Part shown: positions 1-64,000 of the stretch, one piece after another
Layout of the letters: the number at the start of each line of letters is the position of its first letter
Position numbering within the stretch: position 1 is the first letter of the stretch
From: a virus
Lineage: Duplodnaviria > Caudoviricetes
Strand: one strand, 5' to 3'
IMG/VR virus record: IMGVR_UViG_3300006056_000001
Span: 64,001 to 128,000 of that record
DNA: 64,000 nt
Made by a program: the position numbers and the translations under genes
Notes under the pieces: model-generated
The model's database searches: none
Told to the model about the DNA's origin: nothing
The model's input: only the letters and a program-made list of their open reading frames with translations

Positions 1-15
1 GTTAACTACCTGATA

Positions 16-1362
16 TTATACAATATCAGCAGTTAAGTCAGCATCACCTGTTAAGGAGTTGCCCAAGCCCGTGACCTGGTAGATCATACGGTTAGCGAAG
101 TCGTAGTTCTTCGCAATCTTAATGTTCTTAAACAGACCAATAGCGCGGCCATCGTTCATTACGGCCATACCATAGCGTTCACGGAACTTCATACGCATGA
201 TATCCTTAGAAGGATCCTTCCATTCGTCAGAAGTGACTTCCTCGTCTACAACCAAGATACCAAGTTCATTGATATCACAGAACACGAAGTCCGTTAGGTT
301 AGTAGTAGAGTTGAAAGGCATATAAGGAGAAACAACGATGTTGAAAGACTGTGGGAACAGAGAAGGAACTCGCGTGAAAGTAGTAGCCAGGTTCTCTGGG
401 TTACTTACGTAAGTGTTCTGGTTCAACATTGTTTGTCCCCAAGTAGGGGCATTACCTGCCTTGCCTTGTGGTAGCTGCCATAGCATATTCTGCATTCCGT
501 GCTGGAAGCCGAATAGTCTCTGCATGCCATCTTCAGCAAAAATCTTCCAGGCGAATGGGTGCATGATTAGTGTGTTAGGGATAAATCCGCTATTTACCAT
601 CGTGCTCCATCCCTTGAAGATGTCGTCAAGAGTTACAGTACCGTTATAAGAACCACCAGCGTCACGGCCAGTAGTGCTTGCATAAGCAGTGCTGTTGTTG
701 TCAAAAAGTACACGGCCATTGTTAGAAATTAGATCTGCTGTCTTGCGCTCTTTTAACTGCGCTAGAGCACGACCGGCCCCTCTAACCTGCATGCTTATGA
801 TGTCAAACTGACTGTATCGCTTTTGCTCTTCAGTTACCTGAATTGCAATACCGGACTTGCCGATGATACACTCTGTCTGGCCTCCAAGCTCCATGTTACC
901 CGTTGGGTACTCTTCACCTTCAGCAATATCCGCAGCAGCGCCAGCGAATGCACCAAAAGTTGGGAAGGATACTCTTGTTCCTGCACTAAAATTGACTCTT
1001 GTTAAGAGTGGAGTTAGCACCAGGTTAGGGTAGATGGCTTCTCTTGCCATTGTACTTAGTACACGTGGGATCAGTAGAGGAAGATCTGTGCTGAAGTTAT
1101 CCTTCATCACTTCTCTAATCTCTAAGTCCTTCTCTAAAAGCTCTCCTAAAGAGCACTTAGTTCCCTTAGCAGTATGTCCATTTCTTTCCCAGATCTGGCG
1201 CATCGTCTTAAGGTTGGCGTGGTCCTTCTTGACTTCAGGAGCTTCATCAAATCCGAAAGAATCAGATTCTAGATCTCGCTTATCTTGTAGGGCCTTGGCC
1301 ATATTAACAAGGACCTTCTTCTGATCCTCATTGTCAAATACATCAAAATTAAGCTCTTCCAT
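16..1362 (-). CDS. Major capsid protein (HK97-fold, jumbo-phage type)
   Basis: 448 aa; capsid-like motifs (AADIAEGEEYP, GKSGIAIQVTEE, PNTLIMHPFAW, VVSPYMPF, KFRERYG); downstream of portal and protease genes. Confidence 0.88.
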   Translation of the reverse strand: MEELNFDVFDNEDQKKVLVNMAKALQDKRDLESDSFGFDEAPEVKKDHANLKTMRQIWERNGHTAKGTKCSLGELLEKDLEIREVMKDNFSTDLPLLIPRVLSTMAREAIYPNLVLTPLLTRVNFSAGTRVSFPTFGAFAGAAADIAEGEEYPTGNMELGGQTECIIGKSGIAIQVTEEQKRYSQFDIISMQVRGAGRALAQLKERKTADLISNNGRVLFDNNSTAYASTTGRDAGGSYNGTVTLDDIFKGWSTMVNSGFIPNTLIMHPFAWKIFAEDGMQRLFGFQHGMQNMLWQLPQGKAGNAPTWGQTMLNQNTYVSNPENLATTFTRVPSLFPQSFNIVVSPYMPFNSTTNLTDFVFCDINELGILVVDEEVTSDEWKDPSKDIMRMKFRERYGMAVMNDGRAIGLFKNIKIAKNYDFANRMIYQVTGLGNSLTGDADLTADIV

Positions 1363-1380
1363 TTTGATTTGTCTCCTTTA

Positions 1381-2295
1381 TTAGATTCGGATTAGTAAGG
1401 TTAAGCCGAAGAAATCTCCAGCCGCATCCGCCTTAGCTCCTAGATAGAAGCCAGGGACACCCTTAGTACCAGAGCCAGTTAGACCAGTTAAACCTGGTAC
1501 AGTCTGAGTCTTTGAGATGTACGCTATTTCAGAATCGTACGCGGAGTTGATAGAGAATGTGCCGTTTGTTATAGACTCTAGAATTGTAGCGCCTGTAGCG
1601 GAAGCACCTCTACTATCGGATCCGATCTTTACCTTACGTAGACACTTACCTACAATACGATCGTGAATATCGTTATATAGGGCGGCGTAAGTCTTAACTG
1701 GTGCATAACGTCCTGCTAAGTGTGAACCAGCAGCGTGTGATGCATAAGTTGCGTCTGGAGCTGTGAATGCAATTCCATGACGCTTACCAGAACCTAGCAT
1801 AATCGCGTCGCCTGGCTCAATTAACCACTCATCGGAGTTAACTGCTGGGATTTGAATTACGTAGTCAGTAAGGATACCTACTGCCGTGTTACGGGTGTAG
1901 TTTGTAAAAGATGCCTGTAGGTTAAAGCTATAAACTGGCTGGTAGCATACGCCCTGAGGCTTTACACGACCAACGTTAGCAGCACCAGATGCAGTTGGAA
2001 GGCCCCAAAGGTTAGAAGAACCTACTTGTATTAGGTTTCCAGCATCTGAGTATCCTGTTCCAAGAACAGCAGGTACTAACTTTCCTTCGCCTACGGAGGC
2101 TCCACCAGTAACAATACCCACTAGGGTACCTGGTTCTAACACGATTGGATCGTGGTGTAGTTCGTCAATACGAACATGGGCTAGTCCGGTCCATGCCTCT
2201 CTTGGTAAGGAACCTGCTACAGGTCTTACACCTTCGCAAAGTTCATTGTAGTAAGGGCGGGAAACCGCATAGCCACGTGGGATTCTAATTGCCAT
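1381..2295 (-). CDS. Probable head decoration/cement protein
   Basis: 304 aa, Gly-rich; canonical position between protease/scaffold and major capsid; assigned mainly by synteny. Confidence 0.55.
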   Translation of the reverse strand: MAIRIPRGYAVSRPYYNELCEGVRPVAGSLPREAWTGLAHVRIDELHHDPIVLEPGTLVGIVTGGASVGEGKLVPAVLGTGYSDAGNLIQVGSSNLWGLPTASGAANVGRVKPQGVCYQPVYSFNLQASFTNYTRNTAVGILTDYVIQIPAVNSDEWLIEPGDAIMLGSGKRHGIAFTAPDATYASHAAGSHLAGRYAPVKTYAALYNDIHDRIVGKCLRKVKIGSDSRGASATGATILESITNGTFSINSAYDSEIAYISKTQTVPGLTGLTGSGTKGVPGFYLGAKADAAGDFFGLTLLIRI

Positions 2296-2314
2296 GACTT
2301 AAATATTCCTCTGA

Positions 2315-3823
2315 TTAGCTAAGTCCAAAAGAAGCGTCTAAACCAGATTTAGACTTCTTATTGTTATTTTTTTCATCCTTAACAGGTTTTCCGTCTTTAG
2401 ACTTGCTCATTACAGGAGAATTTATCTTATCTCCAGAAATGATCTTGTCTGCAGGGGTTCCATTATCGGATGGTTTGGTTACTTTAGTAGATTTATCTGA
2501 CATTAAGTCAGTAATAGAATCTTGTAGAGATTCAATAGTACGAGTAGCTAGGCTATCTACATACTTGTTAAATTTCTCATCGGAGTCTATTAGTTCAGAA
2601 TCTACTTTGTTTAAATTGCTTCTAAGGGAAGCAAGGCATAATGCTAATGATTTAGACACTGCCGCCTTACCTTCTTTTGCATCCTTTTCTAGCTTAACAA
2701 TCTCATTGTCCTTAGTTGTGACCTGATTTTTTAAAGCTTCGTTTTCGGTCTTAACGGTGGAAAGTTGATCTTTTAGGCTAGATAGTTCTGCTTGAAGCGT
2801 TTCAAGGGTAACATCCATTTTCTGATCCTCTTTAGATTTATTATCTAAATTTTTTGCCTTATCAAGATTTTGCTCCACAGTTAGGACTTCCTTAGAATTT
2901 TTCTCTGGTATGTGGCCATTAGACGGCTCACTTTTAGAGGTAGATTTATCAGAAGAAATAACATGCTTGAGCTTATCTGCAATTGCAGGGCTTACTGCAA
3001 TCACTGTCTTCTTAGTATTACTTACGTATTTGTTACTAATAAGACTTAGTTCGCCCTCTTCGTCACTTAGAACTAAGTTTCGAACCGCTTCCTTTTTTCC
3101 AAGTGTCTGGCTGGCGATAATGTTGTCTTTTTTGCACCACTCTTCTTTACTGTCTTGCCAAGAAAAGTTTGTCAATTTAGCAGATGGGGAGGCAGGAAGG
3201 TTAACAAAGCTAACCTCATGATATGTCATAGGCCCTGTAACGGCCCAGCACATTCGACCCTCTGGGTCGGACTCACCTTCATCATTGTATGTTTTTCCAG
3301 GAATATGACTGCATTCTAATATAGAATCGCCACAGGTGGAACAGTGTAAAGATCTAGAACTATGTCCTGCAGAAACAGATAAATATCTTGAATCTACTAT
3401 TTTCTTTATAGATTCCGAATCTGTAATCAATGCAGTTACTGTAACTATTCCTGATCCTTTACTTCCGTTGGCGTCTGGAGTTAAGAAATCGTATTCAAAA
3501 TCTTCCCCGGACTTTAGCTGGCTATATCTTGCATCTACTATTCTTCCTATAGGATCATCTGTTAGATCATGATGCTTAAGAATAGGCTTGTCATATTCTG
3601 AGGAGCCGCCTCTTTCTTTAGAAATAAAACTCTTATATCCATCTTTAACATGAATACCAGGATATACCCGGTTATTTATGATAGTACCAGAATGGGTAGC
3701 GTCTATTTCAACTCTAAGCTTGGGCTGGCGATCTCTGTTAATTATTTGACTAACATCACTCTTTAAGCTGTCTGTTAGTAACTTTTCTAGTATTAATGAA
3801 TCTTTGAAGTTTATATTAGTCAC
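2315..3823 (-). CDS. Prohead protease with C-terminal coiled-coil scaffold
   Basis: ATHSG..NNRVY, KPILKHHD..PIGR, YLSVSAG, HEVSFVNLPA motifs typical of HK97-type prohead proteases; heptad-rich C-terminus. Confidence 0.82.
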   Translation of the reverse strand: MTNINFKDSLILEKLLTDSLKSDVSQIINRDRQPKLRVEIDATHSGTIINNRVYPGIHVKDGYKSFISKERGGSSEYDKPILKHHDLTDDPIGRIVDARYSQLKSGEDFEYDFLTPDANGSKGSGIVTVTALITDSESIKKIVDSRYLSVSAGHSSRSLHCSTCGDSILECSHIPGKTYNDEGESDPEGRMCWAVTGPMTYHEVSFVNLPASPSAKLTNFSWQDSKEEWCKKDNIIASQTLGKKEAVRNLVLSDEEGELSLISNKYVSNTKKTVIAVSPAIADKLKHVISSDKSTSKSEPSNGHIPEKNSKEVLTVEQNLDKAKNLDNKSKEDQKMDVTLETLQAELSSLKDQLSTVKTENEALKNQVTTKDNEIVKLEKDAKEGKAAVSKSLALCLASLRSNLNKVDSELIDSDEKFNKYVDSLATRTIESLQDSITDLMSDKSTKVTKPSDNGTPADKIISGDKINSPVMSKSKDGKPVKDEKNNNKKSKSGLDASFGLS

Positions 3824-5949
3824 TTGGGCTCCTGCGGCTTAACAAAGCTTAAGAAAAAATTTGCATTATCTTCAGTAGGCATAAATTTTTTGTATATTAG
3901 GTCGCTTATATCAAGTCCGGTACTCTCAAAAGTATCAGGATTAACGAGATCAATTGTTTTGCTGCCTACTTTTTTAGCAAATTTTATAAATCCAAATCTT
4001 TCTGCTGTTATTAGCTGTATATCAGTCAGATTTTTTATATCTTTATACAAATTATCTAATGCTTTAAACAAAGGCTTCACATCTACGTTATTATCTTTGT
4101 CACCTGACAAGTAAGACATAACTTCGTCTTTGTAAGGATTTAGTATTTTCCAGAAGGATTTATTTATAAAGTTAGTGTAAAACCTATCAATAGCTCTATT
4201 TCCTATTTCTTCAAAGTCTATATCAGAATCAGGATAAAAACTATCATATTGCTTCTTAGCTTTCTTATGTCCTTCTTCAATACAAATGTCTACGTATTCT
4301 TTTGAACTATCATAGCACTCTTTTACAAAATCTCTAAAGTAGTCTTCTACTAAAGAAATATCTGTAACATCGTTAGAAAGATCTATGATTTTTGTTTTTA
4401 GTTCTTTTACTTTATCTTCTATACAATCAAAATAATCATTGGCCTTAAATCTACTCTTAGCAGGTTTAGTTCCATATTGATTCTTTGGCTGACCTTTGTT
4501 AGAGACTTGTGCTTTTACAGCTTTCATTAGATCAGAGCCACCGCTTGCAGCGGCTCTAACAGATCCTTGTACTCTAACAATTTCTTTCTGTGCTTCTGTT
4601 TGCTGTTTAAGAGATATGTCATTTTTCTCTTCTTCAGACAGAGGCTGTTTATTAAGATACTGCTTTCTAAATTCAGATGCAGTAATTGCATTTGCCATAA
4701 AGAGCTGAGTACCGTGGTTTTGGTTTGCTCTTTCTTCTTCCCTGTCTATTGTTGGGAAGGTGAATCTAACCATGTTATCCTCTAAAACATCAAATCCACC
4801 CTCTAAAAGTAGAGGAAGAATAACAAAGTGAGTTAGATGGTCAGAAATTACTTGTTGATAGTCTTTAGCAGAATCCTGTAGTCCTTTATTTAAGTTGGTT
4901 GCTGTTCCTCTTGAGAAAGCTCCACCACGACCTAAATCTAGAGGAGAAAGGCGTAAGCCTGCTACAACTCTAGCTTCAAAGTAGTCTAAATAAGGCCCTA
5001 AATCAAGGGCTGCGCCCTCACGGCTAACTAGCTTAACTTCATGTCTTTCACTAGTTACAATGAAACCTTGTGCTGGAAGTGTGGTTACTTGATCTGCAAC
5101 CATATCTACTTCTGAGCCGCCGCCTTCAAACAGAGTAGCTGGCTTAGTTTCTGTTCCTACTTTATAGTGATAAAGAGGAAATGCTTCTTTACCAGCCATA
5201 ATAATAGCTACTTCTTCTAGCTTTCTTAATGCTCTAATATCATCTAATACAGGAAGTAAGTAAGGAGTGCCGAATGTAAATCCTGTTTTCTTATCTAATG
5301 TAATATGTACTACATCTTCAACAGCGTATGTTTTTGAATAACTACTATCTCCATCTCCGTCTATTTTCTGTCTCCAAGCTTTAGGTGTGCCATACTTATC
5401 AACAGAGACTTCCATAGTTGTTGGATCACCAACAAATATTCCTGCTATAGGATCTAGTTCTATTCCGTATACTTTTATTCTTTTTCCGCTTGATCTATTA
5501 GGGTCACGTCTAAATATTAAATATGCATTATGAAAAGTAATAAGATTTGTAACTAATTCTCTAAGCCACTGTTCTGTAGTAATCCCTGTTAAAAGTGTTA
5601 TTTCAAATAATCTTTGCTTAATATAAGAAATCATAGCCTCATCAGAACCAGATATTTGATAGCCTTCTTTTAGAATCTGTTCTCTGTGCTTTCGAACCGA
5701 TTGTGAAATATAAGGCTCTATATCTGATGCTCTAGAGATCTCTGCTAGATCATAAACAGGAGGATTAAACTTAGATCTAGGCGTTACTCTTAAATCTCCA
5801 GCGCCCTTAAATTCATAGCTTCTTACTCTGCCGAGCATCTTCGTTTTACGCTCTAAAGCAGAAGTTATCTCTTTCTTTCGGGCTCCTGAAACTATTAGTT
5901 TTATGTCTTTGCCTAATAGGGGGGATTCAAGATATATAGGATCAACCAT
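3820..5949 (-). CDS. Portal protein
   Basis: 709 aa; NAYL, DPTTM, EDVVHI, FGTPYLLPVLDDIRALRKLEE motifs; position between terminase and protease. Confidence 0.82.
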   Translation of the reverse strand: MVDPIYLESPLLGKDIKLIVSGARKKEITSALERKTKMLGRVRSYEFKGAGDLRVTPRSKFNPPVYDLAEISRASDIEPYISQSVRKHREQILKEGYQISGSDEAMISYIKQRLFEITLLTGITTEQWLRELVTNLITFHNAYLIFRRDPNRSSGKRIKVYGIELDPIAGIFVGDPTTMEVSVDKYGTPKAWRQKIDGDGDSSYSKTYAVEDVVHITLDKKTGFTFGTPYLLPVLDDIRALRKLEEVAIIMAGKEAFPLYHYKVGTETKPATLFEGGGSEVDMVADQVTTLPAQGFIVTSERHEVKLVSREGAALDLGPYLDYFEARVVAGLRLSPLDLGRGGAFSRGTATNLNKGLQDSAKDYQQVISDHLTHFVILPLLLEGGFDVLEDNMVRFTFPTIDREEERANQNHGTQLFMANAITASEFRKQYLNKQPLSEEEKNDISLKQQTEAQKEIVRVQGSVRAAASGGSDLMKAVKAQVSNKGQPKNQYGTKPAKSRFKANDYFDCIEDKVKELKTKIIDLSNDVTDISLVEDYFRDFVKECYDSSKEYVDICIEEGHKKAKKQYDSFYPDSDIDFEEIGNRAIDRFYTNFINKSFWKILNPYKDEVMSYLSGDKDNNVDVKPLFKALDNLYKDIKNLTDIQLITAERFGFIKFAKKVGSKTIDLVNPDTFESTGLDISDLIYKKFMPTEDNANFFLSFVKPQEPK

Positions 5950-7891
5950 TTAGATTTTCTCTTAAAGCGGACGTAAGGCTATTTATCAGATTATTGATTC
6001 TTTCCTGTTGGTCAGGAGTATAACAATTACCTTTGCCTTTCTCAGTATTTTGCTCGGGGATTATTCCATAAGAAAATTTTAATCTACTACTTTGTTTAGT
6101 AGTAATATCAGGAAAATGCTTTTGTACATCTTCTGACTTCATAGGAAGAACAGGCGGGATATCTCCTAAAATAGTAAATATTGCTTGGTCAAAATTTGAA
6201 TCAGTATCTGTAAGATCATTGTTTGGTCTTACTGATCTATTTTTTGAATCAAGTTCGCATGTATTTGCTAAATCAAGTCTAGCGGCCAATACTTCCAATA
6301 TTCTAGCTATTCCAAGTAGATGTCTTCTATCTGCAGCAATCTTCCAGCTTCCGTCCGACGCCAATCCAAAATTACCTATTATAGTACTTATATCTCTTAT
6401 TAAAGCATTTACTTGATCAAATATAGCACGCACAGAATGTAGTAATGCCCATCCAAGGGTAAGCATTCCGTTACATGCAGGTAGGTTTTCAAAATCTGTA
6501 GTAAATGTCTTCGTTATCTTATCTGCTATCTTGTAATAAAATTTATTAATATCTTTAGCTATTTCAAATAAAGCATCTTGAGCCAGGTTAGCTAAGAAAG
6601 AAGATATAATATTTTGTATTCTTACTATTTCGCCTGATAGGTCTGTAGCTAATATTCTTAATAAGCTTGCTATAGTATACATTACTTCTGGATTACCTAT
6701 TGCACCAAATATCTGAACTAAGCAACACATGTCCCTATCTGTAAGTTGATATATAAAAGAACTTAATATATCATCATAAAGATTATTGCTATTTTCTTTT
6801 AAAGACCTAGTTGCACTAGCTAGTTGTATAAACATCTTGCTTGTTTTTCTAGGTTGATTAAAAATACTAGCTCCTTCTTCAGGAGTATTTTGAGAAGGAG
6901 AGTACTGTTGTTTGTAAGATTGGAATTTAGGAGAAAACTCTGAAGAGGTATTTAATGCACCTCTAATAGTTTGCTGATTTTGTGCAACGTTTAGGTATGC
7001 TATCCAATGGTCTATACTTAGATGACTGTTTGGGCCTACTAAGCCTCCATATCTTCTATAGTACTCATTTACATACTTAATTATTTCTTCTGAGTCAATA
7101 AATTCTTTGCTTTTCTTTAACTCGTCATAATCTAGACCAATAGTTTTTAACGCGGCTGCTCTAGCTGTATCAGAACTAGATAGCTCTTCTATTTGTTTTT
7201 CTACTAGAGGAGTAGATATATTGCTCTTCTTAAGAGCATTAATTATTCTTTCTGCTTTTATACCTAGTTCTAAAAATAAAGCAATACCAGCAGGAATTTG
7301 TGATATCTGAATTCCTTTAGCTCCCTGCTCTACTCCTAAAGCTTGAAAAATAATAGTCTGAAAAGGAGATATAGTAAGCATTCCTAAAATAGTACTAATA
7401 ATACCATTTTGAGAAACAAACTCTTTTAACATGGATTCTGGTTTAGGAGAATTACTTATTTTTTCTGTAGTTTCTTGAGTAGTCTGTGCTACAGAAGCAG
7501 GAAGCTTCATTTTTATAGCAGTCCCTCTTATCTCCCATTTCTTTGCTAATATAATGTCTACAGCTTTTTGATATAGAGAATAGGTTATTATAGATCCTTC
7601 TTTGGACTCTTCTTTGTTAAGTCTAATGGCTGCAGCCCTAGTAGAATCACAAGCTTCTTCTATAGGAATATATTGAGCGGGGTCCATTTTAGATAGACCC
7701 TCTTTTAACTTATTGCCTTTTAAATATGTTTTTGCTAAATCTGTAAATATTTGATCAATTAACTGTTCTCTTTCATCTTCATTACCAAAAGCATCATAAT
7801 CTAGATTATCTTTAAAATGCTCAATAGTACCTAAGTCTGTTAATTTTCTAGGTCTAGCAAAATTAGGCCGGCCATTATACTCTATACTCAT
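5942..7891 (-). CDS. Hypothetical virion/head-module protein
   Basis: 649-aa helical ORF tightly abutting terminase and overlapping portal. Confidence 0.45.
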   Translation of the reverse strand: MSIEYNGRPNFARPRKLTDLGTIEHFKDNLDYDAFGNEDEREQLIDQIFTDLAKTYLKGNKLKEGLSKMDPAQYIPIEEACDSTRAAAIRLNKEESKEGSIITYSLYQKAVDIILAKKWEIRGTAIKMKLPASVAQTTQETTEKISNSPKPESMLKEFVSQNGIISTILGMLTISPFQTIIFQALGVEQGAKGIQISQIPAGIALFLELGIKAERIINALKKSNISTPLVEKQIEELSSSDTARAAALKTIGLDYDELKKSKEFIDSEEIIKYVNEYYRRYGGLVGPNSHLSIDHWIAYLNVAQNQQTIRGALNTSSEFSPKFQSYKQQYSPSQNTPEEGASIFNQPRKTSKMFIQLASATRSLKENSNNLYDDILSSFIYQLTDRDMCCLVQIFGAIGNPEVMYTIASLLRILATDLSGEIVRIQNIISSFLANLAQDALFEIAKDINKFYYKIADKITKTFTTDFENLPACNGMLTLGWALLHSVRAIFDQVNALIRDISTIIGNFGLASDGSWKIAADRRHLLGIARILEVLAARLDLANTCELDSKNRSVRPNNDLTDTDSNFDQAIFTILGDIPPVLPMKSEDVQKHFPDITTKQSSRLKFSYGIIPEQNTEKGKGNCYTPDQQERINNLINSLTSALRENLNG

Positions 7892-9762
7892 TAGAAGTTA
7901 CCTCTTTTATAGCCAATGTCTCCTCTGCCTTTTCTATTAACATCTAAGTTACCTCTTGCATCAAGGTTACCTTTCAGGTGTTGCATTCCCTTCTTAGCTG
8001 GATTTCCTAGATCTCTAGATTTTATATCTTTATTTGGTTTCTTTCCGCCGGTATGGTTTATCAATTTCCATCCAGCTTGTATCTCAATCTGTCTTTCTCT
8101 TTCTGTTAAGGTAGCTTCTACTTTAGGCCCTTCGTCTCCTACCTCTATTCCAACTACAGTAGTACTGTAAGGTACTCCTTTTAGATCTCCTTCTTTCCAA
8201 TAGTAGCCGCCGATTGCAAGGTAATATGCTGTAAGAGTGTGATCCTGTCCTTGTGAATATTTTGGCAAGCCATATACTGAGTAACTTTCTACTCTAAAGT
8301 TTCTCATTTGCTGTATTAGTCCCATTCTGTCATCGCTGCTTTTTACAGAAGTATCTTCAGATCTAGGGAGTATCAAGTTTCCATTATCTAATAGTCTCTT
8401 AGTTTGTTCTATAAGGAAGTGTTTGGCTCCTTTTTTGACAGGAAGTCCAGACAAAGGATCTATTAGTTCAATATGTTGATTCATTAGTATTGCTACTAAT
8501 TTAACATCTAACATGGATCCGGGTTCTTTTAAAGAATGCTTCCTTAAAAGCTCATATTGTACTTCTCCATATCCCTTATCCATGAATATCCATTTAGGTC
8601 TCCAAGCCCTATTTAATTGAATTATAGTTTCGACTCCTGCTGTCTGTGTATATTCTGATTTTTCTATAACTATTTTTTTAATTAACTTTAGCTTATTAGA
8701 ATCTTTTTCTATAATAAGAATGTGTGTTCCTGCGTTTGTGTTCCAGTCAACGCCTATTATATAATCACATGAAGGTCTAGGACCAGTATCTTCTATGGAG
8801 TAGTCATCTAAAGATGCATTAAGAGATCTTGTCTTAAACACACCGTCTTCCAGTTCTGCAAAGTCTGCTAAATACTCATGTCCATATGTAGCTCCATCGC
8901 TGGATCCCTTAAAGTATTTTTCAGTCTCTTCTGTCCATTCTGGAGATTCTGCAGATATAAACCAAAATTCTTTATAACCAAGATTTTTATTAGTTACATA
9001 CGTATAGAATTTTCTTCTCCAACCACGAGGAGTAGTAGCAGCTATAAGCTTACAATCTTTGTGAGAAGCTAAGATAGCCATTACTGCGTCAATGTCAGCA
9101 TCTTCAATAGTATCTATTTCGTCAATTACAATAAGATTCGCATCTTGTCCACGAACTTTATCAGATCCAGATCCAACGTCTGCGCCTACTGAGAAGCCTA
9201 ATACTTTACTTCCATTTTGGAAGTCCATTCTAGATGGTGTCTTAGTATATCTTGCTAATGATCCTTTTAGGGACGCGCTCTTGTTTACAAACTTAGATAA
9301 TTCATCAAAAAATCTAGTTACCTGTCTTTCATAAGGGGCAACAACAAGAATAGTAAAATCTTTATTAGTTGCAAGGTTGTATAGTGCTTCTACAACCATT
9401 GCTTCTGTTTTACCTGTTCTTCTTCCTAGTCTATATAACTTCTTTACAGAAGTACAAGAAAGCATTTCTTTTTGATAAAATCTTGGAGACCAGCCAAATT
9501 CTGCATGTGCCCATGCTATAGGATCTAGCAATATAGCCGTTTGGATATATTCATCTAGTGTATCAAAATCAGATACATCTAATAGATCTACTTTTTTATT
9601 AGCTTCTTTTTCACATCTAGGTGGAAATGGAGAAGAGGTTAATTTCTTCTCATATAGAAGAGCATAATATTCTTCACATCTTTTACACATATCCCCGTCT
9701 AACTTTTTTAACGGGGTATAATTTGTGCTTAGATAGTTATTTTCTGGAATATAATTTGTCAT
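7891..9762 (-). CDS. terL: Terminase large subunit
   Basis: Walker A GRRTGKT, Walker B LIVIDE, motif III ATTP, nuclease IIGVDWN and C-terminal QDH; likely start MTNYIP at 9762. Confidence 0.92.
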   Translation of the reverse strand: MTNYIPENNYLSTNYTPLKKLDGDMCKRCEEYYALLYEKKLTSSPFPPRCEKEANKKVDLLDVSDFDTLDEYIQTAILLDPIAWAHAEFGWSPRFYQKEMLSCTSVKKLYRLGRRTGKTEAMVVEALYNLATNKDFTILVVAPYERQVTRFFDELSKFVNKSASLKGSLARYTKTPSRMDFQNGSKVLGFSVGADVGSGSDKVRGQDANLIVIDEIDTIEDADIDAVMAILASHKDCKLIAATTPRGWRRKFYTYVTNKNLGYKEFWFISAESPEWTEETEKYFKGSSDGATYGHEYLADFAELEDGVFKTRSLNASLDDYSIEDTGPRPSCDYIIGVDWNTNAGTHILIIEKDSNKLKLIKKIVIEKSEYTQTAGVETIIQLNRAWRPKWIFMDKGYGEVQYELLRKHSLKEPGSMLDVKLVAILMNQHIELIDPLSGLPVKKGAKHFLIEQTKRLLDNGNLILPRSEDTSVKSSDDRMGLIQQMRNFRVESYSVYGLPKYSQGQDHTLTAYYLAIGGYYWKEGDLKGVPYSTTVVGIEVGDEGPKVEATLTERERQIEIQAGWKLINHTGGKKPNKDIKSRDLGNPAKKGMQHLKGNLDARGNLDVNRKGRGDIGYKRGNF

Positions 9763-10499
9763 TTTACTACAACGCCTTGCGACCAACTATGGCAATCCAT
9801 ACATTGGAGCCTTTGGTATTTAGTTAGTTTAGTGTAACTAAACCCACGCTTCTGTGTATTATTAGAGCCACATGTTTGGCAGCAAGCTCTATCTAAAGCA
9901 ACAGACACATTGGGATGATTTTTCATCCATCCTCTTAGTTTTAAATAAATTTGCTCTAATAAAGCAACATCTATTTTATTATACTTTTTCATTTTCTTCC
10001 AGGATTCTGTGTCTCCAGACATACATCCTGTCCAAAGTTTAAAGCCACCGGTATCTGCTTTCTTACCAAATCCAAATAACTGGCCTAAATCATTTAAAGA
10101 GTTACTATTAAATCCAAACTTCTTTTTTGCTTCTTTCTTAGTATCTACTGTCTTGTAAGGAGAAGGAGGAGTAAACCCATTGACTATAAATCTTGTATTC
10201 ATTATTTTGATATCAAAACTATCGCCATTGTGAGCAACTATTACATCTGCTTCATTTACAAAATCCCATAGCTTAGTCATTAAAGCTTTATCACTTTTTG
10301 GATCTTTTGTATAATCAGGGAAGTCAGGTAATCCAAAAGTGTGATACTTAGAATCGTCTAGCCATTTTACAGTGAAACACAACATGTATCTTTCTTGAAC
10401 AAATTCTATAACGTTGGTTTCATATTTCTGCCAGGTATAGCCAAGATTAGGTGCTGTTTCGATATCTAAGAAAAGAGTCTTTAAAGGTTTATTTGTCAT
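9759..10499 (-). CDS. DEDD/RNase H-like 3'-5' exonuclease with C-terminal Zn ribbon
   Basis: FLDIET, VAHNGDSFD, YNKIDV exonuclease motifs; CQTC...CMDC. Confidence 0.85.
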   Translation of the reverse strand: MTNKPLKTLFLDIETAPNLGYTWQKYETNVIEFVQERYMLCFTVKWLDDSKYHTFGLPDFPDYTKDPKSDKALMTKLWDFVNEADVIVAHNGDSFDIKIMNTRFIVNGFTPPSPYKTVDTKKEAKKKFGFNSNSLNDLGQLFGFGKKADTGGFKLWTGCMSGDTESWKKMKKYNKIDVALLEQIYLKLRGWMKNHPNVSVALDRACCQTCGSNNTQKRGFSYTKLTKYQRLQCMDCHSWSQGVVVK

Positions 10500-11074
10500 T
10501 TGTGAAATCCACTAGCTTCTTGGCTTATTATACCTCGAATGCCTAGTTGGGATTCGTGTATTGCCATAAGAGCACGTTGTCTCTGAGTATACGATTGAGG
10601 AGTGTCTAAATAAGTAGCTCCTCCACCCATACTTGTATTATCCATTTGCATAGCTTCTTTAGTTAAGCCTGGGGTAACCATTGCTTCTACTATGCTAGCT
10701 GCTGTTATGCCTAATAGTCCCCATCCTATAGTTTTAGCACCAAATCTCATTTTACTATAATTACTTTTTATATCTTTTATAAGATTCTGTGAAGGTAGTT
10801 TAATTTTTCTACTTTCTCTTAATCTAAGCTGTTCTTGGTGTACCCAGCTCATATTGTTAGAACTAATATTAGAGTTTAAAGAATTTAATGCTTTTCTTTG
10901 TTGAAGCCTTGCTCCTCTTATTTCTGCTCTTTCTAATTTGTTTAATACAGGAACGCCTAGCCAGTCAACGCCTATACCAAAAAATAGACCCATAGCTCCA
11001 GACATTAGAGCGTTATCATCTCCTAAAGAGTTACCGCTGTCAGGCATCATAAAATTTTCCCAGTTTTGAACCAT
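10496..11074 (-). CDS. Hypothetical, probable virion/membrane-associated protein
   Basis: Two hydrophobic Gly-rich segments; in late operon. Confidence 0.4.
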   Translation of the reverse strand: MVQNWENFMMPDSGNSLGDDNALMSGAMGLFFGIGVDWLGVPVLNKLERAEIRGARLQQRKALNSLNSNISSNNMSWVHQEQLRLRESRKIKLPSQNLIKDIKSNYSKMRFGAKTIGWGLLGITAASIVEAMVTPGLTKEAMQMDNTSMGGGATYLDTPQSYTQRQRALMAIHESQLGIRGIISQEASGFHK

Positions 11075-11955
11075 TAATATCTCCTATTGTTTCTATCTAG
11101 TGCTTGTACTAATCCTGCTGTAGAGAAATTCATTCTTCTGACGGCAGAATTATTATAGTCGTTGAAATCAACTATGCTGCCTTCTGCTGCTCCGCCATAA
11201 GGTCTTTTACCTACTTTAAGCCCGGCATATCCTCCTGCGCCAGCTACTGCAAGTCCTGTCATTGTTGTGGCTAACTTTCCTTTACTGTGTAAAGCTACTC
11301 CTCCCATAAGCAAGGTAGCTGCTGTAGTTCCATAAAGGGTGTATTGTGTGGCCGGATGAGAAATAACGTTCATCAATCCAGAGCTAAGAGAAGAGGCACC
11401 TCCTAGTAAAGAAGATGAGGATAACATTTGTAGTAATCCAAACTGTGGCGCATCTTTTAGCTTATTTAATTTAGCTGTAGCGCTTGCTCTTCTTTTCATA
11501 ACAACGTCGTGCTTAGAAGTACTAAATGGCTCTGTTACACGATTTGTAGTGTAGCCGCCATCTGTAAGCGCAGTTCTTGTAATAGGACTCTTTCTATTCA
11601 ATAGTTTTCTATATTTATTGCCTTCTCCAAATAAATACTTATATGTGTTCTTTCCTCTACTAATATAGTCTCTATTTAATAGAGCCATACCGCCCATTGT
11701 CCAACCTACAAAATATTTACCTATGTTACCTGGAGTACTTACGCCTTCTCCATATTCTCTTTCAAATCTTTCCGCGCCATAGTAATTTCTGCTTCTTTCT
11801 ATCTGCTTATCCATTAAAGCAGAAAAGCCATATCCGGCGCCCATGTACCCAGCAAACAATCCTAGACGCTGCTTAACCCCGGCGCCACCAAGCATCTTAG
11901 TAGGGTTTGTAAGCGTGGCTATTGAGTTACTAAGCATTCTTCTAAATATACTCAT
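11074..11955 (-). CDS. Hypothetical Gly/Ala-rich probable virion (ejection-type) protein
   Basis: 293 aa, basic, Gly-rich hydrophobic stretches; late operon. Confidence 0.4.
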   Translation of the reverse strand: MSIFRRMLSNSIATLTNPTKMLGGAGVKQRLGLFAGYMGAGYGFSALMDKQIERSRNYYGAERFEREYGEGVSTPGNIGKYFVGWTMGGMALLNRDYISRGKNTYKYLFGEGNKYRKLLNRKSPITRTALTDGGYTTNRVTEPFSTSKHDVVMKRRASATAKLNKLKDAPQFGLLQMLSSSSLLGGASSLSSGLMNVISHPATQYTLYGTTAATLLMGGVALHSKGKLATTMTGLAVAGAGGYAGLKVGKRPYGGAAEGSIVDFNDYNNSAVRRMNFSTAGLVQALDRNNRRY

Positions 11956-12158
11956 CTTAGTAGCCTCCCATATATCTAGACCTTAGAACGGGTCTGTAGG
12001 GCCTGTAATAGCCTGCTGTTCGCCTTAAGACAACATTACCTCTAGAGAATGAGTGCAGAGACATAGGATTAGGCGGAGTCATTGTTAATGCAGGTCCTTT
12101 CTTGGTTAGCATTCCTATAATAGGTCTCATAAAATAATTATCAAAACAATTTCTCATA

Positions 12159-12887
12159 TTATTCCTTTACCTTAAAGTCAGCATCCTTCATCTTTTCTGA
12201 TCTCTGCTTAACAATCTCTGCTGCCTTAGCTCTTTGTTCAGCATACTTCTGTGTAGGGTCTAGAGCAACTTGTCCTGCTTTTATCTGAGCTTCTCTGGTT
12301 GCAACCAAAGCCTCTCTGATCTTAGCAATATTTCTACCTGCTCTTTCCATAACATCTAATACAGGATTAATAACATCTCCAAAAATAGGTTCGCCTTGGT
12401 TTGTAGCTCCTACTTGTTTTTCAGAAACTAATCTAGGATCGTCAGATAAATGAACACTACATCTCCACTTTATTAATTCTTGTGTAGCAATTTCATACAA
12501 CATGTCCATGTCAAAAGAATGAACAGGATCGTCTGGATTTTCTATACCTAATGACTTTAGATGCTTATTAACCCAATTGGTTATCATGCCGGCTTCTACA
12601 GGGCATTTCTTATCTATAGGTAGTTTAGCACCAATTAATGCAAGTGGACAATTAGATATAAAAGGGCACTTGGCCCCTTTACAGACCATGCCCATTATGC
12701 CTACCGAGCCTCTAGTGGTAGCATCTATAAAAGAACTAAGTAGAGCGCGTTGTTCATTAGTTACAGGAGCATTTGTTTCTGCTATGTCAACTAATGAATT
12801 CAGCATCATCTGCTTCGTCTTTTTTAGATCCCCAGCTTTTACTTCCGAGACTGGCAAGAAATTGTTTTCCTCTTCTTTTGAACTCAA
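12159..12887 (-). CDS. Cys-motif protein, possible terminase small subunit
   Basis: CxxxxCPxxxxCPL..CP motif plus helical C-terminus; upstream of terL; function is a guess from position. Confidence 0.3.
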   Translation of the reverse strand: MSSKEEENNFLPVSEVKAGDLKKTKQMMLNSLVDIAETNAPVTNEQRALLSSFIDATTRGSVGIMGMVCKGAKCPFISNCPLALIGAKLPIDKKCPVEAGMITNWVNKHLKSLGIENPDDPVHSFDMDMLYEIATQELIKWRCSVHLSDDPRLVSEKQVGATNQGEPIFGDVINPVLDVMERAGRNIAKIREALVATREAQIKAGQVALDPTQKYAEQRAKAAEIVKQRSEKMKDADFKVKE

Positions 12888-14117
12888 GTTGAAATATCCT
12901 CTTTAAAGCGGCCCTACCAAATGGGCACTCTTTCCCATTTTTAACACTAAACTTATTATAGATTTCAAATTCATACCCATACATAGAATTTAGATGATCT
13001 CGGCATTCAGACGATTCTTCTATTATAGAAATCATTAATTCTATGGGTATGTTCAAGCTTTCTTTATCTCCTCAATAACATCTGGTCTAAGCTTTCCTTG
13101 CATACTTTCTATTAAAGCTTGCTTCTCATGCTTATCCATACTTCCATAATATTCCTTTCTCCAATTTTTTACAGTATTGGGATCAATTTCTGGCATAGGA
13201 GCTTGAGTAGAGTAGTAGTTAATAATTTGCTCATCTGTTACATGCATCATATCAGCTAGTTCTATTGTTAGCTGTACTAAAGCATATCTTAGCCCAGGAG
13301 TTATCCTGGCCCCGTACATCTTTTTATTAAGAAGCTCTTCAAGCGCCTTCTCAAATTTACTATTAGGCAAATTATAGTTAAAAGCCGCTAGAGTGTGAAG
13401 AAGGTTGTCAAAATTAATTCTAAGCACAGAGCTATCCTTAGGATCTTTATAGACACAAGAGAGTAGCTGAGTTGTAAGTCTTTCTTTATCTGAAATCATA
13501 TTTATTACTATTTATTAAAAAACCAGTCAAGAAGAGGTAACTTCAAGACTGGTATTCATTACCCAAGAAATTTGCACTAAGGACATATCAGGTCATATTA
13601 CTGATTCTTTCTTTCATCAAAGCTTCGAACTTTTCTGGTTCCTCTACAGACATCTTTGCGTACTTCATTGCTTCGTCGATCTTGTCGACTAATTGTTGAC
13701 GAAGCTCCTCCAGGCTGTCCCCGGTAAAAAATTCTGAAGGCATATTCTCAAAAATCACCGGAGAGTTAATCGGATACTTATCCAGGCTAGGCACTATATT
13801 TAAATTGACAATAATGCCCCACTTCTTGTTTCTCTGAGTAGCTGTGGTAAAATCTGTAGTAGTCTTTAGGTCTGTGGGACAATAAAGAACATTAACCATT
13901 CGGTAGCGATCTACGCTCTGTGTTTTAGGAAAAGCTTTAATGTTGTTCGTCATTTAAATCAATTAAAAGAGGCTCGTGTATTCTGTGATGACAGTAATCA
14001 CAAACGTCATCATTTAATACGATATTGGCCTCTAATGTCCTAGTATTCCCCGTGTTACACCCTTTCTTATCACAGATCCAGTAGATCTGCTTTATGTGTC
14101 TCTTTTTTTTAGCTTTG

Positions 14118-14762
14118 TCAGACATGTGCCTCTCCTTTCAACCAAGAAGAAAATTTACTTATGGGAATAAATATTTGAAGGTGAGGAACAGGAATTTCAG
14201 TGTTATTGCTATTTATCATAACAATAGCTATTGTAATTCCTAGAAGCTCTCCTTTGTTGTTGAAAACTCCACCGCCGGAGTTTCCAGGCATAGCTGGACT
14301 AGAGCATAACCAACCGCCTTCTGCTATGTTTGTAACTGATTGGTTTATAATACCTATTGTTACTACTTGACTTATGCCAAGTGGGTAACCTACAGTATAA
14401 ACCACATCCAGAGGCCGCGGGTCGGAAAATTGACATTTAACCGGGGCAACAGGACTAGTACTTATGCATGTTAAAATAGCTATATCTAAAGAATAAAGTT
14501 TAGATTGTAAAATTCTATTTTGTTCTTTATTTACTACTATACTTAGTCCGTGATTGACAGCTACATGCTTAGCTGTTAAAATATCAATTATATAAACTTC
14601 TTCGTCTTTGACACATTTAATAACTACACCTGTTCCAATTATTTGGTTATTCCATATAATAGGAACACATGCATTTAAATCAATATCAGGTCTTGGTTGA
14701 ACTACTTGTGTTACACATCCTAGTGTACATAATACTAAAAATAAACAAGTGAATAGTCTCAT
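14118..14762 (-). CDS. Trypsin-like serine protease with lipoprotein-like signal
   Basis: Catalytic TAKH, DIA, GNSGG; likely start MRLFTCLFLVLCTLGC at 14762. Confidence 0.85.
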   Translation of the reverse strand: MRLFTCLFLVLCTLGCVTQVVQPRPDIDLNACVPIIWNNQIIGTGVVIKCVKDEEVYIIDILTAKHVAVNHGLSIVVNKEQNRILQSKLYSLDIAILTCISTSPVAPVKCQFSDPRPLDVVYTVGYPLGISQVVTIGIINQSVTNIAEGGWLCSSPAMPGNSGGGVFNNKGELLGITIAIVMINSNNTEIPVPHLQIFIPISKFSSWLKGEAHV

Positions 14763-15059
14763 AGGTATCCTTTGGAGAGTAATAGATACCCATCGAATTT
14801 GGACCAACAATATTCTAAGAACCGCGAGAGTGTCAAATATTTGCCTTATAGAGATAAAATTTAAAAAAATATATAAAAAAATTAATGCCAATTTATATAA
14901 TCAAAATATTGCCCTAAGCTTGTTAAAAAATTACAATTTTGGAGATGATAGTTGTTGATTATGTTGCTGCAAGACGTTCTTGCGGAACACGGTCACCCCT
15001 GTCTTTTGAGACGAAGACAGGTGAACTCAAGGTCTCAAGCCTTAGGAGGCTTTTCTATC

Positions 15060-15443
15060 ATGAGCACGAAGCTCTCGTTCGTCGTTCTGTTGGTGTGTGT
15101 GTTGGCCATGCAGTTTGGCCTGTTGGCGTCTGTGCCTCTCGCTGATGCGGTCCTGCCTTGGATCGCTGCGTTCGCGGTGCTCAGCGTCTGCTGGCCGATC
15201 GTGTCCTTGGTCTTGGGCATGTTCGGTGTCTTGGCCTTCGATGAGAAGAAGGCGCCGATCGTTGAGTATGACCTGAGCAAGCCAGGCCACAAGTTCGGCT
15301 ACATGGCATCGCTCATCGTCGGCAAGGCAGTGCGTGTGGTGCGCAAGGGTGCCTCTACCGTGCTCAATACGGCAGGCAAGTGGGTTGAGCCCAAGCCGGC
15401 CAAGGCCCGCCGTGTGGTCGTCCAGCCCTTGTTCAAGGACTGA
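15060..15443 (+). CDS. GC-rich membrane protein (first plus-strand gene)
   Basis: AGGAGG upstream of ATG 15060; two TM-like segments. Confidence 0.6.
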   Translation: MSTKLSFVVLLVCVLAMQFGLLASVPLADAVLPWIAAFAVLSVCWPIVSLVLGMFGVLAFDEKKAPIVEYDLSKPGHKFGYMASLIVGKAVRVVRKGASTVLNTAGKWVEPKPAKARRVVVQPLFKD

Positions 15444-15509
15444 GATGGACATAGGTGATGTGACCTACCTACATACAAGTGGTCACATTTCTTGATACTG
15501 GAGGGTATC

Positions 15510-15632
15510 ATGCAGTACCGTGATGAGCGTGGTCGTTTCGCCAAGAGCGAAGTCCTGTGGAAGAAGATTGCGGTGCAGACTTTGTACTGTGCCGTGGTGT
15601 TCTACGTCTTTGGCTGCTTTGCCATGATGTAG
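15510..15632 (+). CDS. 40-aa membrane peptide (MQYRDERGRFAK...), absent from ORF track
   Basis: GGAGG RBS, ATG 15510, TAG 15630-15632, hydrophobic C-terminus. Confidence 0.55.
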   Translation: MQYRDERGRFAKSEVLWKKIAVQTLYCAVVFYVFGCFAMM

Positions 15633-16696
15633 GACTTGGGCTTGGCTAGTCTGTGCCCTTAAACATGACTAGATCATTGGGTGTTGTGGCCTACCTATAT
15701 TAAAAGGGCTACATTTGAAGGAGTTAGAAGCATGACTCAAAATATTGAGTCGTATCGTCTAGACATGGAGTATACGTCCAGCAATGGATGGAAGCATCAT
15801 GTCCAAGCCACTTGCTATAAGTGCAAGTGGTGTGGTGAGAAGTGGGAGCCTGCCTATTATGGTCAGGACTCTCGCTGGTGGTGTGGGGCCTGGGATCATA
15901 GGTGTCCTAAGGCCCCAAAGGTCCCGGTTGTGCCTGCTGCTGAGGTAGAGCAACAGGCTGGCTGGGACGTCTGAGGGCTAACGACCTGAATCAAGTCGTA
16001 AAACTGATTCGTAGGACAGGCATTGGGGCTATGCCATAAAAGCTCCATCATTCCCGTAGTGTATTGCTACGGGGCAGGAGTCTAGATATTAACAATGGTG
16101 CGAAGCACCATGTATCTGGACACTTTGTACTGGAGGCACCATGTCAGAAAACATGCGGGAGATCCTTGTAGATCTCCGTAGAGTCCTTGACGAGATCAAG
16201 GATATCGAGCAACAACGGGCGCGTGCCCGTAAGGCTTTTGACTCTCGCCTAGTAGAGAGTCTGGAAACTGACCTTCGTAAGTTCGAAGGCAGGCGTAACG
16301 CTTTGGCCGCTCTGGCCAGGCTGAAAGGCATCTCCCCTGAGGAGATGAGGAGTGTGCTCTTTGGATAGGCAACAAGTTAGGTATCGAGTCAAGAAATTGC
16401 TCGAGAACCTGAAGTCTCAGCGTGAAGCTGAGTTGCTCCGTAGCGCCAGTATTGCTGGTGCGAGTGCTGCCAGCAGCGTGCTGGTCTTGGTCTTCCTTGA
16501 TGATAACATCAAGAGGGCTGAGTCGGTGTTGGAGCGCATCCCTGTGCTCTGCACCTCGTGTGGACACAGGTATCCCGAACGTGCAGGGCTGTGTTTGCCC
16601 TGTATGTTTGAGAACTAACCGGGCGGGTAGTCCCTTACTACTAAGGTTGCAAGATTAACCTGACACCTGGACACATTGTACAGGGCGAAAATCTGA

Positions 16697-18130
16697 TTGG
16701 AGCTACACATGTACACCGTTCAATACTTCTTTCTCTCGCTCGTGGCCTATTGCCACGACATGGTGATGGTCTCTAGCCTGCGCGACCGTGGTGTCGTGCA
16801 TGCTGTTGGGCCTGTGGTCCACTCGATGGACGAGGCCGTTGGCTTCGTCTGTGACACCCGTAAGAGGGAGCGTGCTCTCAGGCTGATGGATTACCTGCGT
16901 GCTCGCTATGGGCACCAGGACACCCAGCTTGTCCTTCAGGACGAAGAGGATGGTGAGTTGCGCTGGATGAATGGCATCCAGGTCCAGATCAACAATACGC
17001 ATGAGCGTATCATGCGTCAGTTTCGTGATGTCCAGGACATCTTGGATCACGACATCGAAAACTTGGCCCGGGAGAATCCTGAGGTCAAGCTTTGGCTCCA
17101 GGAGCAGGGAGGCATCAACAAGCTCAACGAGAAGTTGAGTGGCAAGAACCTGACTGGGAAGCACGGGTGGTATCAGAATACCATCAAGTACTTCAAGCGG
17201 GTCCTTGGGCATGTGCCGCCTGCCTTTGGCAAGCCGAGCAAGGAACACGCTGATAGTGCCACCACCTATGGTGGGTATGCGGTCAACGTGCACCGTACCA
17301 TGGTCAATCGTAAGTGCCATGGTGAGGTGGCTGACCTGGAAGGTGTTAACGACTGGGCTACCACTGAGACCAACATCAGTGATCTCCCTGGCTGGTACAG
17401 GAGGATTACCTACAGTCAGATGATTGTGGGTAAGCACCGCAAGGCTCCCTATAAGGGATCGAAGGAAGGGAAGCAGTGGCTGGCTCGTCAGATTGCTGAT
17501 GGGCTCAATAACAGATTGGCCAAGCTTCGGCCTGTGATCTGCTATGGCCCTAGCCTTGGTGATGCACCGTACACGAATGTGTACGAGAAGTTCTCTGATG
17601 CGCAGGTGGATCGGAATCCTGACATTCAGAGGCTGATCTCTCGGTTCAGGAATGAGCCTGAGAGGATGGTCTGGAAGAAGATCGAGATCTTCGGAGGCAA
17701 GGTCACCACTTGGGTGGCTGGCATCATCACTGGTAAGGGCAACTATGTGTGGTTGTCCTTGAGCAAGCAGTCAAACGAGTTGTTTGACTACTACACCAAC
17801 GATGGCAAGAATGTGATTGGTCGTAAGATCAATTTCATGCTGCCACCACGAGAGAAGAGAGAGACTTATCACAAGTACAACTTGGTCAAGGGTCACCGGT
17901 TCATCCGTACTAAGAAGAAGGGCGATGCCCTTCTGGTTGTCCACGAGGCTACCAAGGATTACCCTGATTCCAAGGGTAAGGACTACATTCAGGTCTGTAA
18001 GATCTGGGAGGAAGAGATGACTCCCCAGCAGTGGGGCGCTAAGCGTAAGCGTCTCATTAAGGAAGGATGGGAGTCTGTGCGTGTCCGTAAGGGCACCATC
18101 CAGGCTGACACCAAGGAGATGGATATCTGA
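16697..18130 (+). CDS. Large GC-rich hypothetical protein
   Basis: 477-aa ORF with high GC3 codon bias; no motif recognised. Confidence 0.6.
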   Translation: MELHMYTVQYFFLSLVAYCHDMVMVSSLRDRGVVHAVGPVVHSMDEAVGFVCDTRKRERALRLMDYLRARYGHQDTQLVLQDEEDGELRWMNGIQVQINNTHERIMRQFRDVQDILDHDIENLARENPEVKLWLQEQGGINKLNEKLSGKNLTGKHGWYQNTIKYFKRVLGHVPPAFGKPSKEHADSATTYGGYAVNVHRTMVNRKCHGEVADLEGVNDWATTETNISDLPGWYRRITYSQMIVGKHRKAPYKGSKEGKQWLARQIADGLNNRLAKLRPVICYGPSLGDAPYTNVYEKFSDAQVDRNPDIQRLISRFRNEPERMVWKKIEIFGGKVTTWVAGIITGKGNYVWLSLSKQSNELFDYYTNDGKNVIGRKINFMLPPREKRETYHKYNLVKGHRFIRTKKKGDALLVVHEATKDYPDSKGKDYIQVCKIWEEEMTPQQWGAKRKRLIKEGWESVRVRKGTIQADTKEMDI

Positions 18131-18842
18131 CAGGCGCAAGCCTGTCAGGTTCCTGACAATAGGGGCTTCACCATGCCATTCTACGTACTGTTGGTATTAG
18201 CATTCCTTTTGGGAATGCTGTTCACCTTGTGCTACGTATTCCTAGTCACTAGGAAGCGATAGTACCTAGACACCCCGGCCTTAGGGCCGGGTGTTAAGTT
18301 TATAATTTAAATAATGTACAGATTAACCATTAGTCCCGGGGTAAATAGATAATGTAGGATAAATACTATCTATTATGTATATTGTGTATATACTAGACAC
18401 TATGTAAGTTAATAAACCTACAGTAAATATTATATACTTTACATTACCGGGATGTATCAAATAAATGATATTATAGAGTAATAAATAGGAGATATGTGTA
18501 GGAGATGGTTACTATTGTTATATCAAAATATAGTTACTATTCATTTATCAATATTGTTATGTCAAATATATTAGTTTGTCAATATATTAGTTTATATAAA
18601 TATTGATTAGTAATCTTCTCTACTCTAAATACAATGAAAGCTCTACTTACTCTAATATCTCTGTTATTACTCACATCCTGCCTAGAGCAGGATAAATATA
18701 AAGAAGATGTTACTGTTACAAAAACTGATAGATTTATTACTAAGTGGTATCCTAATGTAGCTATTACTCATATAGTAGATACTACTACTGGTTTAGAGTA
18801 TATTAGTGTATATAATGGTGGTATTATTCAACTAGGTATAAA

Positions 18843-20048
18843 GCCCGGGGATATCAAATAACTGATACTTCCAGTATGCAAGCTTTCGATCATCCGTTCT
18901 ACCAACAAGTTGGCAACTTGGTTGCCGATCACATGACAGCCCTGATCAAGGCTGTTCGGCCCATCGCAGAGAAGGCAGAGGTATACCCTGTGGAAGCGTT
19001 GGCTGTCATCTACAATCAAATGGGCAGGTTTGCCCTTCGGCTCTCTGAGCCTTTGGCTGATGGTCTTGTGGAGACTCCGCAAGAAGGCGAAGCTGCTCGA
19101 CTTCAGTTCGAGACTCAGTTCAGAGTAGGGATTGCCCGTTCACCCAGAGATGCATTGAACATTGCTTTGGGATATGAAGGTGACCGGCCACCATCAAAGA
19201 ACTGATACTTCCTGTATGAATACTCCCGCACAGTTCACTTGTCTCTGTGGTAGTACATTCCACAACTCTGAGATGATGTTTTCTAATCTCTGTCCTGACT
19301 GTGTGAAAGGAGGTAGCAAGTGTACCGAATGTAATCGTACTCTTCATGGAGAGACAGGGCACATGGGAAGGTATCTCTTGGCCTACTGTGCCAATGAGAA
19401 GTGCTGTCGGTTTACCACTCCTGTGGAGTTCAAGAGCAAGTCTTCATTCTATGAACCAGAGACTTCTGTCTCTGATTCTTTGGATGATTTGTAGCCCGAG
19501 GATGTCAAATACTTGACACTACCTGTATGATCCTACAACAAGTGTTGGACCAACGATTGAAGATCGTTGAGGCAATCCTGACTCTTCCAGATCTTCCTGT
19601 CTGGTTCTCTACTCATAACCAGATTTCTCGGAAGTTGGGATGGTGTCCTGGGTGTATGAACGACCATAACGGAGACGAGTATTGCGCGCCCTGTTATGAG
19701 ACTCTGAACTGGATCAACACAACTCTTCCCAAGGAGTAGACCATGAATCCCTCTTTCGATGAACTCATTGCTGAAGCTCGAAAGCTCATTGTCAAAGCTT
19801 CTGATGCTCATGTAGCTTTGGATAGTCATACCCAAAAGCTAGCTTTGCTCAAGCAAGAGATTCAGACTGCTGAGGCTGCCAGAAATGAAGCTTTTAACAA
19901 GGCTTCAAATCTTGTTTTCGAACAAGCTATGCTCCTTCCTTATGATCATTTGCAGAATCTAGTTGAAGATATCTGCAAGAGAATGAGTTGGAAGGTCAGT
20001 TTCTGAGACCCACATGGCGGGTGGGTGTCAAATATTTAATACTACCAG
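18843..20048 (+). promoter_or_regulatory. Repeated ~33-bp leader motif, consensus approx. GCCCGG..RTRTCAAATANYTGAYACTWCCWGT-ATG
   Basis: Copies at 18843, ~19183, 19493 each end directly at an ATG (18876, 19216, 19527); degenerate copies at ~20017 and ~21145. Confidence 0.65.
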
Positions 20049-20191
20049 CTTTATATTTGATCTTGCTCAAATATCTTTAACTCTTTATATCCTATATACT
20101 TATGAAAGTTTAGAAGTTTCGTGATCTATATAAGTTTTGATACTTAAATAATATCTCTCATACTTCAAGCTAATACACATCAAAATACTAT

Positions 20192-21139
20192 ATGGAACAA
20201 ACTTTCCCAATATATATTAAAGAATATGTAACTATTAGTTGTAAATATCATATTAAACATTGTGATTCTTGTCATTCTTCTCTATTCACTATATTTATTA
20301 ACAACAAAGTCCCTTCTTATATTGCAATAAACTGTTATACTTGTAATAGATCTATTGATTCATATGAAGATGATCCTTGGATTGCAAGAGAACTTATTAA
20401 AGTAAATAATAAATACTTGACTATTTCATTATATATATGAATATATCTTTTCCAATGTATATCAATAAATATACTAATACTTATATTAAAAGGGCTTGTA
20501 CAAACTGTTATAGTTGTAACTCTTCTATATTTGTTATATCAGTATCAGATTCTTTAAACTATATAAATATACAATGTTATATTTGTAAATATCACATAGA
20601 TAACTATTTTAATAACTATGATAATAACAAAATGCTTATTGAATCAAATAAAAATAACTTAATCAGCTTATCAAATATATGATGTTGCGCGATTTAAAGC
20701 AAGGAACTGTATTTAGTATTTTAAATGATCCAACTCATACTTTAGTTAAAACATGTTGTAATAATCTTTATGTTATTATTGATCTTTCTTTAACTGTACC
20801 AAGAAGATATAAAGTTCATTGTTATATATGTCATAACAAATATGAATATTATCCTACAAGATTAGTTAAAATAGTTCATACTATATCTATATGATACTAG
20901 AAGAAATAGCACTTCAAGAAGATGAAAACATTTTATTTTCTTTTGATATTATGTCTACTGAAGAAAATAACATATTACCATGTGAGTTATGCTCATCAAA
21001 TATTTGGTATTGTAGTATTAGACAAAAAAAAGATAGAGAGGATCCTACTTTTTCAAGTATTTATTGTTATGTATGTAAGGATTTTACTTATTACTTTTCT
21101 AATAGAGCGGTTAGCATTCTTAATACTATTTCTGTGTAA
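20192..21139 (+). CDS. Array 1 of AT-rich Zn-ribbon mini-proteins (4 ORFs)
   Basis: 20192, 20437, 20679, 20891; C(xx)C...CYxC and hydrophobic ISxx-type C-termini; ATGA-coupled. Confidence 0.7.
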
Positions 21140-21223
21140 TCTTAGCCCGGTGTGTTAAAAATCTGATTTATTTCCATTGTGATGAGTCTTTCTGCTTATC
21201 ACATTCTCTTTCAGACTACAAAC

Positions 21224-21754
21224 ATGACCAAGATCGCACAATTCGATGGTGGCTACCTCGATCTCCGCGTTGTCCGTGCCTACGCCAAGTCGGAGGAAAT
21301 CCGTGAGGAGACTGGCATCCTCGTGGACTTCAGCGCCAAGATGGTGCTGGTGCAGGAAGGCAAGAAGGGACGCAAGGAGAACTTCGTCCTCTCCCTCAAC
21401 GACCTGCACATCCGTGTGACCAGGCAGAACGTCCTCAAGATCGGTTCGCAGAAGCGCGAATACACGGGCGCGCAAGGCAAGCAGACCGTCTACCCGATCT
21501 CGTTCTTCCCCTTCGCATCCCAAGAGGACGTGGAGAAGACCGAGGAGCAGATCAAGTTCGAGGATGCGTTCATCGACGAGCTGCTGCAGGACATCACGAA
21601 CTTCATCCGGGCTCGCCAGGGTGAAGCCGAGGAGCGTTCCAAGACTCCGCGGGCCATCCCCAAGACGGCTGCCGTGCAGGCTCTCTGCAGCCTCGGAGAT
21701 CTCACCGCCCTCAAGGCCAAGAAGGGCAAGAACGAAGACGACACGCCCTTCTGA
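21224..21754 (+). CDS. GC-rich protein with SSB-like acidic tail (EDDTPF)
   Basis: Likely start MTKIAQ; beta-rich N-terminus; C-terminal DDTPF resembles the SSB tail DDIPF. Confidence 0.5.
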   Translation: MTKIAQFDGGYLDLRVVRAYAKSEEIREETGILVDFSAKMVLVQEGKKGRKENFVLSLNDLHIRVTRQNVLKIGSQKREYTGAQGKQTVYPISFFPFASQEDVEKTEEQIKFEDAFIDELLQDITNFIRARQGEAEERSKTPRAIPKTAAVQALCSLGDLTALKAKKGKNEDDTPF

Positions 21755-21846
21755 GGGCGCTACGGAAGGTAATAGCTGGCCCGTAAGGGCCGGCTAGAAC
21801 TATTTTATCAGACCTTGACACCATGACGCCAAAATACTAATAACTA

Positions 21847-22527
21847 ATGAAAGTACTATTTTTAGATATAGATGGTGTATTAAATTCACATGTTACTCGT
21901 GCTACATATGGTAATGAGTATATAGATCCAACTATTATGTATATTTTAAATAATAGTCTTATAAGTAAAGGATGTAAAGTAGTAATAAGTAGTTCTTGGA
22001 AAGCGTTTTTATCTTTATCATTAGTAACAAAACTATTAACTGATGCAGGCTTAGATGAAGGCCTTATTATAGGAGCTACACCTAATCTATCATATGAATT
22101 TTATAATAGGGGCGATGAAATACAACAATGGTTAGATAATCATAAAGTAGAAGCATTTGCTATACTAGATGATGAATGTGATATGTCAGATGATTTATCA
22201 AAATATTTAGTAAGGACAGATCCACATAGAGGGATGTCTTATCAAGATTCTTGTGTAGTAAAACATATTTTAGATACTTTTAAAGATCTTATTTTTATTA
22301 AAGATGTAAGTTATTTTACTATGAATTCAGTATATAAAGTTATTAATACTCTTTGTGAATCTTGTAATTCAGATACTTTTATTATTCATAATATCAATAC
22401 TAATACACGTTTTATATTATATATTTCACTTTATTGTTATACTTGTTCATATATCCAAGATATTATAACATTAAGATCGAAACAACAAATACATAATTTC
22501 ATTAAGATTAAAACAATAGATATATGA
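21847..22527 (+). CDS. HAD-family phosphatase fused to a Zn-ribbon repeat unit
   Basis: FLDIDGVLN, ISSSW, RGDEI, ILDD; C-terminal CESC...CYTC...KTIDI. Confidence 0.75.
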   Translation: MKVLFLDIDGVLNSHVTRATYGNEYIDPTIMYILNNSLISKGCKVVISSSWKAFLSLSLVTKLLTDAGLDEGLIIGATPNLSYEFYNRGDEIQQWLDNHKVEAFAILDDECDMSDDLSKYLVRTDPHRGMSYQDSCVVKHILDTFKDLIFIKDVSYFTMNSVYKVINTLCESCNSDTFIIHNINTNTRFILYISLYCYTCSYIQDIITLRSKQQIHNFIKIKTIDI

Positions 22528-23910
22528 GATCTGAAGATAATACACAAGATGATCTTAAATTTGAAGAAGAACATATGAAATATTTTCAAAAAGACTGTTA
22601 TTACTATATATCTAATCCTTGTACTTCTTGTAGTTGGTGTAGTATATGTACTATTATTAGTAAATATATAAATAGTACACAAGAAATACATCTTTGTTTA
22701 ATATGTTATAATTGTAATCAAGAAGAATGGTATATTTTAACAAATCCTTCTTTAGTATACAGTACAGTTAAACAAATACATCATATATTAATATGAATTT
22801 ACATCTTCGTGATCTTGGTATAAATACTTGTTTTAAGTTTTCTACTGATGACATAGTAGACTTACAAAATAAAAGATGTCATTCTTGCCAATTAAATATA
22901 TACATTAAAATACAAAGAGAAGCTATTAAATGTTATATATGTGAATATATATATTTTATTAATATTTTTTTACCAGTAGAGATAATAAATACAATAGATA
23001 TTTAAATGGAAGATTCTTTAACTTTTCAAGATCTAGAAGATAATCAGATATTTAGATTTGATGATTCTGTTATTTCTAACTATTGTCGTACTTGTGAATA
23101 TGAAGAAGCCATATATATAAAATGTCCTTTTCATTTATCTTTATCATCTTTATGTAAGTGTTACTATTGTGGCAAAGAGTATACTACAGATTTTGATATA
23201 TCTGTACAAATAGTAAAGACAATAGATGTTTAAATATCAACTAACTTTTCAAGATATACAAAATAAAGAAGTATTTAAGTTTACTGATCCACTTGCTTTT
23301 AACTATTGTAATACTTGTGATTTTGATACTGTGTATATAAAATATACACATGATCCATGTTTATGTATGTGTTATTATTGTAAAAGAGTATATACTACAG
23401 ACTTAGAGATATCTGTAGAAATAGTAAAGACAACAGAAATCTAAATGAACAATAATACATTTTATAAATCTATACTTATATGAGTATACATTTTAGTTCT
23501 TTAGCTATAGGAGATGTATTTAAATTTCAAAATTATGGTGTAAATAATTGTGTATTCTGTTGTAAAATAACATATTATATTAAAGATTATGGCTTATATT
23601 GTTATTGCTATGATTGTAAATATAAATATAATTCGTCTCCTTATGAACATGTACTTTTAATTAAAACAATATCAGTATGACATACTTTAAAGAACTTGAA
23701 TTTAACGATTTACCAAATTATTGTTTTTTTAGATTTATTAAAGAACAAAGTAAGTCTTTTATTACTGATACATGTTATTGTAAATCTACTATATTTTATA
23801 AATATATTTATCACGATCGATTTTATTTTCAATGTTATAATTGTGGAGAAATACATCTTGCAGAAGATATTATTTTAAAAGTACAGCTTATACCTCATAT
23901 ATCTATATAA
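22524..23910 (+). CDS. Array 2 of Zn-ribbon mini-proteins (6 ORFs)
   Basis: 22524, 22793, 23006, 23226, 23480, 23677; shared FxDL...FxF...CxxC...CYxC...TI(S/D)(I/V). Confidence 0.75.
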
Positions 23911-25182
23911 ATTTTATCTATTTCCTTTGAGGACAAACCTATGAACATGCCAATCGAGATGCTGGAAGCTTTCCCGCCGCTCTCCAATCCCTATCATCAT
24001 GATCTCTCCAACATGGGAGAGATTCGTGGGATGGATCTCCATCTCATGTACGCCAATGGTCCTCAAGAACAGTGCAAGTTCTTGATCTTGGTGGAGAAGA
24101 GCACAGGCAAGCGGGTGCAGATCAATATTCCGGAGATCTTCAAGAATGCTCCGGAGTATCAGGCCAAGGAGAACAACAAGAAGCTGCACGACTACAGCAG
24201 AGGTTGTCGAGTCAAGATTCAGTATTTGTCCGGTGCAGAACAAATGGCTATGGCCATTGCTGAGGGCTTCATCTGGAAGGGCAGTACCAACACACACGAC
24301 ATCTTCAAGAATGACAGGATGAAGGTCATTCGCTACATCCACAAGGACACGAAGAACTTCTACGAAGTTCAAGAGTAGGTAAATCTTTCCTACTTCCTTC
24401 GCCATGCACGTTGATTCTTTGAATCCTAAGAATCTTGCTCTCTTGCGCAGGATTCAGTTCGCAACCGTTCACAACAAGATCACCATGAAGCAGATGGTGA
24501 ATATCTTCTGCGCTCAAGGAAGAAAGCTCAAGACATCTCCATGCATATTCCTTCTGGTTACTATGCATCGTCAGGGCTTCATCAAGCGCGTCACGCGCGG
24601 TGTCTACCAACTTACCAACAAGGCTAAGGAAGCACTATGTCGCTAAGCCCCACACAAAAGTTGGTAGCTCCTGCTGTGGAAAGAGTGTTGAAGACAGCCG
24701 ATGAAGCTGTTACCATCACTCTGAAGCAGAAGAAGGCCAACTTGACACATCTCACTCGTGCCAAGGACAAGCTGTACGACTGTATCCGAGAGCTTCAGAC
24801 CATTGGTACAGACAAGGCAGTTGTGTTGATCGGCAAGATCAACGGTATCCTCACGGACATCAGCAAGGTTCGCTAATGCACGCACGGTTCATTCTGTCGG
24901 ATCTACCTTCCATCGACAGTGTGCACGGCATTGCTGTGTATGACTCCGATGGAGTCGTACAGATCCGTGTGAGTAGTAGACTCATGGGAGATGTGGGTCT
25001 TCTTGGTATCCACCGGGCAGTGGATAGCTTCACTGACAAGTGTCGTGTATCCAAGGAGAAGCTGGAAGCGAACACAGATCAGAAGTTCAAGGAACTGGTT
25101 AAGAACATGTGCGACAAGTACAAGTTCGAAGTTCCTGTTTCTCTCCCTGAGTAGTCAACACGGGTGTATAGGCACCCTGTAC

Positions 25183-25266
25183 GGGGTGGGTCATGGTGGC
25201 TAGTATTCACTAAATCGGCTTGTCCGACGTGATTACTATTGGGTTCGAGTCCCAGTCGCTCCACCA
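25183..25266 (+). ncRNA. tRNA-like RNA with Ala identity, resembling a tmRNA tRNA-like domain
   Basis: GGGGTGG/TCGCTCC acceptor with G3:U70, A73, CCA; T-arm TTGGG-TTCGAGT-CCCAG; no D-stem; long helix instead of anticodon arm. Confidence 0.6.
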
Positions 25267-26234
25267 GTGCTGCGTGTTGGCCCGGTTGCTAGGTACCGCC
25301 GAAAGGGAAACCTAGCATATTTATATGTCTAGACGTAAATGGCTATGTCTTGACTGCAATGTAGACACAGGCAAGATAGGTGAGCATTATATGCTCATTG
25401 ATTCTACCTGGGCTAAGATACACAATAGTAATAAAGGAATGTTGTGTATTGGCTGTGCAGAAAAAAGATTAGGCCGGCTGCTAACTATTTCTGATTTCAA
25501 TAATTCATATATTAATCGTATTAGCCCGGGTCAAACTAAGTCACAAAAGTTAATGGAGAGATTAAAGTGCTAACATTCTTAATGTTCTACTTAACTGTCG
25601 GGACTAGTATTACAATACTTATTCACTATAATATGAAAATTTATATTCAACTAATGCCTATTGAGAAAGATATTATACCTTATGTATATCTTATTTCTTT
25701 CTTATTATGGCCAATTCTTTTGTTTGCACTTTTGGAAGAATAAAAATGATCACAAGCGAACAAATCAATAAATATAATGAACTAAGAGAAGAAGCTACTA
25801 GAGAACTGCCATTAGATTATCTTGAGAAGATATGCACAGAAGCTAATAGGCTCGCTGCTGTAAATTATCAAGAAGATGTATTAAGAAATATGTCTGAATT
25901 AAAACCAGTAAATAAACAAGCTTATTTTACAATTGATAGACCAGGAAGGGAAATAGCAGGATTTTATTCTACTTATAAAGTAGAAACTATTCTTTATGAT
26001 AAACTTATTTATATTCTCTATGGTGAATACCAAAGAAATAGAACATATATTGAACTAGCTATAAAAATTGTTATGGAAGAACATGTTAAGCAAACTAATC
26101 TATTAAAAGATAACTTGAAGAGATATTGTAATTCACTAAAATAACTATTGTTTCCTGTGTTCGTTCCGTTGTCTGAAAGAGATGAGCGAGTTGGATTCTA
26201 GAGTCTGACTAATCCCGCGTGCCGCGATATATAA

Positions 26235-26366
26235 CCTCTAATAGTTTAAGCAAAACCCCGGGCATAGTAGTGCTTGCTGAAAGTACTGGATAGTGGAATT
26301 ATCTGGTATAATTAGTGAGTTACGAAACGTCTGGAGATGTAGGTTCAAATCCTACTTAGGGATCCA
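26235..26366 (+). ncRNA. tRNA-like RNA with ~60-nt hairpin in place of the anticodon loop
   Basis: CCTCTAA/TTAGGGA acceptor + TCCA; T-arm GTAGG-TTCAAAT-CCTAC; mini D-arm; CCGGGC/GTCTGG stem enclosing a hairpin. Confidence 0.55.
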
Positions 26367-28116
26367 AAACCCCCCCAGTTAGGAGCAGAGCTAAGCTGCT
26401 GATTACAGTAAGGCTTGTTAAGTCTTCTAGCAAGACGTCTAATCAACGTTGATATACCGTAGCTTTGAAACTCCGGTAGTGGGATCTGGGTACATCGTGT
26501 GTACATTTCTTGGCTGTGGTGGTCGAGTGATGTTACACTTACTAGGAACACTGTGATCTTTTTGAATAATGCCTAGGAGGGGTAATACTCCAATGTTCAC
26601 GTAACATAAAGCAGAAAGAAAACGAAAAGAATATAGCTTCCTGTAGGACCGTGGGAAGTGCGAAAGATCTCATGAAAATGAGAACGGCCCTCCATATAAT
26701 AATTATGACTCAAAAAGGACAACATCTTAAACACGGTGATTGGTGCTGTATTATACCAAAAGAAGTATCTTGGTTTACTAATGAGAAGAAAGGATATAGA
26801 GATAAAAGAATACCTAAGTTTGTTAGATGTCCTGAATGCAATCGTAGACTAAAGCCACATGTCTATGATTGTGAAGATTTTTATAGATATACAAAGCACG
26901 CATGTAATAAAGTTGACAAGGGCGGCGGTATTTGCTGTCATGTTTGTGTTCCTGCACACAAAAAGAAGTAAGTCATGAGTACGGCTACACATCAAAATAT
27001 TAATTACTCTATTGAATTTTTTGTTTTGGTTACTATTCTTAGTATTAGACGTAAACAATTAAGATTAAAGAAATACATAGATTATCTTACTTATCCTATT
27101 GAAAAACATGGTATTGATTGTATGTGTCCAAATTGTGATATTCATATTGATACACTTGTACGTTATTACAATACTTGGGCAAGAATCAAATAAAACTCAT
27201 TTCCTTTGGAGGAACTTATGTTCAACGAAAATCTTTCCCCCGCTATGCAAGCTTCAATTTCTCGTACTCTTATTCAAATCAACGAGAATCCAAGCTGTAA
27301 GGCAGCGGCAGTTAAGGGACATATTCCTCTTCAACAGAAGTCTCTTGTTCTAGTCATGATGACTCCAGAAGTCTATGAACAGTTCAAGAATATGATGGAA
27401 CAAGAGCACATCACTTTTCACGCCTATATGTAGGGTAACTATGCCTTTCTTTCTAACTCCTCAATACTGTGATTTCTGTGGGTCCGCCCACTATTTCCTC
27501 ACAGAACTGTTGGATGGAAACATGGTGTGTGATCTATGCTTATCAGACGTAATGTCTGAAGAATCTTACGAATAATACAAATGAAAATTGTAAAAAGAGG
27601 TATTCCTAAATCATCTACAGTTTGGAGCGGTGATTGTAAAAATTGTGATAGTGTTATTGAAGCTCTAGAATCTGAACTACCTTATATAGAGCACGATCAA
27701 AGAGAAAATTCTAGATTTTCTAGAATGGTTTGTCCTGTATGTTATAATTCTTTTATTTTATATCCAACTTCTCAAAGAAGAGAGAAACTATGAAGCACAG
27801 ACCTAATCACAAAGATGGCTGTGATGGATCAAATTTCTATTACAGTGGAGATGGATATAATCGTGTCAAAGTTTGTATCTGTGGAGCAGAAGATCACGCT
27901 CCCACTGAAGAATCTATCAAGAAATTAATGAAAATTACTGAAGAGATTATTGATAAATTAGATAGCTGAAGACTTAGTCCCTACATGGCTTTCTTATACC
28001 TCGGGTGCTGGTAAGAAAGTTACATATCTATATCAGTGGCATGTTGCTTACTGAATAGAGCTTGGGGCTAAGCCTTGAGTTATTTAAATCTTTTTTGTTT
28101 CCATTGTTCGGTTTGT

Positions 28117-28230
28117 GATTAGTTGCTTGAAGTCCAGTGCCTAGTCAGCGCAATGCATGGTGTGCTGCCTCCTCTACTCACGTTCTCCTTCCGTGGGTAT
28201 TACTAGGCATTGGACTTGAAGTAACTAGTC
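28117..28230 (+). ncRNA. Candidate sRNA: 29-bp stem topped by a three-way junction with anti-SD loops
   Basis: 28117-28145 pairs with 28202-28230 (one mismatch, several G:U); CCTCCT and CTCCTT unpaired. Confidence 0.6.
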
Positions 28231-29806
28231 TTCTGAAATCTATCTTGTAGTTCCATCGGTGAGTTAGGTGCCCGTGGATCTTGGGTAGAACTAACTCAAC
28301 TAAGTAAAGTAAAACTTTACAAGAGATATCGGTGATACATGGAAAAAGTAAAACACGGTTGGTATTCTGAAAAGCAAGCCGCTATTGCTGGTACTCATGT
28401 ATATTCAACTGATACTTGCGAGGTACATGTTTCAACTATCTCAGAAAGTGATACCGATTCAGGTAGCAAGTTTGACGATATGAAGTACGTAGGTATCGTC
28501 AAAAATTGGCTGCGAGAGGGTATTCCTCGTGGTATGGGTCAAAAGTCATTTGACGACCTAAAGAAAACCATGAAGGGTCTCTTAGGTCCCTAACCGAACA
28601 CCAAGAACAAGTTGTTGGACAGACGCCCTGTGGTATGCATGTGACCGCATGTATGCTTCTTCCCCTCCTTCCCACTGTCTGACGTAAAAGGCTTGACCGA
28701 GCCTTTCTTGATCTTCCTTCCTAAATAATAAAATGAAGATTGCTGCTGTAATCTTAATTACTTTTATTTGGAGCTTTATTATTGGACCTATATCCTTAGC
28801 TCCACTTAATAGAGAACAGTTAACTTATCTACAAACTGTTTTTATTAGCTTTTTGTTTGGTATTGTTGTAGTAGCATTCCTTTGGTCAATTTATATTTTA
28901 CTTAACTAATGGGCTTTCTAATTTTCTGGTGTTTACTTTCGTTATTGCCTGCTATTGCAGCAGTTAAAGCAGATTGTGAAAGAGGTGTATCTTTTATAAT
29001 ACTAATCTTAAGCTTCGTGCTTACGTTCATAACGTGGCCTTTATTTTTATATCTATTTTTCTATTATTGTTTTGCTGAACATCAATACTTATTTAAAAAG
29101 TATTATCCAGAATAGTGGATCTGGCCACTTAAAATAGGCTAATAAGCCAGAAGCGTTGTCAGATAGTTGACAGGAAGCGACTCCAAATCCTAGATGGATG
29201 TCTAGACATCTAAGTGCAGGCTGGTCTGGGATGTCGTTTGTAATTACTGTAGGTGGAGAAATCTGCCGAACAAGTGTACAAATCCTACGCTTACAGTTCG
29301 CGTTAGGCCGGGTCAATTTGTGAACTATTGATCTGGTCTTTAAGAGATATTCCCTCTTTAACCTGCTTGGGATAGGTTAATTCCCACGATAGCAGGACCT
29401 AGGGAAGATAGAACGACTGTCCTTTTTCTTTAACAAAAATAATAAAATAATGATTTACCTAATAGCAGCAATAATTGTGTTATACTATGTAAATAGACAA
29501 GATAGAAATAAAGATGGATGATCCAATAGAATTAGAACTTATTAAAAGAACAAAGATTGAGCTATTAACTGAATTATTAGAAGAATTATATAAACCAAAA
29601 ACTTATGCTATTGATGATAATATAAATCAAGAAGATTATAAAAAAGGAGTTATTACTCAAAAAATATATACATCAGGAAATATAAAATACCATCTTAACC
29701 AATTACTTACTAATACACAAGTAGAACATATTTCTTTAACACTTCAAGAAAAATATCCTAATTCCCCATTAACTCAGTTTAATAAGAAATAGAGATAATT
29801 TTCTTT

Positions 29807-30265
29807 ATGGCTTTTAGATCTATGCAAAGAGATTTTGAATTCTCCAACTTTGATAAATTGGACATCCCTATACTATACCAAGGGATTATTTTTCATACTG
29901 TAGAGAATTTCTATCAGGCTATGAAGAATAAAGATATTGATTATAGAATAGAATGTTCTAAAGTTCATCCGGCCCAAAGCAAGAAGCTTGGTAAGACCGT
30001 AGAACTTAGAGAAGACTGGGATCAAGTAAAAGACGACGTAATGCTTTACGCTTTACGTAAGAAATTTGCTAATGTCCCTTGGAAACAAAGACTATTAGAC
30101 TACAATAAACCTATTGTAGAATATAACTATTGGCATGACAACTATTGGGGCCATTGTCTTTGTGACAATTGCACTAGTAAACAACATATTAATAAGCTAG
30201 GACAGCTTTTAAATCAAGTCAAACAAGAACTTGAAAATGAGATAAAGAATGGAAGCAACACCTGA
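29807..30265 (+). CDS. NADAR-family (YbiA-like) ADP-ribosylhydrolase
   Basis: FSNF, TVENFYQAMK, K.LG..V.LREDWD, W.DNYWG, N.LG.LL..V motifs. Confidence 0.88.
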   Translation: MAFRSMQRDFEFSNFDKLDIPILYQGIIFHTVENFYQAMKNKDIDYRIECSKVHPAQSKKLGKTVELREDWDQVKDDVMLYALRKKFANVPWKQRLLDYNKPIVEYNYWHDNYWGHCLCDNCTSKQHINKLGQLLNQVKQELENEIKNGSNT

Positions 30266-30599
30266 ATTTAAATTACAACCATCAAATAACACCAATATCG
30301 GCGACGATATTTTTCAACAAATTGTTACTATTATTAAGGCAAAGATTAACAAAGCAGTATGGTATGTATTATTCCCGATTTTCCTTTTTGGATTTTTTGC
30401 AGGAGCTTGGATTTTCTGATGACTCACGTAGAAGAGCCTACTACCCCTAGGGGCCAACGATCTATTGTTTCTACTTCCAATACTATTACTTGGAAGCATG
30501 GCAGCGCCAATCGTTGCAAACATTGTGGAAAGAGAATTAGAAGTGAGAATCACGAGAAAGGATCCCACCACAATAACAAGAAGTAATTACTAGTATATT

Positions 30600-31738
30600 A
30601 TGAAAAATATTGATAACTCTATTCTTCTTCCTTCTTTAGATATTATAGATAATCAGATTACTATAAAATACAAAGAAGAATCTGTATATTATATTAAAAA
30701 TGTAAGAATAAATCATTTTTTAAGATGTATCCATTGCACAAATACACTATTTAACTCTTTTAAATTCTCTATTTCACATAATGTTTTAATGGCTGTGTAT
30801 TGTACTCAATGTAAACTAATTAAACATGTTTACATTCCTACAATAAAAGATCATTTTCTTCCGCCCCATACTTTATTTATATTTGAAAGTAAAGTTTTAG
30901 AGTTTACTTAACATGAGTCCAGTACTAAAAGTAATTAAGTATGGAGAATTTACAAATGATATTCTATTTATTCCTTTTAGACAAAAATCTATGGAAGATC
31001 CTAGATACTTTAAATGTGCATTTTGTAGTCAAGATATATTTTATTTTTTTAGAGATCATTTAACTAATAAATTAACTACTAACTGTTATTTTTGTGATTA
31101 TAACTTTTTATGTGTAGATCCATTAGAATCTATTACTATTAGTTTATCGAAAGATATAAATTCACGAATACATGAAGTATGTAATACATTATACTTGTAT
31201 CTATTAAAACATATACAAATATGAAAATATTAAGTAAAAATAAATTTATTAAGATAAAAACTATCTATAATGAAAATACTATTCTTCTTTCTAATGAATG
31301 TTTTGAAATGCATATTGAAGTTTTTGGTTCTTATTATTGTGCTATATGTAAATCACTTATTTTTCACAAAGCTGTTGTAGAACAGATTGGCAATCGAAAT
31401 GTTATTCATAATATGAATTGTTATATATGTAAGACTCAAGTAAATACATATATGTATATAGATGGTGTTAGATTTAAGATACACAAAACTATATCTATAT
31501 GATATATAAAATATGTGCTAAATACTCTTATGTTAGTCCACCAATTTATCTAAAATGTAATAGATGTAGTAAAAATATATTTATAAATTTAAATTTTAAA
31601 GATTGTAATTCTGTATTTGAACGTAAAGCTGTTACAGTTCTAACTACTTATACATGTTATTTTTGTCATCATTTACATACTACAGGTTTAAGTCTAACAT
31701 ACTTAACCTTAGATTGTCTTAAATATATATCAATTTAA
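30600..31738 (+). CDS. Array 3 of Zn-ribbon mini-proteins (4 ORFs)
   Basis: 30600, 30913, 31221, 31499; CxxC...C(Y/T)xC; tails KHIQI, KTISI, KYISI. Confidence 0.7.
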
Positions 31739-31760
31739 TTAAATACTCTTTGCTGCCTAT

Positions 31761-32255
31761 ATGACTCTTTACTACTCTGGGATTGGTTCTAGGAACACTC
31801 CTTCGGATGTCCTAGAGTTGATGTCTAAAGCCGCCCTGGCCTTCCATAATAAGGGCTATGTGCTTGTATCTGGTGGAGCTAAAGGCGCAGATAGTGCCTT
31901 TGCTAAACCTCTTCTGAATATACCTGGCTCTCATATTATTTACCGGGCTGATGATGCTACTGAAAAAGCTATCATTGAGGCCTCTTATCATCATCCTGCT
32001 TGGGATCATTGTACTTCTTATACTAAGAAGTTGCATGGCAGAAATGTGATGATTATTACTAACCATCCTATCAAATTTGTATTGTGTTGGACTCAAGGCG
32101 GGCTCCCTGTAGGAGGAACTGGCCTAGGTATTAGAATTGCAAATTATTACAAGATTCCTGTATATAACTTGTTTAATAAAGAAGTAAGAGATAGAATACA
32201 AAAAATGATAGATGAAAACAACCAAGCGATCGAACATAAACAAACTGAAGTGTAA
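31761..32255 (+). CDS. SLOG-superfamily (DprA/Smf-like) protein
   Basis: YSGIGSR.TP, SGGAKGADSAF, RN, GGTG, IPVYNL motifs. Confidence 0.8.
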   Translation: MTLYYSGIGSRNTPSDVLELMSKAALAFHNKGYVLVSGGAKGADSAFAKPLLNIPGSHIIYRADDATEKAIIEASYHHPAWDHCTSYTKKLHGRNVMIITNHPIKFVLCWTQGGLPVGGTGLGIRIANYYKIPVYNLFNKEVRDRIQKMIDENNQAIEHKQTEV

Positions 32256-32494
32256 ATGTAGGCCCGCTTACCCAACTAATTATACTATTAATATATTAGA
32301 TAAGAAATTAGATACTAAATCAAAACAATATAGATATTTATTACAGTGTGTATTGTGTAATACAAAATGGAGGTACTACACAACATTATTACAGCCTATT
32401 ACTGATATTAATGTTAACCTACTTTTTTAAAGACTTTTTGTTTCCTTTGTCCCCTGTTTGTCAGCACTTTGCTGACGGTTTTCAAGAGAGAGAT

Positions 32495-33019
32495 ATGTCC
32501 AAGAACAACAAGAACACCATGCCCAATTCCAAGACTTGTTTCGCTCACCCGCTCCTGAAGGAGGTTCACTTTCAGGTTCGCTGGGCTCGTGCGACCGATG
32601 GCGGTGAGAATCGTGTCGCCATCTTCAGTATGGATGAGATCCATACTCCCACGGGTATCCGGATCGCTACCCACAACAGCCTGAATATTCTTCAGGTCAT
32701 TCCTCGTGATGAGGACGTCGACACTCGTGTGATCGAGATCGGCAGCATGTCCAAGGACTTCGAGGACATGAAGGGTCGTCGCAAGATCTACAGCCACACG
32801 TGGTACCCGGGTCGCAATGACACGACGGAAGCTCGTGATGCACATCGTCGCTTCGCCGATGACTGTGCCCAGGCTGTCAAGAACTTCATCGAGGAGAAGA
32901 ACCAGGATGAAGATCGCCGTCGCAACCGGCGTGGTGAGGTCAACCACAACCCGCTCGCGGATCAGCTTCGTAGCTTGACCCGCCGTGGACGTGAGACCAC
33001 GACTTCCACGAGCGACTGA
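32495..33019 (+). CDS. GC-rich hypothetical protein
   Basis: Likely start MSKNNK; high GC3. Confidence 0.55.
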   Translation: MSKNNKNTMPNSKTCFAHPLLKEVHFQVRWARATDGGENRVAIFSMDEIHTPTGIRIATHNSLNILQVIPRDEDVDTRVIEIGSMSKDFEDMKGRRKIYSHTWYPGRNDTTEARDAHRRFADDCAQAVKNFIEEKNQDEDRRRNRRGEVNHNPLADQLRSLTRRGRETTTSTSD

Positions 33020-33072
33020 TGCAGATGCCAGGGATAGCCCTGGCTATACGTGCCCGTAGCTCAGTTGGTAGG

Positions 33073-33603
33073 TTAGATATAAGTTTTATTTAACCTGCCA
33101 TGTTCTTCTCTATGGCAGTTAGCACAAAGAAGAATACACTTATCTAATTCTATTTTACCTTCTATAGATAAAGGTCTTTTAGAAAATTTAGACATCTCAA
33201 AATCTTTTTCATTTTTGTTTTTATGATGAAATTCTAAAGCACCATTAAATTTATTATAACCACATATTTCACATTTACCTCCTTTATAATCTAATGCCTC
33301 TTGTTTATATTTTCTTAATCTATCAATAGCATTTCTATTGATACATTTTTTACACCAAGAACCTTGTCTTGGATGTTTTCCAGATTGAAAGTAATACTCA
33401 CCTTTAGATTTTAATATATTACAATTAGGACAAATTTTTTCTCCTATTTTATTTACTTTTTCTATATTTGATTCATTTTTCTTTATTTTATATTTAACTA
33501 AATAATATCTTATACTTGTTTGTGATTTATTTAGTTTTTTTCCTATATCTCTTTGAGATAAGTCTTGATTTATATATAAATCAATAAGTTGTTCTTTGTT
33601 CAT
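33073..33603 (-). CDS. HNH homing endonuclease with N-terminal HTH
   Basis: CEICGY..ALEFHH...ELDKCILLCANCHREEH; N-terminal LSQRDIGKKL..SQTSIRYYL. Confidence 0.88.
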   Translation of the reverse strand: MNKEQLIDLYINQDLSQRDIGKKLNKSQTSIRYYLVKYKIKKNESNIEKVNKIGEKICPNCNILKSKGEYYFQSGKHPRQGSWCKKCINRNAIDRLRKYKQEALDYKGGKCEICGYNKFNGALEFHHKNKNEKDFEMSKFSKRPLSIEGKIELDKCILLCANCHREEHGRLNKTYI

Positions 33604-33622
33604 GTTTTATGTCTTTTTCTAA

Positions 33623-33715
33623 TGGGATGTGACCGGAGCTAGGTCGACTGGACCAGCCTTTTAAGCTGGAGAGGGGTAACCCTCCGCGTGGGTTCGAATC
33701 CCACCATCCCAACCA
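33623..33715 (+). tRNA. tRNA with TTT (Lys) anticodon and long variable arm
   Basis: TGGGATG/CATCCCA, CCAGC-CTTTTAA-GCTGG, variable hairpin GAGGG/CCCTC, canonical T-arm, ACCA. Confidence 0.75.
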
Positions 33716-33807
33716 TTTTGCGTAGTTAATATTCATAATTATTAACAATTGAACTAAGCTTTTAAACCGTCAATGAAGGTTCAATTCCTTCCAGGCCTAC
33801 CATTTAC

Positions 33808-33884
33808 GGTCCCGTACCCCAATTGGCAGAGGGAGTTCACTCAAAATGAACCAGATGCCGGTTCGACTCCGGCCGGGACTACCA
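33808..33884 (+). tRNA. tRNA-Leu(CAA), short variable arm
   Basis: GTTCA-CTCAAAA-TGAAC; cloverleaf, CCA. Confidence 0.85.
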
Positions 33885-33984
33885 GTTACTGCCGGTTTGG
33901 ATTATACCGGAGGAAGGCGGTAATCCGAAGAATCTAGGGCTGTAACCTTACTTGGATAGTATTTCTAAGTTAAATAACTACCAT

Positions 33985-34073
33985 GCGGGTGTGGCGGAAT
34001 TGGCAGGCGCATGGGCCTTAAAAGCCCAGGAACAGGAATGTTCGTGTGGGTTCAAGTCCCACCACCCGTACCA
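33985..34073 (+). tRNA. tRNA-Leu(TAA)
   Basis: TGGGC-CTTAAAA-GCCCA; long V arm; CCA. Confidence 0.9.
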
Positions 34074-35652
34074 ATGAAAGCAGAATTCAAGTTTAGAGAA
34101 GGTACTCCAGACGCTGAGATATTAGATTTTTTCTATTTACACCTTACTCAATATTTTGATAATGGTTATACATTAGACCAATTAACAAAAAGACTTAAGA
34201 TTGATAAGAATATTTTAAATATTGAAATTACTATCAATGGTATTCCTATTAATACTAAACAAGCTATTATAGGATTACATAAAAGATATAACAATATGGT
34301 TAAAGACGGTATTAAAGAAGGACTAGATAATATTCTTTCTGGTAATGCCATGTTTGATAAAGTTAAAGACCAAATTCAAGAAATTGAGACTAAGCTCTCT
34401 TCTCTTAGTAATTGGTTAGATACAAACACTAAACCAATAAAATGAAAACACTAAAAGAATTACTTTCAGAAGTATTAGGCGATTCAGAAAGATTTGGATA
34501 CCTAATGCTTGCTTGTGTTATTACTGTAGCTATTATTCTTATTTTTGGTGCGGTAAATAATAATATTAATAACAATACCGAACAACTAAAGCTTAGAATA
34601 GAAATTCTTAAGCAAAATCCATTGGAAGAAAATACTATCATTGTCAATGGCGTTAAGTACAGAAAAGTAGAGTAGTAATATGAAATATATTGCCATAGAA
34701 TCTGTTAAAAATATTGATAATAAAAGGGCTAAGGCCCGTATTGAGTATGCATATCATGATTTAACTGATGATATGCAAACAATATTAGTTATTGAGCATT
34801 TAATCTTTGATATTATTATCCATGGTACTTATTATGAAGTAGCTGCATTAGAAAAAGGTCAAAGATCTGATAGAGATCAATTATTAATCATCTCTAAAGC
34901 ACAGCGGTTAATGGATGACTACAAAGAATAAGAATCCTAAGGTAACTCTTGACAACTTTATTAAGTATCTTAGACTTATGTTTAGAGTTGATTATTTAGG
35001 AAGGGGCAAATTCTTGATACCAGGAGACCCTAATGTTATTGTATTTAGTAACTCTAATAAAAACATCAAATGGTATACTACAAAAGAAAATATCCACGCC
35101 GGTGGTAGGATTAAACAAGGTAGTTATCCTATCTACCATCCAAAAGAAACTCTTGTCAAATTCTTGCTTACAAATAGAAGCAGAAAAGTACTCACGGAAT
35201 GAAAAAAACTTCTAATTGGTATATCTTATTTTTAACATTAACTGTTATTCTTATCGTATATATAGCAACTATTTCTATTCCTGCTGCATTTATGTTTGTA
35301 TTTTATGCAACAATTATGGAAAGAAACAGTGATCTATTAAAAACAAACACTGCTATTAGACAGGTTAATATTACTTTGTTAAAAGAAAATAGCGAAATGC
35401 TTAATAAACTAAAAGAAGCTGCTACTATTTTGGCACAAAGACAAGCAGAAAAACAACAGTCTAAAGATATTATTGTTCCATCTCCTAGATTTAAAGAACT
35501 ACCGGATGAATTACAAGACGGATCGTCCGATAATGGTTGATTGGAAAGAAATTTTCAATCTAGACATTGCATTATGGACACTATATGTAGCCATTTGCAT
35601 GTTTGTAATACTTTTTTGTATTACTTTAGCTCATAATAATTACGTAAACTAA

Positions 35653-36081
35653 ATGGATTTAAAAGAATCATTAAAAATAGCACTTGCTGATACTTTTGCT
35701 ATGTATTGGAAGGCCCACGAGTTCCATTGGAACGTAGTAGGTCCTAACTTCAGCGAATATCATTCTTTCTTTGGTGATTTATATGATGAACTTTGGGATG
35801 CATTAGATGTTATTGCTGAGCAAATTAGAATGCAAAAGACATTTATTCCTTCTTTAGAGAGACTATTATCTGTAAAGACTATTTCTGTATCTACTGGTCC
35901 TGTAGAGGCTTCTGTTATGATGAAGCAGCTATTACAAGATAATAAGAAAGTAATGGAATCATTACAATCAGCATATACTCTTGCTGAAGAAGCAGGTGAA
36001 TTTGCTTTATCAAATATTATACAAGATAGACTAAGCGCCCATGCTAAACATGGCTGGATGCTTGAATCATTTACTCAGTAA
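35653..36081 (+). CDS. dps: Dps/ferritin-like DNA-protection protein
   Basis: KAHEFHWNVVGPNF..YH..F..LY..L....D.IAEQIR; H.KHGWML. Confidence 0.92.
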   Translation: MDLKESLKIALADTFAMYWKAHEFHWNVVGPNFSEYHSFFGDLYDELWDALDVIAEQIRMQKTFIPSLERLLSVKTISVSTGPVEASVMMKQLLQDNKKVMESLQSAYTLAEEAGEFALSNIIQDRLSAHAKHGWMLESFTQ

Positions 36082-36089
36082 ATGAGCAT

Positions 36090-36175
36090 GCCGGTGTGGC
36101 GAAATGGCAGTTGCGCGAGATTTAGGTTCTCGTGTCCGTAAGGACGTGTGGGTTCAAGTCCCTCCATCGGCACCA
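36090..36175 (+). tRNA. tRNA-Leu(TAG)
   Basis: CGAGA-TTTAGGT-TCTCG; long V arm; CCA. Confidence 0.9.
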
Positions 36176-36232
36176 TTAACTAGAATAGTAATGTTCTAAA
36201 ACGTATAAGCTCAACTTGTTTCGGATAAGAAA

Positions 36233-37822
36233 ATGAATAAAAACCTTTTTAGCAATAAAACTCCTGGAAAGACTATCCCAGCTCCAAATACTGTTAATAA
36301 TGCTGGTGGACTTGCTTACTTAAGAGATGATGAATCTCAGTTAGCACAACTAGCTATTACAGGTTGCTTTGGAAATACTTACTATGTAAGTGCAGATAGC
36401 CAGCTAAAAGACGTTATTGCTTTAGCAAAGAAGTGCTCTCCTTTGTTTGTAGCACAAACGGCTATCTATGCTCGTAAGCAGGGCATGATGAAGGATATGC
36501 CGGCTGTATTAGCTGCTGTACTATCTACCAGAGATCTTCCTCTATTAAAGCAGATCTTCCCTGTTGTTATTGATAATGTTAAAATGTTACGTAACTTTGT
36601 ACAAGTTATTAGATCTGGCGTAGTAGGAAGAAAGAGCTTTGGTACTGCTCTAAAGAATCTGATACGTCAATATTTTAACAACAAGACGCCTGAGCAACTA
36701 TTTAAGCAGTCTCTTGGTACTTCTCCTTCCATTGGAGATATTATCAAGATGGTACATCCTAAGCCGAAGGATGAGGCTACTTCTATGACTTTTGCTTACT
36801 TAACTGGTAAGGAAGTCTTAGCTAAGGGCGCTCTACCCCAGCTATTACAGGATTACATGGCATTCCGTGAAGATCAGACTAAGGCTATGCCTAATCTGAA
36901 TTTCCAGTTCCTTTCTAGTCTACCTTTGACTAAGGAACAATGGACTCAGCTTTGTCTGACGTCTACATATAATACTTTACGTATGAACTTGAATACTTTT
37001 AATAGACATGGTGTATTTAAGGATAATACTGTAACTTCTAAGGTTATTGCCCGCTTGACTGATCCTAAGGAGATCAAGAAGAGCAAGGTAATGCCTTATC
37101 AGATTTATAGCGCATATAAGCATATTGATAGTGAATTGCCTCCTGGTATGGCTCAAGCTCTTGCCAAGGCTGCAGATATTTCCTTAGATAATATTCCTGA
37201 CTTACCTGCTAACTTGGTTATTGGTCTAGATACCAGTGGTAGTATGAGTTCTACTGTTACTGGTAATCGTGGAAGTGCTTCTTCCAAGATGAAGTATATT
37301 GATGTAGCTGCCTTGATGGCAGCAGCTATTGTGTCTAAGTGTCCAACTGCTACTGTTATTCCTTTTGATACTCGTTATCATAAAGGATTTAAGATGAAGG
37401 GTAGTATCGTAGATACTGCTGAAGCTTTATCTAAGTTTGGTGGCGGTGGTACTGAATGTTCTATTCCTATTCAAGAAGCAGCTAAGATGTCTAATGTAGA
37501 TGCTATTATAATTATCTCTGATAATGAGAGCTGGGCTTCTACTGCTCGCGACTCCATGACTGAATGGAGAAAGGTACAGAAGAAGAATCCTAATGCTAAG
37601 TTAATTAATATTGATATATCACCCTCACACTCTACCCAAACAAAGGATGAGCAAAATATTATAAATATTGGTGGATTTTCTGACTCTGTATTTAATGTTA
37701 TCTCTAACTATTTAAGTGGATCCATTGATCAGTGGATTGAAATTATTGAGAAAATCGATATTAGTAATACTCCTGTGACTACTACGTCTGTAGAGACGTC
37801 TGTAGAAAATACAGAAGAGTAA
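36233..37822 (+). CDS. rsr: Ro60/Rsr TROVE-domain RNA-binding protein with vWA domain
   Basis: N-terminal VNNAGGLAY and G.FGNTYY; LRMNLNTF; MIDAS DTSGSM; GGGT; IIISDNESW. Confidence 0.92.
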   Translation: MNKNLFSNKTPGKTIPAPNTVNNAGGLAYLRDDESQLAQLAITGCFGNTYYVSADSQLKDVIALAKKCSPLFVAQTAIYARKQGMMKDMPAVLAAVLSTRDLPLLKQIFPVVIDNVKMLRNFVQVIRSGVVGRKSFGTALKNLIRQYFNNKTPEQLFKQSLGTSPSIGDIIKMVHPKPKDEATSMTFAYLTGKEVLAKGALPQLLQDYMAFREDQTKAMPNLNFQFLSSLPLTKEQWTQLCLTSTYNTLRMNLNTFNRHGVFKDNTVTSKVIARLTDPKEIKKSKVMPYQIYSAYKHIDSELPPGMAQALAKAADISLDNIPDLPANLVIGLDTSGSMSSTVTGNRGSASSKMKYIDVAALMAAAIVSKCPTATVIPFDTRYHKGFKMKGSIVDTAEALSKFGGGGTECSIPIQEAAKMSNVDAIIIISDNESWASTARDSMTEWRKVQKKNPNAKLINIDISPSHSTQTKDEQNIINIGGFSDSVFNVISNYLSGSIDQWIEIIEKIDISNTPVTTTSVETSVENTEE

Positions 37823-37829
37823 CACATCT

Positions 37830-37919
37830 TGGTGAATGCAGAGTAGGATTACATTGTAACCATAATAACAAGCGGCCTTAGAAAGGCCGTTAAAACGGTC
37901 TTACTCACTTTTGTCACCA
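37830..37919 (+). ncRNA. Y RNA-like unit 1 (hairpin module)
   Basis: TGGTGA/TCACCA, GAATGC, GAGTAGGATT/GGTCTTACTC; module CGGCCT/AGGCCG hairpin. Confidence 0.75.
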
Positions 37920-37931
37920 TTTCATTATTCT

Positions 37932-37997
37932 AGCGGATGCTGACAGGACTACATTACTTGCTTTGTAAACATAGTGTCTTGTTAATAACTTGCCGCT
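37932..37997 (+). ncRNA. Y RNA-like unit 2 (minimal)
   Basis: AGCGG/CCGCT, GGATGC, TGACAGGAC/GTCTTGTTA, short loop. Confidence 0.7.
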
Positions 37998-38004
37998 TTA
38001 TTCT

Positions 38005-38132
38005 TGACGAATGCTCGAAGGGTTTACATTCATACGGAGAACGTGGACCAGGTGCGATTCCTGGAACCCCGACCATCGGGGTCATGGTGTAACAGTAGCA
38101 CACGAAAATAGACTCTTCAATTCTTGTCGTCA
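38005..38132 (+). ncRNA. Y RNA-like unit 3 (YrlA-type permuted tRNA domain)
   Basis: TGACGA/TCGTCA, GAATGC; T-arm CCAGG/CCTGG, acceptor hairpin ACCCCGA-CCA-TCGGGGT, D-arm. Confidence 0.85.
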
Positions 38133-38141
38133 TTTCTTTAT

Positions 38142-38275
38142 TGATCGAATGCTCTAAGGGATTACAATTCACTGTTAATGAAAAGGTCGTTGGTTCGAGT
38201 CCAACCCACCCCGCCAATGGGGTGGTAGCTCAGTTGGTAGAGCGTTAAAATAGTCTCTTAAATTTTTGTCGATCA
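38142..38275 (+). ncRNA. Y RNA-like unit 4 containing a complete permuted tRNA-Asn(GTT)
   Basis: TGATCGA/TCGATCA; TTCA-CTGTTAA-TGAA, T-arm, CCACCCC-GCCA-AT-GGGGTGG, TAGCTCAGTTGGTAGAGC. Confidence 0.85.
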
Positions 38276-38284
38276 TATTTTTCT

Positions 38285-38418
38285 ATAAGTGAATGCCTGA
38301 AAGGAATTACATTTTTTTTGAACAAAGAGGGACTGGGTTCGAATCCCAGCTTAGCTCGAAAGAGCTATGTGTTGTAATGGTAGCACTAAAACAATTTCTT
38401 TCGATTCTTGTCACTTAT
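38285..38418 (+). ncRNA. Y RNA-like unit 5 (YrlA-type)
   Basis: ATAAGTGA/TCACTTAT, GAATGC; T-arm CTGGG-TTCGAAT-CCCAG; TAGCTC-GAAA-GAGCTA; D-arm. Confidence 0.85.
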
Positions 38419-38424
38419 TTTCCT

Positions 38425-38547
38425 TCCGAATGCAGTTAGGACTACAATAACACTCTGGTGGTCAGAGGTTCAATTCCTCTAGTCCGCGAAAGCGGGCATA
38501 GCTCAGTGGTAGAGCACCAGATAAAGGTCTTAACAAATATCGTCGGA
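38425..38547 (+). ncRNA. Y RNA-like unit 6 (canonical YrlA-type)
   Basis: TCCGA/TCGGA, GAATGC; TCTGGTG/CACCAGA; T-arm AGAGG/CCTCT; GTCCGC-GAAA-GCGGGC; TAGCTCAGTGGTAGAGC. Confidence 0.88.
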
Positions 38548-39130
38548 TTTTCTTTTTAGAATAACAAAATGATAGAATTCTTCACAGGACTGATTCTTGG
38601 ATTAGGATGGTGGTGGATTCCTATCCTTTCATTAGGCTCTATTATTCTAGATAGAACTGAACATTATTTTTGGTCATTAGTAACTACTATTCTTATCTTT
38701 GTTTCTTGTTTAGTATTACTTAATCTTTCTTGGCAGTATATATTTTATATTGCTATTTTTTACATTCCAGTAGGATTTTTATGGTCCTTCTGGAGATGGT
38801 ATCAAAATTGTAAGAAAGTAATTAACGAAATAGAAGATAAATATAATAGTAATTATATTCCTAGTAATTATACACTAGACAACTTAGAAGATAAGGTTGC
38901 AATTCATCTTAACTTACATAGAATTACTGGGTGGGTATTATCCTGGCCAGTAAGTATTTTCTGTTATTTACTTGAAGATGTACTAGTATCTATTGAAAAA
39001 ACTATTAGAAATATATCTAAGTATACATATACAAAATGGTCTGATGAAGCTGTCTCTAAAATTAGAGATATTAAAAATAAAAAAGAATCTAAAGACTTAG
39101 AAGATTACAGTTAAGTATATTGATCTTTAA

Positions 39131-39207
39131 CCCCAGGTAGCTCAGTTGGTTAGAGTTTTCGTCTGATAAGCGAAGGGTCGGAGGTTCGAGTCCTCCCCTG
39201 GGGACCA
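39131..39207 (+). tRNA. tRNA-Ile(GAT)
   Basis: TTCGT-CTGATAA-GCGAA; CCA. Confidence 0.9.
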
Positions 39208-39210
39208 CAT

Positions 39211-39286
39211 GGGGTCGTAGTTCAATTGGCAGAACATTGGCTTTGCAAGTCAAGGGTTGAGGGTTCAAGTCCCTCCGATTCCACCA
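39211..39286 (+). tRNA. tRNA-Ala(TGC)
   Basis: TTGGC-TTTGCAA-GTCAA; G3:U70; CCA. Confidence 0.92.
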
Positions 39287-39302
39287 ACTTACAGCAAAAA
39301 AA

Positions 39303-39803
39303 ATGAAAACCAACGGATACAGTCTTCAACTTAAGATCAAAGATCTCAAGAATGAAGTAGAGTCATATTCTATTCAGTTCGCCAACGGCAGCACCAAGTT
39401 TTCTGATGAAGAGAAGCTTGGTGTCAAAGAAGCTTATGATGCTTTTGCCAAGGCTGAAAAAGAGCTAGCTAGGCTACAGACCGCCCAAACTCTCTACAAT
39501 CTCCAGGTCAAGGTCGTTGTTCTAAACGAACGTATGACCCTCTGTGAGGCTATTAAGAGGGTTGGTGGAGCAGGTCGTGCTGAAGCTATGTGGAAGGGCC
39601 TTGTAGCTCCCAAGAAGGATCGCTACATGCGTGATGAGACTGCCGTCCGAGAGGAAGGTAAGTCCTATGCTCCCAAGACCTACACTGTTGCAGAAGCTCA
39701 GGCCCAGCTTAGAGCTAGTGCAACTTATGCTTCGTCTCTCAGAGCTGCCATTCAAGAGGCTAATGGCACTGTAATCGAAATTCCAGACGCAGAGCTGGCG
39801 TAA
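39303..39803 (+). CDS. DIP1984-like coiled-coil protein
   Basis: Helical hairpins with MTLCEAIK and LRAAIQEAN motifs recalled from the DIP1984 family; not verified by search. Confidence 0.5.
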   Translation: MKTNGYSLQLKIKDLKNEVESYSIQFANGSTKFSDEEKLGVKEAYDAFAKAEKELARLQTAQTLYNLQVKVVVLNERMTLCEAIKRVGGAGRAEAMWKGLVAPKKDRYMRDETAVREEGKSYAPKTYTVAEAQAQLRASATYASSLRAAIQEANGTVIEIPDAELA

Positions 39804-39824
39804 TAGCCGGCCTTGTGACTAGAT

Positions 39825-40186
39825 AAGTCAGGTGATTACTAATCGCATACCTTAATTGGTACGGAAAAGATATTAGTTTCGCTACCTTTCTAATTCCTTA
39901 CACGGCCTAATAAGGGTGACACCATCTAAATAGGCTGCAGGGCTAAGTAACAGTAGCATTTACTTATCAAGAATTTCCTTTGTCCTATTACCTGACTTCC
40001 ATGTGATTGTACAGTTTAGGGTAAGTAAATCAGTAGAAATACTGATCTAAAGCGCCTAAATAATATTAAAATTAGTAATCAAGTAGATACTAAGTTCTTA
40101 TTGGTCCCTAGGTTTTCTAAAAAGGGAACAAACCTAAGTAACAAACTTGATGCTAGTATCCTTCTTAATTCTATTTACAATCACAT
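39825..40186 (+). ncRNA. Two tandem homologous structured RNA units (39825-39998, 40001-40186)
   Basis: 12-bp and 11-bp closing helices; shared TCTAAA-N12-CTAAGTAACA. Confidence 0.65.
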
Positions 40187-40189
40187 ATA

Positions 40190-40317
40190 TGTAAGGTTGC
40201 CCGAGTGGCCGAAGGGAACAATCAAGCTTAAGTGAAATATTAATTATCTTTGTCTCCTGTGTAGCTTGACTGTTTGTACACGACACGTCGTAGGTTCGAA
40301 TCCTACACCTTGCATCC
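40190..40317 (+). ncRNA. tRNA-like RNA with extended anticodon arm (possible intron)
   Basis: TGTAAGGT/ACCTTGCA, class-II D-arm CCCGAGTGGCCGAAGGG, 12-bp stem with 34-nt loop, canonical T-arm. Confidence 0.6.
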
Positions 40318-40996
40318 TTTTTCATATGCTAATAGCACCTTCTAACGGAATCCCTGGGTTTAAACAAAACAAGTTTTCTATTACAGATCACATCTGTAGA
40401 GAATGCTCTAAGAGAATATTACAATACTTAGGCCCCGCTGTTACTGGCGGTGGTAATCCTCTATTTGTTTGCTCTGGCTGTGAAAAAGCTGGCGCTTCTA
40501 TGGGTCCTCATCCTCTGTGCTGGTGTGGTCAAAAATATGATGGACACACCAATAAGCAGATATACATGTGCTACCGGATTCCTGACAAATCTTCTGCACT
40601 TCCTTCGGAGGTTCGTGCATTGGGTTCAATGGGATTCTCTGTATCTGGTAACCTCAAAGTAGGTGTTATTTTAGTAGAAGACTATATGAATAGTATTAGT
40701 CCAGAAAGAAACGCACTTAAAAAGCCATGAGTCCTCAAACAAAGAAAGTTCTCTCTGCTGTTCTTATTCCATTTCTTATTGGTCTTTTAATTTCTATATT
40801 TATTATGTGGACAGCTAATGTTAATTCTTCTCATAAGGATGCATATAAACTTAATTGGGAAAAGATTGTAGATTCTAATGGATATGTAACTCCTATCTAT
40901 CGTGCTCGTATTTATGGAGGCTGGCTAGTAAAAAGCTATAGTGGTATGATTTTTATTAGTTTAAACCATCCAGAAAACTGGATTCTAGAAAAGTAA

Positions 40997-41074
40997 GTCT
41001 CCTTAGCTCAGTAGGATTAGAGCACTTTTTTTCTAAAAAAGCGGTCCCAGGTTCAAGCCCTGGAGGAGATACCA
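40997..41074 (+). tRNA. tRNA-Arg(TCT)
   Basis: CTTTT-TTTCTAA-AAAAG; CCA. Confidence 0.88.
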
Positions 41075-42189
41075 ATGGATTGTCCAGTTAAAACAAACTA
41101 TTCTACTTTTACAAAAGCTATAGAATATTTTACCATAATTATTTGTATTACTTTTATAGCTTTTAGCTTATATATTACTTTATATTATGGTTAATACAGA
41201 AACTTGGCATCTAGAAGAACAAGTTAAGCAACTTGTAAAGCAATTAGACGCCGCTAATACTTCTTTATCTACTAGATTTCATATTGACTTAGATAAGTTT
41301 GATATATTTATTGAACTACTATCTAAAGTAGATAACAAAGACGCCCTTAGACAACTTCTACTTTCTTGTTCATTTCCTTTAGATCAAAGAGAAATGGCTA
41401 AGAAAGTTTGTAAGCTACTAGATGAAATAAAATGATCAAAAGACTTTTTAATGTAATAGGAGTTATATTGTGTATTTGTCTACTTCCATTTTGGATGTTT
41501 TTATCTATTTTTGTAGAATGTTTAGCTGTCTTAGCATCAATATTTCAATACATTATTACAGGAAGTGATATATCTGATGACACAGATAAATCTGCTTGGG
41601 CATATAAAATAAGAAAATGTTCATGTTTTAGTATAATGAAATGAAAAAACAAACTTTTCCACGACCATTACCTCCTCCTAATGAAACTATCGGAGGTATT
41701 TCAAAGTTTGAATCAAATCTTTGGTTCGTAGGTATTGTTTTAGCTTTTATTGCTTTTATTATTGCTTCTGCACTAGGATTTGGTCATAAAAAATGAATGC
41801 AGTAGACAACATCCCAATCAATGCGTTCTTCCACGCAATTATGCTTATGACCTTAAAGGTTGTATCTGATACTTTATTTAAAGCCCCAAATATTCCTTAT
41901 TTCCTTTGTATTATTGTATATTTTTTGATCATTATGTATACTCAAGAAATTAGAAAGAAAGAAAAAGACGATCAAAAAGAAGATATAGACTATAATGCAT
42001 CAGATAATGGAGTAGATGTATCAGAATACATTGGAAAAACTCCATCTCAAGTAAAAAAGTCTAAAAACAAATGAATTACTTAATTTGTACTTTTTATATT
42101 GTTGTACTTTGTCATTGGATTTATGTTACTAATAAACATGCTTATAAATTTGCTAATAAGAAATATAATGAATGGTTTAGGAGAAAAAA

Positions 42190-43056
42190 ATGAGAACCAT
42201 CTACCTTAATGTAGAACATAATCGTCCACCAGACTTTAAGGTATGGACCTTCCCCGGTGGGGAAGTAGGTGTAGAACAACTAACGCCTATCTATGATGTA
42301 AAGCAGTCTCAGATGGTCGCTAGGTTGTCTAGCAGCAACGATCTCATTGCCTTGGTCCTTGCCACTGATTCTATTAAAAGAAGCGCTCTAGCGCTTCCTG
42401 AGACGCTTATCGTGCCTTATCTCCCTTACGGGAGACAGGACCGGGTGACCGAGGCTGGTGGTGCATTCTCACTTCAAGCTATTGGTCAAATTATTGATAA
42501 TTTAGGTTATAAGATTATTAAAACTGTTGATCCTCACAGCTACGTCTCACAAGCTGTATTCAATAAGTCACAATTAATCTCTGTAGATACTACATATCTA
42601 CTTAACAATATTATTGACAAAGATACTGTATTATTGGCCCCGGATCTTGGTGCTCATAAAAGAGTATCAGCGGCGGCCCATCAATATTCTGTAGAGCACA
42701 TGGCTTGCATTAAGGAACGCCGTGGCTCTGATGTAATTATTACTCCTCCTACTGAGGAGCAGTTAATGAAATACAAAAAGATTCTTATTTATGATGACAT
42801 TTGTGATGGCGGCGCTACCTTTGTAAGTGTTGCCAATGCTATTAATAGAGTATTAAAGAAACAAGTTAACAAGCCACAACTACAGTTATTTGTTACACAT
42901 GGTATTTTCTCTAAAGCATTAACGCCGTTCAATAATTTATTTAGTCATATTTATACTACCAATACTTGGCAAGAATTTGGCCAATCCTGGTTTAATTGGA
43001 ATGTTGGAAAGTTCCAAGTATTTCCTATTTTTGATGATTTAGTAAGTCACATTTAA
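42190..43056 (+). CDS. Ribose-phosphate pyrophosphokinase-like (probable Adps of the NARP1 pathway)
   Basis: FPGGE, PYLPYGRQDR, DPHS, APDLGA, YDDICDGGATF, VTHGIFS. Confidence 0.9.
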   Translation: MRTIYLNVEHNRPPDFKVWTFPGGEVGVEQLTPIYDVKQSQMVARLSSSNDLIALVLATDSIKRSALALPETLIVPYLPYGRQDRVTEAGGAFSLQAIGQIIDNLGYKIIKTVDPHSYVSQAVFNKSQLISVDTTYLLNNIIDKDTVLLAPDLGAHKRVSAAAHQYSVEHMACIKERRGSDVIITPPTEEQLMKYKKILIYDDICDGGATFVSVANAINRVLKKQVNKPQLQLFVTHGIFSKALTPFNNLFSHIYTTNTWQEFGQSWFNWNVGKFQVFPIFDDLVSHI

Positions 43057-43673
43057 ATAATATGAAAAAGTTTACAGTAAGACGTTCTAAGTGGCGACGA
43101 GGCGGTTCACGTCATTCAGAAATAAATAAAGGATTTACATATCTTTTAAATCCTCAAGGATATATGTGTTGTCTTGGATTTGCATGTAATCAGATTTGTA
43201 AAATCCCTAAGAAAAACCTTTTAAATATAGCATTTCCTTGGGAAATAGCTAATCCAAAAACTACTTTTGTTGATTCTGAAGGCAATAGCCCTGATTTTGT
43301 TAAGAAAGCTGTAAGAATTAATGATAGTTCATCTATTTCTGATACAGTAAGAGAAGCACGCCTTACAAAGTTGTTTGCAGACAACGGCATTAAGGTAACT
43401 TTTAAAGAATAACATGAAAATCGAATTCGTTCCATCCGGGCCAAAACCTAGAACTCTTTATGATATTCCTCCTAATACATTTGTAAAGATTCTATCATCA
43501 AAAAATATTTATGTAATAGCAGATTTAATTCCTTTTAAAAATTCTGAAAAACCTGCTATCGGTATTAATAATAATAGTAATAAATTATCAATTACTGTTA
43601 ATTTAGATACAACTATGGAAGAACATAAAGATTTTGAAGTACTAGGTGAATTAAAAATTACTTTGTCATAAAC

Positions 43674-45113
43674 ATGAAAATCAATCCATTGATGGCGCTA
43701 GATTTCTACAAGACTGATCACATTAGTCAATACCCTAAAGGATTAACTAAGATTGTCAGTAATATGACTCCTAGAAAATCTAGGATTCCAGATCTTGATG
43801 TTGTAGTCTGGTTTGGTCTTCAGTATTACATTAAAGAATATTTACTAAAGTTCTGGGATGCTTTCTTTTTAGATCCAGAATATTACATTCGACACTTTGA
43901 ATCTACTGTAAGACAAGGTGTTAATCCTAATTACAATGCTGACTTTCTTAGACAGTTAGGAAAGTTAGGATACATGCCACTTCGTATTAAATCAGTACCT
44001 GAGGGTACTGTCATGCCTATTAGACTTCCGTGCATGACTATTGAGAATACTCATCCAGACTTTGCTTGGTTGCCTAATTTCCTTGAGACTCAGCTATCTG
44101 CTGAAGTCTGGCAGGTTGCAACAAGCGCTACTATTGCATATCATTATGCAACTGTATTTAAGTCTTTCGCTGAAAAGACGGGCGCTGATACAAAATTCTG
44201 CTTCTGGCAGGGGCATGACTTCTCTATGAGAGGTATGGCTTCTGTAGAAGCTGCTGCTAAGTCAGGGGCCGCTCACTTATTGTCTTTCTATGGAACAGAC
44301 ACAGTAAGCGCTTTTGACTGGATTCGTCAATATTATAACACCAATGATTTTATTGGTGGTAGCGTTCCTGCTACTGAGCACAGTGTGATGTGCGCTGGTG
44401 GAAAGGAAAGTGAACTACAAACTTATCGAAGACTTATTAATACATATAAAGAAGGAATTGTTAGTATTGTAAGTGATACTTGGGACTTCTGGTCCGTTAT
44501 TACTGTTATCCTACCTATTCTTAAGAATGAAATTATGGCTCGTAATGGTAAAGTAGTTATTAGACCAGATAGCGGTGATCCTGTAGATATTCTCTGCGGA
44601 GACACCAACAGTGGTACAAACCATATTCATAAGGGGCTTATTGAATGTTTATGGGATTTATTCGGTGGTACTACTAATGATAAGGGATATAAAGTCTTGG
44701 ACCCTCATATTGGAGCTATTTATGGAGACAGTATTACTATGGAAAGACAGAAGGCTATTCTCACAAAACTAGAACAAAAAGGCTTTGCTTCCAGTAATAT
44801 TGTTTTAGGTATCGGCAGCTTTACATATCAGTATACTACTAGAGATACCCTTGGCTGGGCTATTAAGGCTACTTATGCAGAGATCAATAATCAGCCTCAA
44901 GCGTTATTTAAAGCGCCTAAGACTGATGACGGCACTAAGTTCTCGGCTGTAGGCCTTCCTCATATTAACAAAGACTTTGTTCTTACTCAGAATGTAGATA
45001 TGACAAAGTTTGAAAGTGCAGATAATATTCTACAAACTGTATATAATAATGGCAATCTACTTATTGATTATCGTTTTCAAGAAGTAAGAAAAAGATTAGG
45101 AATTATCCTGTGA
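43674..45113 (+). CDS. Nicotinamide phosphoribosyltransferase-like (NadV/Namat)
   Basis: DFYKTDH..QYP, HDFSMRG, SVPATEHSVM, SIVSDTWD, IRPDSGDP, IYGDSIT. Confidence 0.93.
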   Translation: MKINPLMALDFYKTDHISQYPKGLTKIVSNMTPRKSRIPDLDVVVWFGLQYYIKEYLLKFWDAFFLDPEYYIRHFESTVRQGVNPNYNADFLRQLGKLGYMPLRIKSVPEGTVMPIRLPCMTIENTHPDFAWLPNFLETQLSAEVWQVATSATIAYHYATVFKSFAEKTGADTKFCFWQGHDFSMRGMASVEAAAKSGAAHLLSFYGTDTVSAFDWIRQYYNTNDFIGGSVPATEHSVMCAGGKESELQTYRRLINTYKEGIVSIVSDTWDFWSVITVILPILKNEIMARNGKVVIRPDSGDPVDILCGDTNSGTNHIHKGLIECLWDLFGGTTNDKGYKVLDPHIGAIYGDSITMERQKAILTKLEQKGFASSNIVLGIGSFTYQYTTRDTLGWAIKATYAEINNQPQALFKAPKTDDGTKFSAVGLPHINKDFVLTQNVDMTKFESADNILQTVYNNGNLLIDYRFQEVRKRLGIIL

Positions 45114-45547
45114 AGAAAAAAAAAGCTAAGAAGAAAAGTAATACTTTAAAAAGTGTTACTACGCCTTGGGGCTCTTATCAATATATTTATGTAGATCTTC
45201 TTAATGGAATTGTTATTAAGAAGCTTACTATTAAAGAAGGAAATAGATTTAGCCTCCAATCTCATTCTCATAGAATAGAGAATTGGAAAATAATCTATTC
45301 TCAAGGAAATCAATTTTCTATTATTAAAGAAAGTAATACTTTAAGTTATTATATTTCAGAAACTAATCATAATTTTAATTCTGATATGATTACTATCTTT
45401 TCTGGAGAAAAACATAGAGCAGAAGCTCTAGTTGGAGATCTTGAGATTATTGAGATCTCAACTTTTAGTCCTTATTTATACTATACTACATTAGAAGAAT
45501 TTGAATCAGATATTAGACGCTATCATGATGATTACGGTCGTGCGTGA
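45110..45547 (+). CDS. Cupin (mannose-6-phosphate isomerase type II C-terminal-like)
   Basis: TPWGSY, RFSLQSHSHRIENW, KHR, IRRYHDDYGR. Confidence 0.75.
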   Translation: MKKKKAKKKSNTLKSVTTPWGSYQYIYVDLLNGIVIKKLTIKEGNRFSLQSHSHRIENWKIIYSQGNQFSIIKESNTLSYYISETNHNFNSDMITIFSGEKHRAEALVGDLEIIEISTFSPYLYYTTLEEFESDIRRYHDDYGRA

Positions 45548-45555
45548 CCGTTTAC

Positions 45556-45632
45556 CCCGTCGTAGCTCAATTGGTTAGAGCAAACGACTCATAATCGTTA
45601 GGTTCTTGGATCATACCCAAGCGACGGGACCA
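45556..45632 (+). tRNA. tRNA-CAT, probably Ile2 (TilS substrate)
   Basis: AACGA-CTCATAA-TCGTT resembles Ile2 arms; atypical T-loop ATCATAC; CCA. Confidence 0.75.
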
Positions 45633-45821
45633 GTTGCGCAACACAGCGTATGTTTAGATAGAAAACGTTAATACGTTGTTTAATTTAGAATGTTTATAGT
45701 ATAACAAATGAGTTGTTATACATAGTTTTTAATTGTTTATATCTATCTGCTTGGTAACAAAGCACTGGACATGCTTTGTTTAGGCAAAGGTGTAGAGCCC
45801 GTAAGAACAACGTCCATTTAA

Positions 45822-45897
45822 GGTCCCATAGCTCAGTTGGTAGAGCGCTTCCCCTACAAGGAAGATGTCGGGGGTTCGAGCCCCTCTGGGACCACCA
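45822..45897 (+). tRNA. tRNA-Val(TAC)
   Basis: CTTCC-CCTACAA-GGAAG (C33); CCA. Confidence 0.85.
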
Positions 45898-46417
45898 CAA
45901 TCCACAAGAGGTTACATATGTTAACAATACTTATAGCAGGGTTCCTAGTAACTATTGTTTATATTAATCTTGATTTCTTTATTAAGGTATTACTTAGTAT
46001 TTTCGTAGGATACATTATGTTTAGTGTATTATTTGTCTTTTATTGGCTTTGTTATGCCGCCTGGCAGCAAATCTCATTTAAAGACTCATATAATTCGATC
46101 AAAAACTATACAACAATGTTCAAAAATTATGTATATTCTAAGTTTAGAAAAGTAAATGCCTGATATGTCCTCTAAGAAGGAATACGAAAATTTTCCTCCT
46201 GCACATATTACTATTATATTTTTCCTAGGATTTCTAGGAATGATTTGTTCATTTATGTTTACATTATTTTCTATATATCATCAAGAATATAATTTAGTAA
46301 TAAAATACATAATTATTACTATAGGGCTAAGATATTCATTAGAATATTTGCTGAAACCTTATGATCTAAAAGAAGTAAAATAAAATACTTCTAGCTTCCG
46401 GCGGTCAAGGAGGTTTC

Positions 46418-48160
46418 ATGTCTTTAAGCGCAGAAGACACAGAAGAAGATTATTACGAAGAGGAAGAAGAAGTAGAGGTAAAAGAGCAAGACAAGTTAGA
46501 AGATTTCAGTATTGTTTTTCAAGTATCATCCATGTTTGATGATTTACTTGCTCCACCTAGTATTGAAGTTCCTTTAAGTCAGCCTGTCATGAGAGCTGAG
46601 TCCTCTGGATTACCAGATGGATCAGTTACTTATGCAGACCATGTAGCCCCTATTGGAGAAACACTAGATAAGTTTTGTGCTCGTTTGTCTAGAGAGGCTA
46701 ATCAAGCTTGGACTGAGTGGACCTCCACTCCTCCAGAAGGATTTACTCTAGGCACTAGTAAGCACATTCTTGATATTCAAGATAAACTATTAGGAGAAGA
46801 CAAGAAATATTATGAAGAAATCAAGAGACTTAAGTCTATTGAAGACTCTATTTACCAAGAAGAAGAGGATCTTAAGGTAAAAAGAATATCTTCTGAATGT
46901 ACTCATTTCAGAACGCCACATATTCTTAGTGAAATTCAAAATAGATACTATATCAAGAAAGAAATTATTAAAGGAGACTTTGGTCAGATTATTACTAAGG
47001 AAACGAAGGTAGATAGAATTGCACCAGGGGCCACTCTTAAAGTTATTGAAGGTATTTCTTCTAGTAAAGTAGAGAGATCTATTTATCGAATCTCTCATCA
47101 AGAATCTTTACAAAGATATAACTTTACTAAACATGAGACTGAAGTCTGGCGTAAACCTGCCAGAATTGATGACGATAAGTATATTCCAAATGCTTTTAGT
47201 CCAGAAGATGATCTAGACTATATTCCACCTTCTTCTCTTAATTCTACTAACTTCAACATATATCCTCCTGCTTCTAGAGCATATAATTGTACTTTTAAAG
47301 TTTATTATGTATTAAATACTAAATATTTTCAGACTACTAAAAACCCAGATTTAAAACAGAAGTATTTATATTCTAAAGTATATAGACCTACCTCTAAGAA
47401 AGACTATACTTCTGCTTCTAGCTTAGAGTATATTATCAAAGAAAAGGGCTTTACTCAAGAATTTGAGATTGTCATTGATGAGTATATGGCCCACGGTCGC
47501 GCTTACCCAAAGTGTAAGTTCGAGATAGATCTCAGGGTCACATATGGAGATCAACTCCAACCTGATCCTAACAATTACAAAAAAGTAGACCCAGAATCTG
47601 TTCTGGGCTTAAAGTTGCTTCAATTACTAAATGAACAGCCTTATCTTTGGAAAGAATTCACCTGGGATGTAACTACTGATCACGAGGACGGATCAACAAC
47701 CACTGACAAAATCGTCGCCGTAGGGTTTCTAATAGAAAATCCTCGTGATAGCTATGGTAAGAGAATCTATTGGGTATATTTGAATAGAGAAGCTAATGCT
47801 ATTGGTAAACCTTCTTTCTTAAGAAAGAAAAAGATACCTCCACAATTCTCTTATCGGCCTTATAAGTTAGCAGGTGGTGAGAAAGAAATTCCTTTCATTG
47901 CCTCTGTTCGCTTGTCTAATGGTTATTTTTATTACAATAAGAAAAGAGAACTTGTCTCTTTTGAAACAATTATTTCTGATGTCAAAAACTATATGTTTTC
48001 TAAAGATTATCTTTTTGTTCGTCAAGAACAAGAATCTCCATATATTAGCATTTCTGTATTGCACTTTATTCATAAATCTATGTCTACCAAACAACAAAGA
48101 CTGCTTGCTTACCTAACACTGAAAAGAGAGATCGAAGATGGAAACGCGACCTGTAGTTAG
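46418..48160 (+). CDS. Large hypothetical protein with acidic N-terminus
   Basis: 580 aa; AGGAGG RBS; no motif recognised. Confidence 0.6.
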   Translation: MSLSAEDTEEDYYEEEEEVEVKEQDKLEDFSIVFQVSSMFDDLLAPPSIEVPLSQPVMRAESSGLPDGSVTYADHVAPIGETLDKFCARLSREANQAWTEWTSTPPEGFTLGTSKHILDIQDKLLGEDKKYYEEIKRLKSIEDSIYQEEEDLKVKRISSECTHFRTPHILSEIQNRYYIKKEIIKGDFGQIITKETKVDRIAPGATLKVIEGISSSKVERSIYRISHQESLQRYNFTKHETEVWRKPARIDDDKYIPNAFSPEDDLDYIPPSSLNSTNFNIYPPASRAYNCTFKVYYVLNTKYFQTTKNPDLKQKYLYSKVYRPTSKKDYTSASSLEYIIKEKGFTQEFEIVIDEYMAHGRAYPKCKFEIDLRVTYGDQLQPDPNNYKKVDPESVLGLKLLQLLNEQPYLWKEFTWDVTTDHEDGSTTTDKIVAVGFLIENPRDSYGKRIYWVYLNREANAIGKPSFLRKKKIPPQFSYRPYKLAGGEKEIPFIASVRLSNGYFYYNKKRELVSFETIISDVKNYMFSKDYLFVRQEQESPYISISVLHFIHKSMSTKQQRLLAYLTLKREIEDGNATCS

Positions 48161-48785
48161 TTTTGGACAACTCCTGTTTGAGCACGGCATTGAGGGCTAT
48201 GACCCTACTGCTAAGGACACTCCCACTAAGGGAGTGGTGAATGCTGGTGGTGCGAAGGTTTTCGCCCACTACAACTTGTCCAGCCCCACTTGCCCTATTA
48301 GTATCCGCAACGAGCCTTTGGCGAAGCTTTTTTCGGCCAAGGGTGTGATTCTATATGCTGTGAATCGTATTCAGCTCGATGATGAAGGCAAGCCTGTTCA
48401 TGTCAAGACCGGCGGGTACAATCGTATCTGCGCTGGGTTGATGGCATATGCCAGCAATCGACAGGACAAGGCAGCAGCTACTGAGCTGAAGGGACGGATT
48501 CTTGATATTATCAAGGCAGAAGGTCTTGACGCTTCTGATCACGTCGAGGTCCTTTCGGATATTCCAAATATTGATTTGAACTGCATGAAGAGCGTGTTGT
48601 TCAGGAACGCTTTGGGACAGAACGTTCCTATCCAACCTGCAGGGGTGGTCCTAATGGCCTTCCCAAGTGGTGGTCCGAATAGTAATGCTCTCTGGTCCTA
48701 TAGGAACCAGAAGGCATCTTCGCGGTCCGCCATGTCTGATGCGACTACTGCATCGCCTCAGGAAACCAGCGACGTTCCTTTCTAA
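48138..48785 (+). CDS. GC-rich protein with SSB-like tail (ETSDVPF)
   Basis: C-terminal DVPF after a low-complexity linker. Confidence 0.5.
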   Translation: METRPVVSFGQLLFEHGIEGYDPTAKDTPTKGVVNAGGAKVFAHYNLSSPTCPISIRNEPLAKLFSAKGVILYAVNRIQLDDEGKPVHVKTGGYNRICAGLMAYASNRQDKAAATELKGRILDIIKAEGLDASDHVEVLSDIPNIDLNCMKSVLFRNALGQNVPIQPAGVVLMAFPSGGPNSNALWSYRNQKASSRSAMSDATTASPQETSDVPF

Positions 48786-48809
48786 TCTAGAAGGAACTAA
48801 AATACATAT

Positions 48810-48845
48810 GGGGGACCAGGACTTAGATCTTGGTCCCCTTTTTTT
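48810..48845 (+). terminator. Intrinsic terminator
   Basis: GGGGACCAGGA/TCTTGGTCCCC + T7. Confidence 0.85.
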
Positions 48846-50417
48846 ACATGAGTAATTCTCCACATTTTCAATACAGAATTGTCAAAATATTAGTAGATAA
48901 TAAGTACCCAGCTTATAAGATAGCTGAGGTATTTTTTGATCAAAATAAGCCAGTTAATTTTACTTTACTAAATACTTTTAGTTCTTTTCCTAATCCTAAT
49001 TTAGGAATTTCAGATCAACAAGCAATTGCTGATTTAAAGAAAGATGTAGAGGAAATCATGAAAGCTTTTGACTTACGTATAATTGACGCCGAGACTATGT
49101 CAGAAATATGAAAGCCAATAAGATACTTCAAAAGATATTTGATAGATTAACTCTTTTATATAAGAAAATTACAGATGCAAATTGGGATGATCCTAAAAAT
49201 ATCCTAATATTGATCGCATGTGTAGTTCTTCCTTTTGTAGCTTGGTATTACATTTCTACCGGGCTTGTGCTAGGACTATGTATGTCTATTAGCATACTAT
49301 GGTTACTGGAAAAGTCTCCAGTATTCATAAAAGAACTTGTTGTCGAGCACCCCTTGGCAGCAGATTTATTGTTGTCTTCTTTTGCCTTGGTATCCATTGG
49401 AGGATTCTTTGGCACTGGATTGACGTTGGGACTAGGCGCTGTCTTTTCAACCATAATTTTAAGCTGGGCTCTAGTCTCATTTGCAGAAAAGTTCAAGAGA
49501 GAACAAGATGAAACAACCGCTAGAAGTTAACCCTCTATACTATACTCCTTATATTATTCATGATGTCGTAACTGTTTACGACAAGTCTATTGGTCAATAC
49601 GTAGATCGTCATAGAACGGTCGGTATTTCTTTCAATAGACTAAAGAAGATTGTTATTGCAAGTACTATTTGCAGTAATCTTGATTCTTTTGACAAGAAGA
49701 AAGGTACCAATATTGTTCGTAGCAGAATCAATACTGCTTTAAAGACTCATTTCAGAAGAGCAAAGAATGTATTAAGTTTTGATTCTATTAAGGATTTTAA
49801 TTCTTTCTGTGATAGATTTGATGATATTTCTAAGCTACTATTTGTTCCTTATGAAGTAACCCAGCAGGGCGAAGATTCTTTTAATAAAGTAAGACTTGTT
49901 GATCCAAAGTGCCGAAATACGGACGTAAAGGATCCTAGCGAGATCTATTTAAATAAGACCCATATTAATGATCTTTATACTAGATTCTTCTATGCACAAG
50001 AACCAAAACAAGAAGTCAATGAGCCAACTGCCTGCCAACCTTGTGGGGCTACAAGTCACGACCCAAATCTTGACTGAAAACCCTTCTTGGGTTTTCGTAT
50101 TTGGTGATAATACACTAAGGCGTGGTCTCGGAGGTGCTGCCAAGCTCCGATATCACCCTCAGGCATATGGTTTTATTACCAAGAAATATCCTACTTATGA
50201 AGATACGGCCTTTTATAGGCCAGAAGAATATCAAGAAATATATAAAAAAGAATTAGAAAAACTTAAGAAAGAAATTATTAATAAGTCTGATAAAACTTTC
50301 CTTATCTCTTTATTAGGCGCTGGCCGAGCAAATAAATATAAGATTTTTGAGACCGTAATAGAACCTTCTATTAAGAAGGATCTAGATTTTCCTAACGTCA
50401 AGTTCCTCTGGTAAAAA

Positions 50418-51164
50418 ATGTCTAAGCTCCACCAATTACTGGCAGTACATGATCCTGCCCAGACAATGTTCAAGAAAGTGAACGAGGAAGCAATTTCCAC
50501 GTTTACTAAGAAAACAAACCTATTTGAAGGTATTTCTTCAAATACTGTATCTAAGCTTGATAAAGAACATCCTCTTTATCCAAAGTTCCCAGACAATACT
50601 CAGCATGTTCCTGTTGCTGAGAATGTAGAATCAAAGCTTAACTACGTTTTTGAAGAAGCTATTAAGTATTTTGATATCAATTATCAGATTGACCTAGCTA
50701 ACTGCAAGGCAAGAGCAGATATTGTTCTTGATGGTAATGTTATTGCAAAGGATATCCCTGCTACTACTCTTCTATTCTTAGAAAACAAGTTTAAGAGTGT
50801 CCGGGGCGTTGTAGAAGCTGTTCCTACTCTTGATCCTGCTATTCAATGGACTAAGGACGGAGCTACTTATCGTACTCCAGAAGCATCTAAGCCTGTTATT
50901 GATATTGTTCCTGAACACACCGTAGTTTCTCCTCCTACGGAGAAGCATCCTGCTCAGGTTGCTGTAGTCAATAACACTTATATTAGAGGTATTACTAAGG
51001 TAACTGGTCTTTCTGGACGAATTACTGTTAACAGAAAGTCCGAACTATTAGCAAAGTGTGATAAGATTATTAATGCTTGTAAGCAAGCGCGTCAACGTGC
51101 AAATGATGTTGAACACGATAGTAGTGTAATCGGAAAAACACTATTTAACTATCTCATGGCTTGA
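50418..51164 (+). CDS. Conserved-type phage protein (MSKLHQLLAV...ARQRAN)
   Basis: 248 aa, long beta-hairpin/helical pattern; family not named with certainty. Confidence 0.55.
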   Translation: MSKLHQLLAVHDPAQTMFKKVNEEAISTFTKKTNLFEGISSNTVSKLDKEHPLYPKFPDNTQHVPVAENVESKLNYVFEEAIKYFDINYQIDLANCKARADIVLDGNVIAKDIPATTLLFLENKFKSVRGVVEAVPTLDPAIQWTKDGATYRTPEASKPVIDIVPEHTVVSPPTEKHPAQVAVVNNTYIRGITKVTGLSGRITVNRKSELLAKCDKIINACKQARQRANDVEHDSSVIGKTLFNYLMA

Positions 51165-51172
51165 GATAGTTT

Positions 51173-51249
51173 CGGGCTGTAGTGTAACTGGCTAGCACGA
51201 GGGACTTTGATTCCCTTAGAGTAGGGTTCAAATCCCTCCAGCCCAACCA
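51173..51249 (+). tRNA. tRNA-Gln(TTG)
   Basis: AGGGA-CTTTGAT-TCCCT; CCA. Confidence 0.82.
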
Positions 51250-51705
51250 TTAATTAAGGAATAAAATGTGTCTTTTAAAGAATTATGGTAAGTTAACCAT
51301 AAATTATTTAACTCTTGCTCAACTTGCTACTTTTGTAAGAAAATACACTAAAAAAGTAGGAAGTTATGTAGAAATTTATTCAGGACCTCTTTGTTATAAA
51401 ACTAAAGATCTTAGAGGATCTAGAGTAAGAAAAATAACAAGAGTAAATAGTAATGAATATTCATGTGAAGTAAAATATGTATATAATCAAAAAAGATTAA
51501 AATTTACATCATATGAAACTTCTTGTTTTATGCAAGAATATCAAAACGGTGATTTCCATTCTTTAAGAAAAACACTAAAATTATTATATGATCATGATAA
51601 ATATGAAGATCAACTATATCCCTATAGAATAAAAATAAATAATAAATCATGCCCTATTTTTGTTAAAGAATTTGCAGCCTGGGCTGATAGGTATTAAAAG
51701 TAAAT

Positions 51706-51791
51706 GGAAGGTGTCTGGCTGGTCGAAGACAGCGCCTTGAAAGCGCCTGCTCAGCAATGAGTCAAAGGTTCGAGTCCTTTACCTTCCGCCA
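51706..51791 (+). tRNA. tRNA-Ser(TGA)
   Basis: GCGC-CTTGAAA-GCGC; long V arm; G73 CCA. Confidence 0.85.
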
Positions 51792-51843
51792 TTTTAGAAG
51801 ACTGTTAGATCTAACTAATCCTGAAGTTCTTTGTAGTTGATAT

Positions 51844-51931
51844 GGAAGTGTGAGTGAGTGGTTTAAACTAGATCCTTGCTAAGGATCCGGCTGTCAAAGG
51901 CCCGTAGGTTCAAATCCTACCGCTTCCGCCA
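51844..51931 (+). tRNA. tRNA-Ser(GCT)
   Basis: GATCC-TTGCTAA-GGATC; long V arm; G73 CCA. Confidence 0.9.
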
Positions 51932-52016
51932 ACACTAGGTTCAGGCTTGGTGTGATCGTTATATTGTGATGTGATCGTTTCGAGTGTATAGGTTTCTAGG
52001 TCCAAAACAAGAGTAG

Positions 52017-52123
52017 ACACCAGCTTTAAGACATTACCGGGTAGGGGGTTCGACTCCCCTGGGGGCATCCATACTGCCCCTCAAGGTCGTACTTAGGTAT
52101 TCTTCTCGTTAAAATAGCTGTGT
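52017..52123 (+). ncRNA. Stand-alone permuted tRNA-like RNA
   Basis: T-arm AGGGG-TTCGACT-CCCCT followed by GGGGGCA-TCCATAC-TGCCCCT hairpin, enclosed by ACAC(C)AGCT/AGCTGTGT. Confidence 0.55.
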
Positions 52124-52199
52124 AGTTGAAATTTTTGATACTGACCTTGGTAAATGCAAACCGCAAATTTGCAATTTTCTCTTGAAAAGAAAAACAACC

Positions 52200-52244
52200 A
52201 AGAAACCCCAGGGAGGTTGGATAATTCTTCCCTGGGGGTTCTTT
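52200..52244 (+). terminator. Strong GC hairpin (terminator/processing site) before tilS
   Basis: CCCCAGGGAGG/TCTTCCCTGGGG followed by T-rich tail. Confidence 0.6.
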
Positions 52245-52261
52245 ATCTTAAACACCGAAAG

Positions 52262-52897
52262 ATGATCTCACTTCAGCAAAGACTACCAGATAACAATAAG
52301 TATTTCTTTGCTTGCTCAGGAGGCGTGGACAGCATGTCTGCTCTCCATTGGATGAAACAGGGAGGAAGATTACCTTATGCAATTATTCACGTGCATCACA
52401 ATACTGGTGATTACGCTGACCGTGCCTTGGAATTTGTTAAAAGAACATATACTGAGTATTGTTTTGACCTTTTCGTCAAAAATGTGGAAGGTGTTCCGCC
52501 CCCAGGAGAATCAAAAGAAGCCTGGTGGAGAGGAGAACGATATAAACTCTTCCAAGAAGTCTTAGATGAGACTGGAAAAGATTATCCTATTGTTTTAGCT
52601 CACAATCTTGATGATTGTGTAGAACAGTATATTATGAGAACTTGTATCCGTCTTTCTAAAAATAAGCTTATCTCGTATAAAGGTCCTGCTAATACTATTA
52701 GGCCTTTTCTTACTTGGAAAAAGAGTGAAATTATTGATTATGCAAAGCGCAATAATATTGATTGGATTGAAGATCCTTCTAATACTAATCCTTGCTTTTT
52801 AAGAAACAATATTAGACATAATCTAGTACCTTTGGTAGTAAAGATGAATCCTGGGATTCATTCGCAAGTTAGAAAAATGATTTTGGATATACAATGA
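52262..52897 (+). CDS. tilS: tRNA(Ile)-lysidine synthetase (short form)
   Basis: PP-loop SGGVDS, HVHH, R..RY, AHNLDD, RPFL, WIEDPSN, RNNIRH; likely start 52262. Confidence 0.92.
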   Translation: MISLQQRLPDNNKYFFACSGGVDSMSALHWMKQGGRLPYAIIHVHHNTGDYADRALEFVKRTYTEYCFDLFVKNVEGVPPPGESKEAWWRGERYKLFQEVLDETGKDYPIVLAHNLDDCVEQYIMRTCIRLSKNKLISYKGPANTIRPFLTWKKSEIIDYAKRNNIDWIEDPSNTNPCFLRNNIRHNLVPLVVKMNPGIHSQVRKMILDIQ

Positions 52898-53407
52898 ATG
52901 ATCAATTTCTTGATATTGAAGAGCTTAAAGCTCAATTAAGTTCTATAAGAGATTATGAAAAGAACTTAGAAGCTACAATAGGACAAGCAAAAATATTAGA
53001 TAAGTTTATTACTCCAAGATGTTATCATTTAGAATTTGATGAAAACTTTACTCAGTTAATGGAACTATTTAAGAATACTAAACTAATGAAAGAATTTAAT
53101 ATCAATGTAGAATATGATCAGAATCTTGATATTACTGGGGTTTATTTAGATAAAATAAAATTCATGATGGCATATAAGCATCTTAGTTTACAAAATATAT
53201 TTAAAGAGTATTTTAAATTAGCCAAAGAAAACAAGATAGAAATATTATATGGGCCTATTAAAGGATATAAGAACGAAGACGGCAGTGATTACGAAGATTT
53301 CATCATAGACCTTAAATAAGGTCTTGTATCAGGGTATAGCTCAATGGTAGAGTACGTGGTTTGGGGCCAGTTCTCTGTATCCCAAATAATGTAGTCGCAA
53401 AGACTAC

Positions 53408-53776
53408 ATGAAACAATGTAAATACTGCCATAAAAAATACCCAGAAAATCAGTTTGGAATAGCTAAAACTACTTCAACTAAGATCTATAGACGTCAAAAA
53501 TGTAATATATGCTACGCTATTACTAAACGTAAAAACAGACATAAGAAATCTCATTGGTTAGTAGAATACAAGAAAACTTTAAAATGTAGTAATTGTTCTT
53601 ATAATGATTATAGAGGCTTAGATTTTCATCACCCTAATGGCGATAAAGAAATAGATATAGGAACCTCTATATCTAGAAGATCTATAGAAAACACTAAGAA
53701 AGAAATAGATAAATGTATTGTACTTTGTGCATGTTGTCACAGAGAACTACACTATGACGAGCGTTACGGAATATAG
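53408..53776 (+). CDS. HNH homing endonuclease inside split tRNA-Pro
   Basis: CSNCSY..GLDFHH...EIDKCIVLCACCHRELH. Confidence 0.88.
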   Translation: MKQCKYCHKKYPENQFGIAKTTSTKIYRRQKCNICYAITKRKNRHKKSHWLVEYKKTLKCSNCSYNDYRGLDFHHPNGDKEIDIGTSISRRSIENTKKEIDKCIVLCACCHRELHYDERYGI

Positions 53777-53844
53777 CACAGTTTGGCTAGTGCGTTCGCT
53801 TTGGGAGCGAAAGGTCGAAGGTTCAAATCCTTCTATTCCGACCA
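53767..53844 (+). tRNA. tRNA-Pro(TGG), intact, nested within the split copy
   Basis: TTCGC-TTTGGGA-GCGAA; CCA; overlaps HNH stop codon. Confidence 0.9.
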
Positions 53845-54183
53845 TTTCATCGTCATGATAAAGTAGAAGGTTCGAGTCCTTCTATCCTGACCAACACAAT
53901 AAAAAGAGGAACTTAAATGAACATTACTGATGTTATGAATGGTATAGTTAGTAATAAAATTGATATTGAAAAATGTCAGCAACTTATTCATCAATTTAAT
54001 AAATTAAATAAAACTAATTATTTTATTAGAGTATTAAATGTTAATAATACTGAATTAGTAGGAACATCAGATTTTAATACAAATAGAATAAATATTACAT
54101 TAGTTAATGCTATTCCTGATAAAAGTGATATTGGATATTCTAGTGGATATATTACTGCATATGATATAGGATAAATAAAATAT

Positions 54184-54256
54184 AGCAGGGAGAATCGTTA
54201 TTCAAGAAAGTCTCATAAGCTTTCCTCCGAGGGTTAGACTCCCTCCCCTGCTTCCA
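54184..54256 (+). tRNA. Atypical tRNA-Met(CAT)
   Basis: GAAAGT-CTCATAA-GCTTTC; reduced D-arm; T-loop TTAGACT; CCA. Confidence 0.6.
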
Positions 54257-54322
54257 ATAGTCAGTTAATACTAGGCAACTGCTTATCGCCGGATCCTGAC
54301 TTTAAATAAAATCCGCATTCAC

Positions 54323-54403
54323 TGCGGGATCGACAAGTCTGGTTTAAGTCAAAGGGCTCATAATCCTTCAGTTTCGTGGGTTCAAATCCCACTCCCGCTT
54401 CCA
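54323..54403 (+). tRNA. Initiator-type tRNA-Met(CAT)
   Basis: 1:72 mismatch; AAGGG-CTCATAA-TCCTT; CCA. Confidence 0.82.
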
Positions 54404-54526
54404 TTTACGCCTGGGTTGCTCCAGGACCAGTCTTGGGGTTAGACGATCCATCGACACTGGAAAGGTGAGTAATCCTTTCGGTTGTATCGAACCGGGTGGT
54501 TGTAAAAGGAAAGCCCTCTCATTTAT

Positions 54527-54603
54527 GCTCCGTTCGTCTAGTGGTCTAGGATGCGAGTTTTTCAAGCTCGAAGACGTGGGTTCGACCCCCACACGGAGTA
54601 CCA
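54527..54603 (+). tRNA. tRNA-Glu(TTC)
   Basis: CGAGT-TTTTCAA-GCTCG; CCA. Confidence 0.9.
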
Positions 54604-55437
54604 TTCATGCTGGCGAAAGGGAAACTGAGTAGCTGGCACCATCTTTAACCTTGTTTAAGGCCGGCTTAAGCCGACCAGATCAATTTGAGAATAAGGCAGA
54701 CCAAGTATAATTGTAGCTTGGTCTTTTCATTTTATGACTAAGAAAAAGAAAGCATCGGTTGTAGCTGAAGATATTCTTCATCCACAAGTTCCTCATGTAT
54801 TGACTCCAGATGGTTCTGTAGCTCAAAAGGCTATTAATGTACAGACCAGTGTCACTAAAGATGACATGGCAAGTCTTATTCATGTAAATGTTAGAACTCA
54901 GCTTAATAATGAATTAAATACTGTTTTAAATAGTATTAAGAGACTAGAAGCTAAAAAGCAGCAAGTATTTCAAAACGCACATAAAGAAATATGTGCATTA
55001 TTAATTAATAATGGTTATTTAAATCCTACTATACATATTTCTCATATGCATCTTAATTTTCAAGATTCTACAGTAAATTTAAACCATACAGATGTTGGGA
55101 TAAGAACTATTGATCAAGAATTAAGTATAAATAACAAGCTTAAAGGAAAAAGAACTACTAGAACTTCTTTAGAAAGTATAAATTATACTAATCAAGAAAT
55201 ACAAGATTATATCAAAGAAATGAACGAGCTTTTTACTCAAAAAACTAATATAGAAAGAAATCTTAATACAGCAAATAAAGAGTATATTAAAGCCAATATT
55301 ATTGCTAGCTTGATTGGTTCTTCTGATAAGGGCCAAGACTTTATCAAGAATATTTCTAATATTGGAATTAGTATTATTGAATCTCTTAAGAGTAATACTA
55401 TTCCTCTTATTGCTATTAGTCAATAATATTACTTAGA

Positions 55438-55584
55438 GGGTTCATAGCATAATGGTTAATGCTTTCTCAAACAAAAGCGGCTTAGATGACTCAGTAAGAT
55501 CACCCGGTATACAGGGCCTTGACTAAGTATTTAGGTTGGGAGTCACAACTCTCGATAGGGGTTCGATTCCCCTTGAATCCACCA
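55438..55584 (+). ncRNA. tRNA-like RNA with G3:U70 and ~65-nt hairpin in the anticodon arm
   Basis: GGGTTCA/TGAATCC-ACCA; normal D- and T-arms; TTCTCAA/TTGGGAG stem enclosing long hairpin. Confidence 0.7.
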
Positions 55585-55598
55585 TCTTATTTTTGTAT

Positions 55599-55673
55599 GC
55601 GGACATAATTCAATGGTAGAATGATAGCCTTCCAAGCTATTCGTTGTCGGTTCGAGTCCGACTGCCCGCTCCA
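55599..55673 (+). tRNA. tRNA-Gly(TCC)
   Basis: ATAGC-CTTCCAA-GCTAT; U73 CCA. Confidence 0.9.
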
Positions 55674-55869
55674 ATAAGGTAATGTAGTTAGAGGTTAGAG
55701 ATACAAATTCGTTGGTTTGTATTGCTCATGCTCAACGGCTATGCCCTAAACCTACTACCTTTTCCATATGTAGGGGCTAGCATCGCTGTTAGTACTCTAC
55801 CGAGGCCTGTAGTTGAAACTAGATGAAAAGCGACGAGTAATCTAGGAGTAAGCTACGGGCTGGTTTTTT

Positions 55870-55947
55870 GGTAACGTAGCTCAGCCCGGTTAGAGCTTCT
55901 GATTGAAAATCCGAAGGTCAATGGTTCAAATCCATTCGTTACCACCA
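55870..55947 (+). tRNA. tRNA-Phe(GAA)
   Basis: TCTGA-TTGAAAA-TCCGA; CCA. Confidence 0.85.
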
Positions 55948-56661
55948 TTATAACATGCCTAGTCTAAAAAACAAAACTGTTCCTACAAGTCTTGATTTTC
56001 ACCCAAATCTACCTGGAAATACTGTAAATGTAAACCTAGGCCGATTTATTGGAGGAGGTTATTATGTTATTGTTAGGGGCGGAGATGACACTGCCCTCCA
56101 AACAGAGGGATTATCCTGGCATGATGCCAAGCATATTTTTAATTCAATTCAAAAGATTGACAAAGAAGACCTTATTTGGTTTCTAGGTAGTAAAAATAAT
56201 AATGGGTTTCCTTAAAATGTGTAAAATACCTATAATTCTAAATAATATTCCTTTAAAGTATCATCTTGCTTTTTCTGATGCATTAACCGAAAATGGTTTT
56301 GTTAGTTATCTTGATCCAAATATTACCGAAATTCCATATGGTAGTCCTGTATTAATTTTTGCATTAGGATTTATATCAGGAGTAATAGCAGAAGTAGAAG
56401 CAAATAAAACAGATGGACACACCTAAATTTAAAGTTGGGGATAAAGTAGTATTAAATGATAGAGGATTAGAAATTTTATTTGGCAATAGCAAAGGCTTGT
56501 CTTATATGAAAACTAAGATACTAATTATTACTGAAATTACCAATGAAATACCTTTAAATACAGGTGTTACTCATACCTATTCCATAGATGATCCTGAAAT
56601 TAATATCTTTCTCACGTTTAGTGAATGTTTTGATATTGCACCAAGAATCTTGCTTGTATAA

Positions 56662-56737
56662 GGGTTGATAGTTTAATTGGCTAGAATAATGGTCTCCAAA
56701 ACCATGGATCTAGGTTCAAGTCCTAGTCGGCCCGCCA
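56662..56737 (+). tRNA. tRNA-Trp(CCA)
   Basis: ATGGT-CTCCAAA-ACCAT; G73 CCA. Confidence 0.9.
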
Positions 56738-56744
56738 ATCTCAT

Positions 56745-56822
56745 GTTGTCTATAGTTCAACTGGTTAGAACGTCAGATTGTGATTCTGAAGGTTGCGGGT
56801 TCGAACCCCGTTAGACAACCCA
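56745..56822 (+). tRNA. tRNA-His(GTG)
   Basis: G-1:C73; TCAGA-TTGTGAT-TCTGA; CCA. Confidence 0.92.
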
Positions 56823-56833
56823 TTTCTTGTAAC

Positions 56834-57577
56834 ATGACTACTAATAGATCCCCTAGCGCAGAGCTTTGCAAACACGAAGAGCTACCCTACTACGCCCAGG
56901 TCATCGAGAACCTGAGCAACGGAGAGGGTTACTGGAACAGTCTAAAGATCGGAGTCTTCCGAACTGAAGACAATGAGAAGGTAGGAGAGTATATCCGAAA
57001 CTACTCCCACATGTTCCGGACCTTCTATCCGTTCGAGGGAAAGGATGGGAACTGGTATGCGCTCTATAGTCCTCACTACACTGCAACCAGGATCATGTCC
57101 CTTCCGGACTGTAAGGATCTTGGGGGTGAAGAACCTGCCGGTTTCGGATTCTGTCCTAGGGATTACTATGTCCCTCGCCTTCTTGGACGTGATTTCCCTC
57201 TAAGTGATCCTGAGCCGCATCCTTCTCATGATCTTCCGCAAGAGGAGAGGATGAGGATCTACTATCAGTGGACTGCTAAGTATCCTTTGAAGTCCTTTAG
57301 CCCTCCTTGGGGCTTTATCTCCGGCATGATCTGGGGAGACAGCAAGGATGATGTGCAGTGGCTGGACCTGAGCTTGGCAGCCGACGGCAAGCTAACCAGG
57401 ACGCAGAGGTTTGGATGCCATGAGCTTCCGGATCGAGTGGAGCTTTACGAGGCAATCACTATCCACGAGCCGGACTGGACTTCGATCAGCGATCCTGAGT
57501 TCTATGAGAAAACAAGGATCTTCATTGCTGGTGATGTTCCTTACCGTTTCGATGGTAAGCGTAGAGAAGGTTCTTGA
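56834..57577 (+). CDS. GC-rich hypothetical protein
   Basis: Likely start MTTNRS after tRNA-His; high GC3. Confidence 0.6.
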   Translation: MTTNRSPSAELCKHEELPYYAQVIENLSNGEGYWNSLKIGVFRTEDNEKVGEYIRNYSHMFRTFYPFEGKDGNWYALYSPHYTATRIMSLPDCKDLGGEEPAGFGFCPRDYYVPRLLGRDFPLSDPEPHPSHDLPQEERMRIYYQWTAKYPLKSFSPPWGFISGMIWGDSKDDVQWLDLSLAADGKLTRTQRFGCHELPDRVELYEAITIHEPDWTSISDPEFYEKTRIFIAGDVPYRFDGKRREGS

Positions 57578-57584
57578 TTTTTGC

Positions 57585-57659
57585 GTCCGTGTGGTGTAAT
57601 TGGTAGCACAGCAGATTTTGACTCTGTTAGCCCGGTTTCAAATCCAGTCAGACAACCCA
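57585..57659 (+). pseudogene. Degenerate tRNA-Gln(TTG)
   Basis: Good D- and anticodon arms (GCAGA-TTTTGAC-TCTGT) but broken T-stem and acceptor pairing. Confidence 0.6.
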
Positions 57660-57660
57660 T

Positions 57661-57736
57661 GGGTCATTAGCATAACGGTTAATGCGCAGAGCTGTTAACT
57701 CTGACTATCCGAGTTCGATTCTCGGGTGGCCCTCCA
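57661..57736 (+). tRNA. tRNA-Asn(GTT)
   Basis: CAGAG-CTGTTAA-CTCTG; CCA. Confidence 0.88.
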
Positions 57737-58638
57737 AACGAAGAAAAACATGAAAAACACACTTTCACTTTTAGCAGTTCTACTGCTAACCAATCTATTA
57801 TTTGCTCAAATACCTTACGGTATTTTACAACCAAACGATATTGCTCAGCCTCAAGGTATAAAGCTTACTAAGTCTTTTAGCTCTTGCGCGCTATGTACTC
57901 CTACTATTAATGGACAAGATCCAGAAGAAGCAAGTATTTTACTTCCTGAACATTTTGGACGTTTAATTATTTCTGCTGATATTTTTACTCCTGGTATTTG
58001 TGAAACAAGAGGTCCGGATTGTCTTCCAGAGACTCCATGTAAGACAGATGGACAGATATATGTAATAAATGATTCTTATATAAGAATTGGAGATCAACCT
58101 ATTCATCCTCCAGGTGGTATTTTTACTATTTCAGTTAAGAAGTCTATTCCTTGTGGAGAAGATAATTTAGTTCCTATTTATGATGCAGATGATCGAATTA
58201 TAGGTCATTTACAGTACAAGTACGCCCTTTGCGATAAGACACCACAATGGAACTAAACATAAAAGTAGAAAAAACTAAACTTATTACTGCTCTTAAGCAG
58301 AATAAAGCCAAGCATATTGCTGATTATAAAGAAGCTACTATGAATTGGAAAAAAGAATTAAGGTCTATAGTAGAGTCTGCACATGATTTATTAACAAATA
58401 AACAAGACTATGATTTGTTTCTTGATAGAAAGCATGATATTTTTAGAATAGACTCTCGGCCTACTTCTCATGAAAAAGATTATGATACTGCTATTGAAAT
58501 GTTAGAGTTCTGTTCTGATCAAGAAATTGAGCTAGATATACAACAGTATAATGCTTTTGTTAAAGATCAGTGGACCTGGCGCGCTCATTGGTCCGCAAGT
58601 AATGCTAAGTATCTTAGCCACTCTTAATTAGAGTGTAT

Positions 58639-59079
58639 GGGAGTATAGCATAATTGGTTACTGCACTAGATTGTCGATCTTATTAACTATTGCAATCGTA
58701 TATGATTACATGCCTAGTAAAGATCCAGAAATAAGACGTGCTACTTGGAATAAATGGTATAAGAAAAATAAAGCTATTCATCATAAAAGGTCTAAAGATT
58801 GGACAGATCGTAGAAGAAAAGAATTAAGAATTTTAATAAATAAATATAAAAGCACACATCCTTGTAATAACTGCGGTTTTACAAATCCTGTAGCTTTAGA
58901 TTTTCATCATATAGATGTTTTACAAAAAGATATAGAAGTATCTATAGCTATAAATAGAACTTGGTCAAATAAAAGACTAGAGAAAGAAATAGCTAAATGT
59001 ATAGTTTTATGTTCAAATTGTCATAGAATAGAACATAATAAATAGACAATAATAGGTTCGAGTCCCATTACTCCCGCCA
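58639..59079 (+). tRNA. Split tRNA-Asp(GTC): 5' half 58639-58680, 3' half 59043-59079
   Basis: GGGAGTA/TACTCCC-GCCA; CTAGA-TTGTCGA-TC|TAG; interrupted by HNH ORF. Confidence 0.8.
58710..59045 (+). CDS. HNH homing endonuclease inside tRNA-Asp
   Basis: CNNCGF..ALDFHH...EIAKCIVLCSNCHRIEH; likely start MPSKD at 58710. Confidence 0.88.
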   Translation: MPSKDPEIRRATWNKWYKKNKAIHHKRSKDWTDRRRKELRILINKYKSTHPCNNCGFTNPVALDFHHIDVLQKDIEVSIAINRTWSNKRLEKEIAKCIVLCSNCHRIEHNK

Positions 59080-59087
59080 TTAATCAC

Positions 59088-60182
59088 ATGACTCAAAATT
59101 TATTTATACCTACTAAACTTAAAGTAGGCTACCGAGAAAGAGAAGATACTTTTACAAAAAAACTAGCTTATGTTATTTATTATGATGAGAAGAATGTATT
59201 AAGAAAAGAAACTAGTTGGAAAAGTTGGAGAGATCAAAACATTCCAGATCAAGATATTGATAATGTTCCAACAGAAGGATTTGTATTAAACAAAAAGGTA
59301 GGCGGCTATAAGTCTGACTGGAACTATAGACAGTCATATATTAGAGTATATGATCCTAGAGGTTTTGAATTTGAGATTACACCAGAAAATCTATTATTTA
59401 TATTAAAAGAATCTAATTGTGATAAGGATAAAGGCTTAGAGGGCAAATTTGTTTACTCTTGGCAAGGAACAGAACTAGTACTACTTCCTGTTACTTCACT
59501 TACATATCAAACTTCTACTAAGTATACTTCTATAAGATCTAATAAAATACACAAGAAAGACTTAATTCTTGGTGCATCTTATTTAGATGATCAAGTAGAG
59601 CCTTGTATTTATTTAGGTCTTAATACAGTATATGGAAAAGACTTTTTCTATGGTGGTTCAGCAGGTAGCATGAAACAGCATGTTACTTATTATACTCAAA
59701 CTAAGAAGTATAGTTTTACTAAAGAACACAAGCATTTAAAAGAATTAGTAGACGCTAATATTTCTCCTGATTTTTCAGATTTAATAGATCATTTTGCAAA
59801 TTCTACTCGTGGTTCTCCTATAGAAAGATTAGAACTTAGGCCTATGGAGAACTATTATTATGCATCACATAAACATAATAAAGAACTAAAAAGATACTTT
59901 TGGGCAGAAGCATCTAAGTTAGAAAATACATATGATGTATATTTTAACGAATATGGGGCTACACACAGTTATCATATTAAAATTACTGATAATTCTTTAT
60001 ATACATTTAATGATACTGGGTATGCTACTACTAGACCCGCCATTCCTCCTCAAAAGAATCAACTATTTGCTATTTTGAAAAGTGGAAAGGAGATTATGAT
60101 TGATCTTAGTAATTACAGATTTTATGATATAAATAATCAGTATGATTATGAATTTATACAAGAAACAAAAGAACTAGAGTGA
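59088..60182 (+). CDS. Conserved-type large-phage hypothetical protein
   Basis: 364 aa; KLAYVIYYD..LRKETSW..WRD, VYDPRGFEFEIT motifs. Confidence 0.55.
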   Translation: MTQNLFIPTKLKVGYREREDTFTKKLAYVIYYDEKNVLRKETSWKSWRDQNIPDQDIDNVPTEGFVLNKKVGGYKSDWNYRQSYIRVYDPRGFEFEITPENLLFILKESNCDKDKGLEGKFVYSWQGTELVLLPVTSLTYQTSTKYTSIRSNKIHKKDLILGASYLDDQVEPCIYLGLNTVYGKDFFYGGSAGSMKQHVTYYTQTKKYSFTKEHKHLKELVDANISPDFSDLIDHFANSTRGSPIERLELRPMENYYYASHKHNKELKRYFWAEASKLENTYDVYFNEYGATHSYHIKITDNSLYTFNDTGYATTRPAIPPQKNQLFAILKSGKEIMIDLSNYRFYDINNQYDYEFIQETKELE

Positions 60183-60329
60183 AAGAAGAACCTCCTTTAG
60201 CTTCTGCTACTTTAGATACTTATTGTCCAGAATGTCTTGTAGGTATTATAAAAGCTTTTGAAGAAAATCTTTGTTATTGTCCTTATTGTGGACAATTATT
60301 CAAAATTGAGGTTGTTTAAACCTCTTCAA

Positions 60330-60414
60330 GGACAGGTCGGATAGCGGCAATTCCATCTGCCTGTAGAGCAGACGTCTCTGACTTACGGGGGTTCGAGTCC
60401 CTCCCTGTCCACCA
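60330..60414 (+). tRNA. tRNA-Tyr(GTA)
   Basis: TCTGC-CTGTAGA-GCAGA; long V arm; CCA. Confidence 0.9.
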
Positions 60415-61092
60415 CATAAAAGATCATGGAAACCAATCAGAAAAACGAATATATCCAGACGGCAACTAATCTTAGTTGCTGTTTTTTACTAGCTATAACT
60501 TCTATTATGTCTCCTTTCTATATGCCTTTCTTTTTTGGCATTATTTCTTCATTAGGTACTTTAGGCGCGGCTTATTTTATTGCTGCATCTAATGAACCTA
60601 CTAAGAAAATGATTATTACTATATATGAAAAAGTATCTAAAATGCTTGATTTTGGATTAACTGTTACAGTAAATGCAGATGAAAAGGAAGAACCTTCTAG
60701 CACTAGGCCGTCTGGACGCCGAGGCGGCAAGACCGCATAGACGACTAATAAAAGATAAACAATAATAGAGCATATATTTTATGAAACCTAGATTCTGTTT
60801 CCCCTTTCTAGGTAAAAAATTTGACTTTATTGTCAAACTCTTACTAAGATTACTAAAAAGAAATAAAAAAATGACACAAGAATTCCAAGACTTGAAACTT
60901 AAAGTTGAAGCAAATATTGCACTACAGAATCAACTTATTACTTCTGTTAATGCTTTAGTTGCTAAACTAGGACAAATAGATCCTCCTCAGGAAATCGTGG
61001 ATCTAGCTAATCAGGTTCAGGCAGCATCTGATGCTATGTCTACCACATTAAATGGTATTCCGCCTGTCTAATTAGTTTTCCAACTAATAATT

Positions 61093-61118
61093 AAGCAGGC
61101 TTCAAGGCCTGCTTTTTT
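61093..61118 (+). terminator. Intrinsic terminator
   Basis: AAGCAGGC/GCCTGCTT + T run. Confidence 0.8.
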
Positions 61119-61125
61119 ATTTTAT

Positions 61126-61213
61126 GGAAGATAGACCTGACAGGGTTGGGCAACGCCTGGAAAGCGTTTGGAACTTTAAAAGGTTTGAGGTTCGAGTCCT
61201 CTGTCTTCCGCCA
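61126..61213 (+). tRNA. tRNA-Ser(GGA)
   Basis: AACGC-CTGGAAA-GCGTT; long V arm; G73 CCA. Confidence 0.8.
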
Positions 61214-61902
61214 ATAAAAATGGAAAATCCTTACAACTTACCATTAAAGTTCAAATTTATTATTGACAGATTAAATAGACTAGAATGTATTCAAGAAGTT
61301 ACTATTACTAAAAATATAAACAAAATTTGTGTTAAAAATAATGTTTTTTCTACAACATTTATTGTTTCAGAAGGTAAAGATTATCTATGTGAATCTAGAG
61401 TTTATAATTTAAACGGTGTGATTGCAGATAGATTTAATACTTCTATATATTTATATTTAGATTTTTTAAAAGAATTATATCCTAGAAATAAAGATATTAT
61501 AAAAGAATTTCAAGATTGGCTTCGCCAACAAGAAGCAATTAGATATAAGGATGTACAAATTAAAGAGTTAAGAAACCAAGCCGAGAAACTAGGATGCACA
61601 GTAACAATAAAAACTTAAGGTTTGTTCTTTCTTTTGGTTTTGTTATTATATTTGTTATTATTTTTGTACTTTTAAATTATAATATTAGAGAAGAACTTAA
61701 AAGAGAAGTTATAGGCAAGTCATTTAAAGAACCATATCCTGATAGTATCTTTGTTGGTAAGGAAGCATGGGGAGAAGGTGCTCCTTATAAAATTGTAACC
61801 ATGCCTGGTAAATATTATTTGATTGTAAAGATCTACTATAACAATAATACTACTTCTGTAGAAAATATTCCTGTAGATAAAGAGACTTACGATAAGAATT
61901 AG

Positions 61903-61978
61903 GCCGGTGTACCCTTAATGGTAGAGGCCCAGTTTTGTAAACTGGTTGTTGTGGGTTCGAGTCCCACCTCCGGCTCCA
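61903..61978 (+). tRNA. tRNA-Thr(TGT)
   Basis: CCAGT-TTTGTAA-ACTGG; CCA. Confidence 0.88.
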
Positions 61979-61982
61979 TTTT

Positions 61983-62533
61983 ATGATTGTAAATCTAACT
62001 CCTTTTGATGTTAGTAATTTTAATAGTATTAATAGTATTGCTCCTTTTAATATAGCTTATGTAGAAGATACTCTTCTAAAATGTCCTTATTGTGGGTCTT
62101 CTACTTTTTCTGGTTTAAAATGTACTAAAGTATACACTTTATATGAATATGAACTTAAATGTTATTTTTGTTTATATGCTTGTCTTCTTGGAGAATTGGC
62201 TGTAATTAACTTAGATTTTCGATCAATTACTTGTATTAGTGTATGATTTCTATTAATACAATAAAGATAAATCCTAGTTCAAAAGCACAAGATGAATTAG
62301 ATTTTATTAATTCTATAGGAATATTTCAACTATCTTATTTTGACCTTTTAAGGTATACATCATATAATCACAATTGTCCTTATTGTCAAAGTATTGATTT
62401 TCTTGATATTTATTATTCAAGGAGTCGTTCTACAGATTATATAGTAAAATGCTATATTTGTAGTAATTTTCTTTCTATCACTTCATTTGGAGTTGACCTT
62501 AATGTACATTTTCCAAACTTTATTTATATATAA
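61983..62533 (+). CDS. Array 4 of Zn-ribbon mini-proteins (2 ORFs)
   Basis: CPYC.S..F...KCYxC; tails TCISV, NFIYI; ATGA-coupled. Confidence 0.7.
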
Positions 62534-63169
62534 ATTTTCTGGTATGACACGATTTAAACAAATTTATTCTATAACTATTTAATTAAGTGATTAAGCCCCA
62601 ATCCTTTTAGGAGGGCTTATGTTATTACCTTTATATGAAGAATTTATGATAGAGAACTGTATATGTTCTGAAGTAGAATGTAGCTGTTGTATTATATATG
62701 GTACTTTATATAATACACGTAAATAAATTGACATGTCTAATTTTAATTTTTTAGTATCGAAAGATAAGTATTGTAAGTTTCATCATTCTTTAGAACCTAC
62801 AGAATGGAAGCAATGTTTATCTAATTCACATATAGAACGTTCCTATACAGTAGTTTATGTTGCCAGTCATTTAAAAGAAACTAAATTTGACTGTGGATGT
62901 ATAATTTTTGACAATAAATACTATCCTGAATTTAAATTATCTGAACATATATTTAAAGATTTTTTTAAACACGAACTAACTTCAGGACAAAAATTAGTTA
63001 AGTTTGATATTAAAAAAGTTGATAAAAAGTAGAGCACATATTATGTGCAATATTTAGTAACTTCATTACTCATAACTGTTTTAGTATTCATACTTAAAAC
63101 TCTATTTAAGCCTAAAGAAAAGATAGAGGCATACCCTAAAGCTTGTTGTAAAATATATTATTTAAAAAA

Positions 63170-63721
63170 ATGACTACAAACTCTTTTCCTATCCTTTGGG
63201 AAAAAGCCATAATTGGCTTAGCCGAAGTAGACAAATATGGTAGGTTTGTTAAAGCAAACCCTGCTTTTTGTGATTTAGTCGGATACTCTGAATCTGAACT
63301 ACAGAACAAAAAGTGGCAAGATATTACCCATCCAGATGATACGGAAGGAGGAGAACGCATGTTCTCTAGAATAGTCTCTGGTCAAATTTCTAACTATACC
63401 ATGGAGAAAAGATATATTACCAAGAGAGGATTGATAGTTTGGGTAAATATATCTATGTCTGGTGTTTTAGATCCAGATGGTAATACTCATTGTGTACTAA
63501 AGCAAGTAATTAATCTACCTATTCAACTTTCTGATTTTACTCCTAAGAAAGATCCTGTTTCTATAAAGGATACAATCAAAGAAAACATTAAGGTAGTTCT
63601 TGCTTCTATAGTTGGTATTGTATTTACCTTATATGGGGCCTGGCACAACGAACCAGACCTTAAAAATATAGGCCTGGCTCTTGTACTAGGTTTATTTGGC
63701 GGCTTAATGGCGAAGAAATAA
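63170..63721 (+). CDS. PAS-domain protein with two C-terminal TM helices
   Basis: GRFVKANPAFCDLVGYSESEL..ITHPDD..EKRYITKRG..VWV PAS/PAC pattern. Confidence 0.88.
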   Translation: MTTNSFPILWEKAIIGLAEVDKYGRFVKANPAFCDLVGYSESELQNKKWQDITHPDDTEGGERMFSRIVSGQISNYTMEKRYITKRGLIVWVNISMSGVLDPDGNTHCVLKQVINLPIQLSDFTPKKDPVSIKDTIKENIKVVLASIVGIVFTLYGAWHNEPDLKNIGLALVLGLFGGLMAKK

Positions 63722-63745
63722 GGCCTTTATAGCCCATCTTAATTT

Positions 63746-63782
63746 ACCTCCTTAGACCGTATTAGGTCTAGGAGGTTTTTTT
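63746..63782 (+). terminator. Intrinsic terminator
   Basis: ACCTCCTTAGACC/GGTCTAGGAGGT + T run. Confidence 0.8.
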
Positions 63783-64000
63783 ATGTATACAGAAGACAAC
63801 ATTGGATTTATAAAATTAGTTGATAAGACTAAAGAAGATTTTCCACTTAAGATAGTTAATACAGCAAGAATTTCATACGGTAACTCTAAGCAAGAATTTG
63901 ATGATAAAGATAAGAAGCTTGTTTCTTATCTATGGGAACACAAACATACATCCCCATTTCGTCATTCTTTTTACACTTTTCACATAAAAGCCACTTTGTC
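63783..64000 (+). CDS. thyX: FAD-dependent thymidylate synthase (5' partial)
   Basis: Translates to ...IVNTARISY...KLVSYLWEHKHTSPFRH..., the ThyX N-terminal signature; runs off the window. Confidence 0.85.
   Translation, partial: MYTEDNIGFIKLVDKTKEDFPLKIVNTARISYGNSKQEFDDKDKKLVSYLWEHKHTSPFRHSFYTFHIKATL

What the first reader, a model, noticed from the sequence alone, without database searches (positions are those of the whole stretch)
36233..38547. Phage Ro60 with a six-unit modular Y-RNA array: constant handle, variable effector
Seen: 8 nt after the TROVE stop begin six tandem units (37830, 37932, 38005, 38142, 38285, 38425) separated by short U-rich spacers. All share a terminal helix, G(A/G)ATGC opposite a pyrimidine-rich loop usually ending TTG, and a second 9-10-bp helix followed by TACA. 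Helix sequences differ but pairing is preserved (covariation within one genome). The apical modules differ: a plain hairpin, a bare loop, three YrlA-type permuted tRNA domains and a full permuted tRNA. Established: bacterial and some phage Ro60 genes have adjacent Y RNAs (YrlA/YrlB) with a GNCGAAN-G motif that tether effectors such as PNPase. Inference: an array-encoded, exchangeable-RNA RNP in which one Ro60 ring displays different tRNA mimics, e.g. decoys for anticodon nucleases or adaptors for RNA repair and decay. I know of no description of a six-member diversified array.
Basis: partly seen in the sequence, partly recalled or inferred. Interest (0 to 1): 0.92.

Follow-up and report, generated by a model that had tools for sequence, protein, structure and literature searches.

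The report
Phage Ro60 gene with six Y RNAs
A 190-kb phage carries a bacterial-type Ro60 RNA-binding protein gene followed by six small partner RNAs that share one Ro60-binding handle but have different tips; the array is real, but similar arrays sit beside related Ro60 genes in many phages and bacteria, so it is a large example of a common, under-described layout.

Summary
ORF 36233-37822 is a full-length Ro60/Rsr (TROVE plus vWA with MIDAS). Seven nucleotides after its stop lie six same-strand units with one handle: helix S1, AUGC loop, helix S2, UACA, then S2', a loop ending UUG or UCG, and S1'. Both helices covary among the units. Two covariance models built here find only these six units as real matches in the 189.7-kb genome. 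Units 3-6 are YrlA-type permuted tRNA domains. Unit 4 is a complete permuted tRNA-Asn (GUU, G73, encoded CCA). Units 1-2 are short and YrlB-like.

"Constant handle, variable effector" is the established Y-RNA model, and the decoy idea is untested. The array is not unusual: 18 of 72 viral Ro60 loci have at least 4 units (up to 11). Arrays of 4-9 also flank rsr in metagenome contigs and bacterial genomes, including cultured isolates and one rtcR-rsr-(7 units)-rtcB operon. Papers I could search describe at most two Y RNAs per phage. This scan's earlier notes report similar arrays on other DNA.

Anticodon-like hairpins are commoner in phage units (13/62) than in bacterial units (2/142). Verdict: new variant of a known kind, moderate interest.

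The parts
36233..37822 (+). Ro60/Rsr gene (529 aa): TROVE/HEAT ring plus vWA domain with a MIDAS motif (DTSGS)
   Evidence: Pfam vWA_Ro60 68.6 bits and TROVE 30.9 bits, both above cut-off. Full-length alignment to D. radiodurans Rsr 2NVO (E 2.5e-23), Thermus phage phiLo Ro60 9KOP (1.5e-17) and Xenopus/human Ro60. PHROG 850 'RNA-binding protein', E 6.5e-36. About 50% identical to many bacterial Rsr proteins.
37830..37919 (+). Y RNA unit 1: handle plus a 46-nt apical module with a 9-bp GC-rich hairpin (short, YrlB-like)
   Evidence: Fold -29.8 kcal/mol, z -4.4. R1 29.4 bits, E 2e-5. R2 41.2 bits. It was in neither training set.
37932..37997 (+). Y RNA unit 2: handle closing a bare 26-nt loop (shortest, YrlB-like)
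   Evidence: R1 43.8 bits, but it was in R1's training set. R2 33.7 bits, not in R2's training set. Anatomy.
38005..38132 (+). Y RNA unit 3: YrlA-type permuted tRNA domain with an unusual T-loop (UGCGAUU) and an acceptor hairpin loop reading A-CCA-U
   Evidence: Rfam YrlA 26.8 bits. R1 31.1 bits, not in training. R2 94.8 bits. Its closest apical modules are L079:3024 and L048:3132.
38142..38275 (+). Y RNA unit 4: complete circularly permuted tRNA-Asn. Anticodon arm 38167-38183 (GUU at 38174-38176), T-arm 38189-38205, acceptor 3' strand 38206-38212, G73 at 38213, CCA at 38214-38216, 2-nt link, acceptor 5' strand 38219-38225, D-arm 38228-38243. The handle takes the place of the 26/27 junction.
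   Evidence: Rfam YrlA 56 bits. R2 116.9 bits. After in-silico un-permutation ARAGORN calls tRNA-Asn(GTT) of 75-76 nt. ARAGORN calls no tRNA here in the native order.
38285..38418 (+). Y RNA unit 5: YrlA-type permuted tRNA domain; acceptor hairpin closed by a GAAA loop
   Evidence: Rfam YrlA 20.5 bits. R1 40.1 bits, not in training. R2 97.7 bits.
38425..38547 (+). Y RNA unit 6: canonical YrlA layout. A 5-bp anticodon-stem remnant (CUGGU/ACCAG) joins the handle to the T-arm, a GAAA-capped acceptor hairpin and the D-arm.
   Evidence: Rfam YrlA 49.2 bits. R2 89.1 bits. Fold z -4.2.
36090..36175 (+). tRNA-Leu(UAG) 57 nt upstream of the Ro60 start; likely in the same transcription unit
   Evidence: ARAGORN and Rfam tRNA 45.1 bits. 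No convincing promoter or terminator lies between it and the array.
39131..39286 (+). tRNA-Ile(GAU) and tRNA-Ala(UGC) downstream; the cassette sits inside the phage tRNA cluster
   Evidence: ARAGORN finds 24 tRNAs, all on the + strand, from 33.6 to 62 kb. Rfam tRNA 67.5 and 67.6 bits.

Best explanation
This is a bacterial-type rsr (Ro60) plus Y-RNA cassette carried by a 190-kb phage inside its tRNA gene cluster.

Shown: the protein is an intact Ro60. The six RNAs share the handle that marks Y RNAs of this Ro60 clade. Both helices are kept by covariation. The handle always lies on the Ro60 strand next to related Ro60 genes.

Inferred, step 1: Ro60 mRNA, the six units and the flanking tRNAs are made as one transcript. 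Host tRNA and RNase E-type processing cuts it at the 6-12 nt U-rich spacers. The precedent is M. smegmatis YrlA/YrlB, which come from one precursor.

Inferred, step 2: each unit binds the Ro60 ring through S1, the AUGC/UUG loop and S2. The infected cell then holds six kinds of Ro60 particle that differ only in the apical module.

Inferred, step 3: the modules act as adaptors or gates, as in the Rsr-Y RNA-PNPase machine of Deinococcus and Salmonella and the phiLo Ro60-Yrl-PNPase complex. They would tether Ro60 to host exoribonuclease and to tRNA-recognising proteins, steering decay or quality control of structured RNAs (tRNA, rRNA) during infection.

Inferred, step 4: units 3 and 4 carry an encoded N73-CCA in the acceptor loop. 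RNase P may nick them to expose a real CCA end, as happens with M. smegmatis YrlA. Unit 4 would then display a near-perfect tRNA-Asn on Ro60.
For: Ro60 identity.

Handle and covariation within the array.

Across loci: A3 82.5% paired against 55% shuffled, with S1 98.5%. A4 has 27 of 30 pairs with compensatory changes. A5 is 95.3% paired against 59% shuffled and 38-52% when partners are slid.

Specificity: no other real hit in the genome.

Linkage to Ro60: 88/88 R1 hits and 164/164 R2 hits in viral loci, 218/218 in metagenome loci and 292/293 in bacterial genome loci lie on the Ro60 strand.

Co-transcription: a 7-nt gap after the stop, 6-12 nt U-rich spacers, and no promoter or terminator signal above shuffles apart from hairpins inside the units. 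Y units alternate with tRNA genes in other phage loci such as L019, L018 and L069.

Published precedents: Rsr binds YrlA and YrlB; they come from a single precursor; RNase P cuts M. smegmatis YrlA and CCA is added (PMC4201824). YrlA has a tRNA fold (10.1101/312249). Phage phiLo Ro60 binds two Yrl RNAs and host PNPase in vitro (PMC12135203).
Against: There are no expression, processing or binding data for this phage.

Units 3-6 are below Rfam's YrlA gathering score, and the protein is far below NCBIfam's Rsr equivalog cut-off (82 against 900 bits).

The partner of the tRNA-like domain is unknown even in model bacteria (10.1101/312249).

The phage lacks RtcB, Rnl2-type ligase and CCA-adding enzyme, so the bacterial repair-operon context (L130) is missing. 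A PNPase link is by analogy only.

The covariation statistics across loci come from sequences picked or aligned by pairing-aware methods, which inflates the percentage paired.
Confidence: 0.62

Rival explanations
1. Counter-defence decoys. The tRNA-like tips, above all the complete tRNA-Asn mimic of unit 4, are displayed or protected by Ro60. They soak up or sense host tRNA-targeting defence nucleases (anticodon nucleases, PARIS-type, retron effectors), or they stand in for cleaved tRNAs.
For: The cassette lies inside the phage tRNA cluster. Phage tRNAs are known to neutralise tRNA-cleaving defences (PMC11464382, PMC11555353, PMC10264068). Anticodon-like hairpins occur in 13 of 62 tRNA-like units in viral loci against 2 of 142 in bacterial genomes (Fisher p 4e-6). 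The loop CUGUUAA (Asn) recurs in three unrelated phage contigs. Unit 4 keeps GUU, G73 and CCA.
Against: Only one of the six units here has an anticodon loop. Units 1 and 2 have no tRNA features at all. The same arrays occur in bacteria, which have no need to evade their own defences. The enrichment rests on one simple hairpin rule and on the best 150 bacterial hits only. No defence nuclease is known to be inhibited by a Y RNA.
Confidence: 0.17
2. Gates and stabilisers only. The Y RNAs mainly cover the Ro60 ring to regulate access of misfolded RNAs and to stabilise the protein. The several copies give dosage and robustness, and the different tips have no separate partners.
For: A gating role for Y RNAs is established for Ro60 in animals and proposed for bacteria (own knowledge of the reviews cited in PMC12135203). 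The apical modules of units 1 and 2 have no detectable relatives elsewhere; their best local scores are 23-24 against a median of 12-14.
Against: tRNA-like modules keep T-, D- and acceptor arms by covariation across hundreds of units. Distinct module types recur across genomes: the u3 type appears in L079 and L048, and two D-arm classes recur. Both points argue for selection on the tips themselves.
Confidence: 0.13
3. Not trans-acting RNAs. The region is a structured 3' UTR or processing platform of the Ro60 mRNA, or decayed remnants of tRNA genes in the cluster.
For: The units lie between two ORFs in a tRNA cluster. Tandem tRNA pairs give partial false hits with YrlA-type models, for example 39163-39245 and 55519-55651.
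Against: All six carry the same non-tRNA handle with covarying helices. Homologous units are discrete Rsr-bound RNAs in Salmonella and M. smegmatis (PMC4201824). The handle recurs beside related Ro60 genes in about 200 independent loci.
Confidence: 0.03

Closest known systems
Salmonella Typhimurium rsr-yrlBA-rtcBA and M. smegmatis yrlA-yrlB-rsr (Rsr with YrlA/YrlB; Rfam RF02553; PMC4201824, 10.1101/312249)
   Same: Same protein architecture. The RNAs lie on the same strand within a few hundred nt of rsr. The handle consensus is the same (CGAAUGC ... CUAC ... CUUGUCG in the Rfam model). Both mix short YrlB-like units with permuted tRNA-like YrlA units. A polycistronic origin is shown in M. smegmatis.
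   Different: There are six units instead of two. No rtcR, rtcB or rtcA is present, and the host is a phage tRNA cluster. Unit 4 has a full anticodon stem-loop and an encoded G73-CCA, whereas published YrlA 'lacks the anticodon loop' and a free CCA end. Scores are below the Rfam gathering threshold.
Thermus phage phiLo Ro60 with Yrl1 and Yrl2 (PMC12135203; PDB 9KOP, 9L5Y)
   Same: A phage-encoded Ro60 with adjacent phage-encoded Y-like RNAs. In vitro it forms a complex with host PNPase.
   Different: The protein is only about 25% identical. There are two RNAs, located upstream, with a different handle; my models R1 and R2 find nothing in that locus.
Deinococcus radiodurans Rsr-Yrn1-PNPase machine (RYPER; cited in PMC4201824)
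   Same: It is the mechanistic template: a Y RNA tethers the Ro60 ring to an exoribonuclease.
   Different: The Y RNA lineage and handle differ. No PNPase link is shown here.
Vertebrate Y RNA gene clusters (hY1, hY3, hY4, hY5)
   Same: Several paralogous Y RNAs share a Ro60-binding stem, differ in their loops, and are clustered in the genome (own knowledge).
   Different: They are separate Pol III genes, not one polycistron, and have no tRNA-like modules.
Multi-unit Y-RNA arrays beside related Ro60 genes found here (L065 with 11 units, L022 with 7, L139 with 9, L130 rtcR-rsr-7 units-rtcB, Undibacterium isolates with 6, Alysiella crassa DSM 2578 with 5)
   Same: Same handle, same strand as Ro60, tandem with short spacers, and a mix of short and tRNA-like units.
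   Different: These are unpublished as far as I could search. Most bacterial units lack anticodon-like hairpins.

Membership tests
Ro60 / Rsr protein family | TROVE (HEAT-repeat ring) domain | tested here: met
   PF05731 scores 30.9 bits against a cut-off of 23. Residues 19-497 align end to end with Rsr 2NVO.
Ro60 / Rsr protein family | C-terminal vWA domain with a MIDAS motif | tested here: met
   PF25045 vWA_Ro60 scores 68.6 bits against a cut-off of 27.7. The query's DTSGS aligns with DVSGS of 2NVO.
Ro60 / Rsr protein family | NCBIfam NF041674 Rsr equivalog cut-off | tested here: not met
   82.4 bits against a cut-off of 900. It is a family member by domains but is not called an equivalog by NCBI's strict rule.
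Ro60 / Rsr protein family | Binds Y RNAs on the outer ring surface | not testable with these tools
   This needs EMSA or RIP.
YrlA (Rfam RF02553) | Score at or above Rfam's gathering threshold (69 bits) | tested here: not met
   Units 4, 6, 3 and 5 score 56, 49.2, 26.8 and 20.5 bits, all as full-length model matches.
YrlA (Rfam RF02553) | Encoded within 4 kb of Ro60 on the same strand (the criterion of PMC4201824) | tested here: met
   All units lie 7-725 nt downstream of the stop codon on the + strand.
YrlA (Rfam RF02553) | GNCGAAN0-1G motif near the 5' end | tested here: inconclusive
   Unit 3 matches exactly (GACGAAUG). Units 4 and 6 keep CGAAUG without the first G. Units 1 and 5 have UGAAUG and unit 2 has CGGAUG. 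The changed bases are matched by compensating changes on the 3' strand.
YrlA (Rfam RF02553) | Permuted tRNA-like domain: T-arm, then acceptor-like hairpin, then D-arm | tested here: met
   Units 3-6 show this order. Covariation in all three arms is seen across 131 distinct units.
YrlA (Rfam RF02553) | Closed acceptor loop and no anticodon loop (described as typical in 10.1101/312249) | tested here: not met
   This is met for units 5 and 6 (GAAA loops). Unit 4 has a 7-nt anticodon loop and a G-CCA-AU acceptor loop, and unit 3 has A-CCA-U.
YrlB-type short Y RNAs | Ro60-type handle closing a simple hairpin or loop, encoded next to YrlA and rsr | tested here: met
   Units 1 and 2 fit. No curated model exists. 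My model R1 was built from 28 such units of 20 loci.
Genuine tRNA genes | Standard 5'-to-3' cloverleaf order recognised by tRNA finders | tested here: not met
   ARAGORN calls no tRNA at 37830-38547. Unit 4 is called tRNA-Asn only after its halves are swapped in silico.

The most novel reading that the evidence does not exclude
Phage Ro60 arrays are a counter-defence or translation-hijack device. Phages have turned Y RNAs into Ro60-mounted, near-complete tRNA mimics with an anticodon loop, identity elements and a CCA end exposed by RNase P. These engage anticodon-reading host factors such as defence nucleases, aminoacyl-tRNA synthetases or modification enzymes. Each unit of the array would be aimed at a different factor. 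This would explain why anticodon-bearing units are enriched in phages relative to bacteria.
Probability: 0.15. Interest if true: 0.85.

Novelty: new variant of a known kind. Interest (0 to 1): 0.55.

Why it matters
What the tRNA-like domain of bacterial Y RNAs binds is a long-standing open question (10.1101/312249). Published work treats Ro60 as having one or two Y RNA partners per bacterium or phage.

This locus and the survey around it show three things. Arrays of four to eleven diversified Y RNAs are common beside this Ro60 clade. In phages they are woven into tRNA clusters. Some phage units are complete tRNA mimics. Unit 4 (tRNA-Asn identity elements plus CCA) gives a concrete, testable candidate for partner hunting: AsnRS, RNase P, EF-Tu and anticodon nucleases.

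If the tips recruit different partners, Ro60 would be a programmable RNA-guided platform, and phages would be using it during infection. If not, the result still corrects the picture of Y-RNA copy number and supplies two models that could extend Rfam's coverage.

Tried and rejected
DNA search of GenBank phages with the whole locus found only tRNA-like 60-80 nt matches and no relatives.

A single-protein scan of IMG/VR found no close relative. Array turnover among near relatives is therefore untested.

Myxococcus phage Mx1 has the closest named phage Ro60 (42% identity). It has no YrlA, R1 or R2 hit within 4 kb. The phiLo Yrl1/Yrl2 RNAs are also invisible to R1 and R2, so the models are clade-specific and are not a general Y-RNA detector.

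R1 with filters off loses the long units because of its window limit, and was not used for the census. MAFFT alone misaligned the six units (A2). RNAalifold on A3 recovered only S1, so I gave the S2 pairs by hand.

The 2020 Annual Review (PMC10870794) and the supplementary tables of PMC4201824 are not held. I therefore could not see how many YrlA copies per genome were already tabulated there.

Rejected readings: tRNA pseudogene debris and a tandem-tRNA artefact. A weak seventh 'unit' at 55519-55651 is a tRNA 3' half next to tRNA-Gly, with no handle. A phage-encoded repair module is also rejected, since no RtcB, Rnl2-type ligase or CCA-adding enzyme was found.
Full report
WHAT IS THERE

The window is bases 64001-128000 of a 189,716-bp IMG/VR phage record with direct terminal repeats. 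It carries 24 tRNA genes, all on the + strand, between 33.6 and 62 kb.

ORF 36233-37822 (529 aa) is a Ro60/Rsr protein. Pfam vWA_Ro60 (68.6 bits) and TROVE (30.9 bits) are both above cut-off. It matches PHROG 850 'RNA-binding protein'. It aligns end to end with Deinococcus Rsr 2NVO (E 2.5e-23), Thermus phage phiLo Ro60 (1.5e-17) and vertebrate Ro60, and the MIDAS motif DTSGS is in register. It falls well short of NCBIfam's strict Rsr equivalog score. It is about 50% identical to very many bacterial Rsr proteins. A few closer relatives (93-59%) come from contigs of phage-like size.

THE SIX UNITS

Seven nucleotides after the stop codon the first of six tandem units begins. My own dissection gives the same plan for every unit:
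- S1, 5-8 bp.
- A 5' loop AUGC plus 0-2 nt.
- S2, 9-11 bp.
- (U)ACA.
- An apical module of 26-86 nt.
- S2'.
- A 3' loop of 7-8 nt ending UUG (UCG in unit 6).
- S1'.

Spacers of 6-12 nt are 61% U with a single G. Thermodynamic folds recover this shape for all six. The units are not recent duplicates, because BLAST among them detects only the unit 3/unit 4 handles. Yet every position of S1 and S2 shows 2-4 different Watson-Crick or wobble pair types among the six.

IS IT MORE THAN CHANCE?

- A simple pairing descriptor finds the six units plus two weak sites on the + strand of the window, and none on the - strand.
- Handle model R1 was built from 27 short units of other loci plus unit 2. It finds units 1, 2, 3 and 5 and nothing else at E<=10 in 128 kb of searched strand.
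- Model R2 was built from 22 tRNA-like units. Its RNAalifold consensus has 27 of 30 pairs with compensatory changes. It finds all six units in the whole genome, including units 1 and 2, which it was not trained on.
- The only other R2 hits are three weak ones: two partial matches, one of them at the tRNA-Ile/tRNA-Ala junction, and one full-length match that on inspection is a tRNA 3' half next to tRNA-Gly with no handle.
- Rfam's YrlA model matches units 3-6 over its full length, but below its gathering score.

THE MODULES

- Unit 1 carries a GC-rich hairpin.
- Unit 2 carries a bare loop.
- Units 3, 5 and 6 have the published YrlA order: T-arm, acceptor-like hairpin, D-arm.
- Unit 6 keeps a 5-bp anticodon-stem remnant. 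Units 5 and 6 cap the acceptor hairpin with GAAA.
- Unit 3 has A-CCA-U in the acceptor loop.

Unit 4 has a 7-nt anticodon loop CUGUUAA, a 7-bp acceptor stem, G73, an encoded CCA and a 2-nt link. When its two halves are swapped in silico, ARAGORN calls a 75-76 nt tRNA-Asn(GTT). GUU plus G73 are, to my knowledge, the AsnRS identity elements. Published YrlA is described as lacking an anticodon loop and a free CCA end, with M. smegmatis YrlA as the exception: RNase P nicks it and it receives CCA (PMC4201824).

HOW COMMON IS THIS? THE SURVEY

I collected 80 viral contigs (72 distinct), 80 metagenome contigs and 80 bacterial or archaeal genome loci that encode relatives of this Ro60 at 35-50% identity.

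Strand bias:
- R1 gave 88 hits in the viral loci, all on the Ro60 strand.
- R2 gave 164 of 164 on the Ro60 strand in viral loci, 218 of 218 in metagenome loci and 292 of 293 in genome loci.
- The descriptor gave 106, 7 and 13 hits on the Ro60 strand, the opposite strand and shuffled sequence in the viral loci including the window. In the distinct loci of the three sets it gave 91, 169 and 195 hits on the Ro60 strand against 7, 13 and 23 on the opposite strand.

Array size, merging the three detectors over the 72 distinct viral loci:
- 46 have at least one unit.
- 27 have at least 3.
- 18 have at least 4.
- 5 have at least 6: L065 with 11 in tandem, L022 with 7, L056 with 7, L031 with 6 and L018 with 6.

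Metagenome contigs reach 9 units (L139). L130 is a plain bacterial operon, rtcR-rsr-seven units-rtcB. Cultured bacteria show the same pattern: two Undibacterium isolates have 6, Alysiella crassa DSM 2578 has 5 and Ottowia thiooxydans has 4.

Covariation over the 131 distinct viral units is strong: 95.3% of cells paired, against 59% in shuffles and 38-52% when partners are slid, with 29 of 30 pairs showing double changes. The caveat is that this alignment was fitted to the model. The six-unit array is therefore in the upper tail of a common architecture and is not an oddity.

CONTEXT IN PHAGES

In many phage loci the units alternate with genuine tRNA genes on the same strand: L019, L018, L056, L065, L067 and L069. 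Here too the cassette lies between tRNA-Leu and tRNA-Ile/Ala. No promoter or terminator signal stands out between Ro60 and the next ORF at 38569. This points to co-transcription with tRNAs and shared processing. The phage has no RtcB, Rnl2-type RNA ligase or CCA-adding enzyme.

A PHAGE-SPECIFIC TWIST

By one simple rule (a 4-5 bp stem, a 7-nt loop with U33 and a purine at position 37, lying 3-6 nt before the T-arm), 13 of 62 tRNA-like units in viral loci carry an anticodon-like hairpin. In bacterial genome loci the figure is 2 of 142 (Fisher p 4e-6).

The Asn loop CUGUUAA recurs in three unrelated viral contigs. Only unit 4 and L022:2681 combine such a hairpin with a 7-bp acceptor and N-CCA. 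Module types also recur across genomes: the unit 3 type, with its odd T-loop, appears in L079 and L048.

This is suggestive, not proof. The bacterial sample is the best 150 hits, and relatedness was not corrected for.

LITERATURE

- PMC4201824 reports 355 YrlA candidates in 254 bacteria and 22 phages, and at least two Y RNAs in each of three species studied. Its supplementary tables are not held.
- PMC12135203 describes two Y-like RNAs for phage phiLo and a complex with host PNPase.
- A jumbo-phage survey mentions TROVE proteins with 'a tRNA-like partner'.
- A Listeria phage paper only speculates about Y RNAs.

Searches for arrays, clusters or further Yrl names in prokaryotes found nothing. 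So multi-unit arrays appear uncatalogued in the papers I could search, although they are routine in sequence data. Earlier notes of this same scan report comparable arrays on other DNA and the permuted tRNA-Asn in this genome. I re-tested the latter myself.

MECHANISM

Shown: the identity of the protein, the shared covarying handle, its exclusive linkage to Ro60, and the module types.

Inferred: a polycistronic origin with processing at the U-rich spacers; binding of each unit to Ro60 through the handle; a population of Ro60 particles that differ in their tips; and recruitment of host PNPase-type exoribonuclease and tRNA-recognising proteins to remodel or police structured RNAs during infection.

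I give this 0.62. The rivals are a decoy or counter-defence role (0.17), a gate-only role (0.13) and a cis-element or tRNA-debris reading (0.03).

LIMITS

Near relatives and RNA reads could not be examined.

R1 and R2 are specific to this Ro60 clade. They miss the phiLo RNAs and find nothing near the Mx1 Ro60.

VERDICT

This is a new variant of a known kind: a canonical Ro60/Y-RNA system with an expanded, diversified array and one complete tRNA mimic. Interest is moderate.

Noticed in passing
window 55519-55651: A tRNA 3'-half-like piece (T-arm GGGGTTCGATTCCCC followed by ...CCACCA) lies just upstream of tRNA-Gly (55599-55673). ARAGORN does not call it. It gave a weak tandem-tRNA-type hit with R2. 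It may be a split or decayed tRNA.
   Followed up: partly
window 33073-33603 (-): An HNH endonuclease ORF (PHROG 2255, E 4e-30) sits on the opposite strand inside the tRNA cluster, next to tRNA-Lys. That tRNA is called at an unusually long 93 nt (33623-33715).
   Followed up: no
window 35653-36081 (+): A ferritin/Dps-like gene (PF00210, E 4.6e-19; PHROG 3636) lies immediately upstream of tRNA-Leu and the Ro60 cassette.
   Followed up: no
L065:5750-7815: A 165-kb viral contig has at least 11 tandem handle-bearing units after its Ro60 gene, with two tRNA genes interspersed. This is the largest array seen. The 9.6-kb stretch has only four ORFs of 90 aa or more.
   Followed up: partly
L130:897-6782: A bacterial metagenome contig carries rtcR (divergent), rsr, seven Y-RNA units (4316-5246) and rtcB. 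It is a Salmonella-type RNA repair operon with seven Y RNAs instead of two.
   Followed up: partly
L019:5841-7202: Y-RNA units and genuine tRNA genes alternate one by one on the same strand after Ro60. This implies shared transcription and processing.
   Followed up: no
A5 columns 25/281 and 26/280 (helix S2): One S2 pair is a G-U wobble in 93 of 126 distinct units, and its neighbour is G-C in 107. A conserved wobble inside an otherwise freely covarying helix is a candidate protein contact.
   Followed up: no
L001 (Myxococcus phage Mx1, OR576727.2 56915-58564): This is the closest named phage Ro60 (42% identity). No detectable Y-RNA unit lies within 4 kb by Rfam, R1 or R2. Two small 'hypothetical protein' ORFs are annotated directly downstream.
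   Followed up: partly
L048:3431-3504 and L055:7842-7909: ARAGORN calls tRNA-Ile and tRNA-Ser inside Y-RNA units that carry anticodon-like hairpins. Some phage 'tRNA genes' in annotations may therefore be parts of Y RNAs.
   Followed up: no

What the first reader, a model, noticed from the sequence alone, without database searches (positions are those of the whole stretch)
38142..38275. Y-RNA unit 4 holds a complete circularly permuted tRNA-Asn
Seen in order: anticodon arm (GTT at 38174-38176), variable loop, T-arm, 3' acceptor with G73-CCA, a 2-nt link, 5' acceptor and D-arm; the Ro handle is inserted between the D- and anticodon arms. Unit 3 also keeps ACCA at its acceptor loop, whereas units 5 and 6 have GAAA. 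Inference: snapshots of Y-RNA modules being captured from tandem tRNA junctions. Cleavage at the CCA link could yield a chargeable two-piece tRNA tethered to Ro60.
Basis: partly seen in the sequence, partly recalled or inferred. Interest (0 to 1): 0.8.

Follow-up and report, generated by a model that had tools for sequence, protein, structure and literature searches.

The report
Phage Y RNA containing a whole tRNA
One of six small RNAs encoded after a phage's Ro60 gene contains every part of an asparagine-type tRNA in rearranged order, and I find that this design, anticodon arm included, is common among YrlA-type Y RNAs, where the arm was published as a "variable arm".

Summary
Unit 4 (38142-38278) is a YrlA-type Y RNA, 56 bits against Rfam's cut-off of 69. 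It has a Ro60 handle, a hairpin with a 7-nt CUGUUAA loop, an AGGUC variable loop, a T arm, and a 7-bp acceptor stem closed by G-CCA-AU, followed by a D arm. When rejoined, ARAGORN calls it a 76-nt tRNA-Asn(GUU).

It is not a one-off. In 269 closed-acceptor modules from about 240 Ro60 loci, 82 carry the same arm: 1-3 base pairs made with the strand after the D arm plus 2-5 hairpin pairs. Their 7-nt loops match real anticodon loops (Y32 84%, U33 83%, R37 85%, A38 77%), and every pair covaries. Chen 2014 called this hairpin the "V" arm, and Wang 2018 wrote that YrlA lacks an anticodon loop.

N-CCA at the start of the acceptor loop also recurs (16 of 136 seven-bp stems).

The "recent capture from a tRNA-Asn junction" idea is not supported. 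With the loop masked, the body matches Thr, Ile and Val tRNAs, not Asn.

The dimeric-tRNA origin model and RNase P cutting with CCA addition (M. smegmatis YrlA) are already published. Charging is untested.

Verdict: a new variant of a known kind.

The parts
36233..37822 (+). Ro60 (TROVE + Ro60-type vWA) gene, 529 aa
   Evidence: Pfam PF25045 E=8e-19 and PF05731 E=2e-7. There are thousands of Ro60 homologues, and the nearest fetchable ones are 50% identical or less.
37822..37919 (+). Y-RNA unit 1: handle plus hairpin cargo, no tRNA-like domain
   Evidence: Sequence and MFE fold. It has the GUGAAUGC handle motif and UUACA.
37930..37997 (+). Y-RNA unit 2, YrlB-like
   Evidence: Weak YrlB match, 16.8 bits; fold.
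38004..38136 (+). Y-RNA unit 3, YrlA-like. Hairpin UUC/GAA with 7-nt loop AUACGGA (38029-38041); acceptor CCCCG-ACCAU-CGGGG (38067-38081).
   Evidence: YrlA 26.8 bits; coordinates. The same AUACGGA loop occurs in L053:2542-2626.
38142..38278 (+). Y-RNA unit 4, the finding: a YrlA-type RNA with a complete permuted tRNA-like domain
   Evidence: YrlA 56 bits, E=9e-12, below the gathering score of 69 because of a 16-nt insertion. Fold z = -3.1.
38142..38148 (+). Lower handle stem, 5' strand; pairs with 38269-38275. The CGAAUGC Ro60-motif region follows.
   Evidence: motif GNCGAAN0-1G as in PMC4201824.
38155..38164 (+). Upper handle stem, 5' strand; pairs with 38251-38260. The conserved UUAC-A is at 38162-38166.
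   Evidence: YUAC is nearly invariant in alignment A2.
38168..38182 (+). Anticodon-like hairpin UUCA/UGAA with loop CUGUUAA (38172-38178; GUU at 38174-38176)
   Evidence: family-wide covariation and loop signature.
38183..38188 (+). A43 (pairs with U27 at 38245) plus class-I variable loop AGGUC
   Evidence: s=1. AGGUC is the commonest V loop both in the modules and in real tRNAs of the same loci.
38189..38205 (+). T arm GUUGG-UUCGAGU-CCAAC
38206..38225 (+). Closed 7-bp acceptor stem: CCACCCC, then G73 (38213), CCA (38214-38216), AU (38217-38218), then GGGGUGG
   Evidence: N-CCA at this place occurs in 16 of 136 seven-bp modules.
38226..38246 (+). U8-A9, D arm GCUC-AGUUGGUA-GAGC (38228-38243), G26, U27, U28
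38286..38420 (+). Y-RNA unit 5, YrlA-like: weak U-rich hairpin (38312-38328), acceptor closed by GAAA (38352-38367)
   Evidence: YrlA 20.5 bits.
38423..38552 (+). Y-RNA unit 6, classical loop-less YrlA: 5-bp inter-strand anticodon-stem equivalent CUGGU/ACCAG, acceptor closed by GAAA (38482-38497)
   Evidence: YrlA 49.2 bits.

Best explanation
Unit 4 is one of four YrlA-class Y RNAs, alongside two YrlB-like units, probably transcribed with the phage's Ro60 gene and the tRNA cluster. Its two-part handle stem carries the CGAAUGC motif and docks on Ro60 (inferred by homology). Its effector end is a full tRNA mimic. T arm, D arm, class-I variable loop and all the usual tertiary-pair nucleotides are present: U8, A14, G15, G18, G19, G26, A44, G46, C48, U54, U55, C56 and A58. 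The 7-bp acceptor stem is closed by G73-CCA-AU. The 5-bp anticodon stem is built from U27:A43 plus a 4-bp hairpin and is capped by the loop CUGUUAA. The handle branches off the 5' strand of that stem. This is the standard design of a large YrlA clade, whose hairpin was published as a 'variable arm'. Most likely function (inferred): it presents a specific tRNA look-alike, here an Asn-type anticodon loop, to tRNA-binding enzymes while tethered to Ro60. The 7-bp stem, U(-1) and the encoded CCA make RNase P cleavage between 38218 and 38219 plausible, about even odds. That cut would give a two-piece CCA-ended RNA, as shown for M. smegmatis YrlA. Aminoacylation is possible but unlikely to be the purpose.
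For: YrlA model matches for units 3-6, directly after a Ro60 gene. ARAGORN calls the rejoined RNA a tRNA, and the MFE shows the five-way junction. At the tRNA register, 82 of 269 modules have a 5-bp composite stem with a 7-nt loop, against about 5-28 at other registers, leaving aside the +1 register that duplicates it. For spacing 20-23 nt the figure is 53 of 65, and 28 of 29 at 21 nt. No filter was placed on the loops, yet their make-up mirrors 573 real tRNAs from the same loci. Covariation on alignment A2: 30:40 is CG36/GC19, 31:39 is AU18/CG14/GC13, 27:43 is GC38/CG14/AU5, and 28:42 is CG37/GC17. Overall 95% of cells pair, against 34-45% with partners slid. The hairpin joins the 42-43 strand with no linker, which favours coaxial stacking (inference). 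CCA is the commonest trinucleotide after N73. All 24 phage tRNA genes encode CCA, and the Ile-Ala tRNA genes are joined by only 3 nt. RNase P cutting and CCA addition of a 7-bp YrlA are published (PMC4201824).
Against: There is no transcript, binding or processing evidence for this phage. Close relatives (Ro60 59-93% identical) could not be fetched, so conservation of the GUU loop and the GCCA loop in true orthologues is untested. The hexaloop may be too tight for RNase P. In the whole set 22% of loops have A34, which is rare in real tRNAs (3%), so the loops are not generally under decoding constraint. Actinophage Sparky's YrlA has a 5-nt-loop hairpin that is not adjacent to the 42-43 strand, so the design is not universal. 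The phage has no RtcB, Rnl2-type ligase or CCA-adding enzyme by Pfam.
Confidence: 0.8

Rival explanations
1. The hairpin is a variable arm, as published for YrlA. The anticodon-stem equivalent is the helix leading into the handle, and the RNA has no anticodon arm.
For: This is the reading in PMC4201824 (section 6), and 10.1101/312249 states that S. Typhimurium YrlA lacks the anticodon loop. In Sparky's YrlA the hairpin has a 5-nt loop and is set apart. UUAC could pair with GUUAA after the D arm in unit 4 (read directly from the sequence).
Against: The hairpin lies 5' of nucleotides 42-43, whose pairing with 27-28 covaries, so it sits inside the anticodon stem and not between that stem and the T arm. 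An intact 5-nt class-I V loop follows it. The loops are 7 nt with the Y32-U33-R37-A38 signature.
Confidence: 0.1
2. Unit 4 is a recent capture, or decaying fossil, of the junction between two tandem tRNA-Asn genes.
For: The G73-CCA plus 2-nt link looks like a tRNA-tRNA junction. The phage has such a junction at 39204-39214. A dimeric-tRNA origin for YrlA has been proposed in print (10.1101/312249).
Against: With the loop masked, the body matches Thr, Ile, Val and His tRNAs best, not Asn. The body matches the loop's isotype in only 3 of 47 modules. The phage's own tRNA-Asn (57661-57736) is very different and has U73. The T and D arms follow the YrlA consensus. The same architecture occurs in bacteria and phages with Ro60 only 40-50% identical.
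Confidence: 0.06
3. Unit 4 is processed by RNase P and 3' trimming into a two-piece, CCA-ended RNA. AsnRS charges it, or it serves as a decoy or sensor for enzymes that attack the anticodon loop, while it stays bound to Ro60.
For: It has a 7-bp acceptor stem, U at -1, an encoded CCA, and G73 plus G34-U35-U36, which are the E. coli AsnRS identity elements (from my own knowledge, not checked here). There is a precedent in M. smegmatis YrlA (PMC4201824). A second permuted module pairs a GUU loop with G73-CCA in another phage, where CCA is followed by a 29-nt spacer (L261, about 7826-7940 on the minus strand). GUU is the commonest triplet in these loops, 7 of 82.
Against: There is no experimental evidence. 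The phage already has a normal tRNA-Asn(GUU). Discriminators of the other GUU-loop modules vary, with G in about half. Many loops in the family carry triplets that no real tRNA uses.
Confidence: 0.15
4. The anticodon-like hairpin is a chance fold in an AT-rich linker.
For: The stem is only 4 bp and AU-rich. A rough prior for a random 17-mer is about 1-3% per unit.
Against: Register-specific enrichment, covariation and loop signature across the family. The CUGUUAA loop recurs with different stems (L053:4597-4681 AUCUA/UAGAA, L025:949, L197:5815-5902, L241:5036-5124).
Confidence: 0.02

Closest known systems
YrlA (Y RNA-like A; Rfam RF02553; S. Typhimurium structure described in 10.1101/312249; Chen et al. 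2014, PMC4201824)
   Same: Lies next to a Ro60 gene. Has a handle with the CGAAUG-type motif and YUAY. The T arm lies 5' of the D arm with a closed acceptor stem-loop between them, so it resembles a permuted tRNA.
   Different: Scores below the Rfam cut-off (56 against 69 bits) because of the inserted hairpin. Unit 4 has a 7-nt anticodon-type loop and an encoded G73-CCA, whereas the published description says YrlA lacks an anticodon loop and a free CCA end. It sits in a six-unit array in a phage.
Mycobacterium smegmatis YrlA (PMC4201824)
   Same: Has a seven-bp acceptor stem. It is cleaved by RNase P in vitro and in vivo, the 5' half gains CCA, and both halves stay with Rsr.
   Different: There the CCA is completed after cleavage, while here it is encoded. 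The related actinophage Sparky YrlA has a 5-nt-loop hairpin that is not in anticodon-arm register. The M. smegmatis sequence itself was not examined.
Circularly permuted tRNA genes of Cyanidioschyzon merolae and some archaea (Soma 2007, Chan 2011, as cited in 10.1101/312249)
   Same: The 3' half precedes the 5' half, and the acceptor ends are joined by a short linker that RNase P and RNase Z must open.
   Different: Those genes mature through a circular intermediate made by the splicing endonuclease and ligase, and they become working tRNAs. Here the ends form a conserved Ro60 handle, and no such processing signal was looked for or is known in bacteria.
Two-piece (permuted) tmRNA
   Same: The CCA-bearing acceptor strand is encoded upstream of the 5' acceptor strand, and an intervening segment is removed to give a two-piece, chargeable tRNA-like domain.
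   Different: tmRNA has no anticodon arm and carries an mRNA-like part. It has a different partner (SmpB) and function.
'Inside-out' tRNA-shaped Y RNAs noted earlier in this scan (e1-5529253, e1-5596806)
   Same: A complete tRNA fold with a Ro60-docking stem branching from the anticodon stem, next to Ro60 genes.
   Different: Those have open acceptor ends and a loop-closed handle, which is the opposite permutation. They are AI notes that I did not test.

Membership tests
YrlA-class Y RNA | Encoded next to a Ro60/Rsr orthologue | tested here: met
   The array starts right after the stop codon of a TROVE + vWA_Ro60 gene.
YrlA-class Y RNA | 5'/3' terminal stem with a GNCGAAN0-1G motif near the 5' end, and conserved YUAY | tested here: met
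   AUCGAAUG at 38144-38151 (first base A, not G) and UUAC at 38162-38165; the terminal stems are in the MFE.
YrlA-class Y RNA | Conserved T stem-loop 5' of a conserved D stem-loop, with an acceptor-like stem-loop between them | tested here: met
   cmscan alignment over model positions 1-114; module finder.
YrlA-class Y RNA | Reaches the Rfam RF02553 gathering score (69 bits) | tested here: not met
   56 bits, E=9e-12. The shortfall comes from a 16-nt insert state where the hairpin lies. This is a curation threshold, not a structural feature. I therefore file unit 4 as a variant of the kind and not as a plain Rfam member.
YrlA-class Y RNA | Bound by Ro60; modified by TruB and DusA | not testable with these tools
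   Needs immunoprecipitation and modification mapping.
tRNA-Asn | Four arms with standard lengths, a 7-nt loop with GUU, and G73-CCA | tested here: met
   Met only after rejoining 38219-38244 to 38167-38216; ARAGORN then calls tRNA-Asn(gtt), 76 nt.
tRNA-Asn | Colinear 5'-to-3' gene with free acceptor ends | tested here: not met
   The order is permuted and the acceptor is closed by a hexaloop. ARAGORN and the Rfam tRNA model do not call it in place; the two partial matches score 23-24 bits.
tRNA-Asn | Body sequence related to tRNA-Asn genes | tested here: not met
   With the loop masked, the best matches are Thr, Ile, Val and His tRNAs.
tRNA-Asn | Aminoacylated by AsnRS | not testable with these tools
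   Needs a biochemical assay.
Permuted tRNA gene (C. merolae type) | Matures through a circular intermediate to a working tRNA | not tested
   No bulge-helix-bulge search was done. The conserved Ro60 handle argues for a different fate.

The most novel reading that the evidence does not exclude
Phage and bacterial Ro60 arrays encode sets of isoacceptor-specific tRNA look-alikes, with Asn-type GUU, Arg-type ACG/UCG, Lys-type UUU and Ile-type GAU loops. Some, like unit 4, are opened by RNase P into CCA-ended two-piece tRNAs held on Ro60. There they are charged, or they act as decoys or sentinels for anticodon-loop nucleases and modification enzymes in phage-host conflict.
Probability: 0.15. Interest if true: 0.85.

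Novelty: new variant of a known kind. Interest (0 to 1): 0.6.

Why it matters
YrlA RNAs are described as tRNA mimics that lack an anticodon loop and a CCA end, and their effector is unknown. If the so-called variable arm of a large clade is really an anticodon stem-loop with a variable triplet, the list of candidate partners changes. It would then include enzymes that read anticodon loops: synthetases, modification enzymes and anticodon nucleases. The multi-unit arrays would become sets of different tRNA look-alikes. Unit 4 is the fullest example found here, with a GUU loop, G73, an encoded CCA and a 7-bp stem. That makes it a good substrate for testing whether Y RNAs can be cut, charged or attacked like tRNAs.

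Tried and rejected
The contigs encoding the close Ro60 relatives P0001-P0008 (59-93% identity, Logan/ENA only) could therefore not be fetched, and true orthologues of unit 4 were not compared.
- Single-protein and exact-DNA scans of IMG/VR found nothing close. Alignment-based scans of viral, metagenome and genome collections gave only Ro60 at 50% identity or less.
- The GenBank phage collection gave Myxococcus phage Mx1 (42%) and distant actinophages. No YrlA match came up around the Mx1 Ro60 gene.
- Whole-unit similarity did not single out L053:4597-4681 as the orthologue of unit 4, so I do not claim orthology, only a shared loop and handle style.
- ARAGORN on rejoined sequences proved too lenient to serve as the main test.
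- Matching module bodies to isotypes gave no signal.
- A degenerate pattern scan for GUU-loop modules mostly hit 3' halves of real tRNA-Asn genes, probably integration sites. It also returned three YrlA-like or handle-bearing modules.
- No RtcB, Rnl2-type ligase or CCA-adding enzyme was found in the phage.
- No convincing promoter or terminator lies inside the array.
- The review by Sim et al. 2020 was not held, and no supplements of Chen 2014 were held. I therefore cannot exclude that the anticodon-arm reading is in print there.

Full report
**Setting.** The window is bases 64001-128000 of a complete 189.7-kb IMG/VR phage record with terminal repeats. It carries 24 tRNA genes. ORF 36233-37822 encodes a Ro60 protein: Pfam vWA_Ro60 at E=8e-19 and TROVE at E=2e-7. 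Six tandem Y-RNA-like units follow directly after its stop codon, up to about 38552. Rfam's YrlA model matches four of them below its 69-bit cut-off. Unit 4 (38142-38278) scores 56 bits, unit 6 scores 49.2, unit 3 scores 26.8 and unit 5 scores 20.5. Unit 2 gives a weak YrlB match. In all four YrlA-like units the model places an 11-16-nt insertion between the conserved YUAC and the T arm.

Unit 4 reads as follows, in order:
- handle stems 38142-38148/38269-38275 and 38155-38164/38251-38260
- UUAC-A
- hairpin UUCA/UGAA with loop CUGUUAA (38172-38178)
- A43, then the AGGUC variable loop
- T arm
- CCACCCC, G73, CCA, AU, GGGGUGG
- U8-A9, D arm, G26, then U27 and U28

The MFE of the whole unit reproduces this five-way junction (-42 kcal/mol, z = -3.1). 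Joining 38219-38244 to 38167-38216 gives a 76-nt sequence that ARAGORN calls tRNA-Asn(gtt). The nucleotides that make the standard tRNA tertiary pairs are all present, read directly from the sequence with standard numbering. Unit 3 has CCCCG-ACCAU-CGGGG, and units 5 and 6 are closed by GAAA. ARAGORN alone is weak evidence, because it also accepted 59 of 187 control rejoinings without a proper arm.

**What is already known.**
- Chen et al. 2014 (PMC4201824) described YrlA as a tRNA mimic with T, D and closed acceptor stem-loops. [quoted passage not shown]
- The same paper showed that M. smegmatis YrlA, which has a 7-bp acceptor stem, is cut by RNase P in vitro and in vivo. The 5' half then carries CCA. 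The authors raised aminoacylation as a possibility.
- Wang et al. [quoted passage not shown] They discuss an origin from dimeric tRNA transcripts.

**Survey of relatives.** I collected 240 Ro60 loci at 50% identity or less from viral, metagenome and genome collections. I scanned them for a T arm followed by a closed acceptor hairpin and a D arm. This gave 269 such modules outside ARAGORN-called tRNAs.

I then asked one question of each module, with no condition on loop sequence. Do the 17 nt before the variable loop form a 5-bp stem with a 7-nt loop, if the first 0-3 pairs may be made with the nucleotides that follow N26 after the D arm?
- 82 modules pass at the tRNA register. About 5-28 pass at other registers, apart from the trivially equivalent +1 register.
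- The usual split is 2 inter-strand pairs plus 3 hairpin pairs (50 cases). Unit 4 has 1 plus 4.
- Among modules chosen only by YUAC-to-T-arm spacing of 20-23 nt, 53 of 65 pass, and 28 of 29 pass at 21 nt.
- 66 of the 146 loci that have a module carry at least one such arm, and this holds in all three collections.

**Loop signature and covariation.** The 82 loops compare with 573 real tRNAs from the same loci as follows.

| Position | 82 module loops | 573 real tRNAs |
|---|---|---|
| 32 | C 55%, U 29% | C 71%, U 27% |
| 33 | U 83% | U 93% |
| 37 | A 68%, G 17% | A 85%, G 14% |
| 38 | A 77% | A 79% |
| 34 | A 22% | A 3% |

Positions 34-36 vary in the modules. AGGUC is the commonest variable loop in both sets. 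On a MAFFT alignment of the 65 spacing-selected modules (A2), the tool count gives the following.

| Pair | Pair types |
|---|---|
| 30:40 | CG36, GC19 |
| 31:39 | AU18, CG14, GC13 |
| 27:43 | GC38, CG14, AU5 |
| 28:42 | CG37, GC17 |

Overall 95% of cells pair, against 34-45% with partners slid. The covariation score is 0.70, against 0.17 in shuffles.

The hairpin lies 5' of nucleotides 42-43 and joins them without a linker. Topologically it is therefore the top of the anticodon stem and not a variable arm. The Ro60 handle branches from the 5' strand of that stem. I could not find this reading in the papers I could search. Two relevant sources were not held.

The design is not universal. Unit 6 and many other modules are loop-less like Salmonella YrlA. 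Mycobacteriophage Sparky's YrlA has a 5-nt-loop hairpin out of register.

**The CCA.** In 16 of 136 seven-bp modules the acceptor loop begins N-CCA, and CCA is the commonest trinucleotide at that place. The spacer after it is 2-8 nt and usually ends in U before G+1, as read from the listing. Only four modules combine a 7-bp stem, N-CCA and a canonical anticodon-type loop: unit 4, L019:1726, L230:4873 and L215:2358. All 24 genuine tRNA genes of the phage encode CCA. The Ile and Ala tRNA genes are joined as ACCA-CAU-GGGG, so a 2-3-nt spacer after CCA is ordinary RNase P territory for this phage's host. A pattern scan of IMG/VR found a further permuted module with a GUU loop and G73-CCA followed by a 29-nt spacer (L261, about 7826-7940 on the minus strand). 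It sits among RNAs with a different shared handle, and no Ro60 gene lies in that 27%-complete fragment.

**Against "snapshots of capture".** With the 7-nt loop masked, the rejoined unit 4 is closest to Thr, Ile, Val and His tRNAs. Across modules the body matches the loop's isotype in only 3 of 47 cases. The phage's real tRNA-Asn (57661-57736) is unrelated in sequence and has U73. The T and D arms follow the YrlA consensus. The scaffold is therefore old and the triplet is what varies. GUU is the commonest triplet (7 of 82) and recurs with different stems in L053, L025, L197, L241 and L016. Arg-type ACG/UCG loops also recur, for example unit 3 and L053:2542-2626 with the identical loop AUACGGA. 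The 22% A34 shows that the loops as a class are not under decoding constraint.

**Mechanism.**
- Shown here: the architecture, its conservation, and the loop and CCA signatures.
- Inferred: Ro60 binds the handle, and the tRNA-like end is read by tRNA-binding proteins, now probably including ones that read the anticodon loop.
- RNase P opening between 38218 and 38219 has about even odds.
- Charging by AsnRS, or a decoy or sentinel role against anticodon-loop enzymes, has about 15% odds.

The phage encodes no RtcB, Rnl2-type ligase or CCA-adding enzyme by Pfam. No promoter or terminator signal lies inside the array, so co-transcription with later processing is likely.

**Earlier notes of this scan.** Notes on the same window describe the six-unit array, and I agree with them. 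Notes on other genomes describe tRNA-shaped Y RNAs of the opposite permutation, with the handle branching from the anticodon stem. They fit the picture, but I did not test them.

**Verdict.** Unit 4 is a new variant of a known kind (YrlA). The wider result is that the published "V arm" of a large YrlA clade behaves as an anticodon stem-loop.

Noticed in passing
window 52043-52081 (+): A T arm (AGGGG-GUUCGAC-CCCCU) is followed at once by a closed 7-bp stem, GGGGGCA-UCCAUAC-UGCCCCU, with U-CCA in its loop. It lies outside any called tRNA, just after the two tRNA-Ser genes. The only hint is a 15-nt match to the T-arm part of the tmRNA model. It may be another permuted tRNA-like piece.
   Followed up: partly
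L261 7650-8260 (minus strand): A 64-kb phage fragment carries at least three RNAs. Two of them share the handle GGA(A)GUGG...AGUUUCAGAA. Their cargos are a permuted tRNA-like module with a GUU loop and G73-CCA, one with A73-CCA and a long spacer, and a colinear tRNA-like one. No Ro60 homologue was found in the fragment. It may belong to the other Ro60-like partner-RNA system noted earlier in the scan.
   Followed up: partly
L241 4830-5760 (Hahella sp. chromosome): Five YrlA-like modules lie in a row downstream of a bacterial Ro60 gene. Two have anticodon-type loops with different triplets (GUU and UUU). Multi-unit arrays with varied loops are therefore not confined to phages.
   Followed up: partly
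window 39204-39214: The tRNA-Ile and tRNA-Ala genes are separated by only 3 nt (ACCA-CAU-GGGG). All 24 tRNA genes of the window encode their CCA.
   Followed up: yes
window 29114-29179 (+): A Pistol ribozyme match lies above Rfam's gathering score (42.5 bits against 34.5).
   Followed up: no
window 35653-36081 (+): A ferritin-like (Dps-type) gene sits immediately upstream of tRNA-Leu and the Ro60 gene.
   Followed up: no
L243, L246-L248, L255, L264 and others: Many IMG/VR contigs hold only the 3' part of a tRNA-Asn gene (anticodon arm to GCCA) with no 5' half. This looks like attachment-site remnants of integration into tRNA-Asn.
   Followed up: no

What the first reader, a model, noticed from the sequence alone, without database searches (positions are those of the whole stretch)
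39303..40186. DIP1984-like gene followed by two homologous ~180-nt structured RNAs
Seen: unit A is closed by AAGTCAGGTGAT/ATTACCTGACTT (39825/39998) and unit B by ATGTGATTGTA/TACAATCACAT (40001/40186). Both contain TCTAAA-N12-CTAAGTAACA with identical spacing but different N12 (39925-39952; 40116-40143), plus shared ATTAGT and TCCTT elements. Inference: a second protein-plus-RNA-array module, 0.8 kb from the Ro60 array; the conserved boxes may bind the upstream protein and the variable segment could be a guide or specificity element. The protein family call is from memory.
Basis: partly seen in the sequence, partly recalled or inferred. Interest (0 to 1): 0.75.

Follow-up and report, generated by a model that had tools for sequence, protein, structure and literature searches.

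The report
Phage helical protein with partner RNAs
Inside the tRNA cluster of a 190-kb uncultured phage, a small helical protein gene of unknown function is followed by two real, folded RNAs of about 180 bases; relatives of the gene in many large phages also carry such an RNA, which matches no catalogued RNA family, so the two are probably halves of an undescribed protein-RNA particle.

Summary
ORF 39303-39803 is followed by two stem-closed RNAs, 39825-39998 and 40001-40186, and both carry TCTAAA-N12-CTAAGTAACA.

The protein fails the DIP1984 (NF038048) and DUF6847 profiles. Its confident model nevertheless matches the C. diphtheriae structure 3KDQ (Z 13, 147 of 152 residues), so it is a fold-level relative. 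Its own family has 645 clusters.

About 36 homologous loci, mostly large phages, carry a 140-190-nt RNA just after the gene. It has a closing stem, a junction, a hairpin, a third helix and a 3' tract with CU at 7-nt spacing. Covariation is strong. A model built from these RNAs hits once per genome in five phage records, always beside the gene. No Rfam family matches.

Against a 96%-identical relative, the window's RNAs show six compensatory pair changes and none that break a pair. My covariance models do not recognise the window's two units. Their family membership therefore rests on synteny, architecture and the CU heptads.

The guide-RNA idea is not supported. The most likely reading is a dedicated protein-RNA particle released by tRNA-processing enzymes, with unknown function.

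This scan has already noted the same gene-plus-RNA pair in at least 24 other genomes. I found no paper or Rfam family that describes it.

The parts
39131..39286 (+). tRNA-Ile(GAU) and tRNA-Ala(UGC). The second ends 16 nt before the ORF start, so the ORF and the RNAs lie within a run of same-strand tRNA genes.
   Evidence: ARAGORN and Rfam. The consensus scan finds promoter-like sites in 37700-41200 no more often than in shuffles (9 against 9.9), none on the + strand between tRNA-Ala and the tRNA-like element, and no terminator-like site there.
39303..39803 (+). Gene for a 166-aa helical protein: a fold-level relative of DIP1984/DUF6847 (PDB 3KDQ) and a member of an unnamed family of 645 clusters at 50% identity.
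   Evidence: The gene is under purifying selection against L074 and is present once in the genome.
39825..39998 (+). RNA unit A, 174 nt. P1 is 39825-39836 with 39987-39998. J1/2 is 39837-39847. The P2 hairpin is 39848-39851 with 39858-39861. The P3 base is GGAAA 39863-39867 with UUUCC 39974-39978. The CU heptads start at 39978, 39985 and 39992.
   Evidence: Two double compensatory changes in P2 against L074 and none that break a pair. z -4.2. Three CU units at period 7.
40001..40186 (+). RNA unit B, 186 nt. P1 is 40001-40013 with 40174-40186. P2a is 40015-40020 with 40055-40060. P2b is 40029-40035 with 40040-40046, capped by a GAAA loop. The CU heptads start at 40164 and 40171.
   Evidence: Four double compensatory changes (P2a and P2b) against L074 and none that break a pair. 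z -4.6.
39925..39952 (+). Its N12 forms one strand of a predicted helix.
40116..40143 (+).
40191..40314 (+). tRNA-like element that starts 4 nt after unit B. It is probably the RNase P site that would set the 3' end of unit B. Its anticodon arm is replaced by a 9-10-bp stem with a 34-nt loop containing AUCUUUGUCUCCUGUGU.
   Evidence: Sequence and fold. ARAGORN does not call it. Model R1 gives a weak local hit of 10.8 bits. In 9 of 36 related loci a tRNA gene starts 0-7 nt after the RNA.

Best explanation
This is a dedicated protein-RNA gene pair. The 166-aa DIP1984-fold protein and the folded RNA(s) encoded directly behind it are made from one transcript that also carries tRNAs. The RNAs are cut out as discrete species closed by stem P1. 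Their ends would be set by the enzymes that process the flanking tRNAs, with RNase P cutting at the start of the next tRNA or tRNA-like element. In other phages a U-tract or a terminator right after P1 does this job.

The protein, probably as an oligomer, then binds the conserved core of the three-way junction, namely the CU-N5-CU(G) tract, the GG after P2 and the AG of the P2 loop. Together they would form a stable particle that acts in trans during infection, most likely on translation or on tRNA/RNA quality control.

Shown here: the gene and the RNA co-occur, the RNA structure is conserved, and both lie on the same strand, adjacent to each other. Inferred: binding, processing, the oligomeric state and the function. 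This phage carries two diverged RNA copies for one protein gene.
For: 1. In about 36 non-identical loci with a homologue of the protein (32-96% identity), a 10-15-bp closing stem spanning 140-190 nt starts 7-214 nt after the stop codon, on the same strand.

2. Covariation was counted on 21 loci, 9 of them outside the seed alignment. 89.6% of cells are paired against 59.3% in shuffles. 114 cells carry a change on both sides against 35 in shuffles. The covariation score is 0.758 against 0.207, and at most 0.18 when the partners are slid by 1-3 columns.

3. Model R1 finds exactly one match in each of five whole phage records (1.72 Mb). Each match lies just 3' of that record's single copy of the gene.

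4. The window's units compared with the 96%-identical relative L074 differ at 36 positions. 15 of these are in paired columns, giving 6 double compensatory changes and 3 single changes that keep the pair. None breaks a pair.

5. CU-N5-CU at period 7 occurs in the last 40 nt of 29 of 30 non-redundant RNAs (shuffled mean 8.8, maximum 15). Three such units occur in 10 of 30 (shuffled mean 0.95). Both window units carry the signature.

6. The 3' end of the RNA abuts a tRNA gene (0-7 nt) in 9 of 36 loci and here. In other loci P1 is followed by a U-tract or a terminator.

7. The pair tables contain many G-U pairs, which fits an RNA read from the gene's strand.

8. No Rfam family matches any of these RNAs.

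9. Genomic context: tRNA or tmRNA genes lie within 1.5 kb in 23 of 36 loci. EF-Ts, MetRS or CysRS are next door in some loci, RtcB is 4 kb away in one record, and Ro60 with Y-RNA-like genes lies 1.5-3 kb upstream here.
Against: No experiment or expression data show that the RNA accumulates or that the protein binds it.

The protein is only mildly basic (median pI 8.5) and has no recognised RNA-binding domain.

The covariance models built from GC-rich relatives do not recognise the window's units. R1 gives unit A 6.1 bits and nothing for unit B. R2 finds neither. The window RNAs are therefore tied to the family only by position, size, architecture and the CU heptads.

The interior of P3 could not be aligned across the family.

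The neighbouring genes are mixed, so the function cannot be read from context.
Confidence: 0.6

Rival explanations
1. The RNA is a cis-acting 3' UTR element of the protein's own mRNA. It could be a stabiliser against 3' exonucleases, a terminator-like structure, or an operator through which the protein feeds back on its own message. It would have no function in trans.
For: The RNA is always on the same strand directly after the stop codon. In several loci P1 is followed by a U-tract or a terminator, so the RNA forms the transcript's 3' end.
Against: A 170-nt three-way junction with invariant single-stranded nucleotides is far more than a stabiliser needs. The element is duplicated in tandem here, and each copy keeps its own structure. 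It can lie 214 nt from the stop codon (L060). Where a tRNA gene starts 0-7 nt after it, tRNA processing would cut its 3' end free. No promoter or terminator separates it from the next tRNA in the window.
Confidence: 0.2
2. The RNA is an independent small-RNA gene with its own function, for example a decoy or sponge for a host RNA-binding factor or nuclease. It would sit beside the protein gene without binding the protein.
For: The RNA lies in tRNA/tmRNA islands, where phages collect stable RNAs. Nothing shows binding.
Against: The pairing is one-to-one and the RNA is adjacent to the gene across protein identities down to about 32% and across very different gene neighbourhoods. That is hard to explain without a functional link.
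Confidence: 0.12
3. This is the first reader's idea: the RNA is a guide. The constant boxes dock the protein, and the variable N12 segment pairs with a phage or host nucleic acid.
For: N12 differs between units A and B, while the flanking boxes are identical.
Against: In both units N12 is one strand of a predicted helix, and two of its three changes in unit A against L074 keep base pairs. There is no complementary site with at most 1 mismatch in the 189.7-kb phage genome beyond the RNA's own complementary strand and two 1-mismatch sites that look like chance. I did not find the box pair in the other loci. Its 42 exact matches in the viral collection are roughly what chance would give by my own estimate, and I did not examine them. 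The protein has no nuclease or other effector domain.
Confidence: 0.04

Closest known systems
DIP1984 family / Pfam DUF6847 (NF038048, PF20935; crystal structure 3KDQ from Corynebacterium diphtheriae; often annotated 'septicolysin')
   Same: The fold is the same over almost the whole chain (VIA Z 13.0, 147 of 152 residues aligned; Foldseek probability 1.0). The size and the order of helices and the beta-hairpin agree. 8 of 71 family members give weak PF20935 hits. The ESM Atlas neighbours carry that name.
   Different: Sequence identity to 3KDQ is 12%. Neither curated profile reaches its cut-off for the window protein. The phage family has its own invariant motif (E-A-[IV]-K-x-V-G-G-A-G-R-x-E-K-M-W). 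The named family has no known function either, so the name explains nothing.
Ro60 (Rsr) with Y-RNA-like RNAs (YrlA), present 1.5-3 kb upstream in this same phage
   Same: In both, a protein gene is followed directly by one or several stem-closed partner RNAs on the same strand, in a tRNA-rich region of a phage. Both suggest RNA quality control.
   Different: The protein fold is unrelated (TROVE plus vWA against a helical hairpin). The YrlA and YrlB models do not match units A or B even at E 10. The RNA has no tRNA-like module.
SmpB with tmRNA
   Same: Both pair a small protein with a structured RNA that is matured by tRNA-processing enzymes. tmRNA genes lie within a few hundred bases to about 1 kb of the pair in at least seven loci.
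   Different: There is no tRNA-like domain, no tag reading frame and no SmpB fold. The tmRNA models do not match the RNA.
TRAP with the trp leader, or HutP with the hut leader: oligomeric proteins that read evenly spaced short repeats
   Same: A short motif (CU) recurs at a fixed 7-nt spacing in the conserved tract. Earlier notes of this scan describe longer rows of 7-nt units in RNAs of other subfamilies.
   Different: There are only two or three units here. No ring-forming protein is shown. The RNA lies downstream of the gene, not in the leader of a regulated operon.
6S RNA
   Same: The size (about 180 nt) and the long closing stem are similar.
   Different: This RNA is a three-way junction, not a closed helix with a central bubble. 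The Rfam 6S models give no hit.

Membership tests
DIP1984 family (NCBIfam NF038048) | Profile score at or above the curated cut-off of 70 bits | tested here: not met
   No NF038048 hit for the protein at E 0.1, for 18 relatives at E 1, or in the whole phage genome at E 10.
Pfam DUF6847 (PF20935) | Profile score at or above the gathering threshold of 27 bits | tested here: not met
   The window protein has no PF20935 hit. 8 of 71 family members give weak hits, the best at E 0.0016.
DIP1984/DUF6847 superfamily (fold of PDB 3KDQ) | Same fold over the whole chain | tested here: met
   The model has pLDDT 93.1. Foldseek gives 3kdq_C E 7.6e-4, probability 1.0, TM 0.68/0.73. VIA gives Z 13.0, rmsd 3.5, 147 of 152 residues aligned, with the next hit at 8.3. 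I did not check that 3KDQ is the DIP1984 protein itself. That link comes from my memory and from the Atlas naming.
RNA family downstream of the protein's homologues (models R1 and R2, made here) | Significant match to a covariance model built from other members | tested here: not met
   With filters off, R1 gives unit A 6.1 bits (E 0.058 in 2 kb) and does not find unit B. R2 finds neither unit. Several other divergent loci are missed as well.
RNA family downstream of the protein's homologues | Position, strand and size: a 140-190-nt stem-closed element starting shortly after the stop codon of the homologous gene | tested here: met
   Unit A starts 21 nt after the stop codon and is 174 nt long with a 12-bp P1. 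The family range is 7-214 nt after the stop codon and 139-189 nt in length.
RNA family downstream of the protein's homologues | Architecture P1 - J1/2 - P2 hairpin - P3, whose base pairs with the nucleotides just 5' of the 3' tract | tested here: met
   Unit A has an 11-nt J1/2 and a 4-bp P2, and GGAAA pairs with UUUCC directly before UUUGUCCU. Unit B has a two-part P2 with a GAAA loop and a longer J2/3. This is judged on folds and on one close relative, not on a family-wide alignment.
RNA family downstream of the protein's homologues | CU-N5-CU at 7-nt spacing at the entry to the 3' strand of P1 | tested here: met
   Present in 29 of 30 RNAs against 8.8 in shuffles. Unit A has three units and unit B has two. 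The last base is A here instead of the usual G.
YrlA / YrlB (Rfam RF02553, RF02565) | Match to the covariance model | tested here: not met
   There is no hit on 39804-40190 at E 10. The upstream array, by contrast, matches YrlA with up to 56 bits.
Any Rfam 15 family, including RAGATH-27 (RF03100), which earlier notes of this scan named | Match at the gathering score, or any match at E 1-10 | tested here: not met
   nothing lies on the RNA in the window or in 28 related loci.

The most novel reading that the evidence does not exclude
DIP1984-fold proteins, a family with a solved structure but no known function, are the protein halves of a widespread and undescribed class of ribonucleoprotein particles in large phages and, according to earlier notes of this scan, in bacteria. 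An oligomer of the protein would read CU units spaced 7 nt apart on a stem-closed RNA that tRNA-processing enzymes release. The particle would act on translation or on RNA damage during infection, in parallel with Ro60/Y RNA and SmpB/tmRNA.
Probability: 0.35. Interest if true: 0.85.

Novelty: categorically new. Interest (0 to 1): 0.75.

Why it matters
A protein family with a crystal structure from 2009 and a misleading 'septicolysin' label would gain its first functional handle, a dedicated RNA partner. Large phages would gain a third RNA-protein module beside Ro60/Y RNA and SmpB/tmRNA.

The protein subfamily alone has 645 clusters at 50% identity and no annotation. The RNA is absent from Rfam. 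The pair sits among the tRNA, tmRNA, aminoacyl-tRNA synthetase and EF-Ts genes that huge phages use to take over translation.

The question can be tested directly. One small protein and a 174-nt RNA are enough for binding and structure work.

Tried and rejected
- **Rfam.** Searches at the gathering score and at E 1-10 on the window and on 28 loci found nothing on the RNA.
- **Other protein libraries.** PHROGs and PADLOC gave nothing useful for the protein. PDB searches by sequence and by profile gave only coiled-coil noise.
- **Cultured phages and plasmids.** tblastn with P0001 and P0021 found no match among 50,697 phage records. Among the plasmids, P0021 gave one chance hit. The DNA of the region matches other phages only in the tRNAs.
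- **Covariance models.** R1 and R2 do not reach the window's units or several other divergent loci.
- **Hand-written descriptor.** A descriptor of P1, P2, GG and the CU motif matched 111 places in the phage genome. It is useless as a test and I dropped it.
- **Weak R1 hit at 60681-60809.** It lies in coding sequence with no matching fold, so I reject it.
- **Similarity of units A and B.** Their global alignment is not significant.
- **7-nt periodicity over whole units.** It is weak: identity 0.281 at lag 7 against about 0.26 at other lags. Only the 3' tract is clearly periodic.
- **Guide hypothesis.** No complementary target exists in the phage genome.
- **Canonical DIP1984 genes in cells.** I could not obtain any for comparison. 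Two plasmid accessions were not held, and 301 Patescibacteria genomes had none.
- **Phage T5.** Earlier notes name it as a carrier. It matches neither PF20935 nor profile A2, so that lead is not confirmed at sequence level.
- **Boxes as anticodon loops.** I considered reading the UCUAAA boxes as CUA anticodon loops and rejected it, because other members have CUCAA or CUGAA at that place.
- **Known RNA classes.** I considered hammerhead ribozyme, RNase P, 5S rRNA, SRP RNA and 6S RNA from memory of their consensus sequences. None fits, and Rfam gave no hit for any of them.

Full report
**Setting.** The window is bases 64001-128000 of a 189.7-kb IMG/VR virus record with direct terminal repeats. 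It holds 24 tRNA genes, a Pistol ribozyme, and a Ro60 (TROVE plus vWA) gene at 36233-37822. Directly after the Ro60 gene comes an array of Y-RNA-like units that match Rfam YrlA below its gathering score. The finding lies 1.5 kb further on: tRNA-Ile, tRNA-Ala, then ORF 39303-39803, then about 390 nt without a credible ORF, then a tRNA-like element.

**The observation.**
- Unit A (39825-39998, 174 nt) is closed by 12 bp, one of them G-U.
- Unit B (40001-40186, 186 nt) is closed by 11-13 bp.
- TCTAAA-N12-CTAAGTAACA occurs exactly twice in the window, at 39925 and 40116. Even with two mismatches allowed, 0.18 matches are expected.
- The units fold better than shuffles, with z -4.2 and -4.6 and z -2.76 for the whole stretch.
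- The consensus scan finds no + strand promoter-like site and no terminator-like site between tRNA-Ala and the tRNA-like element. The ORF and the RNAs therefore look like parts of one tRNA-containing transcript.
- Overall, units A and B are not significantly alike (z 1.7). They share the box pair, the architecture and the 3' tract.

**The protein.** Pfam, NCBIfam, PHROGs and PADLOC give no family for it. The DIP1984 model NF038048 finds nothing in the whole phage genome even at E 10.

The protein is nevertheless not an orphan. A word-indexed search found 18 relatives. A full profile search found 645 clusters at 50% identity, 407 of them at E below 1e-30. None of the ten clusters I looked up carries more than 'hypothetical protein' as a name. 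The family has a sharp motif, E-A-[IV]-K-x-V-G-G-A-G-R-x-E-K-M-W.

An AlphaFold model built on 71 sequences is confident (pLDDT 93). Its one clear structural match is 3KDQ, an uncharacterised C. diphtheriae protein: Foldseek probability 1.0 and TM 0.68-0.73, and VIA Z 13.0 over 147 of 152 residues, with the next hit at 8.3. The ESM Atlas neighbours are named 'DIP1984 family protein', DUF6847 and 'putative septicolysin'. Eight of the 71 relatives give weak PF20935 hits. The full-text search found no paper that assigns the family a function. 'DIP1984' occurs in one unrelated paper, and no listed paper holds DUF6847, PF20935 or 3KDQ. In the one paper I read, 'septicolysin' is an annotation label without experiments on this protein.

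**The RNA in relatives.** I collected loci that encode homologues from IMG/VR, from JGI/ENA metagenomes and from GTDB genomes (two MAG contigs). Nearly all come from large phages of 80-530 kb.

In about 36 non-identical loci, a 10-15-bp stem with a completely different sequence in each lineage encloses 140-190 nt. It starts 7-214 nt after the stop codon, on the gene's strand. The shared architecture is as follows:
- P1, the closing stem.
- J1/2, a junction of 7-17 nt.
- P2, a hairpin whose loop has an invariant AG (GAGA, GAAA, UAGC or CAGC).
- One pyrimidine, then GG, which opens P3.
- The base of P3 pairs with the nucleotides just 5' of a conserved tract, A-U-C-U-Y-G-N-U-N-C-U-G-U-U, that runs into the 3' strand of P1.

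On a model-made alignment of 21 loci, nine of them outside the seed, 89.6% of cells are paired against 59.3% in shuffles. 114 cells carry changes on both sides against 35 in shuffles. The covariation score is 0.758 against 0.207, and at most 0.18 when the partners are slid. That alignment is fitted to the model, so the numbers lean towards the structure. RNAalifold on the plain MAFFT alignment also recovers P1 and P2 with compensatory changes.

The interior of P3 has recurring boxes (CUCAAU, CUAAG, CUAAA and a GAAG on the other side). I could not align it across the family.

**Specificity.** Model R1 was run over five whole phage records totalling 1.72 Mb. It hits exactly once in each, always just 3' of that record's only copy of the gene. 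Four of those five RNAs were in the seed, so their matching is by construction. The absence of any other hit is the informative part. The own genome has one copy of the gene and two RNA units.

**The window's units.** A 51-kb metagenome contig (L074) encodes a 96%-identical protein and both units.
- The ORF differs at 41 of 501 positions, 32 of them third codon positions.
- Unit A differs at 15 positions and unit B at 21.
- Of the 15 differences in predicted paired columns, twelve form six double compensatory changes: two in the P2 of unit A, three in P2a and one in P2b of unit B. Three are single changes that keep a pair. None breaks a pair.

The structures in this very window are thus under selection.

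The weak point is that the covariance models from the GC-rich relatives do not recognise the AT-rich window units. R1 gives unit A 6.1 bits and nothing for unit B. The broader R2 gives nothing. Other divergent loci are missed too. What ties the window's units to the family is the following:
- Position behind the homologous gene, strand and size.
- The three-way-junction layout.
- One sequence signature that I could test without an alignment. CU-N5-CU at period 7 occurs in the last 40 nt of 29 of 30 non-redundant RNAs (shuffled tails: mean 8.8, maximum 15; other periods: 6-18). Three units in a row occur in 10 of 30 (shuffled mean 0.95). Unit A has three (CUUUGUC CUAUUAC CUGACUU) and unit B has two.

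**Maturation.** In 9 of 36 loci a tRNA gene starts 0-7 nt after the last base of P1. Here a tRNA-like element starts 4 nt after unit B, and units A and B are 2 nt apart. In other loci P1 is followed by a U-tract or by a separate terminator hairpin. Both arrangements would give an RNA that ends at P1. The role of RNase P and other tRNA-processing enzymes is inferred from the established way tRNA precursors are cut. It is not shown here.

**Context.** tRNA or tmRNA genes lie within 1.5 kb in 23 of 36 loci. tmRNA genes lie close by in at least seven loci. EF-Ts, MetRS and CysRS genes are direct neighbours in some loci. Other neighbours are unrelated: methylases, HNH endonucleases, vWA proteins and a ribonucleotide reductase. 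Of five records checked, two encode RtcB (one of them 4 kb from the pair) and three show a TROVE match, two of them above Pfam's cut-off. This suggests a role in translation or RNA quality control but does not prove one.

**The guide idea.** In both units N12 is one strand of a predicted helix. Two of its three changes in unit A against L074 keep pairs. The only perfect complement in the phage genome is the RNA's own opposite strand. I did not find the box pair in the other loci. Its 42 exact matches in the viral collection are roughly what chance would give by my own estimate, and I did not examine them. I rate this reading as unlikely.

**Earlier notes of this scan.** After forming the reading above I consulted the scan's notes. 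They hold 28 findings in at least 24 other genomes that describe a DIP1984/DUF6847-like gene followed by an uncatalogued structured RNA 'with evenly spaced 7-base units', in phages, bacteria, an archaeon and giant viruses. Some are said to lie beside rtcB.

These are unchecked AI notes and I used them as leads. The heptad lead made me test spacing. Over whole units the signal is weak, but it is clear in the 3' tract. The claim that phage T5 carries the pair is not confirmed at sequence level. Rfam RAGATH-27, named in two notes, does not match here. So this window holds another instance, in a divergent and large subfamily, of something the scan keeps finding. I found no paper or Rfam family that describes it.

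**Verdict.** The feature is real and the module reading is well supported. Binding, processing and function are inferred. I put 0.6 on a dedicated particle, 0.2 on a purely cis-acting 3' UTR element, 0.12 on an unlinked small RNA and 0.04 on a guide RNA.

Noticed in passing
window 40191-40314: A tRNA-like element with intact acceptor, D, variable and T regions. Its anticodon arm is replaced by a 9-10-bp stem and a 34-nt loop. The loop holds AUCUUUGUCUCCUGUGU, which resembles the 3' tract of the RNA family (AUCUUGCUCCUGUU). ARAGORN does not call it a tRNA. Model R1 gives it 10.8 bits. It is conserved in L074, where a T-stem pair changes on both sides (U-A to C-G). It could be a third, minimal partner RNA, or only the RNase P handle for unit B.
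   Followed up: partly
window 36233-38560: A Ro60 (TROVE plus vWA) gene followed directly by an array of Y-RNA-like units. Three of them match Rfam YrlA at 27-56 bits, below the gathering score of 69, and they contain tRNA-like T-arm and D-arm segments.
   Followed up: partly
window 29114-29179: A Pistol self-cleaving ribozyme match above Rfam's gathering score (42.5 bits against 34.5).
   Followed up: no
window 55438-55581 and 33623-33715: Over-long tRNA matches. One is 144 nt with an insert of about 70 nt. The other is a 93-nt tRNA-Lys(UUU) with a long extra arm.
   Followed up: no
L076:1-172 and L076:2022-2160: A relative's contig carries a group I intron fragment (Rfam 52 bits, cut off at the contig end) and a 139-nt tRNA match with a large insert. 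The tRNA match lies 180 nt downstream of the partner RNA.
   Followed up: no
L012:3322-3933, L014:4807-6453, L008:2507-3940: Genes for EF-Ts, methionyl-tRNA synthetase and cysteinyl-tRNA synthetase lie directly beside the protein-RNA pair in three different huge-phage lineages.
   Followed up: partly
L105:3001-3150 and L103:1501-1650: Partial matches (residues 41-90 only, 43% identity) in a Patescibacteria MAG contig and in a 45-kb metagenome contig. They may be a more distant or fused relative of the protein.
   Followed up: no
window 38569-39114: A 181-aa ORF between the Y-RNA array and tRNA-Ile. It has no family match. The weak DUF4131 hit suggests membrane helices.
   Followed up: no

Follow-up and report, generated by a model that had tools for sequence, protein, structure and literature searches.

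The window, a stretch of 64,000 nucleotides, covers bases 64001-128000 of a 189,716-bp IMG/VR virus record that has direct terminal repeats and 34% G+C. Inside it, 24 tRNA genes with interspersed small ORFs form a 30-kb island, and a TilS-like PP-loop protein, Ro60 and NAD-salvage enzymes are also encoded. A candidate for TAG suppression, called by ARAGORN as "tRNA-Pyl(CTA)" at genome positions 62937-63010, ends in AGGAGG-ATG and looks spurious; when TAG was read as sense, ORF lengths showed no outsized gain. Between a 141-aa ORF and an 85-aa ORF lies a nested tRNA-Pro locus. It consists, in order, of the 5' part of a tRNA-Pro(UGG) gene (Pro1), a two-hairpin leader, an HNH gene, a second tRNA-Pro(UGG) gene (Pro2), a spacer, and the 3' part of Pro1. 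A sequence-only reading of the window had described Pro(TGG) halves flanking an HNH gene and a second Pro(TGG) tRNA, and each of these elements was found where it had been placed.

The 5' part of Pro1 (53330..53369, plus strand) holds tRNA nt 1-41: acceptor strand CAGGGTA, then TA, the D arm GCTC/AATGGTA/GAGT, A, the stem CGTGG, the loop TTTGGGG, and CCA, which makes up nt 39-41 in the 3' strand of the anticodon stem. The 3' part (53861..53893, plus strand) holds nt 44-76: variable loop AAGTA, T arm GAAGG/TTCGAGT/CCTTC, acceptor TATCCTG, A73 and CCA. A profile of phage tRNA-Pro genes gave partial matches to both, over positions 1-42 for the 5' part (E 3.7e-5) and positions 44-75 for the 3' part (E 0.16). 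The acceptor strand at 53330-53336 pairs with that of the 3' part at 7 of 7 positions, so that the halves do pair as the sequence-only reading had it, if not quite perfectly, one pair (G5-U68) being a wobble.

Nucleotides 42-43 of Pro1, in the anticodon stem, are absent, and the expected CG or TG is replaced by unrelated sequence. Two metagenomic tRNA clusters found with an anticodon-arm string (L095 and L096) contain an intact tRNA-Pro with the same D-stem and anticodon arm as Pro1. After the shared arm, L095 reads CCA-CG-GTGTC-GAAGG and L096 reads CCA-TG-GAGTC-AAAGG. Since these intact genes continue with CG or TG after CCA, the CCA that ends the Pro1 5' part is itself old-gene sequence, which puts the break after nt 41. 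This position was read by hand, the joint scan by ARAGORN being too permissive to define it. The two clusters are unrelated ones, and they are not empty sites. The undecayed state of both halves would fit a recent event, and would equally fit retention for some function.

The HNH gene (53408..53776, plus strand) is intact and encodes 122 aa. Its ORF matches PHROG 2255, "HNH endonuclease", with E 2e-23, and the profile of its family matches the HNH domain of McrA (6ghc, E 9e-4); a Pfam search gave no match for the protein. Residues C60, C63, H74, H75, C103, C107, C110, H111 and H115 are invariant across the family alignment. In the protein they form CxxC/CxxC zinc ligands and a DFHH(74-75)...N(78)...CxxCH...H pattern, with cysteines spaced C60-x2-C63 and C103-x3-C107, then C110-H111...H115. 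By these motifs the product is a predicted beta-beta-alpha-metal HNH endonuclease in which both catalytic and zinc residues are intact.

Pro2 (53767..53844, plus strand) is a canonical tRNA-Pro(UGG), identified by ARAGORN and scoring 69.3 bits against the Rfam tRNA model, with C1-G72, A73 and an encoded CCA. According to ARAGORN it is the only intact tRNA-Pro of the genome, and it is best explained as the working proline tRNA. The HNH ORF runs into it: the final codons GGA ATA TAG are Pro2 nt 2-10, and the stop TAG (53774-53776) is nt 8-10, as had been noticed from the sequence alone. The overlap at this locus is 10 nt. The second tRNA had also been called sequence-divergent, and indeed Pro2 is identical to Pro1 at 28 of 40 positions in the 5' half (70%) and at 24 of 30 in the 3' half. 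Their anticodon stems differ at every position, and the acceptor differences are compensatory (A2-U71 in Pro1 versus G-C, and G4-C69 versus A-U). Pro2 is 82-89% identical to the tRNA-Pro genes found 3' of HNH homologues at four other loci (L011, L027, L065 and L035), a weak hint, limited by the short length of tRNAs, that it may be nearer to these HNH-linked tRNAs than to Pro1.

In the leader, the predicted fold contains a first hairpin (53360..53386, plus strand), in which TTTGGGG pairs with TCCCAAA 13 nt downstream. The 5' arm of this hairpin is the anticodon loop of Pro1 itself. The motif occurs once in the window, versus 0.05 occurrences expected. A second hairpin, TGTAGTC-GCAAA-GACTACA (53390..53408, plus strand), is seen in the sequence and in the fold; it ends with the A that opens the HNH start codon. 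On the other side, the spacer TTTCATCGTCATGATA (53845..53860, plus strand) leads from Pro2 to the old 3' part and holds a small TCAT/ATGA hairpin.

A second interrupted tRNA gene is present in the window. A tRNA-Asp(GUC) at 58639-59079 is split behind nt 40. The interrupting HNH gene (58710-59045) is a paralogue, the product of which is 31% identical to the HNH protein of the Pro locus and gives a weak Pfam HNH match (E 4e-4, below the cut-off). Its stop TAG is nt 41-43 of the tRNA-Asp. Joining 58679 to 59043 produces a canonical tRNA-Asp; the genome has no second tRNA-Asp, and the insert carries no spare tRNA. Rfam gave no ribozyme or intron family over this locus at E up to 10. The sequence-only reading had taken the tRNA of the cassette as payment for its insertion. 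The Pro cassette does bring Pro2, but such payment is not obligatory, because the paralogue splits tRNA-Asp without supplying a spare. A third HNH paralogue (33073-33603, minus strand) adjoins a tRNA 5' stub at about 33054-33072, and a tRNA 3' fragment lies at about 33745-33806 in the same cluster.

Pro1 might still work, either because the 490-nt insert is a novel intron or because the halves are joined in trans, in which case the phage would have two proline tRNAs. The halves do retain all canonical tRNA features, including the fully paired acceptor, and the Asp gene split by the paralogue, which is the sole tRNA-Asp of the phage, could be restored exactly by excision. At the Pro locus, however, a search of 52800-54700 against Rfam at E up to 1 matched tRNAs only, and no group I intron core or other intron or ribozyme family was found, in agreement with the earlier claim that no self-splicing intron is present; the search over the Asp locus likewise speaks against splicing. 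The ORF and the tRNA together leave about 45 nt of the insert uncovered. Excision fails to rebuild a canonical tRNA: for want of nt 42-43 the product has neither a canonical anticodon stem nor a canonical variable loop, and the alternative join via the TG at 53856-53857 makes the variable loop 8 nt long. Nor does the locus have the terminal G or U-G pair typical of group I introns. Cofolding of the two pieces gave the acceptor and arm helices, and no helix of the split or permuted-tRNA type was seen between the ends of the insert. Finally, an intact Pro2 makes Pro1 redundant. As judged from its sequence, the locus is not an intron; a working Pro1 is very improbable, and its halves are most likely dead.

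An even less credible possibility is that the nested layout was created by the assembler from two tRNA-Pro alleles of a mixed population. The contig is derived from a metagenome, and repeated tRNA sequences can mislead assemblers. Against this, the same layout is found at 100% identity over more than 4 kb in contigs of two further JGI metagenome assemblies (L089 and L090), and an independent 189,747-bp ENA contig encodes an identical HNH protein within the same order of called genes, a comparison made at the level of proteins and gene calls. Because of these three contigs an assembly artefact was discounted; moreover, the two alleles share just 70-80% identity.

The association of this HNH family with tRNA-Pro is found far outside this phage. 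The first IMG/VR homologue, L003, is 44% identical and also has its TAG at nt 8-10 of a tRNA-Pro(UGG). In the cultured cyanophage S-CAM3, the annotated HNH CDS (183804-184163) runs into a tRNA-Pro (184154-184224), again with the stop at nt 8-10. The closest homologue, P0002, from a collection of 5.8 billion proteins, is 54% identical and overlaps a tRNA-Pro(UGG) by 15 nt. A search with the family alignment returned 479 relatives, of which the best 80 loci were analysed by script. Among these best 80 of 479 loci, from uncultured phages, 22 of the 78 distinct homologues adjoin a tRNA-Pro(UGG) or run into it, the stop being at nt 8-10 in 18 loci, with a 15-nt overlap in 2 and direct abutting in 1. 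Other family members adjoin tRNA-Thr(UGU) (stop at nt 6-8), tRNA-Asp or tRNA-Val, or precede tRNA-Leu(UAG). The upstream neighbours vary from locus to locus (tRNA-Val, Thr, Arg, Lys, Pro(CGG), various ORFs), and because they differ, what the family is linked to is tRNA-Pro rather than a particular genomic position.

On a maximum-likelihood tree of the HNH proteins, the Pro label changes 5 times, versus 19.5 times when labels are shuffled (0 of 500 shufflings as low). The Thr-linked genes group together in a single subclade within the Pro-linked ones; the position of the HNH gene of the window is poorly supported. The same type of tRNA-Pro allele follows two HNH clades, and HNH and allele are thus not strictly co-inherited. 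Two related loci, L016 and L027, are 87.6% identical from the TATAAATA leader to the exact 3' end of the tRNA, while their flanks are 72-74% identical. Together these comparisons support the view that HNH gene and tRNA-Pro(UGG) behave as one conserved unit.

How much weight does the overlap itself deserve? In E. coli phage nepoznato, an unrelated HNH gene of the NUMOD4 type also ends with TAG at nt 8-10 of a tRNA-Pro, and stands in the place of the tRNA-Gln of its relative Schickermooser; this is the only clean pair with and without an HNH gene that we found, and it concerns an HNH unrelated to the family of the window. Because this unrelated gene shows the same arrangement, an overlap alone could be an effect of packing in tRNA clusters. 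U8-A9-G10 is a ready-made stop, and the overlap may partly reflect tight packing. On the other hand, overlap of ORF end and tRNA was found in about 20 distantly related phages whose HNH proteins are 35-55% identical, and its constancy over such protein divergence argues that ORF and tRNA have been kept together.

Judged from the loci compared, most copies are free-standing, directly upstream of the sole tRNA-Pro, and nesting is exceptional. Remnants of an older tRNA-Pro persist at 3 of about 23 loci (the window, L010 and L027). At L010, nt 1-38 of a different tRNA-Pro lie directly upstream of the HNH gene (E 1e-6; break 38/39), and the HNH ORF apparently starts at a TTG within or just after this remnant. 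The 3' end of the downstream tRNA is a better pairing partner for the remnant acceptor, CAGAGCG, than for the 5' strand of its own tRNA, which suggests that the right junction is chimeric and lies inside the tRNA. At L027, a 17-nt 5' stub of another tRNA-Pro allele is present upstream. Further layouts of half gene, HNH, tRNA and half gene, for which the sequence-only reading had proposed a survey of phages, were sought with a pattern of D-loop, anticodon-loop and hairpin. It gave at least 119 matches, and in none of the matches listed was an HNH homologue found downstream; one, L145, lies in GC-rich DNA and resembles a partial duplicate of a tRNA-Pro. Older pieces do recur, at L010 and L027, but among the loci examined (best 80 of 479) both scars are found in the window only. 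Likewise, the proposal that the element carries a tRNA of the same anticodon agrees with the recurrence of the HNH and tRNA-Pro(UGG) unit, even if the insertion was not clean, nt 42-43 being absent.

The leaders of the family help to interpret the left junction. Most Pro-linked genes are preceded by TATAAATA, which we take to be the T4 late-promoter consensus, and then by a hairpin ATTTGGGA-N10-13-TCCCAAAT that reaches into the ATG. The 5' arm of this family hairpin is the same as the anticodon loop of tRNA-Pro. Of 21 distinct Pro-associated leaders, 13 contain it in the form TTTGGGA-N10-13-TCCCAAATG, to which the first hairpin of the window corresponds; leaders of the other classes lack that form. 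Nearly all distinct Pro-linked leaders (19 of 21) have the cognate loop hexamer upstream, as do all 4 Thr-linked ones (there as TTTGTAA, also an inverted repeat), against cross-class counts of 1/21 and 1/4; these counts are inflated by relatedness and amount in effect to one switch from Pro to Thr accompanied by a switch of motif. L003 has a hairpin similar to the second one of the window, TGTAG...CTACA, covering its HNH start codon.

In the window, TCCCAAAT lies 13 nt after the Pro1 loop TTTGGGG, a spacing also seen in S-CAM3, so that the 3' arm of the hairpin appears to have been brought by the module. The 5' half of the old tRNA stands in place of the module promoter and 5' arm. Because the module has kept its 3' arm but has Pro1 sequence where its promoter and 5' arm would be, the left junction is in the anticodon loop or stem. 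At the right end, TCAT...ATGA hairpins similar to that of the spacer are found directly 3' of the tRNA in L011 and L016, and this hairpin is probably the right end of the cassette. Pro1 nt 40-43 may share a microhomology with the CATG at 53854-53857.

Chance recombination between tRNA-like sequences, or duplication followed by deletion, could also have produced the nested locus, with an HNH enzyme that does not target tRNA-Pro. Both the other tRNA fragments of the cluster, including the stub next to the third paralogue, and the overlap of the unrelated HNH gene of nepoznato would fit such illegitimate events. Yet the association of the family with tRNA-Pro persists across many different flanks, 5' pieces of old tRNA-Pro genes are found directly upstream at two more loci, and the leaders carry the cognate anticodon-loop motif. 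In addition, Pro1 is broken at the position at which the paralogue splits the Asp gene, the breaks in old tRNA genes being at 41/42 (Pro1), 38/39 (L010) and 40/41 (Asp). We therefore regard chance recombination as unlikely.

The reading that we prefer, with a probability of about 0.7, is that the resident tRNA-Pro was broken in its anticodon arm and received, by ectopic insertion, a mobile module of HNH gene and tRNA-Pro. The module would comprise the leader hairpin, a gene for a homing-type HNH endonuclease and a tRNA-Pro(UGG), fused by the 10-nt overlap. Enzymes of the family would break tRNA genes near the anticodon arm; their cleavage specificity, the resistance of Pro2 and the route of repair are inferred. 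In crosses between related phages, repair from the module-bearing genome would convert the target into an HNH gene followed by the donor tRNA allele, with no scars, and such scarless gene conversion would generate the free-standing form of most loci. In a genome devoid of homologous flanks, the ends would instead be joined via short homologies, giving the nested form. In the window, the module would have been copied into the resident tRNA-Pro(UGG) after nt 41, towards the 3' side of its anticodon arm, and the old gene would persist as two dead pieces, nt 1-41 and nt 44-76, that bracket it. The left join would have occurred at or next to the invariant anticodon-loop heptamer common to the target and the leader hairpin of the module. 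The right join would lie beyond the donor tRNA, and may have involved the CATG microhomology or the loss of two nucleotides. The overlap of ORF and tRNA would keep the nuclease gene linked to a target allele that it presumably cannot cut. That the element carries a tRNA is more likely to follow from the welding of the nuclease to such an allele of its own target.

A bolder version is possible, though we hold it only tentatively. Here the module would be a "cut-and-replace" drive against one tRNA species, able to enter any allele without flanking homology. The invariant heptamer, being the 5' arm of the hairpin (TTTGGGA in Pro-linked leaders, TTTGTAA in the nested Thr-linked subclade), would have two roles, anchoring recombination on the left and forming part of a translational or late-promoter switch of the nuclease. 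The 10-nt overlap would weld the nuclease to the immune allele, and processing of the tRNA by RNase P would remove the stop codon of the nuclease, throttling its expression.

Close relatives of the phage were sought with the upstream 141-aa protein, which gave none, and with the exact strings of the 5' and 3' halves of Pro1 in IMG/VR, with the same outcome. The TilS neighbour as query returned only relatives of 27-28% identity, and a pattern of the rebuilt Pro1 had no match in metagenome contigs. Because no close relative was found in these searches, neither the empty-site allele nor the donor has an example.

The entry of nucleases into unrelated genomes, and its effect on tRNA genes, has hardly been documented so far, and the locus of the window would represent an integration product in which both scars are preserved. 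Together with the comparative data, it suggests that selfish nucleases cause phage tRNA genes to turn over and to spread horizontally. This would account for the tRNA half-genes, and for the annotations in which an ORF runs into a tRNA, in phage genomes. The family may also provide natural nucleases specific for tRNA genes, with predictable targets, and the cognate anticodon-loop motif of the leaders leads to a hypothesis for target recognition or autoregulation.

Several known systems share parts of this arrangement. T4 endonuclease genes are controlled by late promoters and translational hairpins, and I-TevI of T4 represses its own synthesis via an operator that resembles its homing site. 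Similarly, leaders of the present family have a putative T4-type late promoter, TATAAATA, and a hairpin at the start codon, and the hairpin arm, like the I-TevI operator, would copy part of the presumed target, the anticodon-loop heptamer. In the window, the 5' half of the old tRNA takes the place of the promoter.

Group I introns with homing endonucleases are found in the anticodon loops of bacterial tRNAs (PMC2330249; review PMC3073962). Like the cassette of the window, they are nuclease-bearing mobile inserts in the anticodon region whose cost to the host is neutralised, but by RNA self-splicing, whereas the cassette offsets it with a second complete tRNA gene and no ribozyme. In "fractured genes", a gene is split by a free-standing homing endonuclease gene and rescued by split inteins (PMC2677866). 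There too, an endonuclease gene lies between the halves of a host gene, the insert itself is not spliced, and rescue depends on another device; however, the halves of fractured genes still yield a product by protein splicing in trans, whereas those of Pro1 are most likely dead and a spare copy works. A full-text literature search found no published description of a nested cassette of this kind.

The closest parallel is T4 SegB, a free-standing GIY-YIG homing endonuclease encoded in a tRNA gene cluster, where such genes have rarely been observed (PMC2330249). SegB recognises a conserved element of tRNA genes and cuts the tRNA genes of phages that lack SegB; together with neighbouring tRNA genes it is inherited at nearly 100% efficiency, replacing recipient markers, in what was called "intronless homing" (PMC2330249). 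The HNH gene of the window is likewise a nuclease gene among phage tRNA genes. The differences are several. SegB belongs to the GIY-YIG class, while the present enzyme has an HNH fold; SegB recognises the T-arm and cuts at the 3' ends of tRNAs, while the breaks left in this family are in the anticodon arm; and SegB is not fused to a tRNA, while the HNH ORF is fused to Pro2. The nested product, with nuclease gene and complete tRNA between two tRNA halves, is present in the window and has not been described for SegB, and the anticodon-loop motif in the leader is a feature of this family, unlike SegB.

The tRNA-Asp(GUC) gene at window positions 58639-59079 is split after nt 40 by an HNH gene (58710-59045) paralogous to that of the Pro module, and the TAG stop codon of this paralogue consists of nt 41-43 of the tRNA. 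Judging from the sequence, joining 58679 to 59043 would regenerate a canonical tRNA-Asp. No ribozyme was detected by Rfam at the split gene, and no spare tRNA-Asp is present in the genome, the split copy being the phage's only one. At the IMG/VR locus L056 (1831-2617), an HNH homologue is flanked by two complete tRNA-Asp(GUC) genes; it starts 52 nt past the first and has a 15-nt overlap with the second. Such an arrangement may be an Asp-specific counterpart of the Pro module.

Among the 129 long ORFs of this genome, TAG is a rare stop codon, ending 8 of them. Despite this rarity, both tRNA-embedded HNH genes terminate at a TAG supplied by the tRNA. A tRNA-Pyl(CTA) called by ARAGORN just upstream of the window (genome positions 62937-63010) looks spurious; its sequence ends with AGGAGG...ATG.

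The third HNH paralogue (33073-33603) is encoded on the minus strand. It adjoins a tRNA 5' stub (GTGCCCG-TA-GCTC-AGTTGGTAG, 33054-33072) at one end and, at the opposite end, a tRNA-Lys that is unusually long at 93 nt. An orphan T-arm/acceptor/CCA fragment comes next (approximately 33745-33806).

Leader sequences of the family were compared between loci. In four IMG/VR loci where the HNH gene overlaps tRNA-Thr(UGU) (L012, L044, L058 and L060), an inverted repeat based on TTTGTAA, which is the anticodon loop of tRNA-Thr, surrounds a TATAAATA promoter; this lies some 100 nt ahead of the HNH start. The leaders of the Pro-linked HNH genes (loci L011-L065) carry TTTGGGA...TCCCAAA. Thus, the leader motif follows the anticodon of the adjoining tRNA.

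The phage also encodes a TilS-like PP-loop protein (52154-52897; PF01171, E 2e-34). A tRNA gene with a CAU anticodon and an aberrant D arm (54184-54256) follows 1.3 kb downstream. This tRNA is detected by ARAGORN, although it gave no match to the Rfam tRNA model at E values up to 1. A possible identity is a lysidine-dependent tRNA-Ile2, partnered with the TilS-like modifying enzyme. Between tRNA-Met and tRNA-Glu, a 120-nt G+C-rich spacer (54404-54526) appears structured, and has no Rfam match.

In the cultured E. coli phage nepoznato (NC_052658.1; L093, 993-1577), the tRNA-Gln of its close relative Schickermooser (NC_048196.1; L094, 1421-1578) is supplanted by an HNH gene of the NUMOD4 type, unrelated to the main family, whose terminal TAG forms nt 8-10 of a tRNA-Pro. 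The two phages make a clean filled-versus-empty pair which is within reach of bench testing.
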